In this document: positions 1 through 64,000 of the stretch, piece by piece
Numbering within the stretch: the stretch's first letter is position 1
Layout of the letters: each line of letters starts with the position of its first letter
Origin: Candidatus Collierbacteria bacterium RIFOXYD2_FULL_45_13
Lineage (GTDB): Bacteria > Patescibacteriota > Microgenomatia > UBA1400 > MFAQ01
DNA length: 64,000 nt
Reading direction: 5' to 3'
Assembly (NCBI GenBank): GCA_001774685.1
Contig: MFAS01000001.1
Span: forward strand, 607,557 to 671,556
Notes under the pieces: model-generated
Databases searched by the model: none
What the model was told of the DNA's origin: nothing
What the model saw: only the letters and a program-made list of their open reading frames with translations
Translations under genes and position numbers: made by a program

Positions 1-732
1 CCATCTGAACTTCTGAAGATTACTTTTGCTATCTATCTCGCCAAATGGCTTGAAGTAGATAGGAATATCAAACAGTTTCTTCTTCTTGTTGGACTAAACT
101 CACTTCTGATTATGCTTCAGCCTGATCTGGGTACAGCCATTATTATTGTTGGAGTATCTTTCCTGATCTACTACCTTTCCGGTGCCAAGCTAAAAGATCT
201 TTTTTCATTTAGTGTCATTCTCCTGGCTGCCATCTCTCTACTTATTCTCTCTTCACCTTATCGTCTGGCTCGGGTTAATACTTTTATGGATCCAACCAGC
301 GATCCTTTGGGTTCTTCTTATCACATCAATCAGGTCCTTTACGGTCTGGGTTCGGGTGGCATGAGCGGGGTTGGACTGGGCCGGTCGAGGCAGAAATACG
401 CCTACCTGCCGGAGGCCACCACGGACTCCATCTTCGTTATCATCGCCGAAGAATTCGGATTTATCGGCAGTACTCTGTTTATCACCGTCCTGGTTGGACT
501 TATTGTGGCTTCATTTAAGGTTTCTCTGTCTGCAAGTGATAAGTTTGATAAACTACTTGGCAGCGGTATCTCTCTATTATTCTTATTACAAATCTTTGTA
601 AATTTAAGTTCTATGGTTGCCCTGACTCCACTAACCGGTATACCTCTCCCATTTATCTCCTATGGAGGCTCATCTTTGGTGACCAATTTTATTGCACTTG
701 GTGTACTAATTAATTTATCCAAACGGACATGA
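1..732 (+). CDS. ftsW: SEDS-family peptidoglycan glycosyltransferase FtsW, C-terminal part; the gene starts upstream of the window
   Basis: Frame 1 is open from base 1 into ORF 112..732. The C-terminal motifs GIPLPFISYGGSSL and EEFGFIGS are typical of FtsW/RodA. It sits directly upstream of murG with a 4-nt overlap. Confidence 0.8.
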   Translation, partial: PSELLKITFAIYLAKWLEVDRNIKQFLLLVGLNSLLIMLQPDLGTAIIIVGVSFLIYYLSGAKLKDLFSFSVILLAAISLLILSSPYRLARVNTFMDPTSDPLGSSYHINQVLYGLGSGGMSGVGLGRSRQKYAYLPEATTDSIFVIIAEEFGFIGSTLFITVLVGLIVASFKVSLSASDKFDKLLGSGISLLFLLQIFVNLSSMVALTPLTGIPLPFISYGGSSLVTNFIALGVLINLSKRT

Positions 733-1799
733 AACCCTATATTATTTTTACCGGAGGTCATCACAATAGCGCGCTGGAAGTGGCCAAGATCCTTAGGAAA
801 GAAGGTTATAGAATTATCTGGATCGGACATAAGTTTACGGCTCATGGTGAAAAAAGCCTATCCGCCGAATATCAGGAAATTACCAATAATGGCATCAAGT
901 TCCTGGAGTTAAAAACCGGTAAGTTTTATAAAGAAATTAACCTCATGGAGTGGCTAAAAATAATTTTTGGATTCTTCCAATCCTTTTTATATCTTCTCAG
1001 CTACCGTCCTGCTATCATATTCTCTTCCGGTGGTTATCTTTCCGTACCGGTAGTTATTGCGGGTTGGGCTCTCCGGATACCCTCCATTACTCACGAGCAG
1101 ACCGTCATCTCCGGCTGGGCGAACAAAGCCATCACCCCTTTTGTAAAAAGAATACTTCTAACGCACGCCTCATCTCTTCCCAATTTTCCCGAGGGTAAGT
1201 CGGAAGTGGTTGGTTTACCTATTAGGAAGGAACTGTTCAATACCAAATATACCAAGAAATTTGATCCAAAGTTAATCTATATTACCTGTGGTAAACAAGG
1301 ATCTCATCTTATCAACCAAGCCGTTTTTCCGATAATTCCCAAATTGGTAGAAAAATTTACGGTCATCCACCAGACCGGTTCTAGTACTCTGACCAAAGAT
1401 CTGGAACGAGCTCGGAGAATCAAAGACAAACTTGGAAAATATAAAACTCGTTATGTCCATGCACCATACTTCTTTGCCGAAGAAGCAGCCACTTACATCC
1501 GTTCCGCCTCAATCATTGTCAGCAGATCGGGAGCCCATACAGTGTACGAGCTAATGGTGCTTGGCAAAAAGGCCATCCTAATACCTATATCTTGGGTCTC
1601 TCACAATGAGCAGTATCTTAATGCCCAGTTGGCCGAAAGAGAGATTGGCAGCTCAATCTTGGAAGAACGCGATCTATCTCCGGATAGTTTGTATCAAGCT
1701 ATCATAGAATTAGCCAAGAAGCCTGTAAAAAAAGCTTCCGTCAAACTAGTAACCAATGCTGCTGACAAAATTGCCCAAATCATCCGTCAATCAATCTAA
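729..1799 (+). CDS. murG: Undecaprenyldiphospho-muramoylpentapeptide beta-N-acetylglucosaminyltransferase (MurG, GT28)
   Basis: N-terminus IIFTGGHHNSALEVAKIL, a C-terminal nucleotide-sugar binding region, and a position between ftsW and ftsQ. Confidence 0.8.
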   Translation: MKPYIIFTGGHHNSALEVAKILRKEGYRIIWIGHKFTAHGEKSLSAEYQEITNNGIKFLELKTGKFYKEINLMEWLKIIFGFFQSFLYLLSYRPAIIFSSGGYLSVPVVIAGWALRIPSITHEQTVISGWANKAITPFVKRILLTHASSLPNFPEGKSEVVGLPIRKELFNTKYTKKFDPKLIYITCGKQGSHLINQAVFPIIPKLVEKFTVIHQTGSSTLTKDLERARRIKDKLGKYKTRYVHAPYFFAEEAATYIRSASIIVSRSGAHTVYELMVLGKKAILIPISWVSHNEQYLNAQLAEREIGSSILEERDLSPDSLYQAIIELAKKPVKKASVKLVTNAADKIAQIIRQSI

Positions 1800-2601
1800 A
1801 CGCCTCAGGAGGCGTTTGAGAAACATAATCGATAGTCTCACCCCGCAAAACCATCCCGGCAAGCGAATACTGCCATTTGTTTTATTCATATTATTCCTAT
1901 TTATCACCAACAACCTCTTCACCATTTCTCAAACCGAGTGTCAGCTTGACAGAGAAGTGTGTCCACCGGAAATTGTTCAAAAATTAGATAAATTAACAGG
2001 TTCGAACATTCTATTTTTAAACCAAAAACAGCTCTCCGGGGTGCTAATGGATTCGTTCCCGGTCGAAAAAGTCGGCATTGGTTTCCAAATGTTTAACACT
2101 CTCAAAGTAAATTTAGATGGCGGGCATCCACCAATTCTTACCATGGTTTATCTGGTTAAAGAATTACCGATGGTTTCCGTGGATAAGGCTTCAGGGTCAA
2201 CCGAGTCAGCCGGTTGGCCTAAACCTTCCGAGGAACTTAAGATATTTACTCAAAACGCCAGTCCAAGTAGTTTTGGTATCTGGGACAACGGTCGGATGAC
2301 TCCGGTGGCCACGGATGAAGCAAAGATAATTTACATTCTGTCCAAAAAGCCGGACGAAGAGACGGTTAAATCGCTTTATCGGCTCACAAAAATAGCAAAT
2401 AAATATCTTAACGTTGATTCAATTCTCGTCTTGGGTCAGAGGGTTTTCTTGAGTCAGGCGGACCAACCTGATATTATTGTTAGTGTACCTTTCGATGAGG
2501 AACAGGTAAGCGAGGCAATTAAGTCCTATTCTTATCTCGTTACCCTTAAGAAAGACGTCAAGGTGATTGATTTACGATTTAAAAACCCTATCATAAGATA
2601 A
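1756..2601 (+). CDS. ftsQ: Cell division protein FtsQ/DivIB-like (single TM plus POTRA-like region)
   Basis: A basic N-terminus, one TM helix (ILPFVLFILFLFITNNLF) and a periplasmic domain, lying between murG and ftsA. The ATG start overlaps murG by 44 nt, so the true start is uncertain. Confidence 0.6.
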   Translation: MLLTKLPKSSVNQSKRLRRRLRNIIDSLTPQNHPGKRILPFVLFILFLFITNNLFTISQTECQLDREVCPPEIVQKLDKLTGSNILFLNQKQLSGVLMDSFPVEKVGIGFQMFNTLKVNLDGGHPPILTMVYLVKELPMVSVDKASGSTESAGWPKPSEELKIFTQNASPSSFGIWDNGRMTPVATDEAKIIYILSKKPDEETVKSLYRLTKIANKYLNVDSILVLGQRVFLSQADQPDIIVSVPFDEEQVSEAIKSYSYLVTLKKDVKVIDLRFKNPIIR

Positions 2602-2602
2602 T

Positions 2603-3877
2603 ATGGCAAAAACTCAGGGGATAAGTGCAATAGATATAGGGTCGAGCAAAATAACTTGTTTGATCTCGGTACCATCGCAAGACACTTCGAAGATTAATGT
2701 CGTCGGTGTCGCTACTGTTCCCAGTAAGGGCGTTCGCAAGGGCCAAATAGTCAATATAGAAGAGTGTGTTAGTGCCATTACCGATTGTGTTGAGTCCGCC
2801 GAACGTATGGCCGGTATTGGTGTCGATACGGCCTATGTCTCAATTTCGGGGGAGCAAATTTCTTCTCAGAATTCCCATGGCTTAGTAGCTATTAGGGAGG
2901 CCGAAGAGGAAATTACCTCCGAAGATGTTTTTCGGGTAATCGAAGCCGCCAGAGCCGTCTCCCTTCCCAGTTCACGAGAAATTATCCACGTACTGCCAAT
3001 AGAATTTGTTGTTGATAGTCAAAAGGGAATAAAAGATCCAACCGGCATGTCCGGCGTTCGTTTGGAAACTGAGGCCCATCTCATTACCGGTCTTTCTCCT
3101 TCAATCAAGAATGTTACCAGGTGCGTCAGTGAGCTTGGCGCCAACGTGTCTGGTCTAGTCTTTACCGGTTTAGCCTCGGCAGAGTCTGTTTTGTCCGAAA
3201 CCGACAAAGAACTTGGTGTAATTTTGGTGGACATTGGTGGCGGCACCACCAGCGTGTGTATTTATCTTGAAGGATCGTGCGTTTATTCATCAGTACTTCC
3301 CATCGGAGCCAAAAAAATTACCGACGATATTGCCATTGGCTTGCAGATAAGTGTCGATGGTGCCGAAAAAATTAAACATTTTGTTAGTCGTCCAAAACAT
3401 GAGAGAGATGAGGGTGAGCAAAAAGTCGCCGATGAAATTGATCTTCTGAAGCTAGGTATCAGCGAAGATGTCAAAAAAGTTTCCCGCAAAACCATCAGCG
3501 AGGGCATCATCAGACCCAGACTGAATGAAATTTTTTCCATGGTAAACAATGTTGTCAAACAATCAGGACTCGAAGGACAGACACCGGCCGGAGTTGTTTT
3601 AACCGGAGGTGGCTCTCTCACCATAAACAGTACAGAAAGTTGCCGGAGAGTCATGCAGCTTCCGGCCAAAATTGGGATTCCGACCGGTTTATCCGGGATG
3701 ATCGAGGAAATATCTACCCCCATCTCCTCGGTCGTGGTTGGACTGGTTCTCTATGGTTACAAAAGAAAAGATGAAACCCCTTCTGGCGGAATCAAGCTAT
3801 CTGGTATGATAAAGGGAATTCCCGGCAAGCAATTTGTTGGGAGGGCGATTGAATTTATAAAATCTTTCTTACCATAA
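2603..3877 (+). CDS. ftsA: Cell division protein FtsA (actin-like ATPase)
   Basis: IDIGSSKI N-terminal phosphate-1 motif and the VDIGGGTT phosphate-2 motif, lying directly upstream of ftsZ. Confidence 0.9.
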
Positions 3878-3878
3878 A

Positions 3879-5039
3879 GTGGGTCTAGTCAAACCAGATA
3901 CAAATACTTTTGCCAAGATCAAAGTTCTTGGAGTTGGCGGAGGCGGAAACAACGCCATCAATTCCATGATTTCTTCCGGAAAAATCAAAGGGGTTGAGTT
4001 TATTGCCGTAAATACCGACATGCAAGCTTTGTTGGCCAGTAACGCCGATATAAAATTACAAATTGGTGAAAAAAGTACAAAAGGACTCGGATCCGGGTCA
4101 AATCCTGAAGTTGGCCAAATGGCCGCAGAAGAATCCCGGGAAAAAATTAAGGAGGTCCTTTCAGGAGCCGACATGATCTTTATCACTGCCGGCGAAGGTG
4201 GTGGCACGGGTACGGGCGCTGCACCCGTTATTGCCGAAATCGCCAAGAAAGATGTCGGAGCCCTCACGGTTGCTGTTGTTACCAAGCCGTTTCTTTTTGA
4301 AGGAGCCCGCCGTAGGGTTCAGGCAGAAGAGGGGATTGAGAAGCTCAAGGAAAATGTCGACACCTTGATAATTATCCCTAACCAGAGACTTATGGACGTA
4401 GTTAAAAAGGATCAGACTCTTCTAGAGGCCTTCAAAACGGCCGACTCGGTTCTTGGACAAGGAGTTCAAAGCATCTCTGATTTGATTACCATTCCCGGTC
4501 TGGTAAACGTGGACTTTGCTGACGTCAAATCAGTCATGACCAACGCCGGTTCGGCTCTCATGGGGGTTGGTCGTTCATCGGGAGAAAAACGAGCCATTAT
4601 CGCCGCCAACGCCGCCATTAGTTCTCCGTTACTTGAGGTAAGTATTGACGGCGCCAAAGGCATCTTGTTCAACATTGCCGGAGGAGAAAGCCTGACCCTT
4701 TCGGAAATTAACGAGGCCTCTTCCATCATTACCCAGTCCGCCGATCCGGATGCCAATATCATTTTCGGCACGACCATTCGAGATGATCTCGGGGAGGACA
4801 TTCAAATTTCCGTGATTGCCGCAGGATTTGACAGTCTTCGTCATTACAACCCCGTTTCAAGCTCCGATAATTACTACAAACCATCTTCGTCGGAGGCCAC
4901 CACCAATGTGCCGGAAATCGTACCCGAACCGGCAAATCCTCCAAAAAGCTCTCCGGCCGGAAAATATAAACTTCAGCACGACGAGGTCAGTATCGAAGAC
5001 GATCTCGATATCCCTACCTTTCTGCGGAACAAGTTCTAA
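3879..5039 (+). CDS. ftsZ: Cell division GTPase FtsZ
   Basis: [10 protein letters not shown] and the tubulin signature [17 protein letters not shown], a T7-loop region, and a C-terminal conserved tail DIPTFLR. The start codon is GTG. Confidence 0.95.
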
Positions 5040-5055
5040 CCCAAATTACCCTATA

Positions 5056-5084
5056 TTGACTTTCGATGTGCTATAGCCTAAAAT
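5056..5084 (+). promoter_or_regulatory. Sigma70-type promoter: TTGACT, 17-nt spacer, TAAAAT
   Basis: -35 TTGACT at 5056-5061 and -10 TAAAAT at 5079-5084 with a 17-nt spacer. The RBS GAAAGGAGG follows, then ATG at 5143. Confidence 0.55.
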
Positions 5085-5142
5085 ATATAGGTTCTTATCT
5101 CGCAAACTTAAAAAAATCAAAATATCGTAGAAAGGAGGCTAA

Positions 5143-5790
5143 ATGTCCTGGAATCTTAAGCAAAACGAGCGCGAACGCCGAGAAAGAGAAGCCGAGGAAG
5201 ACGCCCGGGAAGAGGAGTACTTTCGGGAACTCCGTCACGAGCGTCACAGCCATCGCCGACCCAAAGAACCGATATGGCGTATATACCTCTTTATCATCTT
5301 GGCAGTGAGCATGTCCACCTTCGGACTGACCTCGTATTATTATCCGGAGTTGCTACAACCGCGGCCAACGCGAACTACTCCAGAAAATCTACCTTCCACC
5401 TTTGAATTGACGCCCTCCTTGGCTGTTTCACCCCAGCTAACCGAACCGCCTACCGTGGAAAATATCGTTCAGGACACAGTTAGTGATCAGGTCTGGAGCT
5501 ATGTTCCAATCGTGGTGAATGGATATGTGCAGGCTTTCTTCATGTGGATGCCCGGAGATTCGATAAATGCTCCGTATCTGGCCAACCTCCCCCTCTCGAA
5601 GCAACTCGACTGCTCACCAGAGCACCTCATCGTTCAGGACATACCAGACTCAGCTGCCACGGTGTATCTAATTAGTACTGGTCAGACGGAGGACGTGACG
5701 GTGTCAATCTTCCCAGGCGAAATTTCGTCGGTCACTCAGATCGCCTTTGTTTGTCAGCCAGGAGAGGTCTTCTCTCTTCGCTGGAATTAA
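5143..5790 (+). CDS. Hypothetical bitopic membrane protein: highly charged cytoplasmic N-terminus, one TM helix, Pro-rich linker and a ~110-aa extracytoplasmic domain
   Basis: RERREREAEEDAREEEYFRELRHERHSHRRPKEP, then the TM helix IWRIYLFIILAVSMSTFGLTSYYY, then a Pro/Thr-rich stretch. It has a strong RBS and its own promoter, and a rho-independent terminator follows. Confidence 0.6.
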   Translation: MSWNLKQNERERREREAEEDAREEEYFRELRHERHSHRRPKEPIWRIYLFIILAVSMSTFGLTSYYYPELLQPRPTRTTPENLPSTFELTPSLAVSPQLTEPPTVENIVQDTVSDQVWSYVPIVVNGYVQAFFMWMPGDSINAPYLANLPLSKQLDCSPEHLIVQDIPDSAATVYLISTGQTEDVTVSIFPGEISSVTQIAFVCQPGEVFSLRWN

Positions 5791-5794
5791 CTTT

Positions 5795-5821
5795 AAAGCC
5801 CGCCATTCCGGCGGGCTTTTG
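5795..5821 (+). terminator. Rho-independent terminator (GCCCGCC-attcc-GGCGGGC followed by TTTT)
   Basis: A perfect 7-bp GC stem (5798-5804 / 5810-5816) followed by a T-run. Confidence 0.7.
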
Positions 5822-5843
5822 CGTTATAATCTCCTAACTTAGA

Positions 5844-6950
5844 ATGAAAAAAGAAAAAAGTGCTCTGGATCGATCTCGACTTGAAAAGAATCCAGATTAT
5901 TATGCAGTGGAAAGTGATGATGCGGTGGTGCATATGGTGACGGAAATATTAGAAGAGACCATTTTTGGACAGCCCACTGCTTGTGTCGAAGTAGCCAAAC
6001 CCATCGCTAGATTTATTTGCGGCTTGGATGATCCCTCTAGGCCGATATATGTCGGTCTATTTCTTGGAGAATCCGGCGTGGGAAAGACAGAAATGGGGGT
6101 CGCCGTCTCCAAAGTATTTGATCCCCAATATCCCGAGGAACGACTAAAGATCATCGACTGTAACATGTTTCAACAGAGTCATGATGTTCAAAGAATCTTG
6201 GGTGCCCCGCCTTCTTATGTTGGTTATGGTGACGAACCACTAATAAACAAGGAATTCTTGGCTCAGCCCAACGTCCTCGTTTTCGACGAGGTTGAAAAGG
6301 CCGATACCGCCCTTCACCGGCTTCTTTTGAGAATAATGGATAAGGCGAGACTGGATATAAACGAAAGCGAAGAAGATCGAATGATGTATGTGGAGGAAGA
6401 AGGTGAACTCCCCGGTTTAGATTTTTCCAACTCGGTTATTCTTCTGACCTCCAACCTCGGCTCGGATGAAATAAAGAGTATTCGATCCGGCAATCGGAGC
6501 ATGGGGTTTGTTAGAGATAACCCTGGTACACGACAAAGGAATATCCAGGCGGCCGGCCTGGCTGCTGCAGATAAATTCTGGCATCACATGCCGGAGTTTC
6601 TCAACCGCATCGACTCCACAGTTGTTTTTAACTCACTCACCCCCGAAGTTGTTCATAAAATATTTGATAAGTTCTTGAATGAATTTACCCATATCCGTGA
6701 AGCGGATGGTACCCAAATAATGGCTACCAATCAGTTGAGAGACTGGATTATAGCCCAGACCGATATCTGCAAGGCCGGCAGAGAACTCAAGAGAAGAATA
6801 AATGAATTGATTATTACTCCGGCCGCAGGAGTTAAGTTTAAAATCCCCAAAGGAGTCCCTCTCATCGCCGATATCAGCCGGGACGAACCTAAGCGGGTCA
6901 TTTTTTGGCTGAGCAAAACCATGGTCAACTCCGCCTCTGGGGCAAAATAA
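5844..6950 (+). CDS. Standalone AAA+ ATPase resembling the D2 (AAA_2 + C-terminal ClpB_D2-small) module of ClpA/ClpB/Hsp100; it has no N-domain, D1 or M-domain
   Basis: Walker A GESGVGKTE, Walker B VLVFDEVEKA, sensor region ILLTSNLGSDEI, GAPPSYVGY and FLNRIDSTVVFNSL. All are collinear with the ClpB D2 domain. Confidence 0.7.
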   Translation: MKKEKSALDRSRLEKNPDYYAVESDDAVVHMVTEILEETIFGQPTACVEVAKPIARFICGLDDPSRPIYVGLFLGESGVGKTEMGVAVSKVFDPQYPEERLKIIDCNMFQQSHDVQRILGAPPSYVGYGDEPLINKEFLAQPNVLVFDEVEKADTALHRLLLRIMDKARLDINESEEDRMMYVEEEGELPGLDFSNSVILLTSNLGSDEIKSIRSGNRSMGFVRDNPGTRQRNIQAAGLAAADKFWHHMPEFLNRIDSTVVFNSLTPEVVHKIFDKFLNEFTHIREADGTQIMATNQLRDWIIAQTDICKAGRELKRRINELIITPAAGVKFKIPKGVPLIADISRDEPKRVIFWLSKTMVNSASGAK

Positions 6951-6984
6951 CAACAAGCACCCGCCACTGTAATATAATATCTTT

Positions 6985-7242
6985 ATGCCCAAAAAATCAA
7001 AGACTGCCGAAGAAACCATCAAAGTCACCGGAGAAGATCTGATCAAGACCGTCAAAGATCTCATCGCTCAAGGCAACGTTCGCCATATCACCATCAAGGA
7101 TAAAGATGAGAAAACCGTGATGGAGTTCCCTCTGACCATCGGCGTGGTTGGTGCCGTCTTCCTTCCTGTTTTGGCCGCCGTTGGCGCCGTCGCCGCTCTG
7201 ATAGGGGAGTGCACCATCTCCGTCGACCGCATCAAAAAATAA
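6985..7242 (+). CDS. Small DUF4342-like protein
   Basis: The conserved core GNVRHITIKDKDEKTVMEFPLTIGVVGAVFLPVLAAVGAVAALIGECTISVDRI matches my recollection of the DUF4342 family. Confidence 0.5.
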   Translation: MPKKSKTAEETIKVTGEDLIKTVKDLIAQGNVRHITIKDKDEKTVMEFPLTIGVVGAVFLPVLAAVGAVAALIGECTISVDRIKK

Positions 7243-7269
7243 CCCTAATCCCAAAAATGTCCCATAACG

Positions 7270-7298
7270 TTGACTTTTGCGTGTCCTAGTAGTATAAT
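7270..7298 (+). promoter_or_regulatory. Perfect-consensus sigma70 promoter: TTGACT, 17-nt spacer, TATAAT
   Basis: TTGACT at 7270-7275 and TATAAT at 7293-7298. The ORF-track TTG start at 7270 is therefore promoter sequence, not coding. Confidence 0.6.
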
Positions 7299-7350
7299 AG
7301 GCACAGTTCGAGTAACAGTGCGTACGCCCTTTAAAGACAAGGAGAGATCA

Positions 7351-7599
7351 ATGACCAAATCTGAGCTTGAGAAAATGTTTGTGGGGAAACGCGTTCGGAT
7401 CAGCCATACTGGAAATTATGACCCGGACCGTGAAGGTATCTGTGTCGCTATTCATGCCACGCAGGGGCTTTCGCCTTTTGACATTGAACTGGATGACGAA
7501 TCGCGATACGGCTTTAAGCCCACGACTGTCACGGCCACTTCATGTGCAGGTGATCTGATGGCGTTAGCCGGGGGAACACGCAAAATCGAAGTCATGTAG
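7351..7599 (+). CDS. Hypothetical small protein (82 aa)
   Basis: The ATG is preceded by AAGGAGAG and lies downstream of the consensus promoter. The longer TTG-initiated ORF from 7270 is rejected. Confidence 0.5.
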   Translation: MTKSELEKMFVGKRVRISHTGNYDPDREGICVAIHATQGLSPFDIELDDESRYGFKPTTVTATSCAGDLMALAGGTRKIEVM

Positions 7600-7637
7600 C
7601 CGTCCTAAAAATTCTAGTAATAATAAGAGGAGAAGGT

Positions 7638-7955
7638 ATGAAAAAAAAGATCTGGATTGCTACTACGACATTCTTTGCCCTTTCCCTGATTTTGGTGGCC
7701 TGCAGTGCTCGGGATCAGGCTCGTTGGAAAGGTACCATTGAGCTCGGGGACCTTCCCGCCGACATGTTGTACGTTGACGGTGTCCCTCAGATCATCACTA
7801 TCAGCACCGAAAGTGATGGGGACGTCGTTATGGCTTACCGGGCAGACGACGGTAATGTGTATGCTCAGCTATATGGCTGCGCCGTCATCAGTGTTAACTG
7901 CGGTAAGCTCTACGAACAAGGCCGCTATCAGTGGACGATTCCCGAAGGTAAGTAG
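7638..7955 (+). CDS. Small lipoprotein (lipobox LVAC)
   Basis: Signal peptide MKKKIWIATTTFFALSLILVAC|SA, RBS AGGAGAAGG, and a terminator downstream. Confidence 0.6.
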   Translation: MKKKIWIATTTFFALSLILVACSARDQARWKGTIELGDLPADMLYVDGVPQIITISTESDGDVVMAYRADDGNVYAQLYGCAVISVNCGKLYEQGRYQWTIPEGK

Positions 7956-7972
7956 CCTGCTTAAGGCCAGCA

Positions 7973-8001
7973 CCTCTCTGTGAAAACAGGGAGGTTTTTT
8001 A
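7973..8001 (+). terminator. Rho-independent terminator
   Basis: CCTCTCTG-tgaaaa-CAGGGAGG stem (one G-U pair) followed by TTTTTT. Confidence 0.6.
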
Positions 8002-8067
8002 TTATCTTGACCATTCGGGTATTGTTTGGTTTAATGAAAGTATTCGGGATTTCTTCGGAAACAAACT

Positions 8068-8328
8068 ATGATTCAAAAAATATCCGCCCCTGTCTCGGTC
8101 GAAACCGTTTATGACCATCGCAAGCGAACCATTGCACCTAGACGTATTTTTTGGGATGGCCAGATTTTTCGGATCGCCCAGGTTGGTCTTCATCACACCT
8201 TTCGTGAGGGTCGCACTTTATTTCACATTTTTTCGGTCACTGCTCAAAATCTCTCTTTTAGATTAAGGCTGGACACCGACTCATTATTTTGGACTTTAGA
8301 AGAAATCTCCGATGGGCTTACCAATTAA
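8068..8328 (+). CDS. Hypothetical small protein (86 aa) immediately upstream of dinB
   Basis: The ORF ends 50 nt before the dinB start. There is no clear RBS. Its reality is uncertain. Confidence 0.3.
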   Translation: MIQKISAPVSVETVYDHRKRTIAPRRIFWDGQIFRIAQVGLHHTFREGRTLFHIFSVTAQNLSFRLRLDTDSLFWTLEEISDGLTN

Positions 8329-8377
8329 GCCTGCCCGCCTGGGTGGGCTAGACTTCAACCCTGCTCCATCCACGGTC

Positions 8378-9556
8378 ATGCACATTGACCTCAATTCTTG
8401 TTTTGCCACTATCGAGCAGCAAGCCAATCCACTTCTCCGCGGCAAACCAATCGCTGTGGCCGCTTACGACAGCCCCAACGGTTGCATCCTCGCTCCTTCG
8501 GTCCAAGCCAAGAAGCTTGGTATCAAGGTCGGTATGCACGTCAAGGATGGACGCCTTCTCTGTCCGGATCTTATCGTCCTCCCTTCAGATCCGGATAAAT
8601 ACCGGTCGGTCCACCTTGGTCTCAAAAAAGTTTTATCCGTCTACACTCCGGACATCGTTCCCAAGTCTATCGATGAGTTCGTTTTGAATTTTGCCGGAAC
8701 CCCGGCTCTCAGAAGAGGCCTCTTCTTTATCGGCCAAGAAATCAAGGATCGTATCAGGAATGAAGTAGGGGATTATCTGACGGTTTCTATCGGTCTTGGA
8801 CCAAATCGTTTTCTCGCCAAGACGGCCAGCAATCTTCATAAGCCGGATGGTCTCGACGAGATTGATAAAAATAATTTTTTGAAAATATACGATAGTCTCA
8901 CCCTTACGGATCTCACGGGCATAGCCAGACAAAATGCTATCCGTTTAAATTCAGCCGGTATTTACACGGTCTTGGATTTTTTCCACGCCGACCTACGAAC
9001 CTTACGGGCGGCTTTTCGTTCCATCTCGGATTACTACTGGTTTGTTCGCCTTCGGGGCTGGGAAATAGACGATGTTGATTGGGGAGTCAAGAGTTTTGGT
9101 CACTCTTATGCTCTCCCAAAGTTTCTGACCAAGCCGGAAGAGTTGGCCCCTATTCTAACGAAGCTAGTAGAGAAGCTTGGTTTCCGGATGCGCCGGGAAG
9201 GCTACCAAGCAAGAGGAGTACATCTGGCAGTTCTTTTTCGTGACCACGAGTTTTGGCACCAGGGCCTCAAACTGGATCAGCCCCTTTTTTTAAGTCAGGA
9301 TATCTATCGGGTAGCCTACCGCCTGCTTTCACATTCTCCCTACCACTTACCGGTTCGCAACTTAGCCGTTTCTTGTTTTGGTCTTTCGGAAAGAGACTCT
9401 CTGCAGCTGGGTCTGTTTGAAGACAAAATAAAAAAAGAATCTTTGGTGTCGGCGATAGACGATATCAACGATCGGTGGGGCAACTTCGTTATTACTCCGG
9501 CCCTCATGGCCAATATGGGAGATGTCATCAAAGATCGAATAAGTTTTGGTAAATGA
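8378..9556 (+). CDS. dinB: Y-family DNA polymerase IV (DinB/ImpB/UmuC family)
   Basis: Canonical N-terminus MHIDLNSCFATIEQQ with catalytic Asp, followed by SIDEFVLNF and thumb/little-finger regions. An upstream alternative ATG exists at 8312. Confidence 0.85.
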   Translation: MHIDLNSCFATIEQQANPLLRGKPIAVAAYDSPNGCILAPSVQAKKLGIKVGMHVKDGRLLCPDLIVLPSDPDKYRSVHLGLKKVLSVYTPDIVPKSIDEFVLNFAGTPALRRGLFFIGQEIKDRIRNEVGDYLTVSIGLGPNRFLAKTASNLHKPDGLDEIDKNNFLKIYDSLTLTDLTGIARQNAIRLNSAGIYTVLDFFHADLRTLRAAFRSISDYYWFVRLRGWEIDDVDWGVKSFGHSYALPKFLTKPEELAPILTKLVEKLGFRMRREGYQARGVHLAVLFRDHEFWHQGLKLDQPLFLSQDIYRVAYRLLSHSPYHLPVRNLAVSCFGLSERDSLQLGLFEDKIKKESLVSAIDDINDRWGNFVITPALMANMGDVIKDRISFGK

Positions 9557-9573
9557 TGTAAACTGGTTTCAGT

Positions 9574-10278
9574 ATGTCCGAAACCTTACAGATAAACTCG
9601 GTTACCAAAAGCTTCGGCAGGCTAGTCGCTGTCAGTGGTGTTTCTCTGCAAGTGAAGCCCGGCACGGTTTACGCCCTAATCGGTCCAAACGGTTCCGGTA
9701 AAACCACTCTTGTTAACTGCATCGTTGGACTTCTCAAGCCGGATAAGGGGGAGGTGTTAATTAACGGGATAGATATTCAAAAAAAGCCAATCACCGCAAA
9801 ACATCTTTTTTCATATATTTCCGACAATCCGGCCATTTATCCCTATCTCTCCGGTTTAGAGTTTATCCGACTTAGCGCCAAGCTGCACGGTTTAAGTCAA
9901 GATGAGACAGAGAATAAACTCACCGAACTAAAGAAGATTTTTCCTATCGAAGATATTTTGGAATCCCGTACCGAAAGCTACTCACGTGGAAACATCGAAA
10001 AAACCGCTTTTCTTTCGGCCATCATTGCTAACCCTAAGCTTCTGGTAATCGACGAACCCATTGTCGGACTTGATCCTACCAGCGTGGAAACTTTTGGAGA
10101 GTCTCTTCGTCAGCTTACCCGTAGTGGTTCTTCGGTTTTTCTGTCCACCCACACCCTCAGTTTTGTCAAAAAGTATGCTGATATGGTTGGAATCATTCAC
10201 CGCGGCAAGCTGATACGAGAGATGAAGGTTGGGCCAAAGACTAATCTGGAAGAAATATATCTTGAGGAAACCTCTTAA
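9574..10278 (+). CDS. ABC transporter ATP-binding protein
   Basis: Walker A GPNGSGKTT, a signature-like YSRGNIEKT and Walker B LLVIDEP. Confidence 0.85.
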   Translation: MSETLQINSVTKSFGRLVAVSGVSLQVKPGTVYALIGPNGSGKTTLVNCIVGLLKPDKGEVLINGIDIQKKPITAKHLFSYISDNPAIYPYLSGLEFIRLSAKLHGLSQDETENKLTELKKIFPIEDILESRTESYSRGNIEKTAFLSAIIANPKLLVIDEPIVGLDPTSVETFGESLRQLTRSGSSVFLSTHTLSFVKKYADMVGIIHRGKLIREMKVGPKTNLEEIYLEETS

Positions 10279-10279
10279 T

Positions 10280-11860
10280 ATGATAGCCATCCGGGAATTC
10301 GTAAAACTCGACTACCTCGCCTTTAAGGATTGGTTTCGGAAGCAAACTATTTCCAAAGTGATTATCGCCACAGTATATCTTCTGGTACTGATTGGAGTTG
10401 GTTTGGGGATCTACTTTTGGTCAGACGCTTTTATCAAATACGTTGTCCCTTACGAATCTTTCGGACTACTAACTTCACAATATATCCTGAGGGGTTCTTT
10501 TACCTTACTCATGTGGGTTGGTATCTTCAGCTCTCTCATTTCCACCCTCACCTTTCTGCTAACTCCGGACAGGCACCTGGATTTACTACTCACCTTTCCT
10601 CTCTCCACACTATCAATTTCTCTTAAGGCTTCAGCCAGATCGGCTCTCATCAATTTATCCCTGTTTCTTATATCGGTGTTTCCTTTGGTGTTGGCCTTTA
10701 CCAAAAACTTTTTTGGTTCACTTCTTTCTCTAATACTTCTTGTCATTATCACCCAAACGTTCGGCTCCTCTCTCGGTTATCTTTTTTATTTCTTGTTTCG
10801 GAAAAAATATGGCCGATTAATCGCTATCACCTTCGGAGTTTCCATGATTCTTGCTACCGGGATCTTGCTCAAGGTTACTTTTCCACCCCAGCTCAGGCTT
10901 TTGGATGATATTCCAGCCGAAACTTTTTCTGCCTTTTTTAACAGTTTACCCCTGATTAGGGATTGTTGGCTATCTGGCGAGATAATAAAATCCACAGACG
11001 GTTTATTTGGTCCATCGGTATTGTTTTATGCATTCACTCTCGTGACTATAATGATCTCTCTCCTGACGCAGATATGTCTTTTTGTTCCTTGCCGGCAATC
11101 TCAAAGAGTTCACACTTCGTCTACTATCAAGATAAAGTCAAAAATTGGCCACTTCCGCCGAATCTCTCTAATTTCCAAAGACCTTCTTTCGTTTTTTAGA
11201 AATCCTAAAGATGTCAGCTACCTCCTTTTCTTGATCATTATGATCGTATCTTTTTTTGGACTATTTTCCCGAGGTTACCTGGCCAGAGGAGTCACTGAAA
11301 AGTATCTGGTAGACGCTGTGGTTTTTTCCTTCGCTTGGCTGATATTCTTTTCGGGTACCTACGTAATCCGACTTTCTTATCCACTCATGGTCAATGAGGG
11401 TCAGTCAAAATGGTGGTTGTTTACCCTGCCCATAGCTTCTACACGGATACTTCAGTCAAAGGTCTCATCCTCTTTAATTTTGAGTTTACCTCTACTATCT
11501 TTGGGTTTGCTTGAGTGGCAGATACTTCCCTTTAGTGTAAACACTGCCTTTTTTGTTCTTCTTAGTGTCATTGGCATTACCTCATTGGCTGTCGCTCTTC
11601 CGCTAATTGGCTCTCTTTTTCTTGACTTTACGGCTTGTTACAATCCCGAAAAGGCCAGCACTAGCCTCAGTGGCTTACTTTCGGTTGTTTTTGTCTGCTC
11701 GGTGGGGGCTTTGGGAGGATATTTGGCCTCGCAGTTCATGGGTGTGGCCATTAGCCCAGCCACCGCCATCAACGCCTTCCTCACCGAGAGTCTGGTGGTC
11801 ACAGCCTTTGTCTGGTTTTTGGCCATACGTTACTTAGAAAGATACAAGCTGGATATTTAG
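10280..11860 (+). CDS. ABC transporter permease-like polytopic membrane protein
   Basis: At least ten predicted TM helices. The start is 2 nt after the ATPase stop codon. The longer ORF-track start at 10229 overlaps the ATPase gene. Confidence 0.6.
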   Translation: MIAIREFVKLDYLAFKDWFRKQTISKVIIATVYLLVLIGVGLGIYFWSDAFIKYVVPYESFGLLTSQYILRGSFTLLMWVGIFSSLISTLTFLLTPDRHLDLLLTFPLSTLSISLKASARSALINLSLFLISVFPLVLAFTKNFFGSLLSLILLVIITQTFGSSLGYLFYFLFRKKYGRLIAITFGVSMILATGILLKVTFPPQLRLLDDIPAETFSAFFNSLPLIRDCWLSGEIIKSTDGLFGPSVLFYAFTLVTIMISLLTQICLFVPCRQSQRVHTSSTIKIKSKIGHFRRISLISKDLLSFFRNPKDVSYLLFLIIMIVSFFGLFSRGYLARGVTEKYLVDAVVFSFAWLIFFSGTYVIRLSYPLMVNEGQSKWWLFTLPIASTRILQSKVSSSLILSLPLLSLGLLEWQILPFSVNTAFFVLLSVIGITSLAVALPLIGSLFLDFTACYNPEKASTSLSGLLSVVFVCSVGALGGYLASQFMGVAISPATAINAFLTESLVVTAFVWFLAIRYLERYKLDI

Positions 11861-12273
11861 TGTTTCTCATACAGAGCCTCACCTACTATCGCGTCAGCTT
11901 TAGTCGGATGAACAGTACCGTCTGGGTGATTGGCTGGGGAATAAACCGTATATAGTTTCAATGGTTCGGACGTGGACGTGTTAATGATATTGTGGTTTGT
12001 TCCGGCGGGCACGACGATAACATCATTAGCCTCAAAAATTGTTTCTTCTCCATTTAGGACTGCTTTACCCTGTCCAGCCTCAAATCTAAAAAATTGATCA
12101 ATATTGGGATGCACCTCCATGCCTATCTCCTCTCCGGGTAGAAGACTCATGAGCACAAGTTGAGAGTGGGGAGCTGTGTACAGTACTTTTCGGAAGTTGC
12201 TATTGGCGATGGTATCGGCTTCTATGTCGGTGTGGTATCCGGTCATACGGTTTTTTGTTGATAACAACCTCAT
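11857..12273 (-). CDS. Cupin-domain protein
   Basis: The cupin_2 motif region GEEIGMEVHPNIDQFFRFEAGQG and VIVVPAGTNHNI. Confidence 0.6.
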   Translation of the reverse strand: MRLLSTKNRMTGYHTDIEADTIANSNFRKVLYTAPHSQLVLMSLLPGEEIGMEVHPNIDQFFRFEAGQGKAVLNGEETIFEANDVIVVPAGTNHNIINTSTSEPLKLYTVYSPANHPDGTVHPTKADAIVGEALYEKH

Positions 12274-12350
12274 CTTACATCAATATTATCCTGCCCGTAG
12301 GCAGGCACGAGTGGTGCCTGAATGCGCACAGGCAATTGATGGCGTTTGGA

Positions 12351-12379
12351 TTTGACAAAAGACCTATAATAGAGTATAA
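12351..12379 (+). promoter_or_regulatory. Perfect-consensus sigma70 promoter: TTGACA, 17-nt spacer, TATAAT
   Basis: TTGACA at 12351-12356 and TATAAT at 12374-12379. Confidence 0.6.
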
Positions 12380-12389
12380 TCCTCAAACT

Positions 12390-13046
12390 ATGAAAAAAAT
12401 CATATTATCGCTTCTCATGACCTTAATCGTCGGCAAGCCGGAACTTCCGGTCGTTTCGCAGGTGGTCAAAAACTACAGCCAAGAAGTGCTTTCTACTCAA
12501 GAAATGAGCATGGGGTATCGTTACCCGGTGGCCTCTGTCAGCAAGATATTTAAGGAGAACATTCTCCTAAACCTAGCTTATCTGGACGGCAGGGTGACCA
12601 ACGCTCAAGACATCAATTGGGATGAAATCGCTAAACCATTTAAATCAGAGTTTACCCTCCAACCCAACGAGGCGTTTGCCTATCACGACACCATTTTGCC
12701 TGAATACAAAGATAGGGTTGTGGTAACCACCAAGGCTCGCTTTAATAAACAGGATGGTTTCAAGACCGATGGATATCTTTATGGAGATGGTGTCTGTCAG
12801 CTTGCCTCATTTATCAATATGGCAGCTAGAGACGCCAACTTAAAGGTGGTTCAGTTCACCAACCATGATTTTGCGGCTATTCCAGAGGTCCCAAAAATCT
12901 ATGGTGTGTCCATCTATCTGGATCCTAACAACAGAGCAGCTAGTGCCCGAAAGAATCTCTATATTGTAAATAACCAAGACAAACCGGTTACTTTCCGATT
13001 TGACTACAATGGACAGGAATTAAAGGTTACTGTTTCTAAAGCCTAA
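12390..13046 (+). CDS. VanW-like domain protein with an N-terminal membrane anchor
   Basis: The VanW-like core GDGVCQLASFINMAARDANL. The start was moved to the ATG downstream of the consensus promoter. Confidence 0.55.
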   Translation: MKKIILSLLMTLIVGKPELPVVSQVVKNYSQEVLSTQEMSMGYRYPVASVSKIFKENILLNLAYLDGRVTNAQDINWDEIAKPFKSEFTLQPNEAFAYHDTILPEYKDRVVVTTKARFNKQDGFKTDGYLYGDGVCQLASFINMAARDANLKVVQFTNHDFAAIPEVPKIYGVSIYLDPNNRAASARKNLYIVNNQDKPVTFRFDYNGQELKVTVSKA

Positions 13047-13065
13047 GGGCGATTTTCATGGCACC

Positions 13066-13104
13066 AAAAAGCCACCTGTCCGTAAGGATTGGGTGGCTTT
13101 TTTC
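13066..13104. terminator. Bidirectional rho-independent terminator (AAAAAGCCACC ... GGGTGGCTTTTTT)
   Basis: An A-run, then GCCACC/GGTGGC stem, then a T-run. Confidence 0.6.
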
Positions 13105-13387
13105 TCTGCTTTACACCGGCTACCATGTACCAAATTTTTAGATTTCTTAGCTTGTAATCTGGGCGGACTCTTACAATCCGCTTTCTCTTGGTAGTCAGTA
13201 CACGTACCCCAGAGAGGGTCTAGGATCCCTAGGCTGTATTGTCACTTAAAAGTGCGGTGTACCAATAAAGGCTAGAAAGATCGTAATTCTTTTAACTTAT
13301 CTCTACACCCTTATATGTGGGATTAATTACAATGTAGAAGCATTTTGTGTATTTGTCAAGACCAGCAAGTGGTACCAGGAAGAGATT

Positions 13388-13445
13388 GTTGGTATAATTA
13401 CGAAAAGCGTTTGTCAACCGGATCCCGCCAAACGGCCGGGATTTT
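13388..13445 (+). promoter_or_regulatory. ileS promoter (extended -10 TGgTATAAT) plus a leader hairpin with U-run; candidate attenuator
   Basis: TGGTATAAT at 13388-13396. Hairpin TCCCGCC-aaac-GGCCGGGA at ~13419-13440, followed by TTTTT. Confidence 0.4.
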
Positions 13446-13467
13446 TAGTATCTAGTAAACTAGTCTT

Positions 13468-16431
13468 ATGCCAAAAGAAAAACACTCAATCAAAGAAGTC
13501 GAAGCATCCCCAGACTTTCCTATTTTGGAAAAACAGTTACTGGACCATTGGTATCGGTCGGGCATCGTGGAAAAATATCTGCACAAAAACGATCAGTCAT
13601 CCGAGAAGTTCTATTTTCAAGACGGCCCGATCACGGCGAACAATCCCATGGGAGTCCACCATGCTTGGGGTAGGACATACAAAGATCTGTGGCAGCGCTA
13701 CAAAAATATGCGCGGTTTCAGACAACGATTCCAAAACGGTTTCGATTGTCAGGGGCTTTGGGTCGAGGTGGAGGTAGAAAAAGAGCTCAACTTCCATTTT
13801 AAAAAAGATATTGAAACATATGGAGTAGCCCATTTTATACAACATTGCAAAGACCGGGTAATTAAATACTCCGGAATTCAGACGGATCAAAGCAAGAGGC
13901 TGGGTTACTTTATGGACTGGGAAAATTCCTATTTCACCATGTCCGACGAAAACAACTACATGATCTGGCACTTTCTCAAGGTTTGCTGGGAAAAGGGCTG
14001 GATCTACAAGGGCCACGACTCAGTCCCTTGGTGTCCCCGTTGTGAGACCGCAATCTCTCAACACGAAATGCTTACCGAGGACTACAAAGAGCTGACACAT
14101 AAGTCTATCTACCTCGAACTTCCTCTTGTCGGCCGGGAAAATGAATATCTATTGATTTGGACCACTACCCCCTGGACTTTACCGGCCAACATCGCCGTAG
14201 CTGTCGACGAAAAGCAAGATTATTCGCTCGTTGAAGCCTCTACCGGTAAGTTCTGGGTTTTGAAAGATCTTGTTGAAAATGTCTTTAAGGGAGACTATAT
14301 AAACATAGTCAAAACCGTTAAAGGTAAAGAGCTGGTCGGCCTTCATTACAGGGCACCGTTCGACGATATCTCCGCCGTAAAACAAATCGCTCTGGAAAAT
14401 CCCGGGAAATTCCACCTCGTTATCCCGACCGACTCGCAAATTATGCCCATCAGCAATACCGAGGGCACCGGCTTGGTCCACACCGCGGTCAGCGCGGGCA
14501 CGGAAGATTTCGCCTTAGGTAAGAAACTCGGACTTCCGATGATCCCCGTTATTGCAGATAACGCCGATTACCTTCCCGGTCTTGATTGGTTATCCGGACA
14601 AAATGCCAAAAAACATCCGGAAATAATTCTTGATTACTTGAATAAAAAGGAAGAGTCAGGCGAGAACACTGTTTTTAGAATAGAAAACTATACCCATCGT
14701 TACCCCGCCTGCTGGAGATGTAAGACAGAACTTGTTTGGAAAGTGGCCGACGAGTGGTATATCTCGATGGACAAAGTAGACCCGGATGACAAAGAAGGAA
14801 GAACTCTTCGGCAAAAAATGATAGATGTTGCCGGGAAAATTACTTGGAAACCGGAGTTTGGACACGACCGCGAACTGGACTGGTTAAACAACATGCACGA
14901 CTGGCTTATCAGTAAGAAAAATCGTTATTGGGGCTTGGCTCTACCTATCTGGGTTTGCGAGAAGTGCGGTCAATTCGAAGTTGTGGGTGGTAAAGATGAA
15001 TTAAGGGAAAGGGCCGCATCCGGTTGGGACAAATTCGAAGGGCACACACCCCATAAGCCCTACATTGATGAAGTCAAAATCAAACATGGCTGTGGAGGAA
15101 ATATGTCACGTATTCCGGATGTTGGAAATCCTTGGCTCGACGCCGGTATTGTACCGTTTTCTACTTTGCTAGACCTCGAGACCGGAAAGGTTAGCTACAC
15201 CTCAGATAAAAAGTATTGGGAACAATGGTTCCCTGCCGACTTCATTACGGAGTCATTTCCTGGCCAGTTCAAAAATTGGTTCTATTCGATGATTGCTATG
15301 AGCACTGTTCTTGAAGATACCAATCCTTTTGAAAATGTCTTAGGTTTCGCCTCCATGTTAGGGGAAGACGGCCGAGCAATGCATAAGTCCTGGGGCAACT
15401 CAATAGAGTTCAACGAAGCAGCAGACAAGATTGGGGTCGACGTCATGCGTTGGACTTTTGCTAGGCATAACCCGGAAAGGAATCTTCTTTTTGGGTACAA
15501 AATGACTTCGGAAACCAAACGTCTCTTCCACATGCTTTTATGGAACTCGTATCGGTTTTTTGCCAATTTTGCCGCCTTGGAAAATTGGCAGCCGGAAATT
15601 GAATTCGAGCATATACCAACCAAGTTAGATCTCTGGATCTTAAACAGATTAGATCAAACGGTTTTGGAAGTCACGGCCGGACTGGATAAATACGACGCCT
15701 TTTCTGCCGCCACCTCAATTGAGGCGTTCGTCTCCGACCTGTCTACTTGGTATATTCGCCGTTCTAGAGATCGTATTGGTCCTAGCGCTCAAGACAAGGA
15801 TGACAAAGAAACTTGTTACCGTACTCTCAGAACCGTCTTCGATTGTTTGTCCCGCGTTCTCATGCCATTTACCCCCTTTATGGCCGACATGATCTACACC
15901 AACATTACGGGAGACGAATCTGTTCATCTCACCGATTGGCCACTGGTGACCACCGAAGACATTGTCGACAAAAAACTAATCGAGAACATGGCTTTGGTCA
16001 GGAGAGTCTGTGAGATGGGCCATGCCGACCGCAAAGCTAACTCCATTGCCGTCAAACAGCCACTATCCAAAATTACCGTTATCGGCTCCAAGTCAGCTCT
16101 TCGATCCGAACCGGAGCTGTTGCAATTAATTAAAGACGAGCTTAATGTGTTGGAGGTAGTGTTTCGGGAACCTGCGATGGAAAGTGAGAAAAATATTGAA
16201 TTATCAATCGAGCTGGATAAGCTTCTCACGCCCGAATTAATCAGAAAGGGTCAGATGAGAGAGGTCATTCGTTCCATCCAAGAGGCGAGGAAGAATGCCG
16301 GCTGTCGCTTGGATGAAGTTGTATCGATAACCCTCCCGGAATGGCCGATTGAGTATGAAGAGGAAATTAAGAGAAAAACGTTAGTCAACAATATTAGTAA
16401 GGGAGACACTCTAAAAATCTCCAGAACCTAA
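13468..16431 (+). CDS. ileS: Isoleucine--tRNA ligase
   Basis: HIGH-region variant PMGVHHAWG, a KMSKS-like HKSWGNS, editing and zinc-finger regions CPRCETAI and CWRCKTELV, and a length of 987 aa. Confidence 0.9.
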   Translation: MPKEKHSIKEVEASPDFPILEKQLLDHWYRSGIVEKYLHKNDQSSEKFYFQDGPITANNPMGVHHAWGRTYKDLWQRYKNMRGFRQRFQNGFDCQGLWVEVEVEKELNFHFKKDIETYGVAHFIQHCKDRVIKYSGIQTDQSKRLGYFMDWENSYFTMSDENNYMIWHFLKVCWEKGWIYKGHDSVPWCPRCETAISQHEMLTEDYKELTHKSIYLELPLVGRENEYLLIWTTTPWTLPANIAVAVDEKQDYSLVEASTGKFWVLKDLVENVFKGDYINIVKTVKGKELVGLHYRAPFDDISAVKQIALENPGKFHLVIPTDSQIMPISNTEGTGLVHTAVSAGTEDFALGKKLGLPMIPVIADNADYLPGLDWLSGQNAKKHPEIILDYLNKKEESGENTVFRIENYTHRYPACWRCKTELVWKVADEWYISMDKVDPDDKEGRTLRQKMIDVAGKITWKPEFGHDRELDWLNNMHDWLISKKNRYWGLALPIWVCEKCGQFEVVGGKDELRERAASGWDKFEGHTPHKPYIDEVKIKHGCGGNMSRIPDVGNPWLDAGIVPFSTLLDLETGKVSYTSDKKYWEQWFPADFITESFPGQFKNWFYSMIAMSTVLEDTNPFENVLGFASMLGEDGRAMHKSWGNSIEFNEAADKIGVDVMRWTFARHNPERNLLFGYKMTSETKRLFHMLLWNSYRFFANFAALENWQPEIEFEHIPTKLDLWILNRLDQTVLEVTAGLDKYDAFSAATSIEAFVSDLSTWYIRRSRDRIGPSAQDKDDKETCYRTLRTVFDCLSRVLMPFTPFMADMIYTNITGDESVHLTDWPLVTTEDIVDKKLIENMALVRRVCEMGHADRKANSIAVKQPLSKITVIGSKSALRSEPELLQLIKDELNVLEVVFREPAMESEKNIELSIELDKLLTPELIRKGQMREVIRSIQEARKNAGCRLDEVVSITLPEWPIEYEEEIKRKTLVNNISKGDTLKISRT

Positions 16432-17486
16432 TGCGTCAATATAAAAACCTTTTGTTTTCATCCTTGGTTCTAATTGAGGTCCTGAGCTTGACTACCATCT
16501 GGAGTACGGCTCCGGAACTCTTTATGTCGCAGCTGGCCTTCGTGATCGTCGGTACCATTGCCATCTATCTTCTGAGCAAATCCGATATCTTTTTATTGCC
16601 CAGTTTGGGAAAAACTTTTTACATCGTCAGCATTATCTTGTTAGTACTCACCGTGTTCATTGGGAAAAACGTTAGGGGGTCAGTTCGTTGGATTGATCTG
16701 GGCTTCTTCAATTTGCAGACCTCCGAAATCATCAAACCACTTCTGGCCATATACTATTCATCCTACTTGGCCAAGCTGAAAAAAATTGACTGGAAACAGT
16801 TACTTGTTTTCTTGGGGATTACTTTCATCCCCGTAACTCTGGTCGCAATGCAGCCTGATCTTGGATCGGCCTTGACTTTAATTTTTTTACCCCTCGCACT
16901 ATTAGCTTTTTCGGGTCAGTTATGGAAGCTACTTATACTTGGAACCATTTTCACCGCCTTGGTTCTGCCAATAGAGTCAAAACTCCTCAAGCCTTACCAG
17001 CGCCAAAGGCTGGAAACTTTTATCAATCCCTACTCAGACCCCCAAGGAGCGGGCTACAATGTTATCCAGGCAACCATAGCCGTCGGCTCGGGGAAGATAA
17101 TTGGTAAAGGAGTTAAACTTGGAACTCAGTCTCATCTGAATTTTTTACCCGAGAGACACACCGACTTTATCTACGCTTCGTTTGTCGAAGAGTTTGGCCT
17201 GGTAGGCTCTTTGGTCTTGTTTCTTGCCTATATAGCCATTTTTCAAAGCTGTATCCATGGGGTAAAACGTCTACGCGACAACCAACAGGTATTACTCTCA
17301 CTCTCAATATTTTCCTTGTTCTTCTTTCAGTTTGTGGTCAACGTGGGCATGAACCTCGGAATTATGCCCGTCACCGGTATTACCCTACCTCTTTTTTCCT
17401 ATGGAGGCAGCTCCTTGCTGAGTTTCGCCATCTTGGCTGGGCTGTTGGCTCGCCAGCTTGATCAAATCACCCCATTTGAGATATAA
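16431..17486 (+). CDS. SEDS-family protein (RodA/FtsW paralog)
   Basis: MQPDLGSAL, PERHTDFIYASFVEEFGLVGS and ITLPLFSYGGSSLL. It overlaps the ileS stop by 1 nt. Confidence 0.8.
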   Translation: MRQYKNLLFSSLVLIEVLSLTTIWSTAPELFMSQLAFVIVGTIAIYLLSKSDIFLLPSLGKTFYIVSIILLVLTVFIGKNVRGSVRWIDLGFFNLQTSEIIKPLLAIYYSSYLAKLKKIDWKQLLVFLGITFIPVTLVAMQPDLGSALTLIFLPLALLAFSGQLWKLLILGTIFTALVLPIESKLLKPYQRQRLETFINPYSDPQGAGYNVIQATIAVGSGKIIGKGVKLGTQSHLNFLPERHTDFIYASFVEEFGLVGSLVLFLAYIAIFQSCIHGVKRLRDNQQVLLSLSIFSLFFFQFVVNVGMNLGIMPVTGITLPLFSYGGSSLLSFAILAGLLARQLDQITPFEI

Positions 17487-17494
17487 TAGCGCAC

Positions 17495-17821
17495 ATGGCA
17501 GACAAAACTACATACGCGGTCATTCAACTTGGCGCAAAACAATACTTGGTCAAAGAAGGCGATAAGGTCGTGGCTGAAAAAATTGATATCAAAGAAGGCG
17601 AAACGCTCCAGGTTAAGGAGGTCTTACTTGGCTATGATGGTGAAAAGACCACGATAGGGGAGCCGTATCTGGAAAAAGCCACTGTAGATCTCATCATGGA
17701 AGGTACCAAGAAGGGCGAGAAGATTCGTATTGCCAAATTCAAAGCCAAATCCAGATACCGCCGGGTTACCGGTCATAGGCAGCTTGAAAGCCATTTCACT
17801 GTCAAGGCTATCAATCTCTAA
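17495..17821 (+). CDS. rplU: 50S ribosomal protein L21
   Basis: YAVIQLGAKQYLVKEGD and the C-terminal basic region. Confidence 0.9.
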   Translation: MADKTTYAVIQLGAKQYLVKEGDKVVAEKIDIKEGETLQVKEVLLGYDGEKTTIGEPYLEKATVDLIMEGTKKGEKIRIAKFKAKSRYRRVTGHRQLESHFTVKAINL

Positions 17822-17828
17822 AATAACT

Positions 17829-18881
17829 ATGCGCTTCATACTTTTCGTCGGTGCCAGCAACACCTTGGCCGAGTCTGAAATTGAGACTCAGATCAAAGGT
17901 GCCATCCTCATTCAGCCGAATATTTATCTATTTGAATCCGAGGACAGCCAATCGGCCAAATCCCTTGCCGCCAAACTTGGTTGTAGTATCAAACTGGCTC
18001 AAGAGCTGCAGGGAGTAGCTTCCACTTCTCAGTCTATTGCCGATCTGGTTAAATCAAAAAACTTCTCGGTTACTGTCCTGGGTGGTTTCAAGGAATCCTC
18101 CAGGATGAACCAAGAAATCAAAGAGCTTCTCCAAAAAGGGCGTTTCATTCTACCCAAAGATCAGTTTGGACTTACTCCGGTACTCCTCTCAAAACACAAA
18201 ATCGATGAGTTTTTCGTCGATGAAGAGGCTGATGAAGTTTGGCAGACAATCTGGTCGCACGATTTTGAGCACTGGATCAAAAAAGACCGACGCATGCCTT
18301 ATGCCAACGCCAAGGCCGGCATTCTACCCCCAAAGATAGCACGAAGCATGATCAGTTTAGTACCCCTCGAGCCGGCGGGAAAACTTCTGGTAGACCCCTT
18401 TTGCGGTTCCGGCCGTGTCTTAATCGAAGCGGCTGAACTAGGGTATACGATTGGGGGAGCCGACATTCTTGCCGAGCAGGTTAAAGAGACAAAAGCCAAC
18501 CTTGACTTTCTGGGTTTTGAAGCCCGGCTTGAGGTTCTGGACGCAACTCACCTTTCGGACAAGTTCAGTCGAGTAGATGCCATTGTCACAGAGCCCTTTC
18601 TGGGGAAACCGAACTTAAGACCGGATCAGATTAGATATCTGGTTCCAGGCCTGCAAAAGTTATATCTAGGGTGTTTAAAGAATTGGGTAGAGGTTTTGAA
18701 GCCAGGTGGTTATATCGTTATAGTCTTCCCCACCTTCGATGACGGAAAGCATATCTATAAGACAAGCTCTGTCATTGACGGAAAGCTGGAATTAAGTTAC
18801 AATCTCCTCAAACGCGATATTCTATATTCACGTCCCAATGCGGATGTCAGGCGCGAAATCGTCGTCTTACAAAAGAAGTAA
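17829..18881 (+). CDS. SAM-dependent RNA methyltransferase-like protein (UPF0020/THUMP-associated type N2-guanine/N6-adenine MTase fold)
   Basis: Motif I region LVDPFCGSGRVLIEAAELG. It lies between rplU and rpmA. The start was moved to the ATG at 17829 to avoid overlap with rplU. Confidence 0.6.
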   Translation: MRFILFVGASNTLAESEIETQIKGAILIQPNIYLFESEDSQSAKSLAAKLGCSIKLAQELQGVASTSQSIADLVKSKNFSVTVLGGFKESSRMNQEIKELLQKGRFILPKDQFGLTPVLLSKHKIDEFFVDEEADEVWQTIWSHDFEHWIKKDRRMPYANAKAGILPPKIARSMISLVPLEPAGKLLVDPFCGSGRVLIEAAELGYTIGGADILAEQVKETKANLDFLGFEARLEVLDATHLSDKFSRVDAIVTEPFLGKPNLRPDQIRYLVPGLQKLYLGCLKNWVEVLKPGGYIVIVFPTFDDGKHIYKTSSVIDGKLELSYNLLKRDILYSRPNADVRREIVVLQKK

Positions 18882-18941
18882 TGATCGACGCAGTCTAGAT
18901 ATAAAATAAAATATACAATTTAAAATCCAATATAACTAACT

Positions 18942-19193
18942 ATGGCACACGTTAAATCCGGAGGAGCAACCAGACAACATGCTCAGCGAGCAGGTAAAAG
19001 ACTAGGGGTAAAAATATACGGAAGTCAGACGGTCAAAACCGGTCAGATCATTGTCCGACAGCGTGGAGCTGATTTTCATGCCGGACTAAACACAGAGCTC
19101 GGAAGAGACTTTACGCTTTTTGCCCTCAAAGAAGGCACGGTCCTATATAGAAAATTGCATGGCGTTAATTACGTTGATGTAATCGCAAAATAA
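18942..19193 (+). CDS. rpmA: 50S ribosomal protein L27
   Basis: MAHVKSGGATR...RLGVKIYG...IIVRQRG..FH.G, typical of bL27. Confidence 0.9.
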   Translation: MAHVKSGGATRQHAQRAGKRLGVKIYGSQTVKTGQIIVRQRGADFHAGLNTELGRDFTLFALKEGTVLYRKLHGVNYVDVIAK

Positions 19194-20132
19194 ATGGACG
19201 ATCAACCGGTTACTATACTCCCGATAGATTATTTACAACCGAATCCGCTTCAGCCCAGAGGTGTCATTACCCCCGAATCTCTTTCAGAACTTATTGATTC
19301 TATAAAAACCCACGGCATTATCCAGCCACTCGTCGTCGCCCACACTCCTGCTGGATATCAAATTATCGCCGGGGAACGTCGCTGGCGTGCTTCTCGCTTA
19401 GCCGGACTCAAAGACGTACCGGTTCGCATCATCGAAACTTCCCCTCAGGGAATGCTGGAGATGGCCATCGTCGAAAATGTCCAAAGGACAGACTTGAACC
19501 CCATCGACCGTGCGAACTCGTTTGATCGGTTGGTCAGAGAATTCAATTTGGGAAACTCGGATATTTGCCAACGGATCGGCAAAAGTCCAGCTTTCGTCAG
19601 CAATACACTTCGCCTTTTGGAGCTTCCGGATGCCTTAAAAGACGGCTTGATCTCGGGGGTTATCTCCGAGGGTCATGCAAGGGCTCTGGCAGCCATCCCG
19701 GATACTCAATCGATGATTGAGGCATACAAAATAATCCTTCGAGAGGGCGGGTCGGTTAGGAGGGCTGAAGAACTTGCTCGTAGATTCAAAAAGAGCATGC
19801 ATAAGTCCAAACCTCAGGATGGCTTCAATACCAAAACCGTTAATGAATCAATCGACAGTATGGCCAGTGAAATCGAAAAATCCATCGGCGAAAACGCCCA
19901 CGTCAAGATGAGAAGGTCCAGAGTTGAAACGGCCATTCACATCGTCTTAAGGGGAAACCCTGAAGAAACCGAGACCCAAATACAAAAGATTCACGACTCC
20001 TTGGTTAGCTCCGCCGCTACCTCCACAAGCCTCCCTACGACAGATTACGTCACCGAATCGGTCGTTGAAGAAACCGTTACTTCAGACACGTACACGAATC
20101 CTTTTGAGCCGTTTTCCCCCCGAGAATATTAA
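19194..20132 (+). CDS. ParB/Spo0J-family protein (ParB N-terminal nuclease-like domain plus HTH)
   Basis: LQPNPLQPR and IIAGERRWRAS (ParB box II) followed by an HTH region. No parA is adjacent. Confidence 0.75.
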   Translation: MDDQPVTILPIDYLQPNPLQPRGVITPESLSELIDSIKTHGIIQPLVVAHTPAGYQIIAGERRWRASRLAGLKDVPVRIIETSPQGMLEMAIVENVQRTDLNPIDRANSFDRLVREFNLGNSDICQRIGKSPAFVSNTLRLLELPDALKDGLISGVISEGHARALAAIPDTQSMIEAYKIILREGGSVRRAEELARRFKKSMHKSKPQDGFNTKTVNESIDSMASEIEKSIGENAHVKMRRSRVETAIHIVLRGNPEETETQIQKIHDSLVSSAATSTSLPTTDYVTESVVEETVTSDTYTNPFEPFSPREY

Positions 20133-20158
20133 ACTCCAGTTGGAATTTCGAATTCTTC

Positions 20159-20743
20159 CTATTCAATAGTTAGTGGTTCGTCCTCTGCCTTCACCGGATT
20201 CATCACCAGACCGGCTACGTTTGAAGGCCAGTATCTAAAGAAAACTTTGCCGACGATGTTTCGATAGGGTACCGGACCCCAATCTCGGCTATCGGAGGAG
20301 TGATCACGGTTATCACCAAAAGCCATTAACTCATTTGGCTGAACCGTATACTCTTCCCCGTCGTGTAAGAACTGTCCTGGTGCTGTCGTATACTCCTTGG
20401 GAAGATAAAATTCGTCTAGCATTTGTCCGTCGACGTACACCTTTCCTTCCTTTACCATCACAGTCTGGCCGGGAGTGGCAATTATTCTCTTTATGAAGTC
20501 AAAATCCTCATTTATCGGTGCCTTGAAGACAATCACATCTCCGTCTCTTGGCGCTCTCGTTCTGTAGGTTACCTTATCCGTCAACAAATATTCTTTATCC
20601 TTGAAAGTAGGAAACATCGAGCTCCCTTTTACTTGGTGCGGCTGCATCAAGAAAAGGTAAATCACCACAAAAACAGAGGCGGAGATAACGAAGGCTTCGA
20701 CAAACTCGTAGACAATATGAACCAGCTTCCGAAAGAAAGACAT
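20159..20743 (-). CDS. lepB: Signal peptidase I
   Basis: Box B GSSMFPT, box D GDNRDHSSDSRDWGPVP, box C IKRIIATPGQ, and an N-terminal TM helix. Confidence 0.85.
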   Translation of the reverse strand: MSFFRKLVHIVYEFVEAFVISASVFVVIYLFLMQPHQVKGSSMFPTFKDKEYLLTDKVTYRTRAPRDGDVIVFKAPINEDFDFIKRIIATPGQTVMVKEGKVYVDGQMLDEFYLPKEYTTAPGQFLHDGEEYTVQPNELMAFGDNRDHSSDSRDWGPVPYRNIVGKVFFRYWPSNVAGLVMNPVKAEDEPLTIE

Positions 20744-20787
20744 CAGTTAAGTTTACTTTGACTGATATAATTATTCAAGCCAGAAAA

Positions 20788-20861
20788 GGTCGCGTAGCGC
20801 AGCTGGTTAGCGCACCGCATTCACATTGCGGGGGTCACTGGTTCGAATCCAGTCGCGACCA
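20788..20861 (+). tRNA. tRNA-Val (anticodon CAC)
   Basis: Manual cloverleaf: acceptor GGTCGCG/CGCGACC, D-arm GCGC-AGCTGGTTA-GCGC, anticodon arm CCGCA-TTCACAT-TGCGG, T-arm ACTGG-TTCGAAT-CCAGT, discriminator A. No encoded CCA. Confidence 0.85.
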
Positions 20862-20901
20862 CAAACTTGTGTATTGCTATAGGTTTTGGTAAAATCACCC
20901 C

Positions 20902-21333
20902 ATGCCTAGATATACACCTGAAGTAGCCGTTCGGGTACTAAAAGATAACCCGGATATTCCGTATGAAAACAAGGCCTACTTTGAAGCTGTTCGAGACGGC
21001 ACATTATTCCAATATTATCGAGATCAAATTCAAAGATATCGAGATGAATATTCTGATGAGATTCCCCAAGCTCTTGCGAGCAGATTAGTTAATGGTGAGG
21101 AAACCCTCACGCAATACAAGTGCCAGATGACCTATGTTATTGGTTTATGCCTAACTTTAAGGGGAGCTATAGAGGACGGAACCATCGTTAATCGTGATAT
21201 TCAGGAGTGCGTCTTTCGTTTCCTAGAAAGTGATCTCAGCTTTCAGGTAGGAGACCCACAAAACGAAGGTAGAATTACCCGAATCAACCAAATTCTCGAT
21301 ATCGTTTTAACTGAATTGACGATGCCCCGTTGA
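20902..21333 (+). CDS. Hypothetical protein (143 aa)
   Basis: ORF only; no recognisable motif. Confidence 0.4.
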   Translation: MPRYTPEVAVRVLKDNPDIPYENKAYFEAVRDGTLFQYYRDQIQRYRDEYSDEIPQALASRLVNGEETLTQYKCQMTYVIGLCLTLRGAIEDGTIVNRDIQECVFRFLESDLSFQVGDPQNEGRITRINQILDIVLTELTMPR

Positions 21334-21343
21334 CACAAATCTA

Positions 21344-22771
21344 CTATTTGTCTCTTATGATATAAATCGGAGGCTCATTGGCGGCCACTTTTATCGCAAA
21401 ATAATTCGTCAACAATTTCTGTACTTTATCCGGCGCCGAGTAGGGGAAATGAATATTGTCGATAAATATATATGTTGGCAGTCTGTCCTTGAACGAGTCA
21501 ATAAACTTTGTGTACAGAACCGGCGAGTGCTCCATCCAGGGCAGGTAAAAGAGAAACTTATTAAAAGGAGTAATATTCGTCTGTTGATAAAGCAAAGTGT
21601 GGGCCGGCAAAGCAAACAAAGTATCGCCCGTTGATTTGACAGAATTTAAGTAACTCACCAACGGACTATTGTCGGCGTATCTAATCACCATTTTTCCCGC
21701 CTGATCCTGATTAGGAAAGTAGTTGGCCGGGTTTCTCAGTAACATGATCAACGGAAGCAGAAGTGCGAGTGCCCACCACATTCCTCTATCTTTGATAGAC
21801 CCAAAGAATTTGTACCAACACAAGGCACCGAGTGCCACCGCCCAAGGTAATGCATGAAAATCCAACACGTCATTTAGTCCGGGAACACTTCTATACCCAA
21901 TTACTCCCAGGAGAAATCCAAAGATCAACAAAGTACCAAACTTGATTCTTTTAAAATCAAAAATAAAAAGAAATAAAACAAGTAACTGTATCGAGACAAT
22001 ATTTGCGGACAGTGATATGTTCTTCATTACCAGTGCAGGAGCTAAAAACACCTTAAGCGTATATTTGAGGGGATTGTTAATTAAGAGTGGGGCATAGGTC
22101 AGCACGTTATAGCCAAAGAACTGGATAACAAATTCACGAACGTCCACTTGGATTAAAGCCCAGATTACCGGGATAGAAAAAGCAATCGCCCACGACAAGA
22201 CAATTCTTGGTCTCTGACGGTTACGCCATAAAAAACGGCAGGTTGTCACACAAACCAGTGGCCAAAGAGGGGATAGTAGAATAACTATTAGCCCTGTCGA
22301 AAAACCGGACAAGAGAGAACGTGTTTTCCTTTCCGCCATCGTCATCAATGATAAATAGACCATCGGATAAACTACCAAGTTTTCGGCTTGAAATAGACTG
22401 TGAAGATAGCTTGCCCGCAGGAGTTCAACAACCAGTACCAGCCACAACGAAAGCGGGCCCCATATCAACACGAGGATTAGTGCCCAAAGATAATTCCATA
22501 TCGTTACGAATGTTCTGTGAACATACACACTTTGATCGGTCCCAACCGGCTGAAAAGTTCTGTCCAGCACCTCACTCATTAAATACGCTCCCGGCAAGTG
22601 GTGGGAGAATATATCTTTGGACATCTTTAAGTTATTTCTGGACATCAGGAAGCCGGAAACAATATTGTCATCTTCATCATGAGTGTTGATGAAAGAGTAA
22701 GATGCCCGACTCAAGTTAAGTACAAGCGCAAAGATCAAAGTCACAAATAGATACGGTAACGCTCTTTTCAT
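21344..22771 (-). CDS. Polytopic membrane protein, putative GT-C-fold glycosyltransferase
   Basis: At least ten TM helices. It is co-oriented with and overlaps the next membrane protein, inside the glycan locus. Confidence 0.5.
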   Translation of the reverse strand: MKRALPYLFVTLIFALVLNLSRASYSFINTHDEDDNIVSGFLMSRNNLKMSKDIFSHHLPGAYLMSEVLDRTFQPVGTDQSVYVHRTFVTIWNYLWALILVLIWGPLSLWLVLVVELLRASYLHSLFQAENLVVYPMVYLSLMTMAERKTRSLLSGFSTGLIVILLSPLWPLVCVTTCRFLWRNRQRPRIVLSWAIAFSIPVIWALIQVDVREFVIQFFGYNVLTYAPLLINNPLKYTLKVFLAPALVMKNISLSANIVSIQLLVLFLFIFDFKRIKFGTLLIFGFLLGVIGYRSVPGLNDVLDFHALPWAVALGALCWYKFFGSIKDRGMWWALALLLPLIMLLRNPANYFPNQDQAGKMVIRYADNSPLVSYLNSVKSTGDTLFALPAHTLLYQQTNITPFNKFLFYLPWMEHSPVLYTKFIDSFKDRLPTYIFIDNIHFPYSAPDKVQKLLTNYFAIKVAANEPPIYIIRDK

Positions 22772-24087
22772 GGTTCTATTTTCCTGTTGCAGAACGGATC
22801 AAAATCTTTTTTGAAAATCGGCCATAAAAAATCTATTCTCCAGATTCTTTGAGGCACAATAAATTCAGGAATGAAAACATCTTCGATACATGTTCCCGGG
22901 AGAGTGGAGGACAGCTCGTTGAAGTAAGCTCGTGTCAGTTGAGGTCTAATGACCCAGATCTTAGCCCAGATTTCAAAACCGATCCAAGACAGTGGTATAT
23001 GGATCAGAAATACTGACAAAACCAAAACTCTTCTTATCCCGGTGAATTTCATCCTGCTCAAGAGTACCGCCACTCCAATTAATAAAAAAGAAAGGGGAAA
23101 GTATGCATAATAGTTGGCTAGGGCATGTTCGATGCCGAACTTCCATCTAGGCACTGCCAAAGTCACGAAGCTACCGACAGCCACCACTAAACCAAACAAA
23201 ACATGTTTATCTACCAATTTGCGACGAGACTTATAAATAAGAACCAATACCAACAGCAGGGGAATCGCTACGAAACTGGCTCTCAAGCTCTCACTTGGCC
23301 AGAGCCACCTTCCCGCCACAGTTTTGCTCAAACCCATTATTACAAACTTGATTATTGCCAGCGGATTAGATAGCCAAGTCTTGGGATCCGTATGTACGGA
23401 GAGATTACTCCCGATGAATGAAAAGTAGATGATTCCAAGAGTCAGCTGAGCTGATACTAAGGCATATCCGATTTTGTTGATTCTTTTTTTCAGGTAGTCA
23501 AATCCGAAGATTAGAAACGGCCAAATTGGCCAGGTCAACCCAATGCCCCAACTCAAGCCCGGCAATATCGACAAAACATATAACACCAGAACCAATATTT
23601 CTGATCTAGGTTTCTCAATAATTTTTAAAATGATCCAATAAGAAAGGAGCGCAAATATCGTGGCCAAAAAAAACATCTGTCCGGTGATCCACCATACCAC
23701 GGTAAACCAACTCGAGTTTATCACCATGCCCCACACCGGTAAACTCGCCCAAACAAAAGACTGGGTCAATCGATAAGTAATCGAGAACATCAAACCCAAC
23801 ACTATGACATGCAACAAAGTATTTATTAGCATGTAAGGGGCATAATTAATCCCAAAGAGAGACCACTCGGCTCGCAACAGAGGCCAAAAGGTGATGTTTA
23901 GATGTTCATTGTTGGGATGTCCCACCGTCTTCCAGCCTTGCCAGTCAGCCACCACTGCCAGTTCGACAACATCGTCCTGATGGAAAAATGATCTCGTCAC
24001 TCCCTGCCGATACAGCATTACCACACTAAAGATCGTCAAAACCCATCCGATAACCACGTAGAGAATGTCTATTTTAGCCGTCCTCAT
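22768..24087 (-). CDS. Polytopic membrane protein, putative GT-C-fold glycosyltransferase
   Basis: Many TM helices and a 4-nt overlap with the downstream gene. Confidence 0.5.
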   Translation of the reverse strand: MRTAKIDILYVVIGWVLTIFSVVMLYRQGVTRSFFHQDDVVELAVVADWQGWKTVGHPNNEHLNITFWPLLRAEWSLFGINYAPYMLINTLLHVIVLGLMFSITYRLTQSFVWASLPVWGMVINSSWFTVVWWITGQMFFLATIFALLSYWIILKIIEKPRSEILVLVLYVLSILPGLSWGIGLTWPIWPFLIFGFDYLKKRINKIGYALVSAQLTLGIIYFSFIGSNLSVHTDPKTWLSNPLAIIKFVIMGLSKTVAGRWLWPSESLRASFVAIPLLLVLVLIYKSRRKLVDKHVLFGLVVAVGSFVTLAVPRWKFGIEHALANYYAYFPLSFLLIGVAVLLSRMKFTGIRRVLVLSVFLIHIPLSWIGFEIWAKIWVIRPQLTRAYFNELSSTLPGTCIEDVFIPEFIVPQRIWRIDFLWPIFKKDFDPFCNRKIEP

Positions 24088-24124
24088 AAAACACCCATAT
24101 CATCTCACACGAACCAAGAGTCGG

Positions 24125-26179
24125 CTACCTTTTACGCTCCACGTAACTCACACAGGCACCCTGATTCTTAAACCCAGCCTGACTAAACTGTCGCCAACCA
24201 TCGTTTTTGCATTGTCGTTTGTCTCCGGGAAAGGTAGTACCACGAATAATTTTGTAGGTATCCACCTGACCTGCACTTATCAATTCACCACCAAACCTCA
24301 CCCACTCCGGTGACTCGTGGATATTACCCAGGTGCAGTGTGTAGTTGCCCAAACCGGACTCCTTTACCCTTACGACTAGGTCCTGACCGGTATAGCCAGG
24401 GAAAATAAAAAGCTTTTCACTGGGGAAATAATAACCCAAGGCATCATTGCAGGTTAACAACAAAACGTCACAAACCTCTAATGTCCCGGGGGATCTTAAG
24501 ATAACCACGAAGGAATTAACTCTGCTATCAGGAACGGAAGATTCAGCCAAGTTTTGGTCAAGATTTAACTGCTCAAAAATCTTCTTTACGTTATTTTGAT
24601 TAGCCAACAAATCTCCGTGCCAACCCTCCAACTCAGTTCCGACACCAAATAGCCCAACCGCGCTTGTTCTTGTTACAGATCCGTCACCCGCAGTTTTTAA
24701 GAAAGGATCAGAGCCCGTAGGCTTACCGTCCTCCCATTGATCGATGACCCTGTCTTCATCACTTCGTGGCACGATCCTTATCACTTCTCTGGTTACATTA
24801 ATGTCATCACTCCAAAAAGGGGTAAGCTTACTTCCCAGATCAGTCACATTCTCGTTCATGGTTTTCAGGTATGTATTTTTCTGAGACATTGCGTCAATTG
24901 TTACCAGCTCTTCCCCTGACATCAGAAAAGGATTGGTAGGCATTAGATCAATAATTGAAGGGGAAACCCGACGGATAGCCTTAATTTTCGTTTCATTCGG
25001 GCGTCTATTTATTTCCGTGGCGATCTCCAATAGCACGTTTTCCCACCACACTCCATTCCAGATTCTTGCACCCTCCCAGAGTCCATACATGTCCACCACT
25101 CCTTGGTGAGGTGACCCGGCGGTCAGAATCTGATCAACATTTAAGACCCCGTGTTTTTGCGCATACGCCCTGGCCACCAATCCTCCCATGCTATGACCTA
25201 TCAAATCGACCTTCTCATTCCCAAGATTTCTGCTGTCAATAAATTGTTTCAGGTCGTCCGCCAGATCATCTAACGGTTTTCGCCAATCATATGGAAACAC
25301 AAACAAATCCGTGTCATCCTCGTAGCCGGCGTTTCTAAACGACTTGAGTAGCCCGTCATAATTTTTCACAAAAGGCGGAACCGCCCAATTATTCCCATCT
25401 TCTCCCGCCAATATCGCCTCTAGATCCCAACTCCCCCCAAACCCCGGCAAGACAATGACTGGGTGTTTTACAACGGGGTCCGCAATTTCATTGACAGTTA
25501 TATTGTAGATCTCAAAGGGTGACCACGCGCCGATACCCAAAGGACCGACGGAATTTCCAAACCAAATATACTTTGGTCTCCTTTGGTTTGTGTTAGAAAC
25601 ATAATTCGGAGTGTCGGCACCATCGTAATAAAATGAATATTGACCAGTGTCAGAATATATTATTTTAATTTCATGAGGATTTAGGTCGTGAGAACTCGGA
25701 ACGTTATTCAATAACTCTAGCGTGTTGCAATCCGTGCCATCCGAATTACACATGACTTTTTGAGAGTACAAACCATAATCTGCACTCTGCCAAACTGAAA
25801 ATGTGATATATCCAGGGATGTCAGATCCAGGGTCTACACCATTTGTGGGATATCTGTCCGCCGATATCGTTATACCATCACCATAACCTCCAACAGCAAG
25901 ATATTTGTAATTTATTAGTATTGAAAAAGGCCCAGTTTCAGGAAAGATATCCGGTTTTGAATACACATATGGAAACATCGAGGACCCACCAATTGCTCCA
26001 GAAAGAACGACCTTTCCTTGATCAACCGTAATCTGTCCGGAATTAAGTGATACGTTCCATTTACTAAGGTCTATTGTGTTTCCTGTAAAATCATCACTAA
26101 AGAAAGAAAATGCTTTGAGTGGAAAGAAGAAAAACATTAAGCAACAAAATCCAAAAAAAACACTCTTTTTTGCAGGCAT
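24125..26179 (-). CDS. Secreted alpha/beta-hydrolase (lipase/LCAT/PGAP1-like, GHSMGG nucleophile elbow) with an N-terminal lectin/LamG-like domain
   Basis: Signal peptide MPAKKSVFFGFCCLMFFFFPLKAFS. IGHSMGGLVARAYAQ (GxSxG). An N-terminal ~230 aa beta-rich region. Confidence 0.6.
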   Translation of the reverse strand: MPAKKSVFFGFCCLMFFFFPLKAFSFFSDDFTGNTIDLSKWNVSLNSGQITVDQGKVVLSGAIGGSSMFPYVYSKPDIFPETGPFSILINYKYLAVGGYGDGITISADRYPTNGVDPGSDIPGYITFSVWQSADYGLYSQKVMCNSDGTDCNTLELLNNVPSSHDLNPHEIKIIYSDTGQYSFYYDGADTPNYVSNTNQRRPKYIWFGNSVGPLGIGAWSPFEIYNITVNEIADPVVKHPVIVLPGFGGSWDLEAILAGEDGNNWAVPPFVKNYDGLLKSFRNAGYEDDTDLFVFPYDWRKPLDDLADDLKQFIDSRNLGNEKVDLIGHSMGGLVARAYAQKHGVLNVDQILTAGSPHQGVVDMYGLWEGARIWNGVWWENVLLEIATEINRRPNETKIKAIRRVSPSIIDLMPTNPFLMSGEELVTIDAMSQKNTYLKTMNENVTDLGSKLTPFWSDDINVTREVIRIVPRSDEDRVIDQWEDGKPTGSDPFLKTAGDGSVTRTSAVGLFGVGTELEGWHGDLLANQNNVKKIFEQLNLDQNLAESSVPDSRVNSFVVILRSPGTLEVCDVLLLTCNDALGYYFPSEKLFIFPGYTGQDLVVRVKESGLGNYTLHLGNIHESPEWVRFGGELISAGQVDTYKIIRGTTFPGDKRQCKNDGWRQFSQAGFKNQGACVSYVERKR

Positions 26180-26212
26180 ATTATAATCATTTCACTTAAA
26201 TCAAAAAAGTCA

Positions 26213-27319
26213 ATGATCGGACGAACGAACAAATTAGCCATTTTTCACAATTTGCCAGAAGGAGGGGGACTAAGAATGCTTAAGAGTATTATCCATAGAT
26301 ATTCGGAAAAGTACGACATCTCGTTATTTGTAATAAGTGATTTAAAACCAAAACAGATCAAGGGGGCAGATCTGAAATACACCCAGGTTAAGCCATGGAG
26401 GGGGTTCGTTGGAAGAAATCTATGGATTTATTTTGTTCTTCCAAGAATTCATGCGTCATTAGCAAAAACAATCAATAAAAACTTTGATACAGTTTTTGTA
26501 AATCATGACTATTTTACGAAATCACCCTACTTGTTAAGGTATTTAAAGAAGAAAAGTATTTATTTGTGTCAGGAACCACCAAGAGAATTTTATGAACCTG
26601 CCAAATTCCATGCACCAAACTTGAAAGATAGAATAGCCAACACTCTAAGGTACCCTATCAAGATTATCGACAAAAGTAATGTCAAAAAAGCAGACACTAT
26701 AATATGTAACTCTAAGTATTCCCAGGGCTCAATGTCGAAGATATACGGTAGAAAATGCGAAGTCGTCTATCCAGGTGTTGATACTCGATACTTTAGACCT
26801 TGTAATAACAAAGGGGACACGATTCTCTGTGTAGGTGGAATAAACACTGTTAAAGATCAACTGTTTCTGGTTGATGCTCTTAAACCCATCCTTGACACAT
26901 ACAAACTGGTTCTGGTTGGACAAGGCAAGAGAGAATATATTGACAAACTAAGGAAAGCAGGCGGAAATAGTAATAACCTTGTTATCATCCCAAACATAAC
27001 TGATCGAAAGCTAAAAACTCTATATTGCAGATCGTTGGTCACATGTATCTCAGCTCACAATGAACCATTTGGACTTTCATCGATTGAATCTCAGTCATGT
27101 GGTACTCCCGTGGTATCCATATATGAAGGTGGACCTAGGGAAACGATTATTAATGGGAGGACTGGTTATTTCTCAAAAAGGGACGCAGGGGGATATCGAG
27201 ACAAGGTACTTCTAGCAATCAAGAACCATCATAAGATGGGGAAGTCGGCAAGGAACAACATCATCAAAAAATGGTCCTGGAGCTTCACTTTAAAAAAACT
27301 AGACACCTACTTTAAATGA
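26213..27319 (+). CDS. Glycosyltransferase family 4
   Basis: C-terminal GT4 motif EPFGLSSIESQSCGTPVV. Confidence 0.75.
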   Translation: MIGRTNKLAIFHNLPEGGGLRMLKSIIHRYSEKYDISLFVISDLKPKQIKGADLKYTQVKPWRGFVGRNLWIYFVLPRIHASLAKTINKNFDTVFVNHDYFTKSPYLLRYLKKKSIYLCQEPPREFYEPAKFHAPNLKDRIANTLRYPIKIIDKSNVKKADTIICNSKYSQGSMSKIYGRKCEVVYPGVDTRYFRPCNNKGDTILCVGGINTVKDQLFLVDALKPILDTYKLVLVGQGKREYIDKLRKAGGNSNNLVIIPNITDRKLKTLYCRSLVTCISAHNEPFGLSSIESQSCGTPVVSIYEGGPRETIINGRTGYFSKRDAGGYRDKVLLAIKNHHKMGKSARNNIIKKWSWSFTLKKLDTYFK

Positions 27320-28407
27320 AAATATTTATAGTCAGAGGGGGGTTTTTGAATCCGTTTGAGTTACAGAATTACGTTCCGTTGAAGAACAAACATGACATCA
27401 AGGCAATATCTTCCAAATACCCCATTTCCGACAAGATAGACCTGCCTTTGATCAAACTTTGGTCACCAACAGATATTCCAAAGATCCCATTCAAATATCC
27501 GATCCTCAATCGTCTTTTCACGGACGCCCACCAGCTTTTCGGACTAGATCAAGTTATTAAGGGGGCGGACATTGTCCACGTTGCCGAGACCTACTATGGC
27601 TACACCAATCAAGCCATCATGGCCAAGAGGAGGGGGCTGGTACGGAAGGTAATCAGTACCGTTTGGGAGATAATTCCTCATAACAATGAAAGTATTCGGG
27701 GAAGAAAACAATTCAAGAAACTTGCCAGAGAAAACATAGATCGCTTTATCGCTGTTACCGAGCTAGCCAAACGAGCTTTAATCAAAGAGGGGGTTAGACC
27801 GGAAAAAATCTCGGTCATCAAAGTAGGCATAGATCTGACCAAGTTTAGGCCAAGGCAGTCTAAAAAGACCAAACGTGACCTTCATATCCTTTGTGTCGCC
27901 AGACTGGTACCGGAAAAAGGCGTCGAAGATTTATTAAATGCTTTTATAGCTCTTTCCAAAAATATTAAAAATGTGCATCTGACATTTGTTGGTGACGGAC
28001 CATTGAAAGCAGATCTTTCCGGATACAAAAACGTCCACGTCAAACGAGTTCCCTATGGCAAAATAGTCGACGCATATCACTCTGCGGACATCCTTTGTCT
28101 CCCCAGTAGACAGACGCGGACTTGGGAAGAGCAGTATGGTATGGTCCTTATTGAAGCCATGGCCTGTGGTTTACCTATCGTAACAACCGCTACCGGAGCC
28201 ATTCAAGAGGTTTGTGACAACGTAGTTCTATATGCCAAACCTTCTGATCCTCACAGTCTTCAAATTAATCTTGAAAAACTTCTCAGAGACAAAAAATTAA
28301 GAGAAAGGTTCGGACACCTGGCACGGCGCAGAGCTTTTCAAAACTTCGACCGACAAAAAATCGCCAAAGCGATTAATGGCGTGTACCAAAGTCTATTAAA
28401 ACATTAG
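27316..28407 (+). CDS. Glycosyltransferase family 4
   Basis: EQYGMVLIEAMACGLPIVTTATGAIQEV. It overlaps the upstream GT4 gene by 4 nt. Confidence 0.8.
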   Translation: MKIFIVRGGFLNPFELQNYVPLKNKHDIKAISSKYPISDKIDLPLIKLWSPTDIPKIPFKYPILNRLFTDAHQLFGLDQVIKGADIVHVAETYYGYTNQAIMAKRRGLVRKVISTVWEIIPHNNESIRGRKQFKKLARENIDRFIAVTELAKRALIKEGVRPEKISVIKVGIDLTKFRPRQSKKTKRDLHILCVARLVPEKGVEDLLNAFIALSKNIKNVHLTFVGDGPLKADLSGYKNVHVKRVPYGKIVDAYHSADILCLPSRQTRTWEEQYGMVLIEAMACGLPIVTTATGAIQEVCDNVVLYAKPSDPHSLQINLEKLLRDKKLRERFGHLARRRAFQNFDRQKIAKAINGVYQSLLKH

Positions 28408-29752
28408 CCCGGACCCTTTTTAGCAGGTGATATAAGTGTCTCAAAATATTTACCGGGTGCTTGATGAAATCAATGTAGTACCTACGTTTTTGTTCAGACT
28501 TAAACATCAGAATCAGATCATACAGTTCTTTCTTCGTTAATGTTTCAGAAAGGATAATGGCTTTTTCATGATTTTCCAAGAACTCCACGTTCAATGTACT
28601 CCAGTCCATCTTTTCACTCACCATACCCCGTTCTTTTGCATACTCCCAGATCGGTGTGCCCGGTAGGGGAGTCAGCACGTAAATTCCAAATCCACGCAAC
28701 TTACTGTCCTTAATAAATTTAAAAGTTTGCATAATTTCCTCACGCGTTTCGTTTGGTGATCCGATGATGAAAGAGGCACTTGGTTCAATGCCATATTTCT
28801 TAAAAACACGAATTGCTCTCATATGGTCTTTGATATTTACGTTTCCGCCTTTGAGATAATCGAGAATTCTGGGAGTGCCCGATTCCAATCCCATCGAAAC
28901 ACCCTTAACGTTTAGCTTCTTAAGTAACTTTGCCATGCTCTCATCAATCAAATTAGAGCGTACAGCGCAGCTGAAAGTAAGCTTTCCCAGCAGTTTCTCT
29001 TTTCGTAGAAGAGAAACAATGTCTTTTATTCTCTGTTTGCTGACTATAAACAGGTCATCCCAAAAATCAATCTCCCGAACGCCATAATTTTCGTATAAAT
29101 TCTTAATCTCGGATACGACATATTTGGCCGAGAAAAATCTCGTTTTGTTCCAAAAGCGTGAGGATGCGCAAAAGACACACCGGTAAGGACACCCTCTTGA
29201 GGAGAACACGTGTGTACATTTTTCGATTTTCATTAGGTCCCTAGCTGGAACAGGAATGGCATCCATGGGCATAATTGGGGAACGGATCTCCGTCTGTACA
29301 ATTTTTTTACCCTCCCAAAAAGCCAACCCCTTAAGTTTCTTCAAGTCGTTTATCTCAAACCTCTTTTTTTGAATAAAGATTTCCATCAGTTCCTTGATTG
29401 CTTCTTCACCCTCGCCAAGTACCGCCACATCCATATCTCTAGTCATGCTCGACGGCAAAACCGTCACATGAGTACCTCCAACCAGTACCGGAATATTATA
29501 TTTTTTAGCCGCTTTGGCATACTTCATGGCGAAGTTAAAGTTTTGAGACACTGAAGTAATTCCGACAATATCCGGTTTGTACGTGCGGATTGCCACAGCC
29601 ACATCCCGATCAATAATTTTAAAGTCGATCAAATTGTTTCCATACTTTTCCCTTAAGGAGCTTACTAGATAGCCAAGACTCAGCGGAGGGAGGGAGGTTT
29701 GTAAAGACTTCGTAATATCAATGGCATTTATTAGCAGAAATTTAACTTTCAT
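28373..29752 (-). CDS. Cobalamin (B12)-binding radical SAM protein (class B rSAM, likely C-methyltransferase or related)
   Basis: An N-terminal B12-binding region (VLVGGTHVTVLP), then SRGCPYRCVFCAS, a CxxxCxxC-type cluster in the B12-rSAM context. Confidence 0.7.
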   Translation of the reverse strand: MKVKFLLINAIDITKSLQTSLPPLSLGYLVSSLREKYGNNLIDFKIIDRDVAVAIRTYKPDIVGITSVSQNFNFAMKYAKAAKKYNIPVLVGGTHVTVLPSSMTRDMDVAVLGEGEEAIKELMEIFIQKKRFEINDLKKLKGLAFWEGKKIVQTEIRSPIMPMDAIPVPARDLMKIEKCTHVFSSRGCPYRCVFCASSRFWNKTRFFSAKYVVSEIKNLYENYGVREIDFWDDLFIVSKQRIKDIVSLLRKEKLLGKLTFSCAVRSNLIDESMAKLLKKLNVKGVSMGLESGTPRILDYLKGGNVNIKDHMRAIRVFKKYGIEPSASFIIGSPNETREEIMQTFKFIKDSKLRGFGIYVLTPLPGTPIWEYAKERGMVSEKMDWSTLNVEFLENHEKAIILSETLTKKELYDLILMFKSEQKRRYYIDFIKHPVNILRHLYHLLKRVRANVLIDFGTRH

Positions 29753-29809
29753 ATTTATCTTCCAATTCTACATCAGCCCTAGGCCAATTAGTCTATAATT
29801 TAGATCGAG

Positions 29810-31117
29810 ATGTCGATCAAAGAAAGTTTAATCAAAAATACGGGATTTAATCTTGCGGGCTATTTTTACCTCCTCATTGCCAGTTTCTTTTCCGTCCCCA
29901 TTCTTCTAAACAATTTAGGGAGAGATGTCTTTGGGGTGTACATATTTCTGATCTCTATTGTCTCTTTGTCGGCAGTATTTGATTTTGGTCTCTCCAACGC
30001 TGTCGTTCGGAAACTTTCCCTCCCTGGTACTACCGGAGAAGAGAGGATCAAAACTTGGAAAACCTCTTTTGCCATCTTTATAACACTGGCTTTGATTCTT
30101 TCGGCAGGCGTTATTGTGTTACTTCAATACCTTTCGCAGGTCATGCCCATCTTCGCCCACCTTGACAGAAATACGATCAACCTATCTATTCTGGTGTTAT
30201 CTGGCATAGCATTTATTAATCACGTCAACATCCACCTACTAAACCTGCCTCAGTCAGAACAGAGATTTGACATATTTAATTCCAAGACGTTGTTGGTCGG
30301 CACGGCCAACACGATCATTTCGGCCACAGTATCCGGCTTCTATCCAAATATTGCCGTTCTATACGCCACCCAACTGCTCTTTCACCTGTTGACACTCGTC
30401 TACATGATTTCTTATTCTCTTAAGTTCTTCCATGGTTCAGACTTTTCTCCCTCTTACGATAGGGTCATCGGAAAAGAACTTTTTTCCTTCGGGCTACGAA
30501 ACTTTATCGGCACTCTTGCCGGTCAGGTAGAAAACCAGTTCAGCAACTTTATTCTCGGTGCCCTAGTCTCCGCCAGGGCAATTACCGCCTTCAGTATTCC
30601 CCAAAGTATCGTTGCCAAGGGGGCAGGGGTCGTTTCTCAGTTTGCCCAGGCCTTTTTTCCTTTAAGCGCATCACTACTCGAAAAAGACCGTATCAAAAAG
30701 CTTAGATCGCTGGTTCTGGGCGTTGAGGGTCTGACGTTAATGGGGGGCATCTTAGCAGTGGTACTTTCACACACCACTGGTCAGCCGTTCCTCATGTGGT
30801 GGCTTAAGGATAGCATTGTTGTTGAAACCGCCTTCCCTGTTTTGAAAATACTGAGTTTCTATTTTTTACTGGTCTCACTTACTCCTGTTCCTACTGCCCT
30901 TCTTCAAGGCCTCAACAAACCCCAAATTCCTTCCTTTTTTGGCGTCTTGACGGTAACGGTTGAAATAGCTCTTTCCCTATTTCTGGTTCCCCTTTATGGG
31001 GCGGTCGGGGTAGCATATTCTTTCCTTCTTAGCGTCTGTGTCACCGTGCCCACCATCCTGATAGTTACTTGGGTTCAGCTCGACCGGGAGATTAGGAAAC
31101 TTGCTTTGTTACAGTAA
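29810..31117 (+). CDS. Polysaccharide biosynthesis protein / Wzx-like flippase (MOP superfamily)
   Basis: About 12 TM helices, and its context in the glycan locus. Confidence 0.5.
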   Translation: MSIKESLIKNTGFNLAGYFYLLIASFFSVPILLNNLGRDVFGVYIFLISIVSLSAVFDFGLSNAVVRKLSLPGTTGEERIKTWKTSFAIFITLALILSAGVIVLLQYLSQVMPIFAHLDRNTINLSILVLSGIAFINHVNIHLLNLPQSEQRFDIFNSKTLLVGTANTIISATVSGFYPNIAVLYATQLLFHLLTLVYMISYSLKFFHGSDFSPSYDRVIGKELFSFGLRNFIGTLAGQVENQFSNFILGALVSARAITAFSIPQSIVAKGAGVVSQFAQAFFPLSASLLEKDRIKKLRSLVLGVEGLTLMGGILAVVLSHTTGQPFLMWWLKDSIVVETAFPVLKILSFYFLLVSLTPVPTALLQGLNKPQIPSFFGVLTVTVEIALSLFLVPLYGAVGVAYSFLLSVCVTVPTILIVTWVQLDREIRKLALLQ

Positions 31118-31763
31118 TATATTGAAAGGCAAACAATGAGGGGAATTTCTTTACGATACCATATTGCCACGATTCAGGTAGTCTATCGGTGATTTTGTAT
31201 AGAAAAGGTACTTTGCACATGCCGTTTGTCGGAATAACCCTCATTTTTTTATAGCCGCATTTTTTGAGTAGTTTACCAATACTGTCTATTGTGTAAAATC
31301 TTACGTGAGTGTTGTCCAAAATCCCTGTAGTCGAGTACTCAAATCGTCCCAGGAGAAGCATCCAGCGGATTGACGCGTGTGCAATATTTGGAATGGAAAC
31401 GATTACTTTTCCGTCGGACTTCAAATGTTTCTTGATTATTGACAGAACGTTTTCCGGGTGAAGCAAATGCTCGATGACATCCAAAACAATTACATAATCA
31501 AAGTACTTCATTGGTACAGACAGACCCCTTGTTTCGTCCAGGTTGCAGACCACCACCTTCTTACAATACTTTGCCGCCTTCTTGGCCGCTTTTGCATCGT
31601 AATCCACCCCCCAAGTTTCACATTTTCTCTTAGACAGTTCCTTGGCAAAATAGCCCGTTGCGCACCCAATATCGAGAACTTTGCTGTTTTCCCTGATTAG
31701 GTCAAATGCCAATCTATGAACCTCGTACTTGTTATTGTTAAACTCATCATAGCGGTATTGCAT
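31092..31763 (-). CDS. Class I SAM-dependent methyltransferase
   Basis: Motif I VLDIGCATGYFA and motif II VIVLDVIEH. Confidence 0.75.
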   Translation of the reverse strand: MQYRYDEFNNNKYEVHRLAFDLIRENSKVLDIGCATGYFAKELSKRKCETWGVDYDAKAAKKAAKYCKKVVVCNLDETRGLSVPMKYFDYVIVLDVIEHLLHPENVLSIIKKHLKSDGKVIVSIPNIAHASIRWMLLLGRFEYSTTGILDNTHVRFYTIDSIGKLLKKCGYKKMRVIPTNGMCKVPFLYKITDRLPESWQYGIVKKFPSLFAFQYITVTKQVS

Positions 31764-31772
31764 GATTATGAT

Positions 31773-32465
31773 TTAGAAAAACTCAATTTCCTGTCTAAAG
31801 TGGAACTCAGCCACAGCTCTCTTAATAAGTCTGAAAAAATCCTGAAGACGATGGGTGTATGGTTTGTGAACAGATATTTTCGCAACGTTTTTCTTAAGAG
31901 ATAATTTAATTTTCTTTAAGAGCTTCTCATTATTCTTCTTCATCCCCACCAGAATGATATGCTGAGGATTAAGCCTCACTTCATCGTCAAAAGGGGGAGA
32001 TATCGCAACAGTCAATTTACCCTCCAAGTTCTGAAAAAGGATACCTAGCCCATAGGGTGTGTATCGAAAATAGTCGGACGGATGTTTATGGATCGGAAAA
32101 TTTTGTTGACTGGATACTATGGCCACTCCTTTTGGTTTTAATACTCTCTCAATCTCGGCGGCCACCAGCCAGGGTTTGTCGGCATGTTCCAAGGTTTCCA
32201 AACAAAGAACCAGGTCGAAGTGGTTATCGGGAAACGGCAACTTGTTTGCACTGGCTACCACGTCGACACCGGGACCTTCTTGCATATCCAGTCCAATAAA
32301 CGTCCCAGAATGAAACAGCTCTCTTACGTCAGCTAAATCATTTTGGTTTACTGCCTGCCTGGAACCTATCTCCAGGATCTGCTTTGGATTATCGACATTG
32401 GTACTGATTATCTCAACTGCTGCTCGAAGTGGCTTGGTCATTGGGTTAGAATATAGCAGATGCAA
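31773..32465 (-). CDS. Class I SAM-dependent methyltransferase-like protein
   Basis: ILEIGS (motif I-like) and DLVLCLETLEHADKP (post-II). Confidence 0.55.
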   Translation of the reverse strand: MHLLYSNPMTKPLRAAVEIISTNVDNPKQILEIGSRQAVNQNDLADVRELFHSGTFIGLDMQEGPGVDVVASANKLPFPDNHFDLVLCLETLEHADKPWLVAAEIERVLKPKGVAIVSSQQNFPIHKHPSDYFRYTPYGLGILFQNLEGKLTVAISPPFDDEVRLNPQHIILVGMKKNNEKLLKKIKLSLKKNVAKISVHKPYTHRLQDFFRLIKRAVAEFHFRQEIEFF

Positions 32466-33290
32466 GAAAAATTATCAGCCGTCATCCTTAACTACAAACA
32501 CCCTGAGGACACGATCAGCTGCCTCCGTGCTCTTAAAAAAAGCGAAGATGGAGATCGAGCAGTTTATTATATAGTCGATAATTCTCCGGATCCCAAGGTA
32601 GAAGAAAGGTTTAAGAAACTATTCCCAAAAATCCACTATATTGGCTCACCAACCAATCCCGGATTTGCGGCAGGCAACAATCTAGCCATCCGCCAAGCCT
32701 TAAAAGCAGGATCAAGTCACGTCCTGATTATCAATCCGGACGCCACCGTGGGACACTCTTTTTTCCGCCCGCTCCTGACACATTTTTCTGACAAAAAAGT
32801 TGGCATAGTGGCACCTGTTATCTATCACGAACAAAAACGCCGGAAGATTTATGGTTTGGAGGGTAAGGTTGATTGGAAGTATGCAAAACCGGAACACCGG
32901 AATTTATCCGACGTCCACGAATTAGGACCCATTATTTCCGAGTTTGTCACTTTTGCTTGTGTTCTTATCAGTGCCGACACCTTTAAGCAGGCCGGTCTAT
33001 TGGACGAGGAGTACTTCATGTATTTTGAAGATGTGGATTACTGTCTGTCGGCTGGACGTGTGGGTAAAAAAATTATTCTTGATCCCTCGGTTGTAGTTTT
33101 CCACAATACCTCATCTTCCTTTAAGAGACCGACACAGAAACTTTTAATCAGCTTCAAAAGCCATCTTCGATTTATCACCAAATGGCTTCCACCGACGAAA
33201 CGTCTGGTTCCATACATTTACGCCTTCACTCTCTATCCATATCTTTTCCTGCTTTGGACTTATCAGGGATTTAAATATGCAAAACACTGA
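32460..33290 (+). CDS. Glycosyltransferase family 2
   Basis: VILNYKHPEDTISCL, YYIVDNSPDP, the DxD-type motif INPDA, and NPGFAAGNN. Confidence 0.75.
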   Translation: MQEKLSAVILNYKHPEDTISCLRALKKSEDGDRAVYYIVDNSPDPKVEERFKKLFPKIHYIGSPTNPGFAAGNNLAIRQALKAGSSHVLIINPDATVGHSFFRPLLTHFSDKKVGIVAPVIYHEQKRRKIYGLEGKVDWKYAKPEHRNLSDVHELGPIISEFVTFACVLISADTFKQAGLLDEEYFMYFEDVDYCLSAGRVGKKIILDPSVVVFHNTSSSFKRPTQKLLISFKSHLRFITKWLPPTKRLVPYIYAFTLYPYLFLLWTYQGFKYAKH

Positions 33291-34416
33291 TAACGGTCGG
33301 CTAACCAAACTGGACGGTCTACGCGGTATTCTCTCGCTGATAGTGGCCCTGAACCATTCTTTCTTGGTGGTTGCGATACCAGCCTACGCCAACGTTTGGG
33401 GCCAAAATTATCTGACCTTTACCAATCTTCAGGCCAAACTCCAGCAGCTTTTTATGCTAATCGGCAATGGTGGAGCCGCCGTGACTATGTTTTTTATTCT
33501 TTCCGGTCTGGTACTGGGCCAGTCAATGAGCAGGGTCAACCTTACGGTCCGGGGGTTCTTGGGTTTCTACCTTAAGCGTCTCCTGAGACTGTACCCAGTC
33601 TATGTAGTCGTAATTTTGATTACCGCAATTTATATGAGAACCGGATTCCAGTATCAAACGTTTCCTTTTGCTTCCGCTTGGTATCTTTGGTGGATGAATT
33701 TCCAAATGACGGTTAAGGAGTTTCTTTATAATTTGTTCTTTATTCATACATATCTTGGAGGTGTGACTTGGACACTTAGAGTGATTTTGATTGCCTCTTT
33801 TGTTATGCCCGCTCTTTATCAATTGTCCAAGACAACGAGCCGTTTAACCAACCTGATACTTTCGCTATTGTTGGTCCTTGCGAGTTTTGCGATATTTAAT
33901 ATTAGCGGTTTCAGAGATTTACGCTACTTGTACATGTTTTATCTTGGTTTGATCCTTCCCAGGTATAAAGGTTTTTTTACGGCCATTCCGGGCTGGTTAA
34001 TTCATTCTTCTGCTCCCTTCGTTTTGATTTCGCTTCTGTCCGTTCGACATGTCACCGACGAATACTTAGGTGGTCTGATCGAAAGTGTCGTCGCGTGGTT
34101 TGCCATAGGAACCATCGTATTCGGCATCCAAACCAAGATGTTTGATTTCTTTAACAACAAAGTCCTCCTATTTTTCGGAAGGATTTCCTATAGCCTCTAT
34201 TTGGTTCATTTTACCGTCCTTTATATCTTAGCCAGGGTGATGTTCAATGTGTATCCAAACCTCCCATACGGCAGTGCCTACTTCATAATTCATGTTTCCC
34301 TGTTTATTCTGTCTTTGTCTATAGCCACCCTGATTTCCCTCTTGGTTTATCGTTATGTTGAGATACCTTCTTCACAAGTGGGCAGTGCCCTTAACAAAAA
34401 AATACAGCAATTATGA
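33277..34416 (+). CDS. Acyltransferase family 3 (membrane O-acyltransferase)
   Basis: LDGLRGILSLIVALNH plus ten TM helices. Confidence 0.7.
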   Translation: MQNTDNGRLTKLDGLRGILSLIVALNHSFLVVAIPAYANVWGQNYLTFTNLQAKLQQLFMLIGNGGAAVTMFFILSGLVLGQSMSRVNLTVRGFLGFYLKRLLRLYPVYVVVILITAIYMRTGFQYQTFPFASAWYLWWMNFQMTVKEFLYNLFFIHTYLGGVTWTLRVILIASFVMPALYQLSKTTSRLTNLILSLLLVLASFAIFNISGFRDLRYLYMFYLGLILPRYKGFFTAIPGWLIHSSAPFVLISLLSVRHVTDEYLGGLIESVVAWFAIGTIVFGIQTKMFDFFNNKVLLFFGRISYSLYLVHFTVLYILARVMFNVYPNLPYGSAYFIIHVSLFILSLSIATLISLLVYRYVEIPSSQVGSALNKKIQQL

Positions 34417-35177
34417 AAATTTCCGCCATTGTCTTGACAAAAAAACCCGAACTGAGCCAGTTATTATTGGACTCACTTTCATTTGCCGGCGAAATCCTGA
34501 TAATTGTCGACTTAGCCCCACCAACTCAACTCCGTCATTACGAATCTCGTACTCGAGCTGTGGCAATCTCATCCCACCAAAAAACAAAAATCTTCTACCA
34601 TCCCCTCAATAACGATTTTGCCTCGCAAAGAAATTTTGGACTTCAAAAGGCCAAAGGTGACTGCGTCCTTTTTGTCGATGATGACGAGTATGTTGGCACA
34701 GAGCTCGCCCTGGAGATTAAAGAGACCATTCGGAGGAAGCAATACTCCGGGTACTTTATCAGACGTCAAGATGTCGTGTATCGCCAGCCACTCCTCCACG
34801 GAGAAACCGGTAACCTAAAACTTCTTCGTCTCGCCAGAAGAAAGTCGGGGACGTTTGTCAGACCGGTACACGAGTTTTGGAAAGTGCGCGGCAGGGTAGG
34901 GGAACTCTCTTCTCCGCTTTACCATATTAAAGACCAATTTGTATCCGAGTTTATTTCTCGTCTCGACCGATACGGCCGAATCGACTCAAAAATTCTTGAG
35001 CTCGAGGGGAAACCTTTTTCCTGGTTCCGTTTACTGGTGTATCCTATGGCAAAATTCAAACTAAATTACTATCTTCGTGCAGGTTTTCTCGATGGCTTGG
35101 CCGGTTTATTTCTTGCCTATTTGATGGCGGTTCAATCACTATCTATTCGGGTTTTTCAATGGGAAAACAAAAACTAG
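34413..35177 (+). CDS. Glycosyltransferase family 2-like protein
   Basis: VLFVDDDEYV (DxD) and the surrounding GT-A-like region. Confidence 0.55.
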   Translation: MKISAIVLTKKPELSQLLLDSLSFAGEILIIVDLAPPTQLRHYESRTRAVAISSHQKTKIFYHPLNNDFASQRNFGLQKAKGDCVLFVDDDEYVGTELALEIKETIRRKQYSGYFIRRQDVVYRQPLLHGETGNLKLLRLARRKSGTFVRPVHEFWKVRGRVGELSSPLYHIKDQFVSEFISRLDRYGRIDSKILELEGKPFSWFRLLVYPMAKFKLNYYLRAGFLDGLAGLFLAYLMAVQSLSIRVFQWENKN

Positions 35178-36490
35178 TCATTATTCTCATATCCATACCG
35201 CTTGTAGCTCTGGTTGTTCTAAACTTCCTGTTGGTTTTTACGCCGGAAATGGGTTTTGACGCTCTTTGGTATCACTTAACGCTTCCCAAACTCTGGCTTC
35301 TTAAGCATCAATGGTACTTCCCCGGTGGGCTATTATATTACTCGGTTATGCCCCGGCTAGCCGAGACGCTATATATCCCCCTGCTTCAACTGTTTGGTAC
35401 TTCCGGCCCTAAGATGGCCCAATATCTAGCCGGATTAGGGTCGGGAGTTTTCATTTGGAAGGTCTTGTCAGAAAACAAAATACCCAAAGCCATGAAACTG
35501 GCCGGTGTCTCTCTTTTTTACTGCACCTGGTTGGTTGGTTGGCAGTCGGGAAGTGCCTATGTTGACTTAATCAGAACCTTTTTTGAAGTAGCCGCACTTT
35601 ACTACAGCCTTCGAGGTTCGTGGAAAATCGGTGGTTTATTTTTAGGTCTGGCGATTGGCACCAAGTGGTTTTCACTAGGATCATTGGCGATCTTTTCACT
35701 TGTTTTTGGACCTCAGATTATTTTTCCCGCACTTCTGGTCTCCCTTCCGTGGTTTCTCATCGCCTATCATTTCACCGGAAATCCCATCTACCCAATTTTC
35801 AGTGGCGTTATCGAAAATTCGTTTGCTGGGTTTGGTGATGCTGTAAAGCACCTATTGTTGGCACCTTTCTATCTTACCCACCCCTTCGACGATTTTATTT
35901 CTCCTGTCGTGGGGGTGATTTTTGTACTCGCCATCCTTTCGTTAAAAAGCAGACAGAAACCTTTCCGCCAAATCGCTTTGGTGGGTCTTTTGGGAACCAT
36001 TTTGACTTTAGTGATAAATCCACCCTCCACTCGCTTCTTTCTACCATACCTGCCCAGCCTAGCTGTAGCAGCCATAATATTCATTCGATCCCTTCGTCGA
36101 TCGTTGTGGAAAAAGTTATTTTTGTACTCCGTGGTTCTTTCCGGTTTCTTTGTTTTGTCAATCAGATTGATTGCCATGTCGAAATACGTGCCCATTCTCA
36201 TCGGATCTATGGACTGGAAAACTTTCCTGGTCAGCCACTACTCTCGTTTACCTGGAACATTCATAGATTCTGACGGTTATGTGGCGAAACTTCCTGAAGG
36301 CAGTAAGATATTGGTAGACAAGCTTCATAATTTGTATTATTTTCCCCGAGATTTTGACCATACCTCTTGGGTTTCAAACGCATCTGGGTATGATTATCTG
36401 GTGACGTTGGGGGCTGATCCAAGTAGAATATCCGGCCAACTAATCCACCAAAATGAATTACAAATACAGACATTCAAATTGAACAAATGA
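35159..36490 (+). CDS. Polytopic membrane protein, putative GT-C glycosyltransferase
   Basis: About 12 TM helices, and its place in the glycan locus operon. Confidence 0.45.
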   Translation: MGKQKLVIILISIPLVALVVLNFLLVFTPEMGFDALWYHLTLPKLWLLKHQWYFPGGLLYYSVMPRLAETLYIPLLQLFGTSGPKMAQYLAGLGSGVFIWKVLSENKIPKAMKLAGVSLFYCTWLVGWQSGSAYVDLIRTFFEVAALYYSLRGSWKIGGLFLGLAIGTKWFSLGSLAIFSLVFGPQIIFPALLVSLPWFLIAYHFTGNPIYPIFSGVIENSFAGFGDAVKHLLLAPFYLTHPFDDFISPVVGVIFVLAILSLKSRQKPFRQIALVGLLGTILTLVINPPSTRFFLPYLPSLAVAAIIFIRSLRRSLWKKLFLYSVVLSGFFVLSIRLIAMSKYVPILIGSMDWKTFLVSHYSRLPGTFIDSDGYVAKLPEGSKILVDKLHNLYYFPRDFDHTSWVSNASGYDYLVTLGADPSRISGQLIHQNELQIQTFKLNK

Positions 36491-37569
36491 CCTATTTTCT
36501 ACTTATTCTTAGTCTTTTTGCCTGGCCTTTCGGTCAACTACTGGCCTTTTCGGTTCCGGGATTTTCTATAAACATATATTTGCTGGATCTACTGGTTGGT
36601 CTGCTTACTATATCTCTAGTGTTAAGCCCGTTGGCTTGGAAGAAAGTCGCTTCTGATACATTGTTTAGACCGTTAATGTACTTTAACCTGATTGCCGGCT
36701 TGTCTCTGCTGGTGAACCTGCAGACATTAATTACCAGTGCCACCGCCCATTCAATTCTGTATCTTGCCCGTCTCTTTGCATACCCTTCGGTTTACTTCGC
36801 CGCCAAACTTTTTCCTCCCAAAAAAACCATTAGCCCAGTAATTTTTTCATTTATTCTCTTCTGTATTCTAGGCGTCCTCCAGTATCTGCGTTTCCCCGAC
36901 ATGAGATATCTGAAGTTAGTTGGTTTTGACGATCACTACTTTCGCCTGATCGGCTCACTCTACGATCCTAACTTTACCGGTGCCATTTTGGCCGCAGCCT
37001 CCTTATTCTTTATCGCCTTGAGTAATTGGGCCGCGAGTCTTCCTTTGATAGTTCTGCTCGCCTTAACTTTTTCAAGGGCCTCTTATCTCAGTTTTGCCTT
37101 GGGCATGGTTTATCTGCTGGTAAAAGACAAGAAGTACCCGCTGATTCTTTTTCTGGTTGGTCTGACCATCTTGGTTTGGCTGATACCCAAACCATTCGGT
37201 GAAGGGGTAAACTTATTTCGAACCTTCTCTATTTTCTCACGCCTCGACAGCTGGGAGTCCGGGATGAGTTTGTTTGTACAAAAACCTCTGTTTGGCTGGG
37301 GTTACAACACTCTTCGCGATCTTACCGGTTCGAGATTTCAGATTGACAATAGTTATCTTTATGTGGCCGTTACCACAGGATTACTTGGATTGGTTTTCTA
37401 CATCAGATTATTAATGAAATGTCTTCGAGGACTACTGTTGCCCAAAAAAGTTTTTCTCTATGTCTTGTTTATTCATAGTCTGTTTAACAACAGCCTTTTT
37501 TTTATCTGGATAAACTTTGCTTTCTGGATCGTTCTAGCCCTTCCGGTTAGGGAGTATAAAGAAGATTGA
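36487..37569 (+). CDS. O-antigen ligase/polymerase-like (Wzy_C-type) membrane protein
   Basis: Multi-TM protein with a central loop region and RASYLSFALG. The assignment rests on architecture only. Confidence 0.4.
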   Translation: MTYFLLILSLFAWPFGQLLAFSVPGFSINIYLLDLLVGLLTISLVLSPLAWKKVASDTLFRPLMYFNLIAGLSLLVNLQTLITSATAHSILYLARLFAYPSVYFAAKLFPPKKTISPVIFSFILFCILGVLQYLRFPDMRYLKLVGFDDHYFRLIGSLYDPNFTGAILAAASLFFIALSNWAASLPLIVLLALTFSRASYLSFALGMVYLLVKDKKYPLILFLVGLTILVWLIPKPFGEGVNLFRTFSIFSRLDSWESGMSLFVQKPLFGWGYNTLRDLTGSRFQIDNSYLYVAVTTGLLGLVFYIRLLMKCLRGLLLPKKVFLYVLFIHSLFNNSLFFIWINFAFWIVLALPVREYKED

Positions 37570-38269
37570 AGACTCTCTCGGTCGAGTTCCCCGCTTTATC
37601 GGACGCCACCACCTTTATTTCATTGCTTCCATTCTGCAGCTGGATCCGTTGTACGAAAGTTCCGTCCTTCTCTACCACCACAAAAGAAGTATTTATGATT
37701 ATTTGGGCGTCACTTTTATTGGCTTCCCCTTTGATATCGACGACTTGGTTGTTCTTTCCGAAAAACTCTGTACCATCCTTTGGTGAGGTAATCGTAACCT
37801 CGATTGGTTTACGGTCCAATTGAACCATCTCTACTTCCGAGACACTCGTGTTTCCGGCCTCGTCTGTTGCTCTTATCTGGACTCTGTTTGACTCGGCGTC
37901 AAGTGTGGCGATGATTGAAAACGAGCCATCTGCCTTAGCTTTGTCAGTTAAAGAAATTCGGTCATTTATCAGAATATCCAAGGAAGCATTTGCTTCGGTG
38001 TAACCCTCTATCAACAAAGAAGCGCTATTGGTGGCGTCAGGAAGGGCGGAAAGCGTCGGGGCCTGAGGCGGAATTAGATCTTGGTCAGTGTTTTGTCTGG
38101 GAGAACCCTTGCCGGCCACAATTTCAATGAAAAAAGGAATGCCCCATTTGAACAAAACAATCACAAAGACAATTGAGAGAAGTATGTAATATCTGGACTT
38201 GTTTTTTTCTTTGGCTGCTCTATATCTCCCGGACATATGTTTATCATAGTATAAATCAAAAGCGCTCAT
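37547..38269 (-). CDS. Membrane-anchored protein with tandem bacterial Ig-like domains
   Basis: An N-terminal TM helix, then repeated beta-rich ~80-aa units (…RATDEAGNTSVSEV… / …VVASDKAGNSTERVFN…). Confidence 0.5.
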   Translation of the reverse strand: MSAFDLYYDKHMSGRYRAAKEKNKSRYYILLSIVFVIVLFKWGIPFFIEIVAGKGSPRQNTDQDLIPPQAPTLSALPDATNSASLLIEGYTEANASLDILINDRISLTDKAKADGSFSIIATLDAESNRVQIRATDEAGNTSVSEVEMVQLDRKPIEVTITSPKDGTEFFGKNNQVVDIKGEANKSDAQIIINTSFVVVEKDGTFVQRIQLQNGSNEIKVVASDKAGNSTERVFNLLYTP

Positions 38270-38280
38270 AAAAAACCCAC

Positions 38281-38562
38281 CTAAGTGGTGGGTTTGGTTG
38301 ATTTTTGCTTAATCAGGAAAGTAATCTTCATATAACCGGGTTTGAGTGTATCAGCGTGAGGGTTGAACGTTAAGTATACTAAATGGCCTTCATCGTTAAA
38401 GGTGAGTTTTCCCAGTTCCGGATTCCCCACAAAAATGGAATACAAACTAACTTCGTTATCTGGGTACTGCACCTTCATAATTGTTTGAACCTGGTGTATC
38501 GCCTCAAACAGACTCGTTTCGTTTGGAATTGGCCAAATAACGGTCACTGGTTCTGGTTTCAT
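38281..38562 (-). CDS. Hypothetical small protein (start uncertain)
   Basis: The ORF-track start at 38685 would overlap tRNA-Gly on the opposite strand. An internal ATG (MKPEPV...) at 38562 avoids the overlap. Confidence 0.35.
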   Translation of the reverse strand: MKPEPVTVIWPIPNETSLFEAIHQVQTIMKVQYPDNEVSLYSIFVGNPELGKLTFNDEGHLVYLTFNPHADTLKPGYMKITFLIKQKSTKPTT

Positions 38563-38648
38563 TTTGTCAGCCAACTTAACCTCCTTGTTAATTTGCGTTA
38601 ACCAAAATTGTACCACTTGTGCGCCAAATGCATTAAAATAACCCCATC

Positions 38649-38719
38649 GCGGGATTAGTTCACCGGTAGAATAACTCCTTCCCAAGGAGTAGAAGGGGGT
38701 TCGATTCCCCTATCCCGCT
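38649..38719 (+). tRNA. tRNA-Gly (anticodon CCC)
   Basis: Manual fold: acceptor GCGGGAT/ATCCCGC, D-arm GTTC-ACCGGTA-GAAT, anticodon arm ACTCC-TTCCCAA-GGAGT, variable AGAA, T-arm GGGGG-TTCGATT-CCCCT, discriminator U. Confidence 0.8.
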
Positions 38720-38753
38720 CCCTGTTTTTTTGTAAGATAGTATACTTATAGAT

Positions 38754-39347
38754 ATGGTCAAAGTTGTGATGCTGTTGATCCTGCTCGCGGTACTCACTCT
38801 GGGCATTATCTGGATCATCGAAAAATCTCCACCAAAGAACCCAGCCGACGATCTCTTGGTTTCCAACTCCCTTGCTATCCCAGAGCCGGAAACCTTAGGG
38901 GCTTCGACCACGATTGCCCCCAGGCCTTCAAATTGGAAACAATATTCGGACAGGGTCATGGGTTTTCAGATTCAATATCCAGATGGCATCACCGTCAAAA
39001 AAGAGAATAGTGGCACGCTAACTGTTGCCAAAGACAGATTGATTGTTTCAATTTCCAGTGAGACGTTACCAGGTAAGGATACGGTGAATACTGTTGCCGA
39101 GCAAGACATTGACCAAAAAATGAACAAAATGGGGGATAAGTTTGAGCTATTGGAGACAATCTCCCCCGTTTCTATTGGCTCGATTACCGGTATTACCTAT
39201 ACCGCGGAAGAGTACTCAACAGAGATAACTTATTTTTACGTTCCAAAAGCCACAGGGTATCTATTTATCACAAATTTAACGGATATTTCCGACGACAAAT
39301 TGATTTCTACTTCAGACGATATCATCTATTCACTGGAGCTGCTCTAG
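38754..39347 (+). CDS. Hypothetical secreted or membrane-anchored protein
   Basis: N-terminal TM/signal anchor MVKVVMLLILLAVLTLGIIWII. Confidence 0.45.
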   Translation: MVKVVMLLILLAVLTLGIIWIIEKSPPKNPADDLLVSNSLAIPEPETLGASTTIAPRPSNWKQYSDRVMGFQIQYPDGITVKKENSGTLTVAKDRLIVSISSETLPGKDTVNTVAEQDIDQKMNKMGDKFELLETISPVSIGSITGITYTAEEYSTEITYFYVPKATGYLFITNLTDISDDKLISTSDDIIYSLELL

Positions 39348-39375
39348 TGGCACGTAATTAGTTTACAATAGTCCC

Positions 39376-40077
39376 GTGCCACCCTTTCAGTATCGGGTTA
39401 TACGTTCCAATAGTATGACCTCCGCCACCACCATCCGAGTTCACCCAGACGGGGGAGTCATTGTTCGTGCACCGTTTTGGCTACCCGCATTTTCTATCCA
39501 AAAATTTGTTGACGAAAAAACCGACTGGATTCTCAGGTCTCTCGCTAGAACCAAGCCATCTGTCTCTGCCAAAAAATACAGAGAGGGGGATAAGCATCTC
39601 TACTTTGGCCGGGAGTATCCGCTTAAGATAAAAACGGTTGATAGACCAACGAGGACGCTCATCGAGTTGGCTGAAGATTGCATAGTTGTCTGTCTTTTTC
39701 GAGGGCATTCCGAAGACAAGAGAATAGCTGAGATAAGGGACGGTCTCTTACGCTGGTATCTGGAAACCGGCATCTCGGTTATTACCGAAAAAGTTAACGT
39801 GTATACCGAAAAAATTGGTGTGAACTACAGCCGTATCGATATCAAAAAGGTTTCATCTATCTGGGGAAGCTGTTCACCAAGTAACAAGCTTTGTTTCAAT
39901 CGCAAACTAATTATGGCTCCGCATGAGGTGGTTGATTATGTGATCATTCACGAAGTCTGTCACCTGGTGCACAGAAACCACGGAAGCCACTTCTGGGGGC
40001 TTGTCGCCAAGTTTGATCCAAAATACAAGGAACATCGTCGCTGGTTGTACCGCAATCATTCTTTACTTTCGATTTAA
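39376..40077 (+). CDS. DUF45/YgjP-like zinc metallohydrolase (HExxH)
   Basis: C-terminal HEVCHLVHRNHGSHFW, the M48/WLM-like motif of the YgjP family. An alternative start exists at 39415. Confidence 0.7.
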   Translation: MPPFQYRVIRSNSMTSATTIRVHPDGGVIVRAPFWLPAFSIQKFVDEKTDWILRSLARTKPSVSAKKYREGDKHLYFGREYPLKIKTVDRPTRTLIELAEDCIVVCLFRGHSEDKRIAEIRDGLLRWYLETGISVITEKVNVYTEKIGVNYSRIDIKKVSSIWGSCSPSNKLCFNRKLIMAPHEVVDYVIIHEVCHLVHRNHGSHFWGLVAKFDPKYKEHRRWLYRNHSLLSI

Positions 40078-40078
40078 A

Positions 40079-41386
40079 ATGATTGTTGATTTTGACGAAG
40101 ATTCTCAAAAAGCCCTGAACTCACTGGAAAGCAGCTCGGAGAATATCTTCTTAACCGGAAACGCGGGAACCGGCAAGTCCACTTTGTTGGATCATTTTAG
40201 AAACCAAACTGGTCAGAATGTGGCTGTCGTGGCACCCACCGGTGTCGCAGCTTTAAATGTTAAGGGAGAAACAATTCACTCATTTTTTGGGTTTCCCCCA
40301 AATGTCACCCCCGAAAAGGCATCCCTGGAAGCCAAACACTCCAAAAAAGCAAAAATCTATACCAATCTGGATGTCTTGGTCATTGATGAGATATCCATGG
40401 TCAGAGCCGACCTCTTGGATAGTATAGACTCGTTCCTGAGGGTCGTCAGAAAAAACCGGGAGGTTTTTGGAGGAGTTCGGATTATCATGGTGGGAGATCT
40501 CCACCAGTTACCTCCTGTAGTCACCAGCCAGGAAAGGTCAGCTCTGGAAAATCTCTATGAAACTCCGTATTTCTTTTCATCCAAAGTTTTCAATAGGCTT
40601 TTTGAGGGTCTATATTCACAATTCAAATTTATCGAGCTTCAAACCATCTATCGTCAATCTGAAAAAAGATTTATCAATATTCTCAATCGAATCAGAAACA
40701 ATCAAGCCACCTCGGAAGATCTGCAAACAATAAATAATCAATTGATTGGCGAAGGTGACCTCATCGACAACTACATAATTTTGACCGCAATGAATGAACA
40801 GGCAGACAAAATTAATCAGGCACGACTCGACGAAATCGAAGGGCCGGTCTACTCATTTCACGCTGTCCGTACCGGTGATTTTTCCTCACAACAGGGGCCC
40901 GCTGCCGATACTGTCTTGCTTAAGACGGGTGCCAGAGTGATGCTCCTGAACAACGACCCTCAAGATCGTTGGATCAATGGCACCACGGGAACCTTATTTA
41001 GAGCTGAATCAGGCTGTGCCTATGTCAGGATAGATGGAGGCGGTGTGGAGAAAATCGAGCCGGTTACCTGGACCTCATACAAAACCTCATATAATCCGGA
41101 CACTGCCGTTCTGGAAACTAAAGAGGCTGGGAGCTTTAAGCAAATGCCTATTCGTCTGGCCTGGGCTATTACGATTCATAAGAGCCAAGGAAAAACTTTT
41201 GAAAAGGTGGTCATTGATCTTGGTCGAGGGGCATTCGCGCATGGCCAGACCTATGTTGCCTTGAGTCGCTGTACTACCATGTCAGGCTTGAGACTGATTA
41301 GACCACTGACCCAACAATCCATCATTATGGATAAGCGGGTCTTAGAATTTCTGGATCGCCTTAGGCAATCGGCTGGACCGCCTTGA
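40079..41386 (+). CDS. Pif1/RecD-like (AAA_30 + UvrD_C_2) ATP-dependent DNA helicase
   Basis: Walker A GNAGTGKST, Walker B VLVIDEISMV, and the C-terminal helicase motifs ITIHKSQGKTF and ALSRCTTMSGL. Confidence 0.8.
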   Translation: MIVDFDEDSQKALNSLESSSENIFLTGNAGTGKSTLLDHFRNQTGQNVAVVAPTGVAALNVKGETIHSFFGFPPNVTPEKASLEAKHSKKAKIYTNLDVLVIDEISMVRADLLDSIDSFLRVVRKNREVFGGVRIIMVGDLHQLPPVVTSQERSALENLYETPYFFSSKVFNRLFEGLYSQFKFIELQTIYRQSEKRFINILNRIRNNQATSEDLQTINNQLIGEGDLIDNYIILTAMNEQADKINQARLDEIEGPVYSFHAVRTGDFSSQQGPAADTVLLKTGARVMLLNNDPQDRWINGTTGTLFRAESGCAYVRIDGGGVEKIEPVTWTSYKTSYNPDTAVLETKEAGSFKQMPIRLAWAITIHKSQGKTFEKVVIDLGRGAFAHGQTYVALSRCTTMSGLRLIRPLTQQSIIMDKRVLEFLDRLRQSAGPP

Positions 41387-42545
41387 TCCTCTTAGTCAAG
41401 AACAAAAAAAGAAAAGCAGCTAATAGTGCCAAAGCACCACCAAAATAAAAGGGGGAGCTGGCACCGGCAAATGTCCAGAGCGCGCCGGCAATAGTAGAAG
41501 CAAAAAAGGTACCGATACCCATTAGAGTCTGATAAATTCCAAAAGCCGACGCTGAGATTTCGTGGGGAATCAGTTTTGAAATATAAGCCTTACCGACACC
41601 GTCCGTGAAGGCCATATATATTCCGTAAATCGGAAAAAGTATCCAAATCCAGGCAGATGAGGTGATGTATCCAAAAGAAAAATACACTAATGCGAACATC
41701 ATAAAACCAATAAACAAGACCTTTCGCGCACCGATCTTGTCTGCAATTATTCCCGCGGGAAGAGATAGTAAAGAATAGACAGAGTTAAAAAGAACGTAGG
41801 TAAAAATCGTCAGACCGATGGATAGTCCCAGATTTTGTGCCCTCAGGATCAAAAAAACATCCGAGCTGTTGCCTAAAGTAAAAACAAAGCTAATAAGCAG
41901 AAAAATCTTAAAAGAATCATTGGTTTTACTCCACTCAAAATGTAATCCTGTCAGACCAAGAGGTTTCTTCTCTTTTTCCTTCACAAAAAAAACGAACATC
42001 AGAACGCCTAGCAGGGCCGGAAAAAAAGCAGCCAAAAATAACATTCGGTAGTTACCCCCCAGCCATTTTAAGACCACTATCGAGAGCAAAGGACCCACAA
42101 CCGCCCCGAGGGAGTCCAAGGTTCGGTGAAATCCAAAGTTCCGGCCACGGCTCAATTTGTCTGAGCTTTCCGTAATAAGAGCATCTCGGGCCGAAGTCCT
42201 GACTCCCTTCCCTGTCCTGTTTATTAATCTGGCAAACATTACCATTGGCCACGTTCCGGCAAGAGACATTATTAAATGGGAGAAGGTGGCAAAACTATAA
42301 CCCCAGACAACATAGGGCCTTCTTTTTTGTGATCTATCGGAAAACACACCGCTAAAGGCCATTAATATTTTGGATATCGAATCTGCGAGCCCTTCGATAA
42401 ACCCCACTACCAGCGCAGGTGCCCCCAGTACGGAAATAAGAAAAATCGGCACTACAGGATAGACCATTTCCGAGGCCACATCATTCAGTAAACTAACCAC
42501 ACCCAACACAACCACGTTAGTCGAAATTGCTCTTTTCTTCTCCAT
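41361..42545 (-). CDS. MFS transporter
   Basis: 12 TM helices and an MFS-type motif region GRNFGFHRTLDSLGA. Confidence 0.7.
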   Translation of the reverse strand: MEKKRAISTNVVVLGVVSLLNDVASEMVYPVVPIFLISVLGAPALVVGFIEGLADSISKILMAFSGVFSDRSQKRRPYVVWGYSFATFSHLIMSLAGTWPMVMFARLINRTGKGVRTSARDALITESSDKLSRGRNFGFHRTLDSLGAVVGPLLSIVVLKWLGGNYRMLFLAAFFPALLGVLMFVFFVKEKEKKPLGLTGLHFEWSKTNDSFKIFLLISFVFTLGNSSDVFLILRAQNLGLSIGLTIFTYVLFNSVYSLLSLPAGIIADKIGARKVLFIGFMMFALVYFSFGYITSSAWIWILFPIYGIYMAFTDGVGKAYISKLIPHEISASAFGIYQTLMGIGTFFASTIAGALWTFAGASSPFYFGGALALLAAFLFLFLTKRIKAVQPIA

Positions 42546-42576
42546 ACTTCACCAGTTTAGCATCAAACATTATGCC

Positions 42577-42954
42577 TCACCATTCTTTGTCCTCGTCCTC
42601 GTCATCATCACAATCCTCATTCCGAATGTCCTCGTCTTCATCTAGCTCCGTTAGGCGACCGGAATCTACCAGCTCCCTGAAATCAATATCGACTTCATTT
42701 CCCTGAATGATGACAATATTTCCCGATAAACCATCTACAAATAAACGATATCGCCAAAGTTCATACAAATCTTCATCCTCACCGACGGCAAAACTGATCA
42801 AACTATTCGCCTCAGATAAAATGGTGACTATGTCTGACAGTTTGTATTCACTGTCTATGGCTTTCACTCTCTCGTCCATCTCACCCAACTCTCTTTTGAT
42901 TAGTTTGTTAACAAATCCATTGTATTTATCCAGAGGTGATTCTGATTCGGCCAT
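42577..42954 (-). CDS. Hypothetical acidic protein (Asp/Glu-rich C-terminus)
   Basis: ORF only. C-terminal DEDEDIRNEDCDDDEDEDKEW. Confidence 0.4.
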   Translation of the reverse strand: MAESESPLDKYNGFVNKLIKRELGEMDERVKAIDSEYKLSDIVTILSEANSLISFAVGEDEDLYELWRYRLFVDGLSGNIVIIQGNEVDIDFRELVDSGRLTELDEDEDIRNEDCDDDEDEDKEW

Positions 42955-42975
42955 GGTTTATGATGATACTAAACC

Positions 42976-43608
42976 ATGAAATCCGAGAAATCAAATAAAC
43001 CGGTCAAAACTTTAAACATTACCCTGATAGGGTTAATTGTTGGCTTTGTTCTATTTGGTCTCTTGGCTCACCAGCGGGCCTATTTTGGATATGACCTAGT
43101 CATTAGTCGTCAACTACAAAGTTTTCACAACCCCTTTTTTTCCACCGCCATGAGCCTTGTTAGTGAGGTTGGTAACGGCTACAATTTGGAAATAATTGTG
43201 GTTCTGGCCATGTCTCTTCTCTTTTTTGCCGGACTAAAAGCCGAAGCCGTCAAAACCGCACTTCTGACTGCCGCTAGCGCTACAGCGGGCAGTCTAGCCA
43301 AAAGCATCGTTAATCGACCACGTCCCGACGCTGAGCTCGTCTACATCCAAGAGGTGTTTCTAGACAAAAGTTTTCCCAGTTTGCACGTTCTAACGTATAC
43401 TATATTTTTTGGATATATGTTGTATCTGGCTCTATACAAAGTTAGAACCAAATGGCTTAAACTATTTATCTCCCTCTCTGCAACCATCTTGATATTTTCA
43501 ATAGGAATCTCCAGAGTCTATCTCGGAGCTCACTGGGCCAGCGATGTCGCCGGTGGTTACTTGCTTGGAACAGCTTTTCTGGTATTGGCAATTATATTAG
43601 GTCGATAA
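42976..43608 (+). CDS. PAP2-family phosphatase (membrane)
   Basis: PAP2 motifs KSIVNRPRP, PSLH and SRVYLGAHWASDVAGG. Confidence 0.8.
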   Translation: MKSEKSNKPVKTLNITLIGLIVGFVLFGLLAHQRAYFGYDLVISRQLQSFHNPFFSTAMSLVSEVGNGYNLEIIVVLAMSLLFFAGLKAEAVKTALLTAASATAGSLAKSIVNRPRPDAELVYIQEVFLDKSFPSLHVLTYTIFFGYMLYLALYKVRTKWLKLFISLSATILIFSIGISRVYLGAHWASDVAGGYLLGTAFLVLAIILGR

Positions 43609-43624
43609 GAAAAGAAAAACTACA

Positions 43625-44503
43625 ATGGCAAAAGATAAATACTCAGCTGTCTGGATTTCGCATACTTCCATTAACGACTTCCTTCACTGCCCCCGGGCGT
43701 ATTTTCTGAAGAATATTTACAAAGACCGCAGTTCCGGTAACAAAATTCAAATTATTACGCCATCCCTGGCCCTGGGTTCAGCGGTTCATGAGGTCATCGA
43801 TTCATTATCCACCATCTCAACAAATAACCGGTTCAGCGATTCCCTGGTCTTGAAATTCGATCGGATTTGGGAAAAATATACCGGTAAAAAGGGCGGTTTC
43901 AGAGATCTGGACGAAGAGCATAAATACAAGGAACGGGGTAAGGCTATGCTAAGGAGGGTCATGGACCATCCTGGTCCGCTATCGAATCTGGCGGTCAAGA
44001 TTAGGGAAAGTCTGCCATATTTTTGGTTATCGGAGGAGGAAAACATTATTCTCTGTGGCAAAGTTGACTGGTTAGAGTACCTCAAAGATGAGGACAGTAT
44101 CCACATTATTGACTTCAAAACGAGTAAAAAAGAGGAAATCAAAGAATCGCTTCAGTTACCCATATATTATTTATTGGTAGTAAATTCTCAAAAAAGACCT
44201 GTCTCAAAAGCCTCCTACTGGTACTTGGACTTTTCAGACATGCCAAAAGAAATGGTTCTACCGGATATTGTTTCCGCTGAATCTAAACTATTGGAAATTG
44301 GCCGCAAAATCAAATTAGCCAGAAAACTTGAAAAGTTTGATTGTCCAAGTGGCAAAGACGGCTGTCCACAATGTCGTCAACTGGAGTCAATTATCGGGGG
44401 AGGAGGGGAGAAGGTGGGCGAGATGGGCCATCGTGACAGTTACATTCTGGATATTGAGGAAACTCCGGAGGTTGAGGAGCTTGAGGACAGTTTCATTATC
44501 TAA
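43625..44503 (+). CDS. PD-(D/E)XK nuclease of the RecB/Cas4 family with Fe-S cluster cysteines
   Basis: An N-terminal Cys (HCPRAYF), the DxK motif IIDFKTSK, QLPIYY (QhxxY), and C-terminal CPSGKDGCPQC. Confidence 0.7.
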   Translation: MAKDKYSAVWISHTSINDFLHCPRAYFLKNIYKDRSSGNKIQIITPSLALGSAVHEVIDSLSTISTNNRFSDSLVLKFDRIWEKYTGKKGGFRDLDEEHKYKERGKAMLRRVMDHPGPLSNLAVKIRESLPYFWLSEEENIILCGKVDWLEYLKDEDSIHIIDFKTSKKEEIKESLQLPIYYLLVVNSQKRPVSKASYWYLDFSDMPKEMVLPDIVSAESKLLEIGRKIKLARKLEKFDCPSGKDGCPQCRQLESIIGGGGEKVGEMGHRDSYILDIEETPEVEELEDSFII

Positions 44504-44532
44504 AAACTAATAACTCCGCATCAATAACTCTA

Positions 44533-45450
44533 TCAGTATGCCGCGATTGCTACGGAAAAAGTGTTTTGGGCATAAACACAACCCCACACATACTCTCCTC
44601 CGGCCAGCAGCGCTTTATGTCCGAGTGTGTTCTCCCAGGCTTGAACCGTTTCCAGCGGTGATGAGTATCCCTGAGCCAAGAACTCACTTAAGTTATATTT
44701 TTCGGAGATCCATTTCAAATCAGGTCTGTCCAGTACCGGCACAAAGCCCGCGTGTCCATCCAGTTTCCCCAACTCTAGAAGTTCGTTTAGTCTTATGGAA
44801 GCAACTGTACATAGTTCGTCTCTTTGTCGCAGGGGATTAACCCCCATTTCTATCCGCCGCCCGTTAACCACCTCCCAAAGATCAGGTCCTCCCCAGGTAA
44901 TTTTTTTCGGCCCAACCACGATCTTTCTGGGTGATAGCAAGAGTACATAAACACTTACTTTGTCTTGGTCGTTCTTGATTGCAATGCCGGCATCTCTGAA
45001 GTCCGGGTGAAGGAGAGTTCCCTTGGTTATGTCATTGGCTTGCCAGTCGGCCACCGGATCATTGGTTTTAAAAAAATCAACCAAGAGCAAGTCTCCGATT
45101 AAATTTGCATCATAGCCGGCATTTTTGGTTGCTACTTCTCTTGTCAGTCCGGTCGTTGCCCCTTCATAGTCACGCTCTGTTAATATCACCGACAATCTTC
45201 CCAGAGCCGCTTGATTGAGCTTCTCGCTTGTTTTAACCTTTGAGAACCCGGCTCCTTCTCTTACAGCGTTTATCTTGGTCAGCACCGCGTCTGCACTCCA
45301 GTCTGGCAAAAACGGGGTGTTGTTTCTTTCGACATAAATACTCCCCCTGGTGAGGCCGTTACCGATATCTTTAAAAGGGATTGTTCTAAACCCATACACC
45401 AAGAGTCCGATACCCACGCACCACAATATTAGCTTCAAAAATGTTTTCAC
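44533..45450 (-). CDS. Hypothetical secreted protein (possible CAP/SCP-like C-terminus)
   Basis: N-terminal signal/TM. Weak resemblance only. Confidence 0.35.
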   Translation of the reverse strand: MKTFLKLILWCVGIGLLVYGFRTIPFKDIGNGLTRGSIYVERNNTPFLPDWSADAVLTKINAVREGAGFSKVKTSEKLNQAALGRLSVILTERDYEGATTGLTREVATKNAGYDANLIGDLLLVDFFKTNDPVADWQANDITKGTLLHPDFRDAGIAIKNDQDKVSVYVLLLSPRKIVVGPKKITWGGPDLWEVVNGRRIEMGVNPLRQRDELCTVASIRLNELLELGKLDGHAGFVPVLDRPDLKWISEKYNLSEFLAQGYSSPLETVQAWENTLGHKALLAGGEYVWGCVYAQNTFSVAIAAY

Positions 45451-45481
45451 TTATTCAGTATAAAATATTTCTCAGATTTCT

Positions 45482-45802
45482 GTGTATACTGGCTTTATGA
45501 ACATCATTTTTAATCCCCAGAAATTATCACTGAGTGATCGTTTCAAACAAAGAATCCAAACTAAGTTTGATCAAGGTCTCGGTAAACTCTTAAAAAACTA
45601 TCAAGAAGATCTCAAGATTGCTTCGCTGGCTATTGAAAAAGTCACCCGATCTGGATACGAGATTAAGTTTGATATGAACCTACCTGGTTGCCCGATCAAT
45701 ATCAGAGATAATCACCGCGTTCTTATGGACGGGGTTATCCGGGTCAGGAACCAAGCCAAAAGGCAAATAAAGAAATACATTGAGAAGATGCGTGGTTACT
45801 GA
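45482..45802 (+). CDS. Ribosome hibernation factor-like (HPF/RaiA, S30AE family)
   Basis: Size and alpha/beta pattern, with a basic C-terminal helix RVRNQAKRQIKKYIEKMRG. Moderate similarity only. Confidence 0.4.
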   Translation: MYTGFMNIIFNPQKLSLSDRFKQRIQTKFDQGLGKLLKNYQEDLKIASLAIEKVTRSGYEIKFDMNLPGCPINIRDNHRVLMDGVIRVRNQAKRQIKKYIEKMRGY

Positions 45803-46242
45803 TTTTTCTCCCTTTTCTTAATTTCCGCCACTTTATTTCTCAAAACCACTTTTCTGATCCAGCCATCATGATTGACGAACTTCATCTCGTTGGTCAACTC
45901 ACTTAAAGCTACAACCATAATGGTTCCATATCTCTCAAATTGTGTATCCCAAGATTTTTGGAAATTTTGCAAACTCACCTCCAGAGTACTACTACCATAA
46001 GTGGTTAGCAGGTGCACAGCAACGGCCTCAAAAACACCATCTCTGGCCGACCCTAACAATTCTTGTTCCTCCATCATATCTTTAGTTCGTTTGGGGCTTA
46101 AGTTCCCTTCTGCACCCATTGTTCTTTTCAGCTGATCGTAGGGATTGTTGGCCATTCTTTTTGGAATCCATGAACGACTCTCAGCCACCACATTTTCTTG
46201 GCCACCATAGACATTTCTCAGTTTTTCCTGCAAACTAGCCAT
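45796..46242 (-). CDS. Hypothetical protein (148 aa), co-transcribed with the ferredoxin
   Basis: ORF adjacent to the 4Fe-4S ferredoxin gene on the same strand. Confidence 0.4.
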   Translation of the reverse strand: MASLQEKLRNVYGGQENVVAESRSWIPKRMANNPYDQLKRTMGAEGNLSPKRTKDMMEEQELLGSARDGVFEAVAVHLLTTYGSSTLEVSLQNFQKSWDTQFERYGTIMVVALSELTNEMKFVNHDGWIRKVVLRNKVAEIKKREKNQ

Positions 46243-46437
46243 TTATTTTTTTATTGATATGGCTTGAGTTGGGCACACCTCAACGGCCATTTTCAGTGCT
46301 TCCAGCACCGTGAAGGGATTCAGATCGGCTGACTCAATCGGCTCAGAGGTGCCGTCTTTGAGTACAAACACCTTCTCGGCGATATCCACGCAGACACCAC
46401 ACCCGATACACTTAGTCTGGTCCACCTTTATTTTCAT
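46243..46437 (-). CDS. 4Fe-4S ferredoxin (single-cluster, 64 aa)
   Basis: CIGCGVCVDIAEKVF and CP at the end. Confidence 0.7.
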   Translation of the reverse strand: MKIKVDQTKCIGCGVCVDIAEKVFVLKDGTSEPIESADLNPFTVLEALKMAVEVCPTQAISIKK

Positions 46438-46495
46438 AAAGGTATTTTACCTTATCTTATGACACCGGCATCTGCCGGCGGGATATAATGACCGC

Positions 46496-47596
46496 ATGAC
46501 CAATAATATTAAATGCCCCAATTGCGGAGAAGAAATAGAGATCTCGGAAGCCCTCAGCGCCACCATAAAAGAACAGATGGGTAAAAGTCTCAGAGACGAA
46601 GGTTTTAGAGAGGCAGAAAAGAAATATAAGTCAGAAGCCGCCGAAGAATCGAAGGTTCTTAAAGAAGAGCTGGAGTTTAAGTCCAAGAAATTGGATGAGG
46701 CTCGTGAGGCGGAGCGATTATTAAGACAGGAAAAATTGAAACTTGAAGACGAAAAGAAATCATTCGAACTGGAAAAACAGAAGCAGTTGGATATTGAAAG
46801 AGAAAAGATTCGACAGCAAACGCTTTTCGAAGCTAGCGATGCTCATCGTCTAAAAGATCTGGAGAAAGAAAAAATGATTAATGATCTGAAGAAATCATTG
46901 GAGGATGCCCAACTGAAAGCCTCTCAGAGTTCACAACAGTTACAAGGCGAAGTACAGGAGCTGGATCTGGAAAGTTATCTGCAAACCTCCTTTCCGAGTG
47001 ACGAGGTAAACCCTGTCGGTAAGGGAGTCCGTGGTGCCGATATAAGTCATGTCGTTCGGACCAATTTGGGAACAGTCTGCGGCGTCATACTCTGGGAATC
47101 CAAAAGAACTAAAGCTTGGATGGATGATTGGACCACGAAACTTAAGGACGATCTCCGTGCCTCCAAAGCCAATGTCCCGGTGATCATCACCTCTGTACTA
47201 CCCAAAGAAGTAAAGTCCGGATTTGGCTTCTTCCAAGGGGTTTGGGTAGCCGAGCCAAAATATATTCAACCATTGGCCGAGATTCTACGAAAGAATCTTA
47301 TCGACGTAGCCAGAGAAAAACACAACGGACAAGACAGGGGAACGAAGGCCGATATGATCTATACCTATTTGACAAGTGACGCTTTTGTTCAGCAAATCCA
47401 GAGTATTATCGAAGTCCATCAAAGCATGCAGCTTCAGGTTCAAAAAGAAAGAGCCGCTTTTGAAAAAATCTGGAAGGAAAGGGAAGCCCAGGCCTCCAGA
47501 ATTATTATGAGCACCGCCGGCATCTACGGCAGCATCCAAGGCGTGGCCGGCCAATCCATGCCACCCGTCAAAGGCCTCGATCTCCTCGATCCATAG
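46496..47596 (+). CDS. Zn-ribbon / coiled-coil / C-terminal PD-(D/E)XK-like nuclease-fold protein (DUF2130-like architecture)
   Basis: N-terminal CPNCGEEI zinc ribbon, a ~150-aa Lys/Glu coiled coil, then GADISHVV...ILWESKRTK (D...ExK) in the C-terminal domain. Confidence 0.65.
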   Translation: MTNNIKCPNCGEEIEISEALSATIKEQMGKSLRDEGFREAEKKYKSEAAEESKVLKEELEFKSKKLDEAREAERLLRQEKLKLEDEKKSFELEKQKQLDIEREKIRQQTLFEASDAHRLKDLEKEKMINDLKKSLEDAQLKASQSSQQLQGEVQELDLESYLQTSFPSDEVNPVGKGVRGADISHVVRTNLGTVCGVILWESKRTKAWMDDWTTKLKDDLRASKANVPVIITSVLPKEVKSGFGFFQGVWVAEPKYIQPLAEILRKNLIDVAREKHNGQDRGTKADMIYTYLTSDAFVQQIQSIIEVHQSMQLQVQKERAAFEKIWKEREAQASRIIMSTAGIYGSIQGVAGQSMPPVKGLDLLDP

Positions 47597-47617
47597 TTAC
47601 TCTGCTAAAATATCCGG

Positions 47618-48391
47618 ATGATAAAACTACAGACAGGAAACAACGAGATCCTTAGAAAGGCTCTTGACAATATAAATTCGAGCGAGGAAATAAGAGTCAT
47701 GTGGGAGATGACCAACACTAACGCCATCAAGCGGATGGGTTACTCGGATCACGGAATTGTCCACTTTCAGATTGTGGCCGACTATGCTCTTCAGATGTGC
47801 CGAATTCTGGCGAAAAGTGATAAAAAAATGGGCATTGTAAAGGAGTACGGTTTGACGATGAACCATGCCGAGTTAGTTGTTGTTTTGGCTTCGTTGTTTC
47901 ACGATTTAGGTATGACGATCAATCGCAGGGGGCACGAGGAATACAGTCTTTTTATTGCGTCTAGAGTGATTGACCTAGTCCTAGATTTCCTTCCGGTGAG
48001 AGAAAGGGTAATTGTCCGAGGCGAAACGCTTCACGCCATAATCAACCATCGTGATGATGGCCATCCAAACACCATTGAGGCGGGTATCGTCCGTGTGGCA
48101 GATGCACTTGATATGAGTAAGGGAAGGTCGCGTATTCCATTTGAAAAAGGGGAAATTAACATCCATTCATTGTCCGCCTACGCCATCAACTCAGTCACTC
48201 TCAAAGAGGGCACCGGTGTACCGGTTGAAATAAACATTTTTATGAATAACTCTTCTGGCATATTTCAGGTTGATGAATTACTAAAGGAAAAGCTCAAACA
48301 TTCAGGCATCGAAAGGTATTGCCAAGTGACTGCCACAATCGATGGTGACTCGGAAAAGAAACTTTTAACGAAGTTTGTTGTCTCAGCCTAA
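47618..48391 (+). CDS. HD-domain phosphohydrolase
   Basis: H...HD...H...H...D pattern: GIVHFQ, SLFHDLGM, RGHEEYS, INHRDDGH and VADALDM. Confidence 0.75.
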   Translation: MIKLQTGNNEILRKALDNINSSEEIRVMWEMTNTNAIKRMGYSDHGIVHFQIVADYALQMCRILAKSDKKMGIVKEYGLTMNHAELVVVLASLFHDLGMTINRRGHEEYSLFIASRVIDLVLDFLPVRERVIVRGETLHAIINHRDDGHPNTIEAGIVRVADALDMSKGRSRIPFEKGEINIHSLSAYAINSVTLKEGTGVPVEINIFMNNSSGIFQVDELLKEKLKHSGIERYCQVTATIDGDSEKKLLTKFVVSA

Positions 48392-48419
48392 ACCAGAGCT
48401 CTCTATGCTAACATGAGCC

Positions 48420-49187
48420 ATGTACTATAAGAAATCCAGGGGTATTTTTGATCCGAAATCAAAAGATCCCTTCAAAATCAGCCGATCTAAGATAGAGCTT
48501 TATACTCAATGCCCTCGTTGTTTCTATATGGACGTTCGGTTGGGTCTATCGCGCCCATCTACTCCTCCATATACCTTAAACTCAGCCGTCGATAACTTAT
48601 TAAAAAACGAGTTTGATCTACTTAGGAAAACAGGGGAGAAGCACGAACTAATGAAAAAATACGCCATAGACGCCATACCTTTTAACCACCCAGATTTGCC
48701 TCAATGGAGAGGTGAAGTCACCGCTTTTGAAGGTGCCTTGGTTGTGGATGAAAAATCAAATCTCCTTATCAACGGGTTGGTCGATGATGTATGGCAAGAC
48801 AGTCAGGGAAATCTGGTGATGGTGGATTACAAGTCGACCAGCTCGGCTAAGCCACCCTCCCTTGATGATGAGTGGAAACAGTCCTACAAGCGGCAAATAG
48901 AGATTTATCAATGGATTTTCCGCAAGCTTGGTTTTCCTGTATCTAGAATTGGTTACTTTGTTTTCGCCAATGCCATGAAGAATTTACCAAAATTCGACGG
49001 CAAACTCGAGTTTGAGATGTCCATTCTCGCTTACGAAGGAAACTCCGACTGGGTTGAACTCACTCTCTTGGAAATTCGCGAGCTTCTCAACTCAGAAGTC
49101 ATTCCTGCACCTGCTCACGAGTGCGAGTATTGTGCCTACAAACAGCAGTCAGTCCAAATAGTTAAATCGATAAGAGAAAAGCAATAA
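48420..49187 (+). CDS. PD-(D/E)XK nuclease of the RecB/Cas4 family (Cys-x2-Cys at both termini)
   Basis: CPRCFY at the N-terminus, LVMVDYKS (DxK), RQIEIYQ (QhxxY), and HECEYCAYK at the C-terminus. Confidence 0.7.
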   Translation: MYYKKSRGIFDPKSKDPFKISRSKIELYTQCPRCFYMDVRLGLSRPSTPPYTLNSAVDNLLKNEFDLLRKTGEKHELMKKYAIDAIPFNHPDLPQWRGEVTAFEGALVVDEKSNLLINGLVDDVWQDSQGNLVMVDYKSTSSAKPPSLDDEWKQSYKRQIEIYQWIFRKLGFPVSRIGYFVFANAMKNLPKFDGKLEFEMSILAYEGNSDWVELTLLEIRELLNSEVIPAPAHECEYCAYKQQSVQIVKSIREKQ

Positions 49188-49215
49188 CCACACTTCGTCA
49201 TTGCGAATCTTGTAC

Positions 49216-49500
49216 TCAAGCTGTGGCAATCCATCTCTTTTTGTCTTTTTCTAGCCTCACGATTCTCTTTTCATGATTGTCAATCTTCTCTGAGTGATGG
49301 TCGGCAATATTATCCAATTTCTTTTCAATTCTATAAGTATTATCTGCAACCACAGTTACTTCTTTATGCAAACGATCATAAATATTATTGATCATGGGTT
49401 CAGTCACTTCTTCATGAAACTTTAATAACCTCTCATCCATGATTTTCGCAAAATCTTCCAGATTGTCCTTAGTAAACTTCATACATTTACTATACCTCAA
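49216..49500 (-). CDS. Hypothetical protein (94 aa) downstream of greA
   Basis: ORF with a 4-nt overlap with greA. Confidence 0.4.
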   Translation of the reverse strand: MRYSKCMKFTKDNLEDFAKIMDERLLKFHEEVTEPMINNIYDRLHKEVTVVADNTYRIEKKLDNIADHHSEKIDNHEKRIVRLEKDKKRWIATA

Positions 49501-49919
49501 ACATTTTCCTCGATCTTTTTTACCCTCAGCTTCTGGTCGTTTATTTCAAATTCGCTACCGGCAACCTTGCCCAGAAGATTTTTGGCCATTGGTGTTTTTT
49601 CGCTTAGGAGAGTCACACCGTCTTCTTCCGTGCCACCTAGTCCATTGGGCACAATAAAATATTTTCTGGTCGAACCGTCAACTGTATTGAGCATGGTGTA
49701 GACCAAATGATATTTGGCGACCTCACCCAAAAGTTCCACGAGCCTCTTTTTTTCTTCGAGTAGTGAATTGTAAAGCTGGTTAGCAATTTGTCTGGTCTGG
49801 TCGTGTTGCGATTCCATAGAAGTGGCGCTTTCATCACGTTCCATAGCCGCCTGCTTAATTTGCTTCTCCGCCGAGCGGATTTCCTTCTCTATTTTCTGTT
49901 TCAAGTCGATCATACCCAA
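49497..49919 (-). CDS. greA: Transcription elongation factor GreA-like
   Basis: N-terminal coiled coil and a C-terminal FKBP-like region YFIVPNGLGGTEEDGVTLLSEKTPMAKNLLGKVAGSEFEI. Confidence 0.65.
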   Translation of the reverse strand: MGMIDLKQKIEKEIRSAEKQIKQAAMERDESATSMESQHDQTRQIANQLYNSLLEEKKRLVELLGEVAKYHLVYTMLNTVDGSTRKYFIVPNGLGGTEEDGVTLLSEKTPMAKNLLGKVAGSEFEINDQKLRVKKIEENV

Positions 49920-49981
49920 TTTTACCTCATATCATCATTTCGAAAGTGATTCTGATGACATTCATCTGAGATAATAGCCTC

Positions 49982-51043
49982 ATGAACCTCTCAGGCTTTC
50001 ATTTTGATCTCCCCGAAGAGTTGATTGGTCAGCAAGCCATTGAGCCTCGGGACTCATGCAAACTTTTGGTCGTAAATAGAAAAGATCAAGGAATTTCTCA
50101 CCATATTTTCCGAGACCTCACCGAACTCTTGGACGATAAATGTGTTTTGGTTCTGAACGATACCAAAGTCTTTCCGGCCAGACTCTTTGGAAAAAAAGAA
50201 AGCGGGGGAAAGGTGGAAGTACTTCTTCTGAAGCAGACTTCGTTGGACACTTATGAATGTATCGTCCGTGGGAAGATCCAAGTTGGTCAAAACCTGATCT
50301 TTGACTCAAACCTCATCGGATCCGTTCTCACTAAAAACAAAGAAGGGGAAATCAGCCTTAAGTTTAATTTTTCCGGCCCGGATTTGATTGTCAAAATAGA
50401 CGAGCTTGGGAAAACGCCACTTCCTCCATATATCCATTCAGGTTCCAAAGAAGAAGTTCTTAGAAAGAAATACCAAACTATCTATGCGAAAGAAAGGGGG
50501 AGTGCTGCCGCCCCCACAGCCGGTCTCCATTTCACCCCTGAACTTCTGCATCGTTTGCGAGAAAGGGGAGTGCAAACTGTAAAACTCACTCTCCATGTCG
50601 GTCTTGGTACTTTCAAGCCGGTGTCGGAGGAGCAGGTAGCAAATAAGACGCTTCACTCCGAATCGTTTACGCTTTTACCGGACGTGGCTGACCAATTAAA
50701 TATAGCCAAGAAATCGGGTAAAAAGATTATCGCTGTCGGGACAACATCCTGTCGGGTGCTGGAAACACTCTCCGACGAGTCGGGAAATCTTTCAGGCGGA
50801 GCAGGGGAGACCAAAATCTTCATCCAGCCCGGATACCGGTATAAATTCGTCGACGGGCTCATTACCAACTTTCATCTGCCTCACACTAGCCTATTAATGC
50901 TCGTTAGTGCCCTGGTTAGTTTTCCGAACTCCCCTGTCCGTTTCTCCAGTTTTCACGACTCTCTCGTGGGCAAGGCGTATGAAGAAGCTATCAGAAGAAA
51001 ATACAAATTCTTCAGCTTCGGCGATGCCATGCTGATCAAATAA
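49982..51043 (+). CDS. queA: S-adenosylmethionine:tRNA ribosyltransferase-isomerase
   Basis: FDLPEELIGQQAIEPRDSCKLLVV, LPPYIH, and ERGSAAAPTAGLHFT. Confidence 0.85.
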   Translation: MNLSGFHFDLPEELIGQQAIEPRDSCKLLVVNRKDQGISHHIFRDLTELLDDKCVLVLNDTKVFPARLFGKKESGGKVEVLLLKQTSLDTYECIVRGKIQVGQNLIFDSNLIGSVLTKNKEGEISLKFNFSGPDLIVKIDELGKTPLPPYIHSGSKEEVLRKKYQTIYAKERGSAAAPTAGLHFTPELLHRLRERGVQTVKLTLHVGLGTFKPVSEEQVANKTLHSESFTLLPDVADQLNIAKKSGKKIIAVGTTSCRVLETLSDESGNLSGGAGETKIFIQPGYRYKFVDGLITNFHLPHTSLLMLVSALVSFPNSPVRFSSFHDSLVGKAYEEAIRRKYKFFSFGDAMLIK

Positions 51044-51065
51044 AGCAAATGCTATCATAATATTT

Positions 51066-51440
51066 ATGAAATTAAACGAAATAGCAGCTCTGATACTAAA
51101 ACAGGCTGAAGAAAAAGGTTGGAGTCACACGAAAGAACTTTTAAGTGTCGCAGAAAAAACAATGCTCATGGCTACCGAGATTTCGGAACTGCGGGAAGCA
51201 ACCTTAACCGAGGACTATCTATATTTTTACGGACTGGTAACTAATGCTTACGATTATTACCGCCACAAGGATATTGAAAATTTCCTTAGGTCATTAAAAA
51301 TAATTGCTTTGGAAATTCGGCTTCTAGCCCAAAACCTAAAATTGAATCTAGATTCAGCCTGTTTAAACAAGATCGAAATTAACCAAACCCGAGTGTGGAA
51401 TAAAAATCAGTTAAACGGTAATTACTACAAAACTTCCTGA
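51066..51440 (+). CDS. MazG-like nucleotide pyrophosphohydrolase domain protein (small all-alpha)
   Basis: KGWSHTKELLSVAEKTMLMATEISELREA resembles the MazG EExxE helix. The match is weak. Confidence 0.35.
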   Translation: MKLNEIAALILKQAEEKGWSHTKELLSVAEKTMLMATEISELREATLTEDYLYFYGLVTNAYDYYRHKDIENFLRSLKIIALEIRLLAQNLKLNLDSACLNKIEINQTRVWNKNQLNGNYYKTS

Positions 51441-52438
51441 TCGCCGGACCGCTTAACTGTATTTTCAAAATATTGTGTTAAAGGCTCGACAATGCTCTGG
51501 CGACAGGTTTGCAGGGACAACTCTTCGGTTTTCAAAGTAACCAATTTCCAATCAAAGTTGTGGGAGCCAAAAATGGCGACGTTGTCAGCGATTATTAACT
51601 TCGCATGGGTTCTGCCATACCTGGGAGAATAACTTTCATAAGTGGCACGAGTATCCTTGTTGGAAGAAAATGTTTTGACCTTTACACCTCTGGACACGGC
51701 CCGAAGTAACGCTGTTCTCACACGTCCACAAGCAGCGCGGCTACTCATAAAATTCACACTCTCGATCGAGCTGTTTATCAAGCCAATGGCTCTATCCATG
51801 ACTACTGAATGTCCGCTTCCCACATCCATCAGCAACTCTGTATCCGGTGCACACACGATAACCCTATTGGATTTGTCTGCGGTATTCGCTTCGAAGATCG
51901 AAGTAATCTGCTCAACGATATCATTGTCCGTGATCTTTACCATAAAGTCCTCACGTTCAAAGACTGACTGAGATAAATTTAATCCACCAAGGTAACAGCA
52001 GTCGTCAACGACAAATATCTTTTTGTGATTTCTGCCGTAAGCGAAAGAGAGATCGCCCAACATGCCTGGCCGATTGGTTATCTCAATAGCAACACCGGCA
52101 TTTTGCAGATCCTTTAGCATCTCTCTGTTTCCTTTTACCATGAACTCTCTTCTACCTCCATCTGTTTTTGCCCAACTACACAAAAGATTAGGAACGTCAT
52201 TTGTCACCATACTGGCGAAACAGTCAACTTTAACCATAACAAAGACACCTCTACTACAAGCCTCTTTGAACGCATTTGCGATTAAGAGGTCAACGTGATC
52301 TGCTTCAAAAGTCATCGCTTGTGCTAGCACACACCTCTTTGCTTGCTTTGCGGACAAGGTGAAATCGATCAGAAACTCCCTAGGCGAAAGCACTTGTACT
52401 CTCTGATCAAAAAAGGGTTCCTTTTCTATTTCATTCAT
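51425..52438 (-). CDS. Phospholipase D-like protein with two HKD motifs (PLD/cardiolipin synthase/nuclease superfamily)
   Basis: HKKIFVVDD and HAKLIIADN (HxK(x)4D) about 150 aa apart. Confidence 0.7.
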   Translation of the reverse strand: MNEIEKEPFFDQRVQVLSPREFLIDFTLSAKQAKRCVLAQAMTFEADHVDLLIANAFKEACSRGVFVMVKVDCFASMVTNDVPNLLCSWAKTDGGRREFMVKGNREMLKDLQNAGVAIEITNRPGMLGDLSFAYGRNHKKIFVVDDCCYLGGLNLSQSVFEREDFMVKITDNDIVEQITSIFEANTADKSNRVIVCAPDTELLMDVGSGHSVVMDRAIGLINSSIESVNFMSSRAACGRVRTALLRAVSRGVKVKTFSSNKDTRATYESYSPRYGRTHAKLIIADNVAIFGSHNFDWKLVTLKTEELSLQTCRQSIVEPLTQYFENTVKRSGDQEVL

Positions 52439-53570
52439 TATTTATCAGGCTCATCTTATTTCTCATTTCTTCAACCAAGCGGACCATAAACCGGACGTTA
52501 TGAATCGAGGCTAGCCGATAATAGGTAAGTTCCTTGGATTTATAGAGATGATTAAGATATCCACGCGTGTACCCGGATTGACAGGTAAAGCAATCACAGC
52601 CCTCCATGATCACCGATTTATCATTGATGAACTGTGTGTTGCTGATATTTAACCTTCCATTGGAAAAATCGCTTTCAAAATTGTCACCCCGTAGCTCACC
52701 GTAATAAAGTGCCCCATTTCTCGCCAGTCTCGTGGGTGCTACGCAATCAAACATATCAACGCCGCACTTGATGATGTCTACAATATTTTGCGGATCGCGT
52801 CCCAAACCCATGGTGTATATCGGCTTACCTTTTGGTAATAAGTGCTTGATCCAACCGACTACTTCTTGGGTCGCTTCCATGTTGTAGCCTATGGTCTCTC
52901 CGCCCAAAGCTATGCCACTAAAGGGCATTGAGGAAATAAACTTTGCCGCCTCCTCTCTCATTTCTCTATCCGTACTCCCTTGAATAATGCCAAACAATGC
53001 CTGGTCAGCCCCTTGCGCACTCTTTCTACCATTTTCCTCCCATCTTCTGACGCATCTTTCTGCCCAGCGGTGTGTCCTGTTGAGAGCTTCTCTGACATAT
53101 TTTCTTTCAATTTTGTCAGGGGTACATTCATCGAAGGCCATAATAATATCGGCACCTAAATCCCTTTGAATATCCATTGATCTTTCAGGGGTAAACCTAT
53201 GCATTTGACCGTCTAGGTGGGATTTAAAAGTTACCCCATCATCATCAATTTTCGAAAGAGATTCACCTTTAGCCCCAAGACCAAGTGAAAAAACCTGGAA
53301 ACCGCCGCTATCGGTTAGCATTGGTCCATTCCAATTCATGAACTTCTGGACTCCACCCATCTCAGACACAGTCTTTTCTCCTGGTCGTAAAAATAGATGG
53401 TAAGTATTGGCAAGCACAATCTCGGCTTTTGTGCCATGAATATCCTGCCCATCCAGAGCTTTTACGGTAGCAGCCGTTCCCACCGGCATAAAAACCGGCG
53501 TCTGCACCTCACCGTGATCGGTAGTCATTTTTCCTGTTCCGTCGGTATTTTTTGTGAACTTGAATGCCAT
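52431..53570 (-). CDS. tgt: Queuine tRNA-ribosyltransferase
   Basis: TPVFMPVGT, catalytic-region LTDSGGFQVFSL, and zinc site CDCFTCQ...H. The start was set at MAFKFTK; the longer ORF to 53708 has a non-conserved extension. Confidence 0.85.
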   Translation of the reverse strand: MAFKFTKNTDGTGKMTTDHGEVQTPVFMPVGTAATVKALDGQDIHGTKAEIVLANTYHLFLRPGEKTVSEMGGVQKFMNWNGPMLTDSGGFQVFSLGLGAKGESLSKIDDDGVTFKSHLDGQMHRFTPERSMDIQRDLGADIIMAFDECTPDKIERKYVREALNRTHRWAERCVRRWEENGRKSAQGADQALFGIIQGSTDREMREEAAKFISSMPFSGIALGGETIGYNMEATQEVVGWIKHLLPKGKPIYTMGLGRDPQNIVDIIKCGVDMFDCVAPTRLARNGALYYGELRGDNFESDFSNGRLNISNTQFINDKSVIMEGCDCFTCQSGYTRGYLNHLYKSKELTYYRLASIHNVRFMVRLVEEMRNKMSLINNE

Positions 53571-53719
53571 AAATGTTTTATGTTGGACTCGAAGTCTTCG
53601 GTCTCGTCTGCTGACTCGCCTCTGACCGCGCCTCAGCGCCAGTCGCGCTTCCGGCAGGCTCGATTCCCACAGAATTATCAAATTAGATTTTGTTCCGCAA
53701 GGGAACAATATCTAATTAG

Positions 53720-53792
53720 AGCCAAGGGTGGGACTCGAACCCACTACCTGCGGTTTACGATACCGCCGCTCTACCTGCTGAGCTACCTTGGC
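53720..53792 (-). tRNA. tRNA-Thr (anticodon CGT)
   Basis: Reverse complement folds as GCCAAGG-TA-GCTC-AGCAGGTA-GAGC-G-GCGGT-ATCGTAA-ACCGC-AGGTA-GTGGG-TTCGAGT-CCCAC-CCTTGGC-T. Confidence 0.8.
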
Positions 53793-53871
53793 TACACAGC
53801 TATTTTACCCGAAATACAGCCAGATATTGAAGAATGCTAAAATATCCCATACTTTGACAACCGGAGGAAAT

Positions 53872-54159
53872 ATGGCTATCAGACCGCTTGAGATTATTGT
53901 CAATTTGACTCGGGATCAGTTTGTCTATATTGTGCTTCTGAATGGCAACCTAGATGTGAAATCATCCGAAGGTGACGAGATGGTCATTGGAGGAGCACAA
54001 GACCATCGTAAATATGGTCCAGCAGGCACCGAAGATGGTTCGTATCATTTCTTCAGAACTTACATTACCTATCAGGGACATGACCTGTTTGCACGAGCCA
54101 ACTTCGCCTCTCACGATGACGGCAAAACCTATCGGGGGATCTTGTTCGTCAATATGTAA
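53872..54159 (+). CDS. Hypothetical small protein (95 aa), paralog 1 of a tandem pair
   Basis: RBS GGAGGA 3 nt before the ATG. It is homologous to the downstream ORF (IVNLTRDQF vs IVSLTREEL; YQGHDLFARANFASHDGKTY vs YQGEYLWAKANLLSYDGQTF). Confidence 0.55.
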   Translation: MAIRPLEIIVNLTRDQFVYIVLLNGNLDVKSSEGDEMVIGGAQDHRKYGPAGTEDGSYHFFRTYITYQGHDLFARANFASHDDGKTYRGILFVNM

Positions 54160-54188
54160 TCTGACCAGTAATTACAAAAGGAGAAGCA

Positions 54189-54487
54189 ATGGATTCCAAA
54201 CATTATCTTTAATTGTTTCCCTCACCCGTGAGGAGCTGATTGGTTTGATCATTGACAACAAACCGGTGGTAACCAAGACAGAAGACAAGCCAATTACCTT
54301 GTCAGGTTCTGGAACGTATACAAATGAACCTGATTATAAGAATGGCGGAGTCACCCACATTTTTTTCACCAACATCGACTATCAAGGTGAGTATCTGTGG
54401 GCCAAGGCAAATCTACTTTCCTACGATGGACAAACGTTCGTCGGAAACATTATCTGCGAACGTTATCCAGACAGTATCTCCGAGTAA
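54189..54487 (+). pseudogene. Paralog 2 of the tandem pair with an apparent 1-nt frameshift immediately after its ATG
   Basis: The ATG at 54189 (RBS AAAGGAGAAG upstream) runs into a stop after 7 codons, while the homologous reading frame continues in the -1 frame to 54487. Inserting a single nucleotide after ATG G restores M-x-FQTLSLIVSLTREEL, collinear with paralog 1. Confidence 0.5.
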
Positions 54488-54537
54488 GACTGAATCTCGC
54501 TTGGCGTGTCCACTTTGGGCACGCTATTTTTTTGGAT

Positions 54538-55200
54538 TTATTTTTCCAAAGCCGGGATGGTGATCTTTACCCCTGAGTAGATAAGGTCCGGGTTGGCAAA
54601 GATCTTTTTATTGGCCCAATATATTTTGGTCCATTTGAATCCATCGCCGTATGCACGAACAGCCAGCTTCCAGTAAGAGTCTCCCTTTTGGGTGGTGTAT
54701 TCGCCTACTTCAATTGGTTTATTAGAAACTTTTACATCCGATTTGACGACATCGCCCTTATCGGAGATAGCAATATCCTTTTTGATTTCAATGATCGTAA
54801 TCTTCTTTGGTTCAACTTTGGGTATTCTCAGCTCCATACCGGGTGTAATGACTCCTTTGCCCGTGATCTTGTTTTCTTTCATCACATCGACGTAGTTATA
54901 TCCAGACTTGTAGTATTTTTCTGAGATGTGCCAAAGATCGTCCCCCTTAACCACCTTATAGGTAGCAATCAACTTATCGCTAGCTGTCTCATCCTTCTTA
55001 TCTGTCGTTGCTGGTTGTTGCTCATTTAATAGGATTCCCTGCCAGGTTTTCAGGTTTGCCGTCCTAAAATAGTTAAAAATTAGACCAGCAATGACCACAA
55101 TCACCACCGCGCCCATAAGCGTACTGATGGTATTCTCATTCATTTTGAAGAATTTTAGGATATTTTTAATACGTTTTTCCGTACTCTGTCCTTTTTTCAT
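54538..55200 (-). CDS. LysM-domain peptidoglycan-binding membrane protein (two LysM repeats)
   Basis: N-terminal TM. LysM 1 YKVVKGDDLWHISEKYY and LysM 2 YTTQKGDSYWKLAVRAYG. Confidence 0.75.
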   Translation of the reverse strand: MKKGQSTEKRIKNILKFFKMNENTISTLMGAVVIVVIAGLIFNYFRTANLKTWQGILLNEQQPATTDKKDETASDKLIATYKVVKGDDLWHISEKYYKSGYNYVDVMKENKITGKGVITPGMELRIPKVEPKKITIIEIKKDIAISDKGDVVKSDVKVSNKPIEVGEYTTQKGDSYWKLAVRAYGDGFKWTKIYWANKKIFANPDLIYSGVKITIPALEK

Positions 55201-55573
55201 ACCTCAATCTTATATAAAGACTTATGAATGTCAAGTGGTAGTTGAGTTAACTACTTCCACCGATTGGAGCTGTACATTTACTCTCGATTTTTGGAGGTAT
55301 TTACGCTTCTATTTACTAGCGAGTACCAAACACGATATATTTAACTGTGGTCACCTATCCGGATCTTCATGAGAGTTCAGATCCAACCTCAGGGATCTAT
55401 GCATAAAATTATTAAACACAAACAATAAATATGTTCGAAGAACTAGATCAAGTAACGGCAGAAACCAACAAAGAGTCGGAGGTTCTTTTTAAAGAAGAGG
55501 TTACCCTGCCAACCCCGATGACGTACAAACAAATTGAGGCCGCACTTCACCGGTCCGCCCCTGAACATTTCAT

Positions 55574-55834
55574 TTGGCGTCGCCCGAAGATGATGGTGGT
55601 GCAGTGATTGGTTCGCAGATTCCATTCGCCAATTACGGTGCTGAATTTTTAGTGAACGAAAAGGGTGAGCGTCTCATGGAGGACGGAAGCTACGCCAAAA
55701 TATTCGTCAGAAGCAACGAAGGTTTTGGTGGGATAATTCACGCCATAAACGACGGTCCTGACCATAATCAAGAAGTGATTGAATACTGTAGAAAGACAGT
55801 TCAGGACTTTCTCGCATCGTGTCAAAATTCCTGA
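55574..55834 (+). CDS. Hypothetical protein; possibly the 3' part of a frameshifted gene beginning at ATG 55431
   Basis: A 58-codon ATG ORF (55431-55607) overlaps this TTG-initiated ORF in another frame. Confidence 0.3.
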   Translation: MASPEDDGGAVIGSQIPFANYGAEFLVNEKGERLMEDGSYAKIFVRSNEGFGGIIHAINDGPDHNQEVIEYCRKTVQDFLASCQNS

Positions 55835-56029
55835 GGCAGGTTCCCGCTCCAGAATTCATCTAAACCCCAGAAATATCAACTCTATAGGATTATTACATGC
55901 CTGAGAAATCTTTGTATGGCAAAAAGATATGGGCGCGAATATACCCTATAGGTGAAAAAATACCAGTTTTGTGGTATCATCACCCTGTTTCCAAAATCGC
56001 ACGATAACAAGGAGAGTCACGTGATCATT

Positions 56030-56386
56030 TTGAATACGGTCTACCCGTGTAAACACTGTAAGCAAGAAGTCGATTCCAACTTCAAGCACTGCCCCGAATG
56101 TGGAGAAGCGCAGGATCATTCCGGCGAAGAACACTTCAATATCTTCAAGAGTTTCCGAGGCGGCGGAGTCTACAACATGACCTATGGCGCCACCATCCTA
56201 ACTTGGGAAGACATCGTAGAGCTTGCGAAAGAGCAGGCTGGTACTGGGTACTTCATTGGCTCGTTCATTCCTGCAAAACAGGGACAAGAGCACCATATCC
56301 AAATCGTCAAGTGGATTCCCGTAGTCAACGGTGAACCTGGACTCGATCAGGGCGCGCAAAACATCGAGATCACCAATCTCGAATAA
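56030..56386 (+). CDS. Hypothetical zinc-ribbon protein (CxxC...CxxC)
   Basis: A GTG start preceded by AAGGAGAG. CKHCKQEV...CPECGE. The ORF-track ATG at 55952 lacks an RBS. Confidence 0.45.
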   Translation: MNTVYPCKHCKQEVDSNFKHCPECGEAQDHSGEEHFNIFKSFRGGGVYNMTYGATILTWEDIVELAKEQAGTGYFIGSFIPAKQGQEHHIQIVKWIPVVNGEPGLDQGAQNIEITNLE

Positions 56387-56440
56387 GCACCCCCAACCAC
56401 AAAGAGGAAATCTCCTTGTGTGAGGGGGATTTTCTTTGGT

Positions 56441-56800
56441 AAAAACTTGCGAGGCTGGTGGGAAAGATCCGTCTTCGGTCGAACTACATTCGCCTCAATA
56501 ACGGCCTCGCCAGCCTCGTTATGAAACTGCTTCCGACTGTTCAAATCCCATATTTGGCAAATAAAAAACTCCACATAAAGGAGAGCTTTTCACTTGCGAG
56601 GCTGACGGGATTCCCCTCAGTAACCCCGCCTCGGCGGAATTCTTCGGGACCTGTCTCGCCAAAACCGTTACGGGTTTGGCTCCGACATTCGAATCCCATA
56701 TTTGGCCATAAAAAAATCCCTCCACAAGGGAAGGATTTTTCATGGCGAGGCTGACGGGATTCGAACCCGTGACCTTCTCCGTGAAGTGGCGATGACAACC
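56441..56800. repeat. Three tandem degenerate copies (~150-bp period) of a tRNA-Asp 3'-end-derived att core (GCGAGGCTG[A/G][C/T]GGGA...), each followed by a conserved ATCCCATATTTGGC...hairpin-T-run module
   Basis: Cores begin at 56449, 56596 and 56745. The third copy (56745-56784) matches the 3' 40 nt of tRNA-Asp (62518-62591) with compensatory T-stem changes. Confidence 0.7.
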
Positions 56801-57005
56801 ATCAATACATGACTAAGTTCAGTATAGACTAAATTTCTAAGAAATAGAGAACCTGCAAGAGCAATCTAGCCTCAAATCAGCCCTCTAAATAGACCTATAA
56901 CTTGACATTTACCCTATATCATGGTATAATTACGCTCATAAGTTGGGAATGTCCTAACTATTCTTTAAAACAAAAATCCATTCTAAACAACCAACGGAGG
57001 TAGTA

Positions 57006-57827
57006 ATGAATTCGCTTGTTCCAGTTAGTGACCCTGATGTCAAATTTGATTTTTCAGATGTTGACTTCGACAAGTCCTTTCCCTCAAAGTCCACTGTCAT
57101 TTTGAGCACTATGTGTGCAAATGTGGCTGTAATGGGCGTGCCAGGACTCAACGCTGTTCGTGTTGTCGCTCGCGGTAACCACTCCACTGAACTCGATATT
57201 CAAACCAGTGGTTCAGAAATGAAGATTTCTGCACCTTTGGACTATGGTCAATCCATGAATACGGGCGGGAATGTTTTCATTTCTGGCTCTGGCATTAATA
57301 CCATCAATGGCGTGCTCTATATGAACGGACGCGCGGTCGATACGAGCAACCCGATGATGATGCTCGTCATGGTTCCCGTCGGCACCTCAATTAAGGTTGG
57401 ACTCGTGCTCGGTGTGAAAGTGGTCATCCGTGGCGTACAAGGTGAACTCGAAGCCAAGCTTCAGGGTGTCACCAACGTTGAGGCAGATTACCTCACTAGC
57501 GCAGACATTCATGTCTCCGGCACGGGAAGCTTCAAATGCCAAACGATTGAAGGAGACAGCCTCACTGTCAAAATCAGTGGCATGGGCAATTCGACAGTCG
57601 AATCGGGCAAAGTCACTACGTTCCAGGCACAAGTTTCTGGTATGGGTGGCATATCCTTTGGTGGCGAAGCCGTCAACGCCGACCTGTCTGTCAGTGGCAT
57701 GGGTTCGATTAACCTCTTTGCCTGCACTGGACAGTTGAAGAAAAAGAAATCTGGAATGGGAAATATCAGCGTATTGAAGGACATGTCTGCCAAATCTGGC
57801 AAATCATCTGGATTCAGCGACTGGTAA
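57006..57827 (+). CDS. Beta-rich repeat protein, putative adhesin-like (DUF2807/DUF4097-type 'GIN' repeats)
   Basis: Repeated SG(M/S)G-x-(I/V) strands (VSGTGSF, ISGMGNS, VSGMGGI, VSGMGSI, SGMGNI). The RBS is GGAGG. Confidence 0.5.
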   Translation: MNSLVPVSDPDVKFDFSDVDFDKSFPSKSTVILSTMCANVAVMGVPGLNAVRVVARGNHSTELDIQTSGSEMKISAPLDYGQSMNTGGNVFISGSGINTINGVLYMNGRAVDTSNPMMMLVMVPVGTSIKVGLVLGVKVVIRGVQGELEAKLQGVTNVEADYLTSADIHVSGTGSFKCQTIEGDSLTVKISGMGNSTVESGKVTTFQAQVSGMGGISFGGEAVNADLSVSGMGSINLFACTGQLKKKKSGMGNISVLKDMSAKSGKSSGFSDW

Positions 57828-57837
57828 GTAGTATCGC

Positions 57838-57892
57838 CTCTCAGCGAGAAAAGGAAAGTCTTCCTTCTCTCGAAGGGAGGCTTTTTTTTGCA
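57838..57892 (+). terminator. Rho-independent terminator (GC-rich compound hairpin followed by T8)
   Basis: GCCTCTC...GGGAGGC followed by TTTTTTTT. Confidence 0.55.
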
Positions 57893-57899
57893 AAAATTA

Positions 57900-58514
57900 T
57901 TAATTCTCAGTGAGATATATACCGTCTAGGGCGTTTTCTGTACAAAGCTTGTGCAACCAAACACGACCATCTTTTTCTTCTATTAACTCGTAATACTCAC
58001 GTCCACGAGTTGGACTGACAAAAGGGTCAATTTCCATAATTCGTTTCAAGGTTTTTCCTCTGAACCTACCAAAATCTTCTTTTGGGTTAAATATCAAGAG
58101 TCGGCTATTAATATCATATTTGGGACTAAGGTCTTCAACTATCTCAGAATTATTGATGGGCACCCTGTTTCCAGTTATCGAGTCGATGACTGCATAAGAT
58201 ATGCAACTTGTACCACAACCCCACGAGACAAATCTAAAGTGCCCAGCAAAGTTCGGCCCCTTAGCGACTTGTTCTGTGACTGTCATTTTGAACCCACTTA
58301 GCCATTCATCTTTAGAGAAAACGACCGCGGACGGTTTGTCGATATATGTGTTTACTGGATGTAGCCCTGTCGCCTTCACAACCTCATCGCAAACAGATTG
58401 AGATATTGATGTCTCTTGTTTTGCCACATCACCAATCCTTTCATTACCTATTGCAAAAAAAAGGCCAACAAGTATTAAAATTACTGCCGAAATAAGTATG
58501 CAAAATTTAGTCAT
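57900..58514 (-). CDS. Hypothetical membrane-anchored protein (204 aa)
   Basis: N-terminal TM helix FCILISAVILILVGLFFAI. Element cargo. Confidence 0.45.
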   Translation of the reverse strand: MTKFCILISAVILILVGLFFAIGNERIGDVAKQETSISQSVCDEVVKATGLHPVNTYIDKPSAVVFSKDEWLSGFKMTVTEQVAKGPNFAGHFRFVSWGCGTSCISYAVIDSITGNRVPINNSEIVEDLSPKYDINSRLLIFNPKEDFGRFRGKTLKRIMEIDPFVSPTRGREYYELIEEKDGRVWLHKLCTENALDGIYLTEN

Positions 58515-58517
58515 TGT

Positions 58518-58739
58518 TTAGTAAGGCAAGTCATCAATCGCCTCCATAACCTGTTGATTTTGATAATCTTCATAACTCTGTGTGTATGGTCTCCTGTAAA
58601 GAATTAGGAAACAGATTGCAAAAATAACTCCTACAACTAGTACTGTGATTTTAATATTTTCGACAATTTCAAACTTTCTCCTAGATTTCTCAGCTTCGGC
58701 AACCCGAAAGGCATGCTCTTCCCACTGCTTTATATTCAT
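58518..58739 (-). CDS. Hypothetical small membrane protein (73 aa)
   Basis: One central TM helix. It is co-oriented with the upstream gene. Confidence 0.4.
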   Translation of the reverse strand: MNIKQWEEHAFRVAEAEKSRRKFEIVENIKITVLVVGVIFAICFLILYRRPYTQSYEDYQNQQVMEAIDDLPY

Positions 58740-58848
58740 CTATCAAAATTCTATTTTGTATCTACAATTTTGTCAAACACAAAACTATGCCTAAATATAG
58801 CGTCTAACGCTCTGTATATGTGACTCGAAAGTCCATAAGGTTGAGAGG

Positions 58849-59058
58849 ATGAGAGAGTACAAAATATCTAGAAATGTTGGTAAAAGAATCAGAGTAATCC
58901 GCCGGAAACAGGCACTTACTCAGGAAGAGTTATCTGGAAGACTAAATATCCATGTCTCAACACTTGGCAGAATAGAGAGGGGTGAAAGTAATCCACCCAT
59001 ACAAACAATAAACCGAATCGCCCAGGCCCTAAAGGTAAAACCAAAGGAACTATTTTAA
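58849..59058 (+). CDS. XRE-family helix-turn-helix transcriptional regulator
   Basis: LTQEELSGRLNIHVSTLGRIERGESNP. Confidence 0.8.
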   Translation: MREYKISRNVGKRIRVIRRKQALTQEELSGRLNIHVSTLGRIERGESNPPIQTINRIAQALKVKPKELF

Positions 59059-59158
59059 ATTTTCCTTATTTGGTCAATACGCACTTTTTACCCATTGATA
59101 CGATTTGATATATTCGGTATACTCAGCGGGTACTTTAATCTAATCCAAGGAGGTCATC

Positions 59159-59932
59159 ATGAGCCAATGGCTAGAAACCCATTGTGGTTGGTGTCATACC
59201 ACCATTGCTTATCTACCAGAATGGTCACATATACCCGAGTACTGCAAATATTGTAATGAGTGGCTGGAAAAAGACTGTCTCAATCCGCACTGTCCTGGCA
59301 GAATAAAATATAAAGTTTACTGGTCAAATATTCACGACTACTGTACCTGCAAAGGCTGGTACGAAATCAAATGTTCCCATTGCTACCAGTACTTTAGTGT
59401 CAACGACCAATGGGACAACAAGCCAGAGTATTGTTCCAGTTGTCGCGAATGGAAAGAAAAAGCTTGTGCTAATCGTCACTGCAATGGCAAAGTCCGATAC
59501 AAAGATTTTTGGGATAACAAACCGGACTACTGCACCTGCAAAGGTTGGTATGAGGTTCGCTGTAGCAACTCAAACTGTCGCAATACTATTTCTGTTCACT
59601 CCTCTTGGTCAAATGTGCCTGAGCACTGCAAGGACTGTAATTCTTGGCATGAAAAGGCATGTGCCACCAGTGGGTGTACCGAAAAAGTTTCTTATAAACC
59701 ATCTTGGAGTAATCCACCCGAGTACTGTGATACCTGTCGAAAGTTGGGTGGTAGTCGTAGAGACCCATGGAATGACCCCAGAAACGTAGTGGAAGGAATC
59801 GGCCCCAATGCAAGTGGAGTTTGGGGTCAAAAAATCATGGGTGGCCCCGATAAGGGGTTACATCGTGGCTATGACCCAGACAAAATTCGTGAATTTGAGG
59901 CTGGAAAAGATTATGAGAGGAGAAAGCGCTGA
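59159..59932 (+). CDS. Cysteine-rich repeat protein (about six tandem ~33-aa W-x-N-x-P-[ED]-Y-C...C...W...K-x-C units); novel putative zinc-binding repeat protein
   Basis: Repeats such as WSHIPEYCKYCNEWLEKDCLNPHC, WDNKPEYCSSCREWKEKACANRHC, WSNVPEHCKDCNSWHEKACATSGC and WSNPPEYCDTCRK. The RBS is AAGGAGG. A strong terminator follows. Confidence 0.6.
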   Translation: MSQWLETHCGWCHTTIAYLPEWSHIPEYCKYCNEWLEKDCLNPHCPGRIKYKVYWSNIHDYCTCKGWYEIKCSHCYQYFSVNDQWDNKPEYCSSCREWKEKACANRHCNGKVRYKDFWDNKPDYCTCKGWYEVRCSNSNCRNTISVHSSWSNVPEHCKDCNSWHEKACATSGCTEKVSYKPSWSNPPEYCDTCRKLGGSRRDPWNDPRNVVEGIGPNASGVWGQKIMGGPDKGLHRGYDPDKIREFEAGKDYERRKR

Positions 59933-59960
59933 GACCCGAAAGGGTCTCTCTTTTTGTTTT
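59931..59960 (+). terminator. Rho-independent terminator (GAGACCC-gaaa-GGGTCTC followed by a T-rich run)
   Basis: A perfect 7-bp stem, GNRA-like loop and T-run. Confidence 0.7.
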
Positions 59961-59972
59961 ATAATACTAGCC

Positions 59973-60362
59973 ATGGATACCAATTATTTTTTGGACAACA
60001 AACTCGACTGCAACAAAGATAATCCTATTTATGTGGGATATTTGGCTGACCTAAAAGACCTATTTTTGGAAGTCCAAAAGCTGACTGAAGACAATAAAAC
60101 AGACGAAGCTAAGGATTTACTAATGGACAGTGAGGGAAAGTTCTCTCCAAATCTATACAATATTTCGGAGGAGATAAACGATATTTTTGTCGGTCAACTT
60201 AAAAATGAGACTATCGAGCTTTATATAAATTTTAGAAAATTTAACGAGGAACTATCCAGCGAAAGAGTTAACGACCTCACGGGGAGAGACCTAAATATAT
60301 CAATCAATAGAATTAAGCTTTTTTTGGCACAGGAATTGAGGCTAATAGATAACCTCAAGTAA
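59973..60362 (+). CDS. Hypothetical protein (129 aa)
   Basis: An ATG just after the terminator. The longer ORF-track start (59808) overlaps the Cys-rich gene and its terminator. Confidence 0.4.
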   Translation: MDTNYFLDNKLDCNKDNPIYVGYLADLKDLFLEVQKLTEDNKTDEAKDLLMDSEGKFSPNLYNISEEINDIFVGQLKNETIELYINFRKFNEELSSERVNDLTGRDLNISINRIKLFLAQELRLIDNLK

Positions 60363-61423
60363 AATCCTAAAAAAAATTATAAAAATATTTTACCTTTCAA
60401 AAGCATGGTGAGACCGAGCTTTTGGTATAGCTGTGGTACTAGCTTAGTGGGTAATTCTGTGCGGGGGGTCGAGTTTTTATAACTCAAACTGCAGGGAATA
60501 TTATGCGGAAAAATAAACACCCAAAATCTATCCCAAATTATAACAGCTTACGCATGAAGCTTATTAATATAAGTCATAATATCTTTGTTATATATCTTTT
60601 GTGCCTAATACTTGACACAAAAGCCACCTTGTACGACGTATGCGGTCATAAACCAATGAGGTGATATCTATATCAAAACATGTCATTTGGTAATTTTCCG
60701 CAAAAGCTCCAAATCTACAAAGGATTATATTTTAATTATCTCCGCTAATCGATTGTTTACTTAGTTACAATCTTTTTGTAGTAGTGTTAAGTTGAGACTT
60801 GCTTACGCAGACCTCCCCTTGAGTCTCGTGTTTTAGGCACGCGACTTGGACTAGAAATTGTACTTAGCAGACACAAGCGGTATTTATTGCCACGCAGCAT
60901 GGTGAAAAATACGAGGTCCAAGTGACAGCGCACTATAGCTAATGTACTGTGACTTAGCGACCCCGACCATGTTCGTAAAGTATTAAGCCGTTCGATTGTA
61001 GTTTAACCGGCTATTTACAGTTCTATATTAAGATTTTCTTCTTTTCTGTAACTTCCTTTACGACCTCCCCAGGACTGAGTTTCCTCCATGCCCTGACTAC
61101 GAATGGTTTATCCTATTGGGTTGTCGAATTTGCTTGTTGCCTTAAAGTTCTAGCTTTTGTGAGAATTAGTTTGTGAAACCAGTGGCACTCACGAGGACGG
61201 TTTTCATTCGACCTCTTTATAGGGAACCTGAGAGTTATTGAGTCTTTCTAAGCTTCCTAGAATGCATGTCGGCATATCTATAAGTCAATAGATAAAACTA
61301 AAACCATTCTGTCAACCCTATCAAAACATATCAGTTTTAAATTTCTCTTAACTTTAAGATAACGATGAATAAAAATGGTAGCCCTGAGGCAGTAGATTAG
61401 CCACAGAAAGCCTTTCAAATAAC

Positions 61424-62425
61424 TTATTTAAGATTGATATGTAAAGCAAGTGAACTGTTTGGGTCAAGCTCACATTTCACAACAAACCGACAATCATTTT
61501 TCATCTCATACTGAACAAAACTAAGTATCCGTTCCAATTTTTCTTTTGGTGATAGTCCTTGCGGAACAATTGTCGTTCCATTGAGAGAAATTGCCAAGTC
61601 ATAAACATTAAGATGGCTGTAAACAGTGTCTAAAATTCTTGTGTCAGTGTGGCGCATTAGTCGTCGTGCTTGACCATAGGGGACACCATCGCGAAGTAAG
61701 GTTGTGGCATAAACATGGCGCAAGCTGTGAACTCTGATTTTCTGTTTTATGTCCAACTTTTTGCAACCCCTAGTCATAGAATTTTGCAACATTTTTTCGC
61801 TTATTCTAAAAATCAAGCCACCCCTGTTAATTCTCGGCCTAAGCATTTTCAACATATCATTTGCGATGGGTAGTTTATCTCTGTGTCCACCTTTTCCAAA
61901 AACCCAAAAGGTTTTTTCTTCAAGATTAAAGTCATCGGCTTTGAGTCCACGAAGCTCAAAGTTTCTCAATCCAGATTTTGAGGCAAAAATTAGGCAATCT
62001 TTCGCCTCTCGTTTTTGTCGTCGTACTGCCTTGTTGTCATTTTTCAGCACCTCACATCCTGCCTCTATTATCATTTGGGCAGTCTCAAAGGGGACAATTT
62101 GTATTTCTTCTCTGTGTAGTTTTGGCAGTTTAACCTTTTGTCCCCAGTTTTCCGAAATACTTCCACCCTCAAAATGCCAAGAAATAAAAGCTCGAACTAC
62201 TTTTGAATCTGAAACCATGGAGCTTGGTTTCCACCCCAAGTCAGTGAGATAGGCAATATAGCCACGAAAAGTCTCTGGTGACAGTTCTGAGTTACCTAGG
62301 AATTTGGAAAGGCGAGTTAGTGTTTCTTTCTTACCCTCAATGGTTCTTTTTGTCATACCAGACTCAATCTCGCAAGAGAGTAGGTAATCAGCCATGGTTT
62401 TCTCGACATTAATACATGACGCCAT
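61424..62425 (-). CDS. int: Tyrosine-type site-specific recombinase/integrase
   Basis: The C-terminal catalytic box HSLRHVYATTLLRDGVPYGQARRLMRHTDTRILDTVYSH (R..H..R..Y), adjacent to tRNA-Asp. Confidence 0.85.
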   Translation of the reverse strand: MASCINVEKTMADYLLSCEIESGMTKRTIEGKKETLTRLSKFLGNSELSPETFRGYIAYLTDLGWKPSSMVSDSKVVRAFISWHFEGGSISENWGQKVKLPKLHREEIQIVPFETAQMIIEAGCEVLKNDNKAVRRQKREAKDCLIFASKSGLRNFELRGLKADDFNLEEKTFWVFGKGGHRDKLPIANDMLKMLRPRINRGGLIFRISEKMLQNSMTRGCKKLDIKQKIRVHSLRHVYATTLLRDGVPYGQARRLMRHTDTRILDTVYSHLNVYDLAISLNGTTIVPQGLSPKEKLERILSFVQYEMKNDCRFVVKCELDPNSSLALHINLK

Positions 62426-62517
62426 TGAGCGTTAATCATGTATCGAGGAGAAAAAATTGCTACCACGACACTAAATTGTTATTTTCTATAAAAAGATTGA
62501 TTTACCAATCTTTTTTG

Positions 62518-62591
62518 CGAGGCTGATGGGATTCGAACCCACGACCTTCTCCGTGACAGGGAGACGCGCTAACCAGCTGCGCTACAGCCCC
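62518..62591 (-). tRNA. tRNA-Asp (anticodon GTC)
   Basis: Reverse complement: GGGGCTG-TA-GCGC-AGCTGGTTA-GCGC-G-TCTCC-CTGTCAC-GGAGA-AGGTC-GTGGG-TTCGAAT-CCCAT-CAGCCTC-G. Confidence 0.85.
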
Positions 62592-62760
62592 AACAGTGTA
62601 TATTTTACGACCTTTGTTCCAATTTCTCCATAGGCACGCACCTTACCCAATATAGCTATTGCATTATGGACTTGATATAATGTCCTAGTTAAATCATCTT
62701 AACCTTTACAGATTGTCTCGCGGTGATGATGGCCACGGGGAAAGTAGAAAGGAGCCAGAA

Positions 62761-63048
62761 ATGGCTGTTCGTTTGTACGTAGGGAACCTACCCTACAATA
62801 TTACTCAAACCAGACTCCAGGAGATCTTTTCTCCCTTCGGTGCTCTAGGTGAGGTAACAGTTATATCAGATAAGTTCTCCGGCAGGAGTAAAGGATTCGG
62901 ATTCGTAGAATTCGAAGACGCTGAAGCTGCTAAGAGTGCTATCGAAAAAATGAATGGTGCTGACCTTGATGGTCGCAACATTATTGTTAATGAAGCCCGC
63001 CCCAAAGAAGACCGTCCCGCTGGTGGGAGATCCTTCGGAGGTCGCTAA
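62761..63048 (+). CDS. RRM-domain RNA-binding protein (glycine-rich C-terminus)
   Basis: RNP2 LYVGNL and RNP1 KGFGFVEF. The RBS is AGGAG. The longer ORF-track start at 62713 is less likely. Confidence 0.8.
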   Translation: MAVRLYVGNLPYNITQTRLQEIFSPFGALGEVTVISDKFSGRSKGFGFVEFEDAEAAKSAIEKMNGADLDGRNIIVNEARPKEDRPAGGRSFGGR

Positions 63049-63087
63049 GTTAGCTCTTAATTCGTAAGAATTACGTATAATGGTCGT

Positions 63088-64000
63088 ATGACCGTTAACC
63101 GAGAAACCGCCCAGCTCCTTGAAAGAGTTGCGGCGGTTTTTCGTGTTAAGGAAGGTGACACTTTCAGAGTCAAAGCCTATTTAAATGCTGCTGCGGTCAT
63201 AGACAGCCTTACAGAGCCGTTGGACGAACTTTGGCGGCAACAGAAGCTCGACACAGTCCCTGGCCTCGGGAAGGCACTGGTAGGATACCTGCAAGAGTAT
63301 TTTTCCAAAGGAAAAGTTCAACATTTTGACTCACAATTAAAAAAGGTCCCCGCGGGTATGTTCGCCCTCATGGATATTCGGGGCGTGGGCCCCATGACGG
63401 CTTACAAACTCGCCAGGAAATTCCATCTATCGGACAAAAAGACCGCCATTCATCGTCTTCAACAGTTGATCAAAGATGACAAGCTTGGAAAAATCGAGAG
63501 TTTCAAAGAAAGATCAATTGAGCGGCTTACCAAGTCTCTGAAAATTCAAACTATCGGCAAGGGTAGGCTTCTTTTATCGGATGCCTTATCGATTGCCGAG
63601 GATTACCTAGAATATTTAAAAAGATCCTCATTGACTATCGAGGCAGAGCCTCTCGGAAGCCTTCGTAGGCGGCTCTCAACGGTTGGAGACATTGATCTGG
63701 CGCTAAATACGAAACACCCCGAAGCATCCATGAAACACGCCTTGTCTTATTCTCAAATAAGTTCGGTCATTACCAAAGGAGATAAAGTCAGCCACGTAAA
63801 GTTAAAAAACGGATTTGAGGTGGACATTAAGATCTCTGAACCTAGAGACTGGGGAAGTTTGCTCCAGCACTATACCGGATCCAAGATGCACAACATTCAT
63901 CTCCGTACTATTGCCAAGGGGAAAAATCTCTCACTGTCTGAGTACGGGATCAAGAAAGGCAAAAAGACCAATCATTTCAAAACCGAAAAAGACTGTTATC
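63088..64000 (+). CDS. Family X DNA polymerase (Pol beta-like), N-terminal part; it continues beyond the window
   Basis: HhH region IRGVGPMTAYKL and the nucleotidyltransferase motif GSLRRRLSTVGDIDLAL. The frame is open to the window end. Confidence 0.7.
   Translation, partial: MTVNRETAQLLERVAAVFRVKEGDTFRVKAYLNAAAVIDSLTEPLDELWRQQKLDTVPGLGKALVGYLQEYFSKGKVQHFDSQLKKVPAGMFALMDIRGVGPMTAYKLARKFHLSDKKTAIHRLQQLIKDDKLGKIESFKERSIERLTKSLKIQTIGKGRLLLSDALSIAEDYLEYLKRSSLTIEAEPLGSLRRRLSTVGDIDLALNTKHPEASMKHALSYSQISSVITKGDKVSHVKLKNGFEVDIKISEPRDWGSLLQHYTGSKMHNIHLRTIAKGKNLSLSEYGIKKGKKTNHFKTEKDCY

What the first reader, a model, noticed from the sequence alone, without database searches (positions are those of the whole stretch)
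46496..49187. Tight three-gene operon: Zn-ribbon/coiled-coil PD-(D/E)XK-like protein + HD phosphohydrolase + Cas4-like Fe-S nuclease; candidate uncharacterised nucleic-acid-targeting (defence or repair) module
Three same-strand genes are separated by only 21 and 28 bp. The first has a CPNCG zinc ribbon, a long Lys/Glu coiled coil and a C-terminal region with a D...E-x-K pattern (GADISHVV...ILWESK), a DUF2130-like architecture as far as I recall. The second has an HD domain with all five metal-ligand positions. The third is a RecB/Cas4-family nuclease with a QhxxY motif and CxxC pairs at both ends. Two predicted nucleases plus an HD hydrolase resemble the enzymatic repertoire of CRISPR-Cas and other anti-phage systems. 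No cas1/cas2 or repeat array is present. I know of no described system with exactly this composition.
Basis: partly seen in the sequence, partly recalled or inferred. Interest (0 to 1): 0.72.

Follow-up and report, generated by a model that had tools for sequence, protein, structure and literature searches.

The report
Three neighbouring genes, not one system
The three genes and their predicted domains are real, but comparison with about 140 related loci shows the trio is a recent, lineage-specific juxtaposition in a Collierbacteria (CPR) genome: the HD gene is a late insertion, and only the two nucleases show a recurrent link, which looks like DNA repair rather than a new defence system.

Summary
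Observation confirmed. ORFs lie at 46496-47596 (DUF2130, Pfam 4e-57), 47618-48391 (HD) and 48420-49187 (PDDEXK_1, Cas4-like), with gaps of 21 and 28 bp and no CRISPR array.

The three-gene module is not supported. The HD gene lies near DUF2130 in only 2 of 142 DUF2130 loci: this window and one relative that carries an extra ORF. In 14 of 24 Collierbacteria loci the A-C gap holds an opposite-strand pyruvate kinase gene. Each of the three genes has its own -10-like box 5-6 nt before its ATG, a layout common in this window, so tight spacing does not show an operon. HD homologues elsewhere never sit beside A or C. PADLOC has no model for A or B.

Best reading: housekeeping DNA-repair nucleases plus an unrelated nucleotide phosphohydrolase. 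Interest is low. Side observation: distant DUF2130 homologues sit in Hma-like and restriction-modification-like defence islands.

The parts
46496..47596 (+). Gene A: DUF2130 protein (366 aa). It has an N-terminal single CxxC knuckle (C7, C10), a continuous helix of about 135 residues (17-150) and a PD-(D/E)XK nuclease domain (about 158-252) followed by a helical C-terminal region.
47618..48391 (+). Gene B: HD-superfamily metal-dependent phosphohydrolase (257 aa) with a small alpha/beta C-terminal domain. It is a recent insertion between A and C.
48420..49187 (+). Gene C: RecB-family (Cas4-like) PD-(D/E)XK nuclease (255 aa) with an unusual 2+2 cysteine pattern (CPRC ... CEYC).
   Evidence: PDDEXK_1 6.3e-16. 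Cas_Cas4 22.6 bits against a 22.7 cutoff, and TIGR00372 34 bits against 65. Invariant C31, C34, C235, C238, D122/D123, D136-Y-K138, Q159, Y163.
43625..44503 (+). Second RecB-family (Cas4-like) nuclease ('p292 type', 292 aa, classical 1+3 Cys). It lies 2 kb upstream of A. Its orthologues are the most frequent direct partners of DUF2130 in other Microgenomates.
   Evidence: PDDEXK_1 9e-21. Orthologues overlap DUF2130 by 4 bp in L062, L063, L076, L077 and L157-159, and lie 3 bp downstream in L107. It is only marginally similar to C.
46484..46489 (+). TATAAT -10-like box, 6 nt upstream of the ATG of A.
   Evidence: Read from the sequence. This position class is about 4-fold enriched upstream of ORFs in the window.
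47603..47611 (+). TGcTAAAAT extended -10-like box inside the 21-bp A-B gap, 6 nt upstream of the ATG of B.
   Evidence: Read from the sequence. Enrichment analysis.
48406..48414 (+). TGcTAACAT extended -10-like box inside the 28-bp B-C gap, 5 nt upstream of the ATG of C.
   Evidence: Read from the sequence. Enrichment analysis.

Best explanation
The locus holds three individually conserved, functionally separable genes of a Collierbacteria chromosome. They became immediate neighbours only recently.

Shown:
- A is a DUF2130 protein with a restriction-endonuclease-fold catalytic domain on a very long helix.
- C is a RecB-family nuclease with four invariant Cys.
- B is an HD phosphohydrolase whose fold resembles small-molecule nucleotide phosphohydrolases and phosphodiesterases more than Cas3-type HD nucleases.
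- B is absent from the A-C interval in nearly all relatives.

Inferred:
- A dimerises through its 135-residue helix as a coiled coil.
- Its two-Cys N-terminal knuckles pair to bind one Zn between chains, analogous to a Rad50 hook.
- Its PD-(D/E)XK domain (D182, E201, K203) cuts DNA ends or branched intermediates.
- It works with a RecB-family nuclease (the C type, the p292 type, or a UvrD-nuclease fusion, depending on lineage) in double-strand-break or recombination-intermediate processing. This would be a housekeeping repair function in reduced CPR genomes.
- B acts on nucleotides, which is hinted at by one relative embedded in a dNK/ThyA/DHFR/TK/TMK/dCD cluster. It is a passenger in a variable slot, not a partner of the nucleases.
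- Each gene is probably transcribed from its own promoter as a leaderless or short-leader mRNA.
For: Synteny:
- 24 Collierbacteria loci are collinear over about 14 kb, but HD lies between A and C only in the window and L004.
- The gap is 27-77 bp in L002, L003, L005 and L009.
- It carries an opposite-strand pyruvate kinase gene in 14 loci.
- The HD family is within about 5-6 kb of DUF2130 in 2 of 142 loci.

HD contexts elsewhere lack A and C and vary: GNAT/NUDIX/methyltransferase, an unknown 256-aa gene, a thymidylate/dNK cluster, PMT_2/PhoU.

DUF2130 with a RecB-family nuclease:
- C type 15 bp downstream in L064, L066, L068 and L154-156.
- p292 type overlapping by 4 bp upstream in L062, L063, L076, L077 and L157-159, in the order HhH-GPD -> PDDEXK_1 -> DUF2130.
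- p292 type 3 bp downstream in L107.
- 4-bp overlap with a 1032-aa UvrD+PDDEXK_1 fusion in L087.
- Of 23 clusters of DUF2130 proteins (70% identity) with at least 44% identity to A, 6 show direct adjacency and 5 more have such a nuclease within 3 kb.

Repair neighbours: HhH-GPD and MGMT genes near A or C homologues.

Folds.

Promoters: 15 of 51 ORFs have a TAnhhT box ending 4-11 nt before the start, and 5 of 51 have an SD-like motif. A, B and C all carry the box.

PADLOC gives no hit for A or B.
Against: - No terminator-like site on the + strand lies between the three genes, so read-through co-transcription cannot be excluded.
- Some adjacency of DUF2130 to RecB-family nucleases may be inherited synteny rather than selection. 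The 70%-identity clusters are not fully independent.
- Four clusters with adequate flanks (for example Gottesmanbacteria-like L045-48) have no nuclease neighbour.
- DUF2130 homologues at 36-49% identity lie in defence or R-M-like islands, so a defence role for the family is real in some lineages.
- No biochemical data exist for DUF2130.
- The nucleotide substrate of HD rests on a single neighbourhood.
- The Zn-bridged dimer is pure inference.
Confidence: 0.6

Rival explanations
1. One reading: A, B and C form one co-transcribed three-component nucleic-acid-targeting defence system (two nucleases plus an HD hydrolase).
For: - Same strand, 21- and 28-bp gaps, and no intervening + strand terminator-like site.
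- The enzymatic repertoire resembles defence effectors. C has weak Cas4 hits in PADLOC (3.6e-9).
- The DUF2130 family occurs in defence islands elsewhere.
Against: - The triad occurs in the window and one relative only, and there with an extra ORF.
- The HD family is near DUF2130 in 2 of 142 loci.
- An opposite-strand pyruvate kinase gene separates A and C in most Collierbacteria.
- All three genes are conserved at 55-75% identity across Microgenomates in core-gene contexts, unlike patchy defence genes.
- PADLOC has no model hit for A or B.
- Each gene has its own -10-like box.
Confidence: 0.05
2. DUF2130 plus a Cas4-like nuclease is a two-gene defence or anti-MGE pair in Microgenomates, with HD unrelated.
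For: - Recurrent tight pairing.
- DUF2130 homologues occur in Hma-like islands next to an Old-family ATPase, SIR2-HerA and DNA methyltransferases, and in a type-III-like R-M cluster.
- DUF2130 is present on 16 IMG/VR contigs.
Against: - The pairs are embedded in rpoBC/rpsLG/fusA and HhH-GPD contexts and appear vertically inherited.
- One partner is an AddA/RecB-like helicase-nuclease typical of repair.
- In Collierbacteria the pair is split by housekeeping genes without loss of either gene.
- No methyltransferase or sensor partner is present.
Confidence: 0.12
3. Pure coincidence: none of the three genes, including A and C, is functionally linked. All adjacency reflects slowly decaying ancestral gene order in small CPR genomes.
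For: - The whole 14-kb neighbourhood is collinear in Collierbacteria, so A-C proximity carries no specific signal there.
- Several lineages lack any nuclease beside DUF2130.
- Bacteroidota DUF2130 genes have unrelated, variable neighbours.
Against: Pairing recurs with three different RecB-family partner architectures, in both gene orders, often with 4-bp start/stop overlap, and in different surrounding contexts. Decay of a single ancestral order explains this poorly.
Confidence: 0.23

Closest known systems
DUF2130 / PF09903 / COG4487 (PD-(D/E)XK superfamily family 109 in Steczkiewicz et al. 2012, PMC3424549)
   Same: A is a full-length member (4e-57). It has the predicted PD-(D/E)XK signature and fold. 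The function of the family is listed as unknown.
   Different: Nothing distinguishes A from the family. The family itself has no studied member.
RmuC (PF02646), a coiled-coil plus PD-(D/E)XK recombination-associated protein
   Same: Same overall architecture: a long coiled coil followed by a restriction-endonuclease-fold domain. Both have a presumed role in recombination control.
   Different: No detectable sequence relationship: hhalign of the A profile against E. coli RmuC gives probability 0.2%, and Pfam shows no RmuC hit even at E<=10. A also has an N-terminal CxxC knuckle. The resemblance is an analogy, not membership.
Hjc Holliday-junction resolvase, and the nuclease domains of Can2/Card1 and VC1899
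   Different: Sequence identity is 9-15%. A has no CARF domain, and the flanking coiled coil and C-terminal helices have no counterpart in these proteins.
Cas4 (TIGR00372 / PF01930) and the AddB/RecB nuclease domain
   Same: C has the RecB motifs (D, D-x-K, Q...Y) and Cys residues at both termini, as Fe-S Cas4/AddB nucleases do.
   Different: - C scores below the Cas4 curated cutoffs.
- Its Cys pattern is 2+2 (CxxC...CxxC) rather than 1+3.
- There is no cas1, cas2 or CRISPR array.
- Its contexts are housekeeping.
HD-superfamily nucleotide phosphohydrolases (YpgQ, YedJ, 2pq7; PPX/GppA C-terminal domain; class I PDE fold)
   Same: B has the HD fold and the H...HD...H...H...D ligand set.
   Different: No close solved relative by sequence: the best profile hit is YedJ at E 0.023. 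B has an extra alpha/beta C-terminal domain of about 70 residues. Its substrate is unknown.
Hma (helicase-methylase-ATPase) systems with embedded defence genes (Payne et al. 2021, PMC8565338; bioRxiv 10.1101/2024.01.29.577857)
   Same: Distant DUF2130 homologues lie between a DrmD/HmaA-like SNF2 helicase and an N6_N4 methyltransferase, next to Old-like ATPases or SIR2-HerA.
   Different: This arrangement is not present in the window. DUF2130 is not mentioned in that preprint's main text and has no PADLOC model hit.

Membership tests
DUF2130 (PF09903) | Score above the Pfam gathering threshold over the whole domain | tested here: met
   193.9 bits against a cutoff of 26.7; profile positions 4-252 of 255.
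PD-(D/E)XK nuclease superfamily (gene A) | Restriction-endonuclease alpha/beta fold with conserved acidic residues and a (D/E)xK motif | tested here: met
Zinc ribbon (gene A N-terminus) | Four Zn ligands in two knuckles | tested here: not met
   Only C7 and C10 are present and conserved. There is no other Cys or His in residues 1-40. This is a single knuckle or half-site.
RmuC (PF02646) | Detectable sequence or profile homology to RmuC | tested here: not met
   hhalign of A1 against E. coli RmuC gives probability 0.2%. Pfam scan of the C-terminal half at E<=10 returns only DUF2130. Power is limited because the RmuC side was a single sequence.
HD superfamily (PF01966) | H...HD...D metal-ligand motif and all-helical HD fold | tested here: met
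Cas3-type HD nuclease | Closest fold or sequence relationship to Cas3 HD; association with a Cas3 helicase or cas genes | tested here: not met
Cas4 (TIGR00372 / PF01930) | Score above the curated cutoff | tested here: not met
   TIGR00372: 34.1 bits against 65. PF01930: 22.6 bits against 22.7. C does meet the broader PDDEXK_1 family (59.5 against 22).
Cas4 (TIGR00372 / PF01930) | Genomic association with cas1/cas2 and a CRISPR array | tested here: not met
   No tandem repeats in 64 kb. Neighbours are housekeeping genes. Contexts of homologues lack cas genes.
Cas4/AddB Fe-S nucleases | Four conserved Cys arranged C...CxxCx5C (1+3) that ligate a 4Fe-4S cluster | tested here: inconclusive
   Four invariant Cys are present, but arranged 2+2 (C31-x2-C34 ... 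C235-x2-C238). Metal content cannot be tested here.
Known anti-phage defence system (PADLOC-DB v2) | Component HMM hits that form a defined system | tested here: not met
   A and B give no hits. C gives only weak generic Cas4 hits.
   The triad is present only in the window and L004. The HD family is near DUF2130 in 2 of 142 loci.

The most novel reading that the evidence does not exclude
DUF2130 proteins are the dedicated partner of RecB-family nucleases or helicase-nucleases in Microgenomates (CPR). Together they would form a previously undescribed two-nuclease machine for DNA-end or branch processing, built on a Zn-bridged coiled coil. The same nuclease module would have been co-opted as an effector in Hma-embedded and type-III-like restriction islands and in phages. 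In this window the pair is represented by A with C and with the upstream p292-type nuclease.
Probability: 0.3. Interest if true: 0.55.

Novelty: new member of a known kind. Interest (0 to 1): 0.27.

Why it matters
As proposed, a new three-enzyme defence system, it does not hold. That saves experimental effort on the triad.

The useful residue is a testable functional lead for an uncharacterised but widespread family. DUF2130 has about 2,950 clusters (50% identity) at E<=1e-10. The lead has three parts:
- recurrent translational coupling to RecB-family nucleases in CPR bacteria, whose recombinational-repair machinery is poorly known;
- the presence of DUF2130 homologues inside Hma-like and R-M-like defence islands;
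- the point that in this genome short intergenic gaps carry their own -10 boxes and should not be read as operon junctions.

Tried and rejected
- PDB sequence searches with single sequences and with profiles for A, B and C gave nothing significant.
- RmuC homology by hhalign gave no signal. A lenient Pfam scan of the C-terminal half of A returned only DUF2130.
- I tested whether the unannotated genes just downstream of HD homologues in other lineages (L036 236 aa, L039 256 aa) are hidden relatives of C, which would have supported an HD-nuclease link. They have no Pfam hit, and hhalign probability to the C profile is 0.6%.
- I tested whether C and the upstream Cas4-like gene are recent paralogues. 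They are barely alignable.
- PHROGs: A has no hit. B and C have only weak or generic hits.
- I looked for pyruvate kinase or other gap-ORF homologues elsewhere in the window. None were found.
- I tried to place the genomes that carry HD at other loci by comparing their neighbours with the window. This was uninformative.
- The consensus promoter/terminator scan was not enriched over shuffles. The position-specific -10 analysis was more informative.
- Foldseek against afdb50 was unavailable.
- Literature searches for DUF2130, COG4487 and PF09903 found no functional study.
Full report
1. WHAT IS THERE

The three ORFs are exactly as described: 46496-47596 (A, 366 aa), 47618-48391 (B, 257 aa) and 48420-49187 (C, 255 aa). 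All are on the + strand, with gaps of 21 and 28 bp.

Pfam assigns:
- A to DUF2130 (4e-57);
- B to HD (4.9e-8);
- C to PDDEXK_1 (6.3e-16). Cas_Cas4 falls just under its cutoff, and TIGR00372 falls far under (34 bits against 65).

PADLOC has no model hit for A or B and only weak generic Cas4 hits for C. The 64-kb window has no tandem-repeat or CRISPR array.

Relatives identify the organism as Candidatus Collierbacteria (Microgenomates, CPR). The surroundings are ordinary chromosome: YgjP, a Pif1-like helicase, an MFS transporter, PAP2, a second Cas4-like nuclease at 43625-44503, a CAP-domain protein, an HPF-like protein, a ferredoxin, a GreA-like protein, QueA, a PLD-like protein, Tgt and tRNAs.

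The gene callers used on the source contig chose shorter starts for B (230 aa) and C (178 aa). The N-terminal residues of the long ORFs are invariant among homologues, so the long ORFs and the short gaps are correct.

2. THE PROTEINS

Gene A
- The AF2 model (pLDDT 79.6) shows a small beta-knuckle (residues 4-15), one continuous helix (17-150), an alpha/beta domain (about 158-252) and C-terminal helices.
- E152, E155, D182, E201 and K203 are invariant in 35 homologues of 52-90% identity.
It also agrees with the published assignment of DUF2130/COG4487 to the PD-(D/E)XK superfamily with unknown function (PMC3424549).
- The 'zinc ribbon' has only two Cys (C7, C10), so it is a half-site. I infer, without a test, that two chains could share one Zn at the tip of a parallel coiled coil.
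- No relationship to RmuC was detectable.

Gene B
- The AF2 model is confident (pLDDT 90.9). It shows an HD fold with a small C-terminal alpha/beta domain.
- All HD ligands are invariant.

Gene C
- The RecB motifs are invariant: D122/D123, D136-Y-K138, Q159...Y163.
- Four invariant Cys are arranged 2+2, unlike the 1+3 pattern of Cas4/AddB.
- C is only marginally similar to the upstream Cas4-like gene.

3. IS THE TRIAD CONSERVED? NO

In 24 Collierbacteria loci (A at 52-90% identity) the whole region of about 14 kb is collinear: Pif1 - MFS - PAP2 - p292 nuclease - CAP - HPF-like - orf148 - ferredoxin - A ... C - GreA-like - QueA - Tgt.

HD lies between A and C only in the window and in L004. In L004 an additional 196-aa ORF with no Pfam hit separates A from HD.

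The A-C interval in the other loci varies:
- 27-77 bp in L002, L003, L005 and L009;
- an opposite-strand histidine-phosphatase-like ORF in L001 and L006;
- an opposite-strand pyruvate kinase-like ORF of about 440-480 aa in 14 loci, with or without small ORFs.

So the ancestral state in this clade is A - pyk(-) - C. HD is a recent insertion into a variable slot.

With HMMs built from my alignments, the HD family occurs within about 5-6 kb of DUF2130 in 2 of 142 loci examined.

HD homologues of 60-73% identity elsewhere sit in differing contexts, never with A or C:
- GNAT/methyltransferase/NUDIX;
- an unknown 256-aa gene unrelated to C;
- a dNK/ThyA/DHFR/TK/TMK/dCTP-deaminase cluster;
- PMT_2/PhoU.

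C homologues outside Collierbacteria lie among tRNA synthetases, MnmA, MGMT, HhH-GPD and RadA.

DUF2130 homologues of 53-57% identity (Gottesmanbacteria-like) lie inside the rpoBC-rpsL-rpsG...fusA-tuf cluster. They sit next to HhH-GPD and an AstE-like gene.

4. IS IT AN OPERON?

Each of the three genes is preceded by a -10-like box ending 5-6 nt before its ATG, and none has a Shine-Dalgarno motif:
- A: TATAAT;
- B: TGcTAAAAT;
- C: TGcTAACAT.

This layout is typical of the window. Of 51 ORFs longer than 150 aa, 15 have a TAnhhT box ending 4-11 nt before the start, about 4-fold over more distal positions. Only 5 of 51 have an SD-like motif.

Short gaps here are therefore compatible with independent leaderless transcription. 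They are not evidence of an operon. Read-through cannot be excluded, because no + strand terminator-like site lies between the genes.

5. WHAT SURVIVES

A metagenome scan and a viral-contig scan with the A profile added 96 loci. Outside Collierbacteria, DUF2130 is repeatedly adjacent and co-directional to a RecB-family nuclease gene:
- C type 15 bp downstream in L064, L066, L068 and L154-156. Independent gene calls and Pfam confirm this.
- p292 type upstream with a 4-bp overlap in L062, L063, L076, L077 and L157-159. One search shows the order HhH-GPD -> PDDEXK_1/Cas4 -> DUF2130.
- p292 type 69 bp upstream in L067 and 1.3 kb upstream in L084.
- p292 type 3 bp downstream in L107.
- In L087, a 4-bp overlap with a 1032-aa UvrD-helicase + PDDEXK_1 fusion, which is AddA/RecB-like.

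I clustered DUF2130 proteins at 70% identity and took the 23 clusters with at least 44% identity to A:
- 6 show direct adjacency;
- 5 more have such a nuclease within 3 kb;
- 4 with adequate flanks have none;
- 8 have too little flanking sequence to judge.

The pairing involves three partner architectures, both gene orders, differing surroundings and nearby base-excision or alkylation repair genes. This favours a functional DUF2130 / RecB-family nuclease link in DNA repair or recombination, although inherited synteny contributes. In the window this link is loose: p292 lies 2 kb upstream across opposite-strand genes, and C lies 0.8 kb downstream behind HD.

6. SIDE OBSERVATIONS ON THE FAMILY

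DUF2130 homologues at 36-43% identity are full-length, including the CxxC knuckle. They lie in clear defence islands with this recurrent order:
- a DrmD/HmaA-like SNF2 helicase (PADLOC DrmD 2.8e-207);
- variable genes (KilA-N/PDC-S22, HATPase_c_3);
- DUF2130;
- an Old-family ATPase (PADLOC Old 4.5e-90, directly adjacent in 8 of 11 loci) or SIR2+HerA;
- an N6_N4 DNA methyltransferase.

This matches the 'genes embedded in Hma' pattern of Payne et al. Their main text does not mention DUF2130.

L082 and L083 (49% identity to A) carry a tight MTase - 213 aa - ResIII helicase - DUF2130 cluster that resembles a type-III R-M system.

Sixteen IMG/VR contigs carry DUF2130. In five of them it lies near a 646-aa ORF that I read as a family-A DNA polymerase; that reading was not checked.

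The family comprises about 2,955 clusters (50% identity) at E<=1e-10. No functional study of it was found.

7. VERDICT

The three-gene 'system' is not supported.

The most likely picture is two housekeeping repair nucleases, with A plausibly cooperating with RecB-family nucleases, and an unrelated HD nucleotide phosphohydrolase that landed between them recently.

Novelty for the finding as given: new members of known families. Interest is low, about 0.27.

The most novel reading not excluded is a DUF2130 / RecB-family nuclease repair machine in CPR bacteria, with the family co-opted in defence islands. I put this at probability about 0.3 and interest about 0.55 if true.

Noticed in passing
window 47597-48419; L001-L024 (interval between the A and C homologues): The A-C interval is a variable slot in Collierbacteria. 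It is empty (27-77 bp), or holds an opposite-strand pyruvate kinase-like ORF (14 loci), a histidine-phosphatase-like ORF, small membrane ORFs, or HD with or without a 196-aa unknown ORF. No pyruvate kinase homologue lies anywhere in the 64-kb window.
   Followed up: partly
L094, L097, L098, L105, L109, L110, L115, L116, L118, L121, L127, L128, L131, L137: Distant DUF2130 homologues (36-43% identity) sit in Hma/DISARM-like defence islands. The order is SNF2 helicase (PADLOC DrmD/HmaA) - variable genes - DUF2130 - Old-family ATPase or SIR2+HerA - N6_N4 methyltransferase. DUF2130 itself has no PADLOC model, so it may be an unlisted component or embedded cargo.
   Followed up: partly
L082 and L083, 447-6122: A tight co-directional four-gene cluster (gaps 5, 8 and 11 bp): N6_N4 MTase - 213-aa unknown - ResIII/SWI2_SNF2 helicase - DUF2130 (49% identity to A). 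It looks like a type-III-like R-M system in which DUF2130 would supply the nuclease.
   Followed up: partly
L087 4995-9241: DUF2130 overlaps by 4 bp the start of a 1032-aa UvrD-helicase + UvrD_C + PDDEXK_1 fusion (AddA/RecB-like helicase-nuclease).
   Followed up: partly
L138-L153 (IMG/VR contigs): Sixteen contigs classified as viral encode full-length DUF2130 homologues (33-41% identity). In five (L144-147, L150) the gene lies within 5 kb of a 646-aa ORF that I read as a family-A DNA polymerase; this was not checked with Pfam.
   Followed up: no
whole window (51 ORFs over 150 aa): The start-codon context suggests widespread leaderless or very short-leader transcription. A TAnhhT -10-like box ends 4-11 nt before the start in 15 of 51 ORFs, peaking at 6 nt. 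Only 5 of 51 ORFs have an SD-like motif.
   Followed up: partly
window 48420-49187 (residues C31, C34, C235, C238): This RecB-family nuclease subfamily has an invariant 2+2 CxxC...CxxC cysteine arrangement instead of the 1+3 pattern of Cas4/AddB. It is unknown whether it binds 4Fe-4S, 2Fe-2S or Zn.
   Followed up: partly
L043 1-12786 and L044: An HD homologue (60% identity to B) is embedded in a nucleotide-metabolism cluster: dNK, 5-FTHF cyclo-ligase, ThyA, DHFR, HAD, TMK, TK, dCTP deaminase. This is the only functional hint for the HD family.
   Followed up: no
L045-L048, gene immediately downstream of DUF2130: In Gottesmanbacteria-like genomes DUF2130 lies inside the rpoBC-rpsLG...fusA-tuf cluster. 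It is always followed by a 221-243-aa AstE_AspA_cat-like gene, and HhH-GPD (L047, L048) and MGMT-like (L047) genes are nearby.
   Followed up: no
L055 3001-3693 and 3953-4489 (source contig of the window): Public gene calls truncate B to 230 aa and C to 178 aa by choosing internal starts. Conservation of the N-termini, including the CPRC motif of C, shows the longer ORFs are correct.
   Followed up: yes
window 40001-41386: A Pif1-like SF1 helicase (PF05970, 5e-34) lies 2.2 kb upstream of the p292-type Cas4-like nuclease and is collinear with it across Collierbacteria. A possible helicase-nuclease relationship was not examined.
   Followed up: no

Follow-up and report, generated by a model that had tools for sequence, protein, structure and literature searches.

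The window analysed is a stretch of 64,000 nucleotides from a Candidatus Collierbacteria (Microgenomates/CPR) chromosome. An intact tRNA-Asp(GTC) gene is present on its minus strand at 62517-62591 (ARAGORN; Rfam, 70.2 bits over 62518-62591), and CCA is not encoded. On the same strand, 91 nt from the tRNA 3′ end, is the gene of a 333-aa tyrosine integrase (61424-62425; PF00589, 3.2e-17). A preliminary description of this DNA had named both genes and, at 56745-56784, a copy of the 3′ half of the tRNA over 40 nt, and all three are borne out. The copy (minus strand) spans anticodon position 35 to one base beyond the discriminator. In an alignment it is identical at 37 of 40 positions, in the same orientation, to the 3′ 40 nt of the tRNA gene (62517-62556, minus strand; repeat family D2); the three mismatches had gone unmentioned. 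The interval between the two repeats, 56785-62516 (5,732 bp), is termed E1.

The mismatches are found within both strands of the T-stem, which read ACGGG/CCCGT in the distal copy vs GTGGG/CCCAT in the tRNA gene, and thus each copy retains its own paired T-stem. Among the Collierbacteria compared, the ACGGG/CCCGT type is found in this species only; GTGGG/CCCAT is the native tRNA-Asp type in most other Collierbacteria. A 24-nt degenerate core has matches at the two repeat sites only (shuffle expectation, 0.00). A second tRNA gene at 56745-56784 was rejected, as neither ARAGORN nor Rfam calls a gene there, and the repeat is a partial copy, as originally described. It is followed by the original tRNA-Asp terminator (56717-56735, minus strand; terminator scan). 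Directly past the 3′ end of the present tRNA, an A/T-rich hairpin with a T-run can be read off the sequence (62490-62516, minus strand). This is a predicted element-borne replacement terminator, and it is missing from the consensus scan because its stem is GC-poor.

Two units of ~148 bp, U2 and U3, follow the distal repeat. Both are bounded by tRNA 3′ copies, have no open reading frame, and end in a shorter stretch copied from tRNA-Asp, from the T-loop to the 3′ end. U2 contains a structured module of ~117 nt with its own terminator (56593-56709, minus strand; CM R1, 95 bits) and a terminal 18-nt copy at 56596-56613 (minus strand). U3 contains a second structured module (56446-56560, minus strand; CM, 92.9 bits) and a terminal 15-nt copy at 56449-56463 (minus strand), which marks the ancestral tRNA/flank junction as in two relatives (L026 and L014). 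The two shorter copies had been missed in the preliminary description.

The integrase

The integrase displays all catalytic residues, located by motif: R154, K178, H233, R236, H259 and Y269, i.e. the RKHRH pentad and the tyrosine nucleophile. XerA, XerC and XerD models cover residues 13-277; for XerA, model positions 2-256 of 263 align to residues 13-274, and 12 residues precede the match. Given this coverage, an arm-binding domain would not fit in at the N-terminus. By its domain content the enzyme is classified as a simple, arm-less, Xer-like recombinase with predicted core-binding and catalytic domains only. A chromosomal XerA, XerC or XerD was rejected, the scores vs equivalog cut-offs being 90.7 vs 220, 70 vs 335 and 63.7 vs 330 bits, respectively. 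The closest PDB matches are Brujita Gp33, XerA, IntI4 and XerD. Gp33 (5vfz) is the best of the solved structures (E = 2e-07, at a low similarity of 34 bits), and its alignment spans R, K, HxxR and H.

The integrase sequence is identical across samples. A supposed truncated integrase in one of the stretches (L011) proved to be a gap in the scaffold (94 N). With only five clusters, the integrase family is tiny, and therefore family-level inference rests on few loci.

Regulator and cargo genes

The gene inventory given in the preliminary description stands with respect to an XRE regulator, a beta-repeat protein, a Cys-rich protein and an ORF-poor stretch, but not with respect to 'two small membrane proteins'. 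The latter are a 73-aa protein with one hydrophobic segment (58518-58739, minus strand) and a 204-aa protein with a single, N-terminal hydrophobic segment (57900-58514, minus strand). Searches of Pfam, PHROGs and PADLOC gave no family match for the first, and those of Pfam, PHROGs, NCBIfam and PADLOC no significant match for the second. Divergent from this 73-aa/204-aa operon is the gene of a 69-aa XRE/Cro-C1-type HTH regulator (58849-59058, plus strand; PF01381, 8.1e-15; PHROG repressor families), and a promoter-like site with an 11/12 match is at 58776-58748 on the minus strand (promoter scan). Situated between divergent promoters, the regulator most likely controls genes of the element. The beta-repeat protein, of 273 aa, has a DUF2807 (GIN) domain (57006-57827, plus strand; PF10988, 8.1e-09), and ahead of its gene the promoter scan shows a 12/12 consensus promoter at 56902-56930.

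The Cys-rich protein (257 aa; 59159-59932, plus strand) consists of six Cys4 zinc-ribbon-like repeats and a C-terminal beta domain. Its AF2 model has a pLDDT of 76 and a pTM of 0.33, with no fold match in PDB, and no relative was found in IMG/VR. It has a conserved partner, a predicted helical protein of 129 aa (59973-60362, plus strand; AF2 model pLDDT 58) with no family match in Pfam, PHROGs, NCBIfam or PADLOC. The partner is 62-69% identical in a related element, L016, and 32% identical in L022/L023. The E1 cargo comprises a conserved two-gene module, the six-zinc-ribbon protein and its 129-aa helical partner, plus three predicted envelope-associated proteins.

Beside the integrase gene, a stretch of 1,061 bp (60363-61423) has no open reading frame of at least 60 aa. 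It shows no Rfam match and no pseudogene match, and its folding z-scores range from -2.97 to +0.77. The only conserved part is 60522-60641, at 73% vs the L016 element.

No phage genes (capsid, tail, terminase, lysis) are detected in E1, as PHROGs matches are confined to the integrase and the HTH regulator and Pfam gives none. No open reading frame of E1 has a Pfam or NCBIfam match to the ICE/IME functions of type IV secretion, coupling protein or relaxase. These searches agree with the previously noted lack of phage structural and conjugation genes. Excisionase and replication functions were not identified with Pfam, PHROGs, NCBIfam or PADLOC. Known defence proteins are likewise absent; in PADLOC only the HTH regulator has matches, to generic control-protein models.

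Insertion into tRNA-Asp

An empty site is present in three genomes of related species with ~80% nucleotide identity (L026, L013 and L014). In these, tRNA-Asp directly adjoins a homologue of the 144-aa Zn-ribbon gene (zn144), and the flanks are the same. E1 is also absent from L133 and L149 and from L027, L029, L030, L053, L069, L079, L116, L124 and L156, the latter nine lacking the integrase and cargo. The E1 interior is compositionally foreign. With a GC content of 40.35% vs 44.1% elsewhere in the window, it is below every one of 102 equally sized background windows. For tetranucleotides, the L1 distance amounts to 0.225 vs a background of 0.1285 +/- 0.0157 (maximum, 0.169), i.e. ~6 sd above the mean, and E1 is an outlier on both measures.

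Homologous integrases are always found directly past a tRNA 3′ end: that of tRNA-Asp in L003, L005, L019 and L166 (88-91% identical in the latter two) and that of tRNA-Arg in L016 and L165. The L165 integrase is 61% identical, and L165 starts in the anticodon arm of tRNA-Arg(TCT). A sister element, L016/L017, has an integrase 58% identical to that of E1, directly downstream of tRNA-Arg(TCT), and 7.1 kb away is another full copy of this tRNA that differs by paired T-stem changes only. The sister element carries the Cys-rich protein (89% identical), its partner and an XRE gene. One element family thus switched from tRNA-Asp to tRNA-Arg(TCT), and the two form a natural pair for studying the retargeting of a simple integrase.

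The empty sites, the composition and the sister element in tRNA-Arg(TCT) agree with the attL/attR interpretation offered at the outset, and E1 is very probably a 5.7-kb integrative element inserted in tRNA-Asp. The opposite reading is that the locus is ancestral and variable, the tRNA fragment being a product of the process that formed the U units and the integrase a chromosomal Xer-type recombinase placed there by chance. Fragments of tRNA 3′ ends do arise without an integrase at the site, as in U2 and U3 and in L029, L030 and L053, and the integrase is Xer-like in sequence. But the 40-nt repeat begins in the anticodon loop, the U fragments in the T-loop. In addition, the empty sites contradict an ancestral gene content, more than ten relatives lack the entire 5.7 kb, and a foreign composition, a constant position of homologous integrases past tRNA-Asp or tRNA-Arg and a second tRNA copy bounding the L016 element are hardly those of an ancestral locus. 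That reading is most improbable.

As an integrative element, E1 would have entered when its integrase recombined the chromosomal tRNA-Asp gene with a copy of the 3′ half of that gene carried by the element, in keeping with the general model of tRNA islands (PMC4383910) and with simple tyrosine recombinases that drive phage integration (PMC8138268). The crossover probably lies on the anticodon-arm side of the repeat. Strand exchange probably took place within the perfectly shared 14-nt block at 62543-62556, which takes in anticodon positions 35-38, the anticodon stem's 3′ strand and the variable loop. The tRNA-Asp gene is a chimera, with a 5′ part from the host and the 3′ 40 nt (62517-62556) from the element. 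These 40 nt are the att junction near the integrase, and the repeat at 56745-56784 is the distal one. The functional tRNA would now consist of the host 5′ part and the element 3′ half (T-stem GUGGG/CCCAU), followed by the element terminator, while the original 3′ half of the host (T-stem ACGGG/CCCGU) and its terminator would have been displaced by 5.77 kb.

State and composition of the element

Whether E1 is complete is a separate matter. It could be the fixed and decaying remnant of a prophage or transferable island that was once larger, lost excision and kept only the integrase, the regulator and some cargo. This is possible, but rather doubtful. The lack of structural, replication and transfer genes would fit such a remnant, but the tRNA-Arg sister element is also small (7.1 kb) and without structural genes, which makes small size look typical of the family as opposed to the outcome of a recent deletion. 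The gene-free stretch beside the integrase gene, which shows no RNA signal, could be decay, and a tRNA-Asp cut off past the anticodon stem in L018 (integrase 74% identical) suggests decay at such junctions; yet in E1 both att copies and the integrase open reading frame are intact, the catalytic residues are complete and the protein does not vary across samples. The truncation once supposed in L011 does not exist. Also consistent with a remnant, neither an attP-type circular junction nor an attB-type site with the flanks of this species is present among the 118 stretches listed (degenerate att scan, metagenome collection), and the same species did not yield an empty site either, the contigs with near-identical flanks (L001, L007, L008, L011 and L012) all carrying E1. 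Contig breaks at the repeats were rejected as a sign of excision; they are explained by k-mers common to co-occurring relatives. E1 may still be able to excise. Without replication, packaging or transfer genes, its spread would depend on a helper or on routes akin to transformation.

Perhaps E1 is a mosaic, in which the pair of genes for the Cys-rich protein and its partner (~59087-60362) is an independently moving cassette that entered separately. Between E1 and L016 the DNA of the pair is 81.5% identical, where the integrases are only 58% identical; the pair is inverted relative to the integrase and XRE genes, with the conserved 120-bp non-coding block on the other side. Homologous pairs are also present in ordinary chromosomal settings, beside tatC or beside an M23 peptidase gene and tsaE. 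A 25-nt inverted repeat (59088-59112 and 60669-60693; 80% complementary) brackets the pair, but a repeat of such quality is near chance among the 124 pairs reported. The pair has no associated recombinase, and the comparison covers two element copies only. Separate entry is thus a tentative and somewhat unlikely history. Mosaicism is in any case normal for islands and compatible with E1 as an integrative element.

Comparison with known integrative elements

The features of E1 support its placement in a known class, the tRNA-integrated genomic islands or integrative elements delimited by Islander criteria, and E1 itself is an ordinary kind of element. As in the islands mapped by Islander (Hudson, Lau and Williams, 2015; PMC4383910), the tyrosine integrase gene adjoins the tRNA 3′ end, the split tRNA gene is restored by the island, with a displaced 3′ fragment at the far end, and occurrence among relatives is sporadic and composition foreign. 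Unlike those islands, E1 is very small (5.7 kb) and resides in a CPR host with a ~1.1 Mb genome, its integrase has no arm-binding domain, and nothing in it is recognisable as a phage, ICE or IME function. The earlier characterization as a minimal island in a small genome is apt. Sublocation classes of tRNA integration sites were reportedly set out by Williams in 2002; as at sites of the anticodon-loop class, the identity block of E1 starts in the anticodon loop and reaches the 3′ end.

With the Brujita-type simple ('arm-less') phage integrases, as they are summarised in PMC8138268 (Lunt and Hatfull, 2016), the E1 integrase shares the restriction to core-binding and catalytic domains, the lack of an evident excisionase gene and a location on a mobile element as opposed to a chromosomal housekeeping gene. 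It differs in a C-terminal extension of ~58 aa beyond the Xer model; further, E1 is no phage genome, and host and element type are different.

Charting of mobile elements is poor for CPR/Patescibacteria, in whose tiny genomes every insertion is conspicuous. E1 provides a minimal integrative element with clean limits and an arm-less integrase, and a host tRNA whose 3′ half is of element origin. Together with its sister it might be a basis from which to develop genetic tools for organisms that are so far without any.

The U modules

The U-type modules beside E1 are a new finding. As the U fragments start in the T-loop and those of E1 in the anticodon loop, they are of a different integration class. 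E1 would have entered a site that already held two older ~148-bp inserts of the T-loop class, U2 and U3, and with U2 and U3 there before E1, the locus is a tandem array. Such an array resembles the tandem accretion at att sites described for CIMEs of the ICESt1 family (review, PMC5704250). Successive site-specific insertions at one tRNA end give an array of att copies, with the youngest, integrase-bearing element nearest the gene and gene-less, att-flanked units beyond. Unlike CIMEs, the U units are only ~148 bp in length and uniform in architecture, their structure is conserved with compensatory changes, their fragments are of another integration class than E1, and they recur in genomes without an integrase at the site. 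Each U unit duplicates the tRNA from T-loop to 3′ end, the footprint expected of a T-loop crossover such as that of the mycobacteriophage Ms6 integrase in tRNA-Ala (PMC1762012). Unlike Ms6, U units have no integrase or other gene and carry an inverted T-loop/T-stem copy at the other end.

No integrase-bearing parent element with ends of the U type was found. Speculatively, the U modules might represent a new miniature, gene-less structured element associated with the tRNA T-loop, neither a passive att scar nor a known RNA family, that is either mobilized in trans or a tRNA-mimicking small RNA; this is an improbable reading at present. If more than scars, they would be a new class of tRNA-linked structured element. 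The U units are part of a structured, covarying module of ~110 nt that recurs past tRNA-Asp and tRNA-Thr across Collierbacteria. In tRNA sense, it starts with a replacement tRNA 3′ end and terminator, followed by a 5′ 'head' complementary to the T-loop and T-stem of the cognate tRNA, two covarying hairpins and, as a 3′ 'tail', a copy of the tRNA 3′ end. Head and tail are matched to the respective tRNA, at tRNA-Asp as well as at tRNA-Thr.

Insertion at tRNA-Asp and empty sites in relatives

The preliminary description placed a small integrative element (E1) in tRNA-Asp(GTC), and this observation is real and its interpretation correct. Exact-protein matches recover the same locus from groundwater metagenomes of the Rifle type, among them on a 1.08-Mb contig; Rifle groundwater runs with the element include SRR3989339, SRR2177986 and SRR5855240/42. 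When GTDB representative genomes are scanned with the PolX protein encoded nearby, the nearest named relatives are Candidatus Collierbacteria, at 70–82% protein identity. In Collierbacteria GWC2_44_18 (L026) and in the related contigs L013/L014, the gene order is TGT, tRNA-Thr, LysM protein, Zn-ribbon protein, tRNA-Asp, RRM protein and PolX, and the tRNA-Asp 3′ end immediately abuts the terminator of the Zn-ribbon gene. The window counterpart of this junction is at 56384–56463 and ends in a 15-nt tRNA 3′ copy (56449–56463); therefore, positions 56464–62516 are extra relative to these relatives. The site is thus empty in relatives, and the gene content is not ancestral. Integrase and cargo are also absent from L027, L029, L030, L053, L069, L079, L116, L124, L133, L149 and L156.

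Base composition also deviates, a point that had been left for calculation. The E1 interior (56785–62516, 5,732 bp) has a GC content of 40.35% vs 44.1% for the rest of the window, below all 102 background windows of equal length. In tetranucleotide distance it reaches 0.225 vs a background of 0.1285 ± 0.0157 with a maximum of 0.169, and E1 therefore lies outside the background range by both measures.

The tRNA gene and its displaced fragment

The tRNA-Asp(GTC) gene is at 62517–62591 on the minus strand (ARAGORN; Rfam 70.2 bits). Sequences 56745–56784 and 62517–62556 form a direct repeat; alignment of the two copies shows 37 identical bases out of 40. The 24-nt core of the repeat is found in two places only, the two repeat copies, with 0.00 matches expected from shuffles. 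In tRNA terms the distal copy starts at anticodon position 35 and ends one base beyond the discriminator. No tRNA gene is predicted at 56745–56784 by either ARAGORN or Rfam, and the upstream sequence cannot supply a 5′ half; thus the distal copy is a tRNA fragment, as first described, and not a second tRNA gene.

The three mismatches are confined to the two strands of the T-stem, which reads GUGGG/CCCAU in the functional gene and ACGGG/CCCGU in the fragment, and pairing is preserved separately in each copy. This is the expectation for two distinct functional tRNA-Asp lineages. A 14-nt block (62543–62556), made up of the 3′ portion of the anticodon loop, the 3′ anticodon-stem strand and the variable loop, is the sole perfectly shared block that borders the divergent 5′ side. 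As the T-arm differences are 3′ of this block, strand exchange is placed on the anticodon-arm side. With this crossover position, deduced from sequence comparison, the present tRNA-Asp 3′ half and the A/T-rich hairpin terminator that follows it (62490–62516) would be element DNA. The predicted attP junction of E1 is ...AATCTTTTTTGCGAGGCTGATGGGATTCGAACCCACGACCTTCTCCGTGAAGTGGCGATGACAACC... and the predicted attB junction is ...GGATTTTTCATGGCGAGGCTGACGGGATTCGAACCCGTGACCTTCTCCGTGACAGGGAGACGCGC....

The element-borne T-stem type, GTGGG/CCCAT, is native in most other Collierbacteria examined, and among these the displaced type is seen only in the window species. This distribution fits an earlier residence of the element in other Collierbacteria, from which it may have arrived here.

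Occupancy of the site

Every near-identical contig carries E1. A metagenome collection was scanned with one degenerate pattern that covers attL, attR, attB and attP, which gave at least 118 matching stretches. No attP-type junction is among the matches listed; eight attB-type sequences are, and none of the eight has the flanks of the window species. The Logan contigs L002, L004 and L010 terminate within the repeats. These breaks were rejected as evidence of excision, as they fall where the tRNA-Asp/terminator sequences of co-occurring relatives, which share k-mers, diverge. Also rejected was an alternative occupant of the same species in L009 (contig ERZ4902915 NODE_784, 9805–10873). Starting at the tRNA-Asp 3′ end, the right part of this contig matches the window at 100%, while the left part reaches only ∼67% identity. 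In L079, the true species, the RRM region is only 79% identical to the window. Because of these differences L009 is probably a chimeric assembly joined within the tRNA. In strain L011 the integrase seems truncated only because of a 94-N run.

Integrase, element family and target switch

The integrase (61424–62425, minus strand) is an open reading frame of 333 aa that matches the Phage_integrase family and has the catalytic residues R154, K178, H233, R236, H259 and Y269. NCBIfam Xer models align with residues 13 to ∼277. As the alignment begins at residue 13, there is no room for an N-terminal arm-binding domain, and scores far under the Xer equivalog cut-offs show that the protein is not a housekeeping Xer. 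Among solved structures, the closest are Gp33, the integrase of mycobacteriophage Brujita, XerA, a XerC-like protein, IntI4 and XerD. By these features the enzyme is a 'simple' tyrosine recombinase in the published classification (PMC8138268). Brujita Int, a member of this group, drives both integration and excision without arm sites.

No relatives were confirmed when GTDB representative genomes were scanned with the integrase as single query, and a word-indexed search of 5.8 billion proteins yielded only five clusters. Integrases that are 74–91% identical are on tRNA-Asp (L018, L019, L166) and those that are 58–61% identical are on tRNA-Arg(TCT) (L016/L017, L165). In L016, the sister element, tRNA-Arg(TCT) is followed by the integrase gene, and a second complete tRNA-Arg copy is 7.1 kb downstream; its 5′ part is identical and the sole differences are paired T-stem changes. 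The anatomy is the same as that in the window. L016 cargo includes a Cys-rich protein 89% identical to that of E1, a partner protein (62–69%) and an XRE gene; the remaining cargo differs. L019 has a tRNA-integrase junction 99% identical to the window and a different gene beyond the integrase. In L018 (1920–2080), whose integrase is 74% identical, tRNA-Asp stops after the anticodon stem and is joined directly to the integrase upstream region, and no tRNA is called by ARAGORN; either the gene has truly been disrupted by decay or the contig is misassembled. Elements integrated in tRNA genes are an ordinary type (PMC4383910). E1 belongs to this type; its host is unusual, its integrase is arm-less and its small family shows a documented switch of tRNA target.

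Cargo

Searches of Pfam, PHROGs, NCBIfam and PADLOC reveal no phage structural, replication, conjugation or known defence proteins among the E1 cargo, and assign no function beyond DUF2807 and HTH. A promoter scan shows a perfect sigma-70-like promoter upstream of the DUF2807 gene. The XRE gene is divergent from the strong predicted promoter of a gene pair encoding membrane proteins of 73 and 204 aa, an arrangement that suggests the layout of a simple switch. The 1,061-bp stretch poor in open reading frames has no Rfam family, no pseudogene similarity to open reading frames of relatives and no folding-energy signal; a 53-aa open reading frame over its conserved block is not kept in L016.

The Cys-rich protein (257 aa; 59159–59932, plus strand) has six Cys4 ribbon repeats and a small beta domain, based in part on an AF2 model. 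This model has no PDB match at E ≤ 0.001, and that of the 129-aa helical partner (59973–60362, plus strand) is of poor quality. A scan of IMG/VR found no relatives of the Cys-rich family. The Cys-rich protein and a ∼130-aa helical partner form a pair that is also found in ordinary chromosomal settings of other CPR genomes, and the pair is placed differently relative to the integrase gene in E1 and L016. Perhaps the pair moves independently.

Pair loci are at 59087–60362 in the window, L016 6773–8050, L020 4051–5367 and L022 1488–2724, and a region of ∼64 nt upstream of the pair is conserved. Some homologues of the six-zinc-ribbon protein have DnaJ-type CxxCxGxG motifs added at the N-terminus. 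Between the two window genes is a GC-rich terminator-like hairpin, GAGACCC-GAAA-GGGTCTC, with a T-run (59931–59948), which may be an attenuator.

Structured modules beside the element

The least expected feature of the locus is a set of structured units, termed U modules. Beyond the 40-nt fragment are two further copies of the tRNA 3′ end, of 18 nt (56596–56613) and 15 nt (56449–56463); the copies lie at intervals of 149 and 147 bp, with a terminator after each. In these two copies tRNA identity begins in the T-loop and not in the anticodon loop, which marks them as footprints of an integration class other than that of E1.

The ∼110-nt bodies between the copies are homologous to each other. 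Window modules are at 56446–56560 and 56593–56709, with a weakly homologous one after tRNA-Thr at 53568–53681, all on the minus strand. Homologous units are just past the tRNA-Asp terminator in L030 (two copies), L053, L124, L156 and L079, and after tRNA-Thr(CGT) in L026, L030 and L124. Their positions are L030 5721–5825, 5097–5211 and 3030–3140; L053 794–910; L124 463–578 and 2849–2965; L156 2410–2539; and L026 7007–7119. Each unit is an insertion relative to an empty site, which is provided by L026 for the window flank and by L116 for L156.

The consensus structure has four helices backed by compensatory changes, with two covarying hairpins. Among 13 distinct copies, 89% of cells pair vs 24–51% when partners are slid, and double changes are found in 16 of 23 pairs vs 9.0 ± 1.6 in shuffles, in an alignment that was fitted to the model and is thus biased toward the structure. 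The original MAFFT alignment of six sequences has 10 pairs with double changes vs 3.6 ± 1.4. The 5′ head is the reverse complement of the T-loop and 3′ T-stem of the cognate tRNA. At tRNA-Asp it is ATGGGATTCGAAC; at tRNA-Thr it is GTGGGA.../GTCGGAC... and tracks the T-stem of each genome's own tRNA-Thr. The tRNA 3′ copy, which starts from the T-loop, makes up the 3′ tail. In L156 a 40-nt hairpin is inserted into the loop of one helix.

The units match no Rfam family and ARAGORN is silent, and SRP RNA, tRNA, tmRNA and hammerhead identities were rejected on this basis. A tgt leader was also rejected, as the segment with tRNA-Thr and U is inverted relative to tgt in L026. The modules may be scars or miniature derivatives of T-loop-targeting elements, resembling CIMEs (PMC5704250), or may represent an unrecognised small RNA or mobile module.

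In L124 the tRNA-Thr and tRNA-Asp copies (463–578 and 2849–2965) have an identical hairpin region of ∼40 nt in common, and the tRNA-Thr copy retains its Thr-type second hairpin, head and tail. The shared hairpin points to probable copying or gene conversion between U copies.

Other insertions at the tRNA loci

A palindromic insert of ∼40 nt, which starts with CCCGCCTG and ends with GCGGGCAGG, is present in L156 (∼2452–2491) and L015 (∼316–352). The two sites are unrelated, one being the U hairpin loop (L156) and the other a tRNA pseudo-5′ half (L015); the palindrome may be a tiny repeated palindromic element.

In the relative L015 (1–420), the region upstream of tRNA-Asp has an inserted small gene for a GIY-YIG nuclease, bordered by a duplicate of the tRNA 5′ half and promoter; GC-rich hairpins break up this duplicate. 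Here another type of mobile insertion has entered tRNA-Asp from the opposite side. Small GIY-YIG open reading frames recur beside tRNA genes in CPR contigs (L016 12196–12462; L017 493–780).

The interval from tRNA-Thr to tRNA-Asp is variable throughout among Collierbacteria. In another Collierbacteria species (L009 7680–9800, equivalent to L079 and L133), tRNA 3′ copies at the same hotspot enclose a 2.1-kb insert. The insert has genes for an MvdD-type ATP-grasp protein and a DUF6624 protein, one small open reading frame and no integrase, and it looks like a graspetide-type RiPP cluster. By tRNA-Thr, window positions 53788–54487 have two overlapping or tandem paralogous small open reading frames (123 and 171 aa), whose homologues are duplicated in L029 (2316–3062).

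Follow-up and report, generated by a model that had tools for sequence, protein, structure and literature searches.

The 257-residue cysteine-rich protein encoded at 59159..59932 on the forward strand of the window (the whole stretch of 64,000 nucleotides that was analysed) may, in the reading that we favour, join a cytoplasmic binding array to an effector tail that can be exchanged and that a cognate, inhibitor-like partner holds, the cassette being carried at this locus by a 5.8-kb integrase islet in a tRNA-Asp gene; we put the probability of this reading at roughly 0.42. The tail and the product of the next gene would form a specific protein pair of an effector-inhibitor (toxin-immunity-like) kind, with the partner made from its own leaderless transcript and the array protein from a separate strong promoter and ribosome-binding site. 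The zinc array would serve as the conserved part that binds or targets, with nucleic acid as the likeliest ligand, given that such units are joined in distant relatives to a PD-(D/E)xK nuclease toxin, to TIR and to PNP_UDP_1. The tail, the partner gene that co-varies with it and the mosaic evolution of the protein are the most informative features of this locus, and all three were missed by the preliminary description, which had been made from the letters of the DNA.

CPR bacteria (Patescibacteria) have tiny genomes with many unannotated genes, and their conflict and host-interaction systems are little known. What is defined here is an uncurated family of 32-residue W...C-x2-C-x16-C-x2-C units, together with a modular array-tail-partner architecture that shows clear recombination. 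If the effector-inhibitor pair is true, it would represent a new kind of polymorphic system in which a zinc-finger array serves as the constant region; if that reading is false, there is still a new Pfam-type family that is probably linked to the zf_Tbcl domain, itself uncharacterised.

The open reading frame and its product are as described earlier, and the protein is deposited as a 'hypothetical protein' of Candidatus Collierbacteria (NCBI KKT40463.1 / KKU33720.1). The host is a tiny groundwater bacterium. We take the gene to be real because the identical 257-residue protein is present on 23 public contigs and because a comparison with the 84% identical homologue L013 gives a dN/dS of 0.05 (dN 0.098, dS ~1.95), which indicates purifying selection on the protein. 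The protein contains 24 cysteines (9.3% of all residues) and 15 tryptophans.

All 24 cysteines lie in six contiguous units of 31-33 residues with the spacing C-x2/4-C-x16-C-x1/2-C. A unit HMM that was trained on distant relatives only, with the window protein and its 17 closest relatives left out, finds exactly six units at 22-42 bits each, the best score in 500 shuffles of the protein being 9.7 bits; the proposal made beforehand, of about six four-cysteine units in tandem, is thereby supported. All are encoded on the forward strand: unit 1 at 59165..59260 (residues 3-34; Cys 9, 12, 29, 32; 42.4 bits), unit 2 at 59258..59353 (residues 34-65; Cys 40, 45, 62, 64; a C-x4-C ... C-x-C variant; 22.5 bits), unit 3 at 59357..59449 (residues 67-97; Cys 72, 75, 92, 95; 36.4 bits), unit 4 at 59447..59542 (residues 97-128; Cys 103, 108, 125, 127; 31.1 bits), unit 5 at 59546..59641 (residues 130-161; Cys 135, 140, 157, 160; 40.6 bits) and unit 6 at 59645..59743 (residues 163-195; Cys 168, 173, 190, 193; 38.4 bits). 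The structural unit reads W-x-E-K-x-C-x2/4-C-G-x3-I-x-Y-x3-W-x3-P-x2-C-x1/2-C; the repeat motif given in the preliminary description has the correct pattern but is out of register and starts halfway through a unit. Some aromatic and basic positions are conserved in each unit, and the repeat region as a whole is near neutral (pI 7.7). Tandem Repeats Finder reports nothing in the DNA, so that the repeat is old and persists at the protein level only; a DNA repeat search gave just four 40-nt copies of 63-70% identity.

AlphaFold models the protein as treble-clef-like modules arranged as beads on a string (mean pLDDT 76). Unit 1 is predicted to run strand-knuckle-strand-loop-helix, with strands flanking Cys9/12, and helices begin at residues 30, 93 and 191, right behind Cys29, Cys92 and Cys190. 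The first cysteine pair would thus sit on the knuckle of a beta-hairpin and the second where a short helix begins, which is the ligand arrangement of treble clefs and zinc ribbons, as found in a predicted model that has no significant structural neighbour. The model agrees in this respect with the treble-clef or zinc-ribbon-like fold that had been suggested. The regular Cys4 spacing and the conserved aromatic core indicate predicted structural zinc sites as opposed to metal storage.

Searches against curated families yielded no name for the protein. Pfam, NCBIfam and PHROG gave sub-threshold noise only, no protein model of PADLOC-DB v2 matches either the cysteine-rich protein or its partner A, and the consensus unit, in a single copy or in three, attains the cut-off of no Pfam family. 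A PDB sequence search with the family profile returned only a BED finger and TFIIIC at E values of 0.1-0.5. Foldseek with the full AlphaFold model likewise matched no known repeat family significantly: the best hit in the PDB has an E value of 0.25, and the best in BFVD (phage multi-zinc-finger 'HNH endonucleases', E 5.7e-3 at a TM-score of 0.13) is insignificant as well. Literature searches on PF13451, zf_Tbcl, related accessions and CPR zinc-ribbon polymorphic toxins turned up nothing about the array family.

Nevertheless, the unit probably has remote kin in Pfam zf_Tbcl (PF13451), a 'Probable treble clef domain' with no assigned function, of which it would be a shortened form, and since this kinship is likely, we regard the unit as a new variant of a known fold class and not as a new fold. 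The earlier remark that the repeat was not recognised as a named family holds in that no curated family matches, although a probable relative does exist. Aligned by hhalign, the unit profile and zf_Tbcl-type segments give a probability of 89.5% (E 2e-6) with a 9-residue gap, scores that can be inflated between cysteine-rich profiles. Both types have two cysteine pairs and share the C-terminal half-motif aromatic-x3-P-x2-C-x2-C-[KR]; in addition, seven relatives (P0136, P0144, P0131, P0116, P0118, P0055 and P0073) carry several window-type units followed by one zf_Tbcl-type unit, and that of P0136 clears the Pfam cut-off (38.7 against 24 bits). The two differ in the spacer between the cysteine pairs, which is ~24-25 residues in zf_Tbcl and 16 in the window type, equivalent to a 9-residue deletion, and in that a W-x-E-K linker is conserved in the window type, which forms arrays of up to seven units. 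The cysteine pairs and W-x3-P-x2-C are present, with a spacer of 16 residues in 225 of 325 units. PF13451 itself (gathering score 24 bits) does not match the window protein or the consensus, in one copy or three, at E <= 10. Short C-x2-C ... C-x2-C modules also characterise DZR (PF12773), DZR_2 and the families DUF7571, DUF7564 and DUF7560, the last three of which we take to be small haloarchaeal zinc-finger proteins. These families give sub-threshold matches to relatives and to the consensus, but on the window protein all of the models stay below their gathering scores (DUF7560 comes closest, with 14.2 bits where 27 are required), and they have neither the W...W-x3-P signature nor a tandem array with a tail.

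The uncurated array family is small, with ~166 cluster representatives among 1.84 billion proteins, and the number of units per protein ranges from 1 to 7 across the 165 proteins retrieved. The close relatives with named records all come from Candidatus Collierbacteria (CPR), and a search of 2.9 million viral contigs gave no relative. In many of the distant relatives two units are joined to long coiled coils, and others are fused to recognisable domains: CDI_toxin_EC869_like (PD-(D/E)xK) in P0063 and P0066, TIR in P0097 and PNP_UDP_1 in P0149. An unannotated gene for a product of 196 residues follows P0063.

Behind unit 6 the protein ends in a cysteine-free basic tail, here termed type T1a (59744..59929, forward strand; residues 196-257, 62 in all; pI 9.6; alignment A5). 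It reads KLGG-RRDPWxDPRN...GPDxGxHRGYDP...REFEAGKDYERRKR and terminates in the basic KDYERRKR. AlphaFold predicts four short strands and a helix, with a pLDDT of mostly ~68-80 in blocks of ten residues and of 55 and 47 at the C-terminus. Among the close relatives there are at least four or five unrelated tail types, and hhalign detects no homology between T1 and T2 tails. When metagenome loci were collected by means of the tail alignment, the tail followed a zinc array at every locus except one; L043 has a tail encoded as an ORF by itself, beside a partner-like gene. Apart from one invariant histidine, the tail has no obvious catalytic motif, no tail type matches a family of known toxins or enzymes, and for partner A no known family of immunity proteins or antitoxins gives a match, all of which speaks against the effector-inhibitor reading. 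Several resemblances of the tail were considered and dropped. By eye, T1, T2 and an 'HxH...DG...HRD' domain (P0018/19/29/81) seemed homologous, but hhalign gave probabilities of only 0.06-0.7% in the comparisons that involved T1 or T2, and of 14% between the two HxH groups. A similarity of the T1 tail to the RNP1 region of an RRM (SF3B4) reached an E value of only 1.3 and was rejected, and a beta-beta-alpha-metal nuclease finger in the last 30 residues is unsupported, the helix not being conserved in T1b tails.

Directly downstream lies the gene for partner A (59973..60362, forward strand), an acidic protein of 129 residues (pI 4.46) that AlphaFold predicts to be a four-helix bundle (pLDDT 89.4, pTM 0.83). 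It has no match by fold or in Pfam, PADLOC or PHROG; attempts to identify it by Foldseek and by PDB sequence search matched only generic helical bundles. It is also rare, with only 8 clusters in 5.8 billion proteins. Wherever the downstream DNA was available, a gene with a T1a tail is directly followed by a homologue of partner A, except in L031/L032, behind whose genes none was detected. More generally, the type of the tail co-varies with the next gene in three pairings over ~20 loci: T1a with partner A in the window, L013, L014, L016, L003-6, L007-9, L029/30, L038 and L040; T2 with partner B in L010-12, L017 and L018/19; and T1b with partner C in L001, L041 and L042. The partner genes are small and start 25-60 nt downstream of the gene with their tail type, and all the partners are acidic (pI 4.5-5.9), as against the basic T1a tail. 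Partners diverge about twice as fast as tails, and the identities of the two correlate (r = 0.89 over 15 pairs), a correlation that shared ancestry alone could explain; the better conservation of the tail compared with the partner counts against the effector-inhibitor reading. For the ORF downstream of the L043 tail, homology to partner A is weakly supported (E 0.0015 in a one-sequence search).

The histories of the array and of the tail plus partner are discordant, and the protein is therefore a recombination mosaic. L015 is 92% and 85% identical to the window protein over units 1-4, 39% over units 5-6 and 16% in the tail, whereas L007 is 31% and 42% identical over units 1-4 and 65% in the tail. 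Unit 4 closes the conserved N-terminal block and a mosaic breakpoint lies near nucleotide 59550, where the DNA similarity to loci with T2 and other non-T1a tails also ends (59550-59554). One MAG carries three paralogues with different tails.

The signals around the two genes suggest that they are expressed separately. DNA similarity to homologous loci starts at ~59077-59095, and a promoter-like TTGATA-17 nt-TATACT for the cysteine-rich gene lies at 59095..59123 (forward strand) and agrees with the consensus at 10 of 12 positions; L013, L015, L010 and L017 keep the block TTGATAC...TATACT...AAGGAGGTCATCATG. The Shine-Dalgarno sequence AAGGAGG (59147..59153, forward strand, read from the sequence) ends 5 nt before the ATG, and its GGAGG is conserved across all homologous loci. 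Past the gene, an intrinsic-terminator-like hairpin, GAGACCC-GAAA-GGGTCTC, is followed by a T run (59931..59958, forward strand; hairpin 59931-59948, -13.6 kcal/mol). The strong ribosome-binding site and the terminator noted previously are thus both borne out, and the expression signals of the cysteine-rich gene are credible. All the homologous modules examined have a hairpin at this point between the two genes, though the stem sequences differ; its place there, unlike in type II toxin-antitoxin operons, argues against the effector-inhibitor reading. Beyond the hairpin, a TATAAT (-10-like) box (59960..59965, forward strand) lies 7 nt upstream of the ATG of the partner gene, which has no Shine-Dalgarno sequence, and TAnAAT is found 6-9 nt before the partner ATG in L013, L014, L016, L007, L017, L018 and L010. 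Because of this box near the ATG and the missing Shine-Dalgarno sequence, the arrangement, which is shared by ~10% of the long ORFs in the window, suggests that the partner has its own leaderless transcript.

With respect to its location, the cassette lies in an islet of ~5.8 kb. A tyrosine recombinase gene (61424..62425, reverse strand; Pfam Phage_integrase, E 3e-17; phrog_1 integrase) adjoins the integration target and boundary, tRNA-Asp(GTC) (62517..62591, reverse strand; ARAGORN, Rfam), and a repeat search located a direct repeat of the 3' half of this tRNA gene (37/40 nt) at the distal boundary, 56745-56784. The placement on an integrated element is hence confirmed by an integrase next to tRNA-Asp and a repeat 5.8 kb away. 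The idea that the gene is mobile-element cargo applies to this site, but the gene is not tied to the element: no other island genes were found near its homologues, whereas promoter, gene, hairpin and downstream partner gene travel as a set. The XRE-family HTH regulator directly upstream (58849..59058, forward strand; Pfam HTH_3, E 8e-15), which PADLOC and PHROG match with generic 'control protein' or regulator models, is absent upstream of homologues elsewhere and so belongs to the island and not to the module. For the exact protein, no empty site, excised form or other context was found, all 23 of 23 contigs having the same site. Genes near homologues include an rve integrase, a Y1 transposase and an FtsK-like gene accompanied by a type I R-M system, and the copy in the window lies in the tRNA islet; several homologues sit among housekeeping genes with no mobile element nearby, an observation that goes against the effector-inhibitor reading.

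Other explanations have to be weighed against these data. It is conceivable, though somewhat unlikely, that the protein serves mobile DNA as a factor that binds nucleic acid and is not toxic. Its array would then coat, escort or recognise DNA or RNA while an element is being transferred, established or regulated, and the acidic partner would act as a dedicated chaperone or adaptor holding the basic C-terminus. VirE2 and its acidic chaperone VirE1 follow a similar logic. The cassettes near integrases, transposases and an FtsK-like translocase would fit such a role, as would the small acidic partner and the basic KDYERRKR end of the T1a tail, the aromatic and basic residues conserved in each unit and the joining of related units to a nuclease domain, and the tail-partner pairing suits a chaperone as well as an inhibitor. 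However, other island genes are absent around the homologues, several loci have no mobile genes nearby and no relative was found in the viral contigs, while a reduced genome that carries three paralogues, each with another tail, together with the swapping of tails, looks more like a conflict system. The near-neutral charge of the array is a further point against this role, and it weighs on the effector-inhibitor reading too, since non-specific binding of nucleic acid would predict a strongly basic array.

A role as protein-protein scaffold or holdase, in which the zinc modules would attach to proteins in the manner of DnaJ-type or other treble-clef fingers and tail and partner would form a constitutive heterodimer of housekeeping or regulatory function in CPR cells, seems distinctly unlikely to us. 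Near-neutral repeats, the two units with long coiled coils in many distant relatives and the embedding of some loci in housekeeping genes are all in line with it. The closer homologues P0006-P0011 have a CxxCxGxG pair, confined to their N-terminus, and six family members match DnaJ_CXXCXGXG, but the motif is missing from the window protein, where GxG follows 0 of 12 cysteine pairs. Moreover, a patchy distribution, several paralogues per genome and recombining tails are unexpected for a housekeeping factor, and the fusions of relatives to TIR, nuclease and PNP effector domains also speak against this role. Finally, a secreted or surface-binding protein, or a metallothionein-like metal store, might be considered in view of the high cysteine content, the DUF2807/GIN protein in the islet and near the L014 module and the C39-like peptidase behind the module in L013 and L014. 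This appears highly improbable: no signal peptide, membrane or hydrophobic segment is found in the protein (maximum of a 19-residue Kyte-Doolittle window, 0.29), the regular Cys4 spacing with its aromatic core points to structural zinc, and Cys4 zinc sites are typically at home in cytoplasmic proteins. On these grounds the protein is presumably soluble and cytoplasmic, and the surface binding proposed in the preliminary description is disfavoured.

The favoured effector-inhibitor reading can be set against systems already described. Type II toxin-antitoxin pairs differ in that hairpin and separate -10 box split the genes here, so that they do not appear to be co-transcribed, and in that partner A, a predicted helical bundle, matches none of HTH, RHH and AbrB. 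The likeness is closer to polymorphic toxin-immunity systems (CDI, Rhs, colicin or pyocin type), a concept reportedly due to Zhang, Aravind and colleagues in 2012. As in these, a constant N-terminal region is followed by unrelated, exchangeable C-termini, a small downstream gene switches with the C-terminal type (T1a/A, T1b/C, T2/B), and recombination mosaics and several paralogues per genome occur; a bona fide CDI_toxin_EC869_like domain ends distant relatives only. Colicin immunity genes have their own promoter, as the downstream gene appears to have here. In contrast to polymorphic toxins, however, the protein lacks any module for secretion or trafficking (Pfam finds no domain) as well as a signal peptide and a hydrophobic N-terminus, its N-terminal module is a zinc array of cytoplasmic type, the tails measure only 60-90 residues with no recognisable toxin fold, and a terminator stands between the genes. 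Since a secretion or trafficking domain is absent, we do not consider it a classical secreted polymorphic toxin. A bolder proposal, which we regard as unlikely as it stands, is that of a new class of polymorphic effector-inhibitor cassettes in CPR bacteria: the shortened treble-clef array would provide targeting, recombination would swap the tail effectors, a cognate acidic partner from a leaderless transcript would neutralise each tail, and at some T1 loci the C39-like peptidase might free the tail at the invariant KLGG junction.

The islet itself resembles other tRNA islets of tyrosine integrases in that the integrase adjoins an intact tRNA-Asp gene, a repeat of the 3' half marks the far end, an XRE regulator is present and the GC content is lower (0.37-0.41 against 0.44); it differs in being very small and in having neither phage structural nor conjugation genes. 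Among its products is a DUF2807/GIN 'adhesin head' protein, which is also encoded near the L014 module, and a gene for a C39-like peptidase comes after the module in both L013 and L014.

The Cys-rich gene belongs to a modular cassette in which tandem Cys4 modules, a tail paired with a partner gene, separate expression signals and a mosaic history come together. The ORF at 59159..59932 (+) encodes a 257-aa product with 24 Cys and 15 Trp, in which the preliminary description had counted about six four-cysteine units. This count is borne out by a unit HMM that was trained on units of distant relatives only, with the window protein and the 17 relatives nearest to it left out. It finds exactly six contiguous units (residues 3-34, 34-65, 67-97, 97-128, 130-161 and 163-195; 22-42 bits each, compared with a top score of 9.7 bits in 500 shuffles), and the cysteines fall into quartets at 9,12,29,32; 40,45,62,64; 72,75,92,95; 103,108,125,127; 135,140,157,160; and 168,173,190,193. 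The spacing C-x2-C-x16-C-x2-C occurs in 225 of 325 units taken from the family. Given the consensus unit K-W-x-E-K-x-C-x2-C-G-x-T-I-R-Y-x2-D-W-x2-I-P-x-Y-C-K-x-C-K, the repeat motif first proposed is right as a pattern but out of register, beginning in mid-unit. No tandem repeat was found in the DNA of the gene, a repeat search returning only four 40-nt copies of 63-70% identity. A dN/dS of 0.05 against the 84%-identical copy at the homologous locus L013 points to strong purifying selection on the gene.

Identical proteins are deposited at NCBI as KKT40463.1 and KKU33720.1, each a 'hypothetical protein' of Candidatus Collierbacteria bacterium GW2011 genomes, and UniRef labels the exact sequence 'Uncharacterized protein'. 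It occurs on 23 contigs, in identical context every time, and those relatives that carry names are from Collierbacteria too. Several of the metagenome-assembled genome (MAG) records behind L013, L015-L017 and L019-L021, which carry family members, are titled 'uncultured Pseudomonadales bacterium'; since their gene content and closest named relatives are CPR/Collierbacteria-like, these titles look like placeholder taxonomy. The suspicion that the repeat is not a named family is upheld by the lack of any significant match to the protein in Pfam, NCBIfam, PHROGs or PADLOC, or of its AlphaFold model in a Foldseek search of the PDB and viral models. Likewise, the family profile found no PDB sequence below E 0.1, and the family consensus unit, single or in triplicate, reached no Pfam gathering score.

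The AlphaFold model (mean pLDDT 76, pTM 0.33) shows small modules strung one after another, and in each the first Cys pair is flanked by two short strands. Where a unit ends in CxxC (units 1, 3 and 6), the second pair begins a short helix, a predicted treble-clef arrangement in keeping with the treble-clef or zinc-ribbon-like character originally proposed. Run exhaustively against 1.84 billion representatives, the family profile found 166 proteins at E <= 1e-3 and 90 at E <= 1e-10, and 165 of the 178 proteins gathered have 1-7 units. In seven family proteins a single longer unit of the zf_Tbcl type stands in tandem behind several window-type units, that of P0136 scoring above the Pfam PF13451 cut-off, and hhalign matches the unit profile to the zf_Tbcl-type segments (probability 89.5%, E 2e-6, 9-residue gap). 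On these two grounds the unit is probably a shortened relative, still uncurated, of PF13451, a 'probable treble clef' domain of no known function; we found no literature on it. As the fold class is already known and the remote PF13451 link likely, this does not amount to something new in kind; none of the unit family, the arrays, the tails and the partners has been curated or described.

The tail, the partner gene and the mosaic evolution had all escaped the preliminary description. Behind unit 6 lies a 62-aa, Cys-free, basic extension (pI 9.6) reading KLGG-RRDPWxDPRN...GPDxGxHRGYDP...REFEAGKDYERRKR, and in the first 11 close relatives the zinc array is kept while the C-termini fall into unrelated types, each with a downstream gene of its own. 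Behind tail T1a lies partner A (59973..60362 in the window; likewise at L013, L014, L016, L003-6, L007-9, L029/30, L038 and L040), no homologue of which was detected downstream of the T1a variant at L031/L032. T1b (H-[RT]-Y-Y-D...R-S-G) is followed by partner C, of 65-79 aa (L001, L041 and L042; 44% identity, E 5e-17, between L041 and L001), and T2 (...DGGHVSGD...YST...) by partner B, of ~110-123 aa (L010-12, L017 and L018/19). T1 and T2 tails share no similarity by hhalign, and the partners are all acidic (pI 4.5-5.9). Partner A, predicted with confidence to be a four-helix bundle (pLDDT 89, pTM 0.83), gave no informative hit in structure searches and matches no known family, its own family amounting to only 8 clusters among 5.8 billion proteins. 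Published gene calls begin it too early, overlapping the end of the Cys-rich gene (P0157, 178 aa, 59808-60362; JGI, 149 aa, 59913-60362); judged by what homologues conserve and by the -10 box, it starts at 59973. A tail-only metagenome scan returned zinc-array proteins only, except for one stand-alone 68-aa tail ORF (L043), followed by a 123-aa gene with a weakly partner-A-like N-terminus.

Array and tail histories are discordant. Compared with the window protein, the L015 protein has 92% and 85% identity in units 1-4, falling to 39% in units 5-6 and to 16% in the tail, whereas the L007 protein shows 31% and 42% in units 1-4 and 65% in the tail. DNA similarity to T2-tail loci runs from the promoter (~59091) to ~59550 and ends there, and one MAG holds three paralogues with different tails. 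The protein is a mosaic, and partner identity follows tail identity (r = 0.89, 15 pairs), with partners diverging about twice as fast as tails. A cassette of array, tail and partner whose tails are exchanged by recombination is a new variant in CPR bacteria.

The array gene has a promoter-like TTGATA-17-TATACT at 59095-59123 and a Shine-Dalgarno AAGGAGG ending 5 nt before its ATG; promoter, 5' UTR and Shine-Dalgarno are conserved across contexts. The hairpin at 59931-59958 has a perfect 7-bp stem, a GAAA loop and a T run (-13.6 kcal/mol), the strong ribosome-binding site and perfect terminator thus being as first described. At all loci examined, whatever the tail type, the array stop codon is followed by a GC-rich hairpin and T run and then a TAnAAT box, with the partner ATG 6-9 nt past the box and no Shine-Dalgarno; as the stems differ between loci, hairpin structure is conserved and sequence is not. 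The layout points to termination of the array transcript and to a separate, leaderless mRNA for the partner. Since ~10% of the long ORFs in the window have the same -10 arrangement, leaderless-type expression is normal for the organism, and the notable point is the conservation of this arrangement in the cassette, not its presence.

With respect to function, we propose that tail and partner would pair specifically in an effector-inhibitor type of complex, in which the zinc array would be the constant binding or targeting part; we put the probability of this reading at roughly 0.4. In distant relatives the same units are fused to CDI_toxin_EC869_like, a PD-(D/E)xK toxin domain (P0063 and P0066), to TIR and DUF5679 (P0097), and to PNP_UDP_1 (P0149), and P0018 has a GID...EAK motif, without a Pfam match, that by eye appears PD-(D/E)xK-like. 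From the CDI_toxin, TIR and PNP_UDP_1 fusions, this motif and the conserved aromatic and basic positions of each unit, we would guess at a nucleic-acid target for the array. Against the effector-inhibitor reading stand the absence of a recognisable toxin fold in any tail and of a secretion signal in the array protein, the near-neutral charge of the array, and the better conservation of tail than of partner. That the protein is instead a DNA/RNA-binding factor of mobile elements, with the partner as acidic chaperone, seems rather unlikely, a protein scaffold is more doubtful still, and a surface or metal-store role is highly improbable.

Among the relatives, P0063 (L022) is followed by a hairpin and TATAAT box and then an unannotated 196-aa gene. 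A small uncurated domain (G-K-H-S-H-x-V-x3-D-G-x4-H-R-D or G-H-G-H-V-I-I-D-D-x-G-x-V-H-Y-V-R-D) lies after or between the zinc units of many distant family members (P0018, P0019, P0024, P0029, P0046 and P0104), and is also present in P0081, P0085, P0114 and P0035; nothing in Pfam matches it, and no homology to the window tail could be detected. Directly 3' of partner A, two T1a loci encode a stand-alone C39-like papain-fold peptidase (Peptidase_C39_2, E 6e-13; L013 1716-2216 and L014 7379-7882, 92% identical), which the window lacks. The array/tail junction reads K-x-x-G in the divergent P0011/P0139, and in all T1a and the closer T1b proteins K-L-G-G, which resembles a double-glycine or LxGG cleavage site.

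The cassette lies inside a 5.8-kb islet of lower GC, with tRNA-Asp (62517..62591, -) as one boundary and, as the other, a 37/40-nt repeat of the tRNA 3' half at 56745-56784, and these boundaries and the integrase confirm its placement on an integrated element. The islet also holds a tyrosine integrase, an XRE regulator, a DUF2807 protein and two unannotated genes, none of which lies beside homologues elsewhere. Those are found beside an rve integrase with variable flanks, beside an FtsK-like gene and a type I R-M system, beside TatC with a Y1 transposase nearby, near sortases, an rve transposase and a DUF2807 gene, or among housekeeping genes. Since the islet genes do not accompany the homologues and their settings vary, it is the cassette itself that is the mobile unit.

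DUF2807 ('GIN' adhesin-head) proteins are encoded at 57006-57827 in the islet and at L014 10844-11671, ~4 kb from the L014 cassette, with no similarity between the two detectable by tblastn. Between partner A and the integrase, 60363-61423 (~1.06 kb, GC ~0.37) has no ORF >53 aa, matches nothing in Rfam even at E <= 1 and resembles none of the retrieved loci; it may represent a gene in decay, a regulatory or att-related stretch, or an uncharacterised RNA. Just outside the islet, a 144-aa ORF (55952-56386) gives sub-threshold Zn_ribbon_15 (E 1e-4) and DZR matches and shows no relation to the unit family. The 3' end of tRNA-Asp recurs in two further degenerate copies (56592-56635 and 56445-56463; spacing 147-149 nt), and ~50-nt repeated segments with TTC[AG]AATCCCATATTTGGC (56540-56590 and 56688-56738) lie between successive copies, so that 56445-56784 looks like a small array of att-site or tRNA remnants from earlier integrations at tRNA-Asp.
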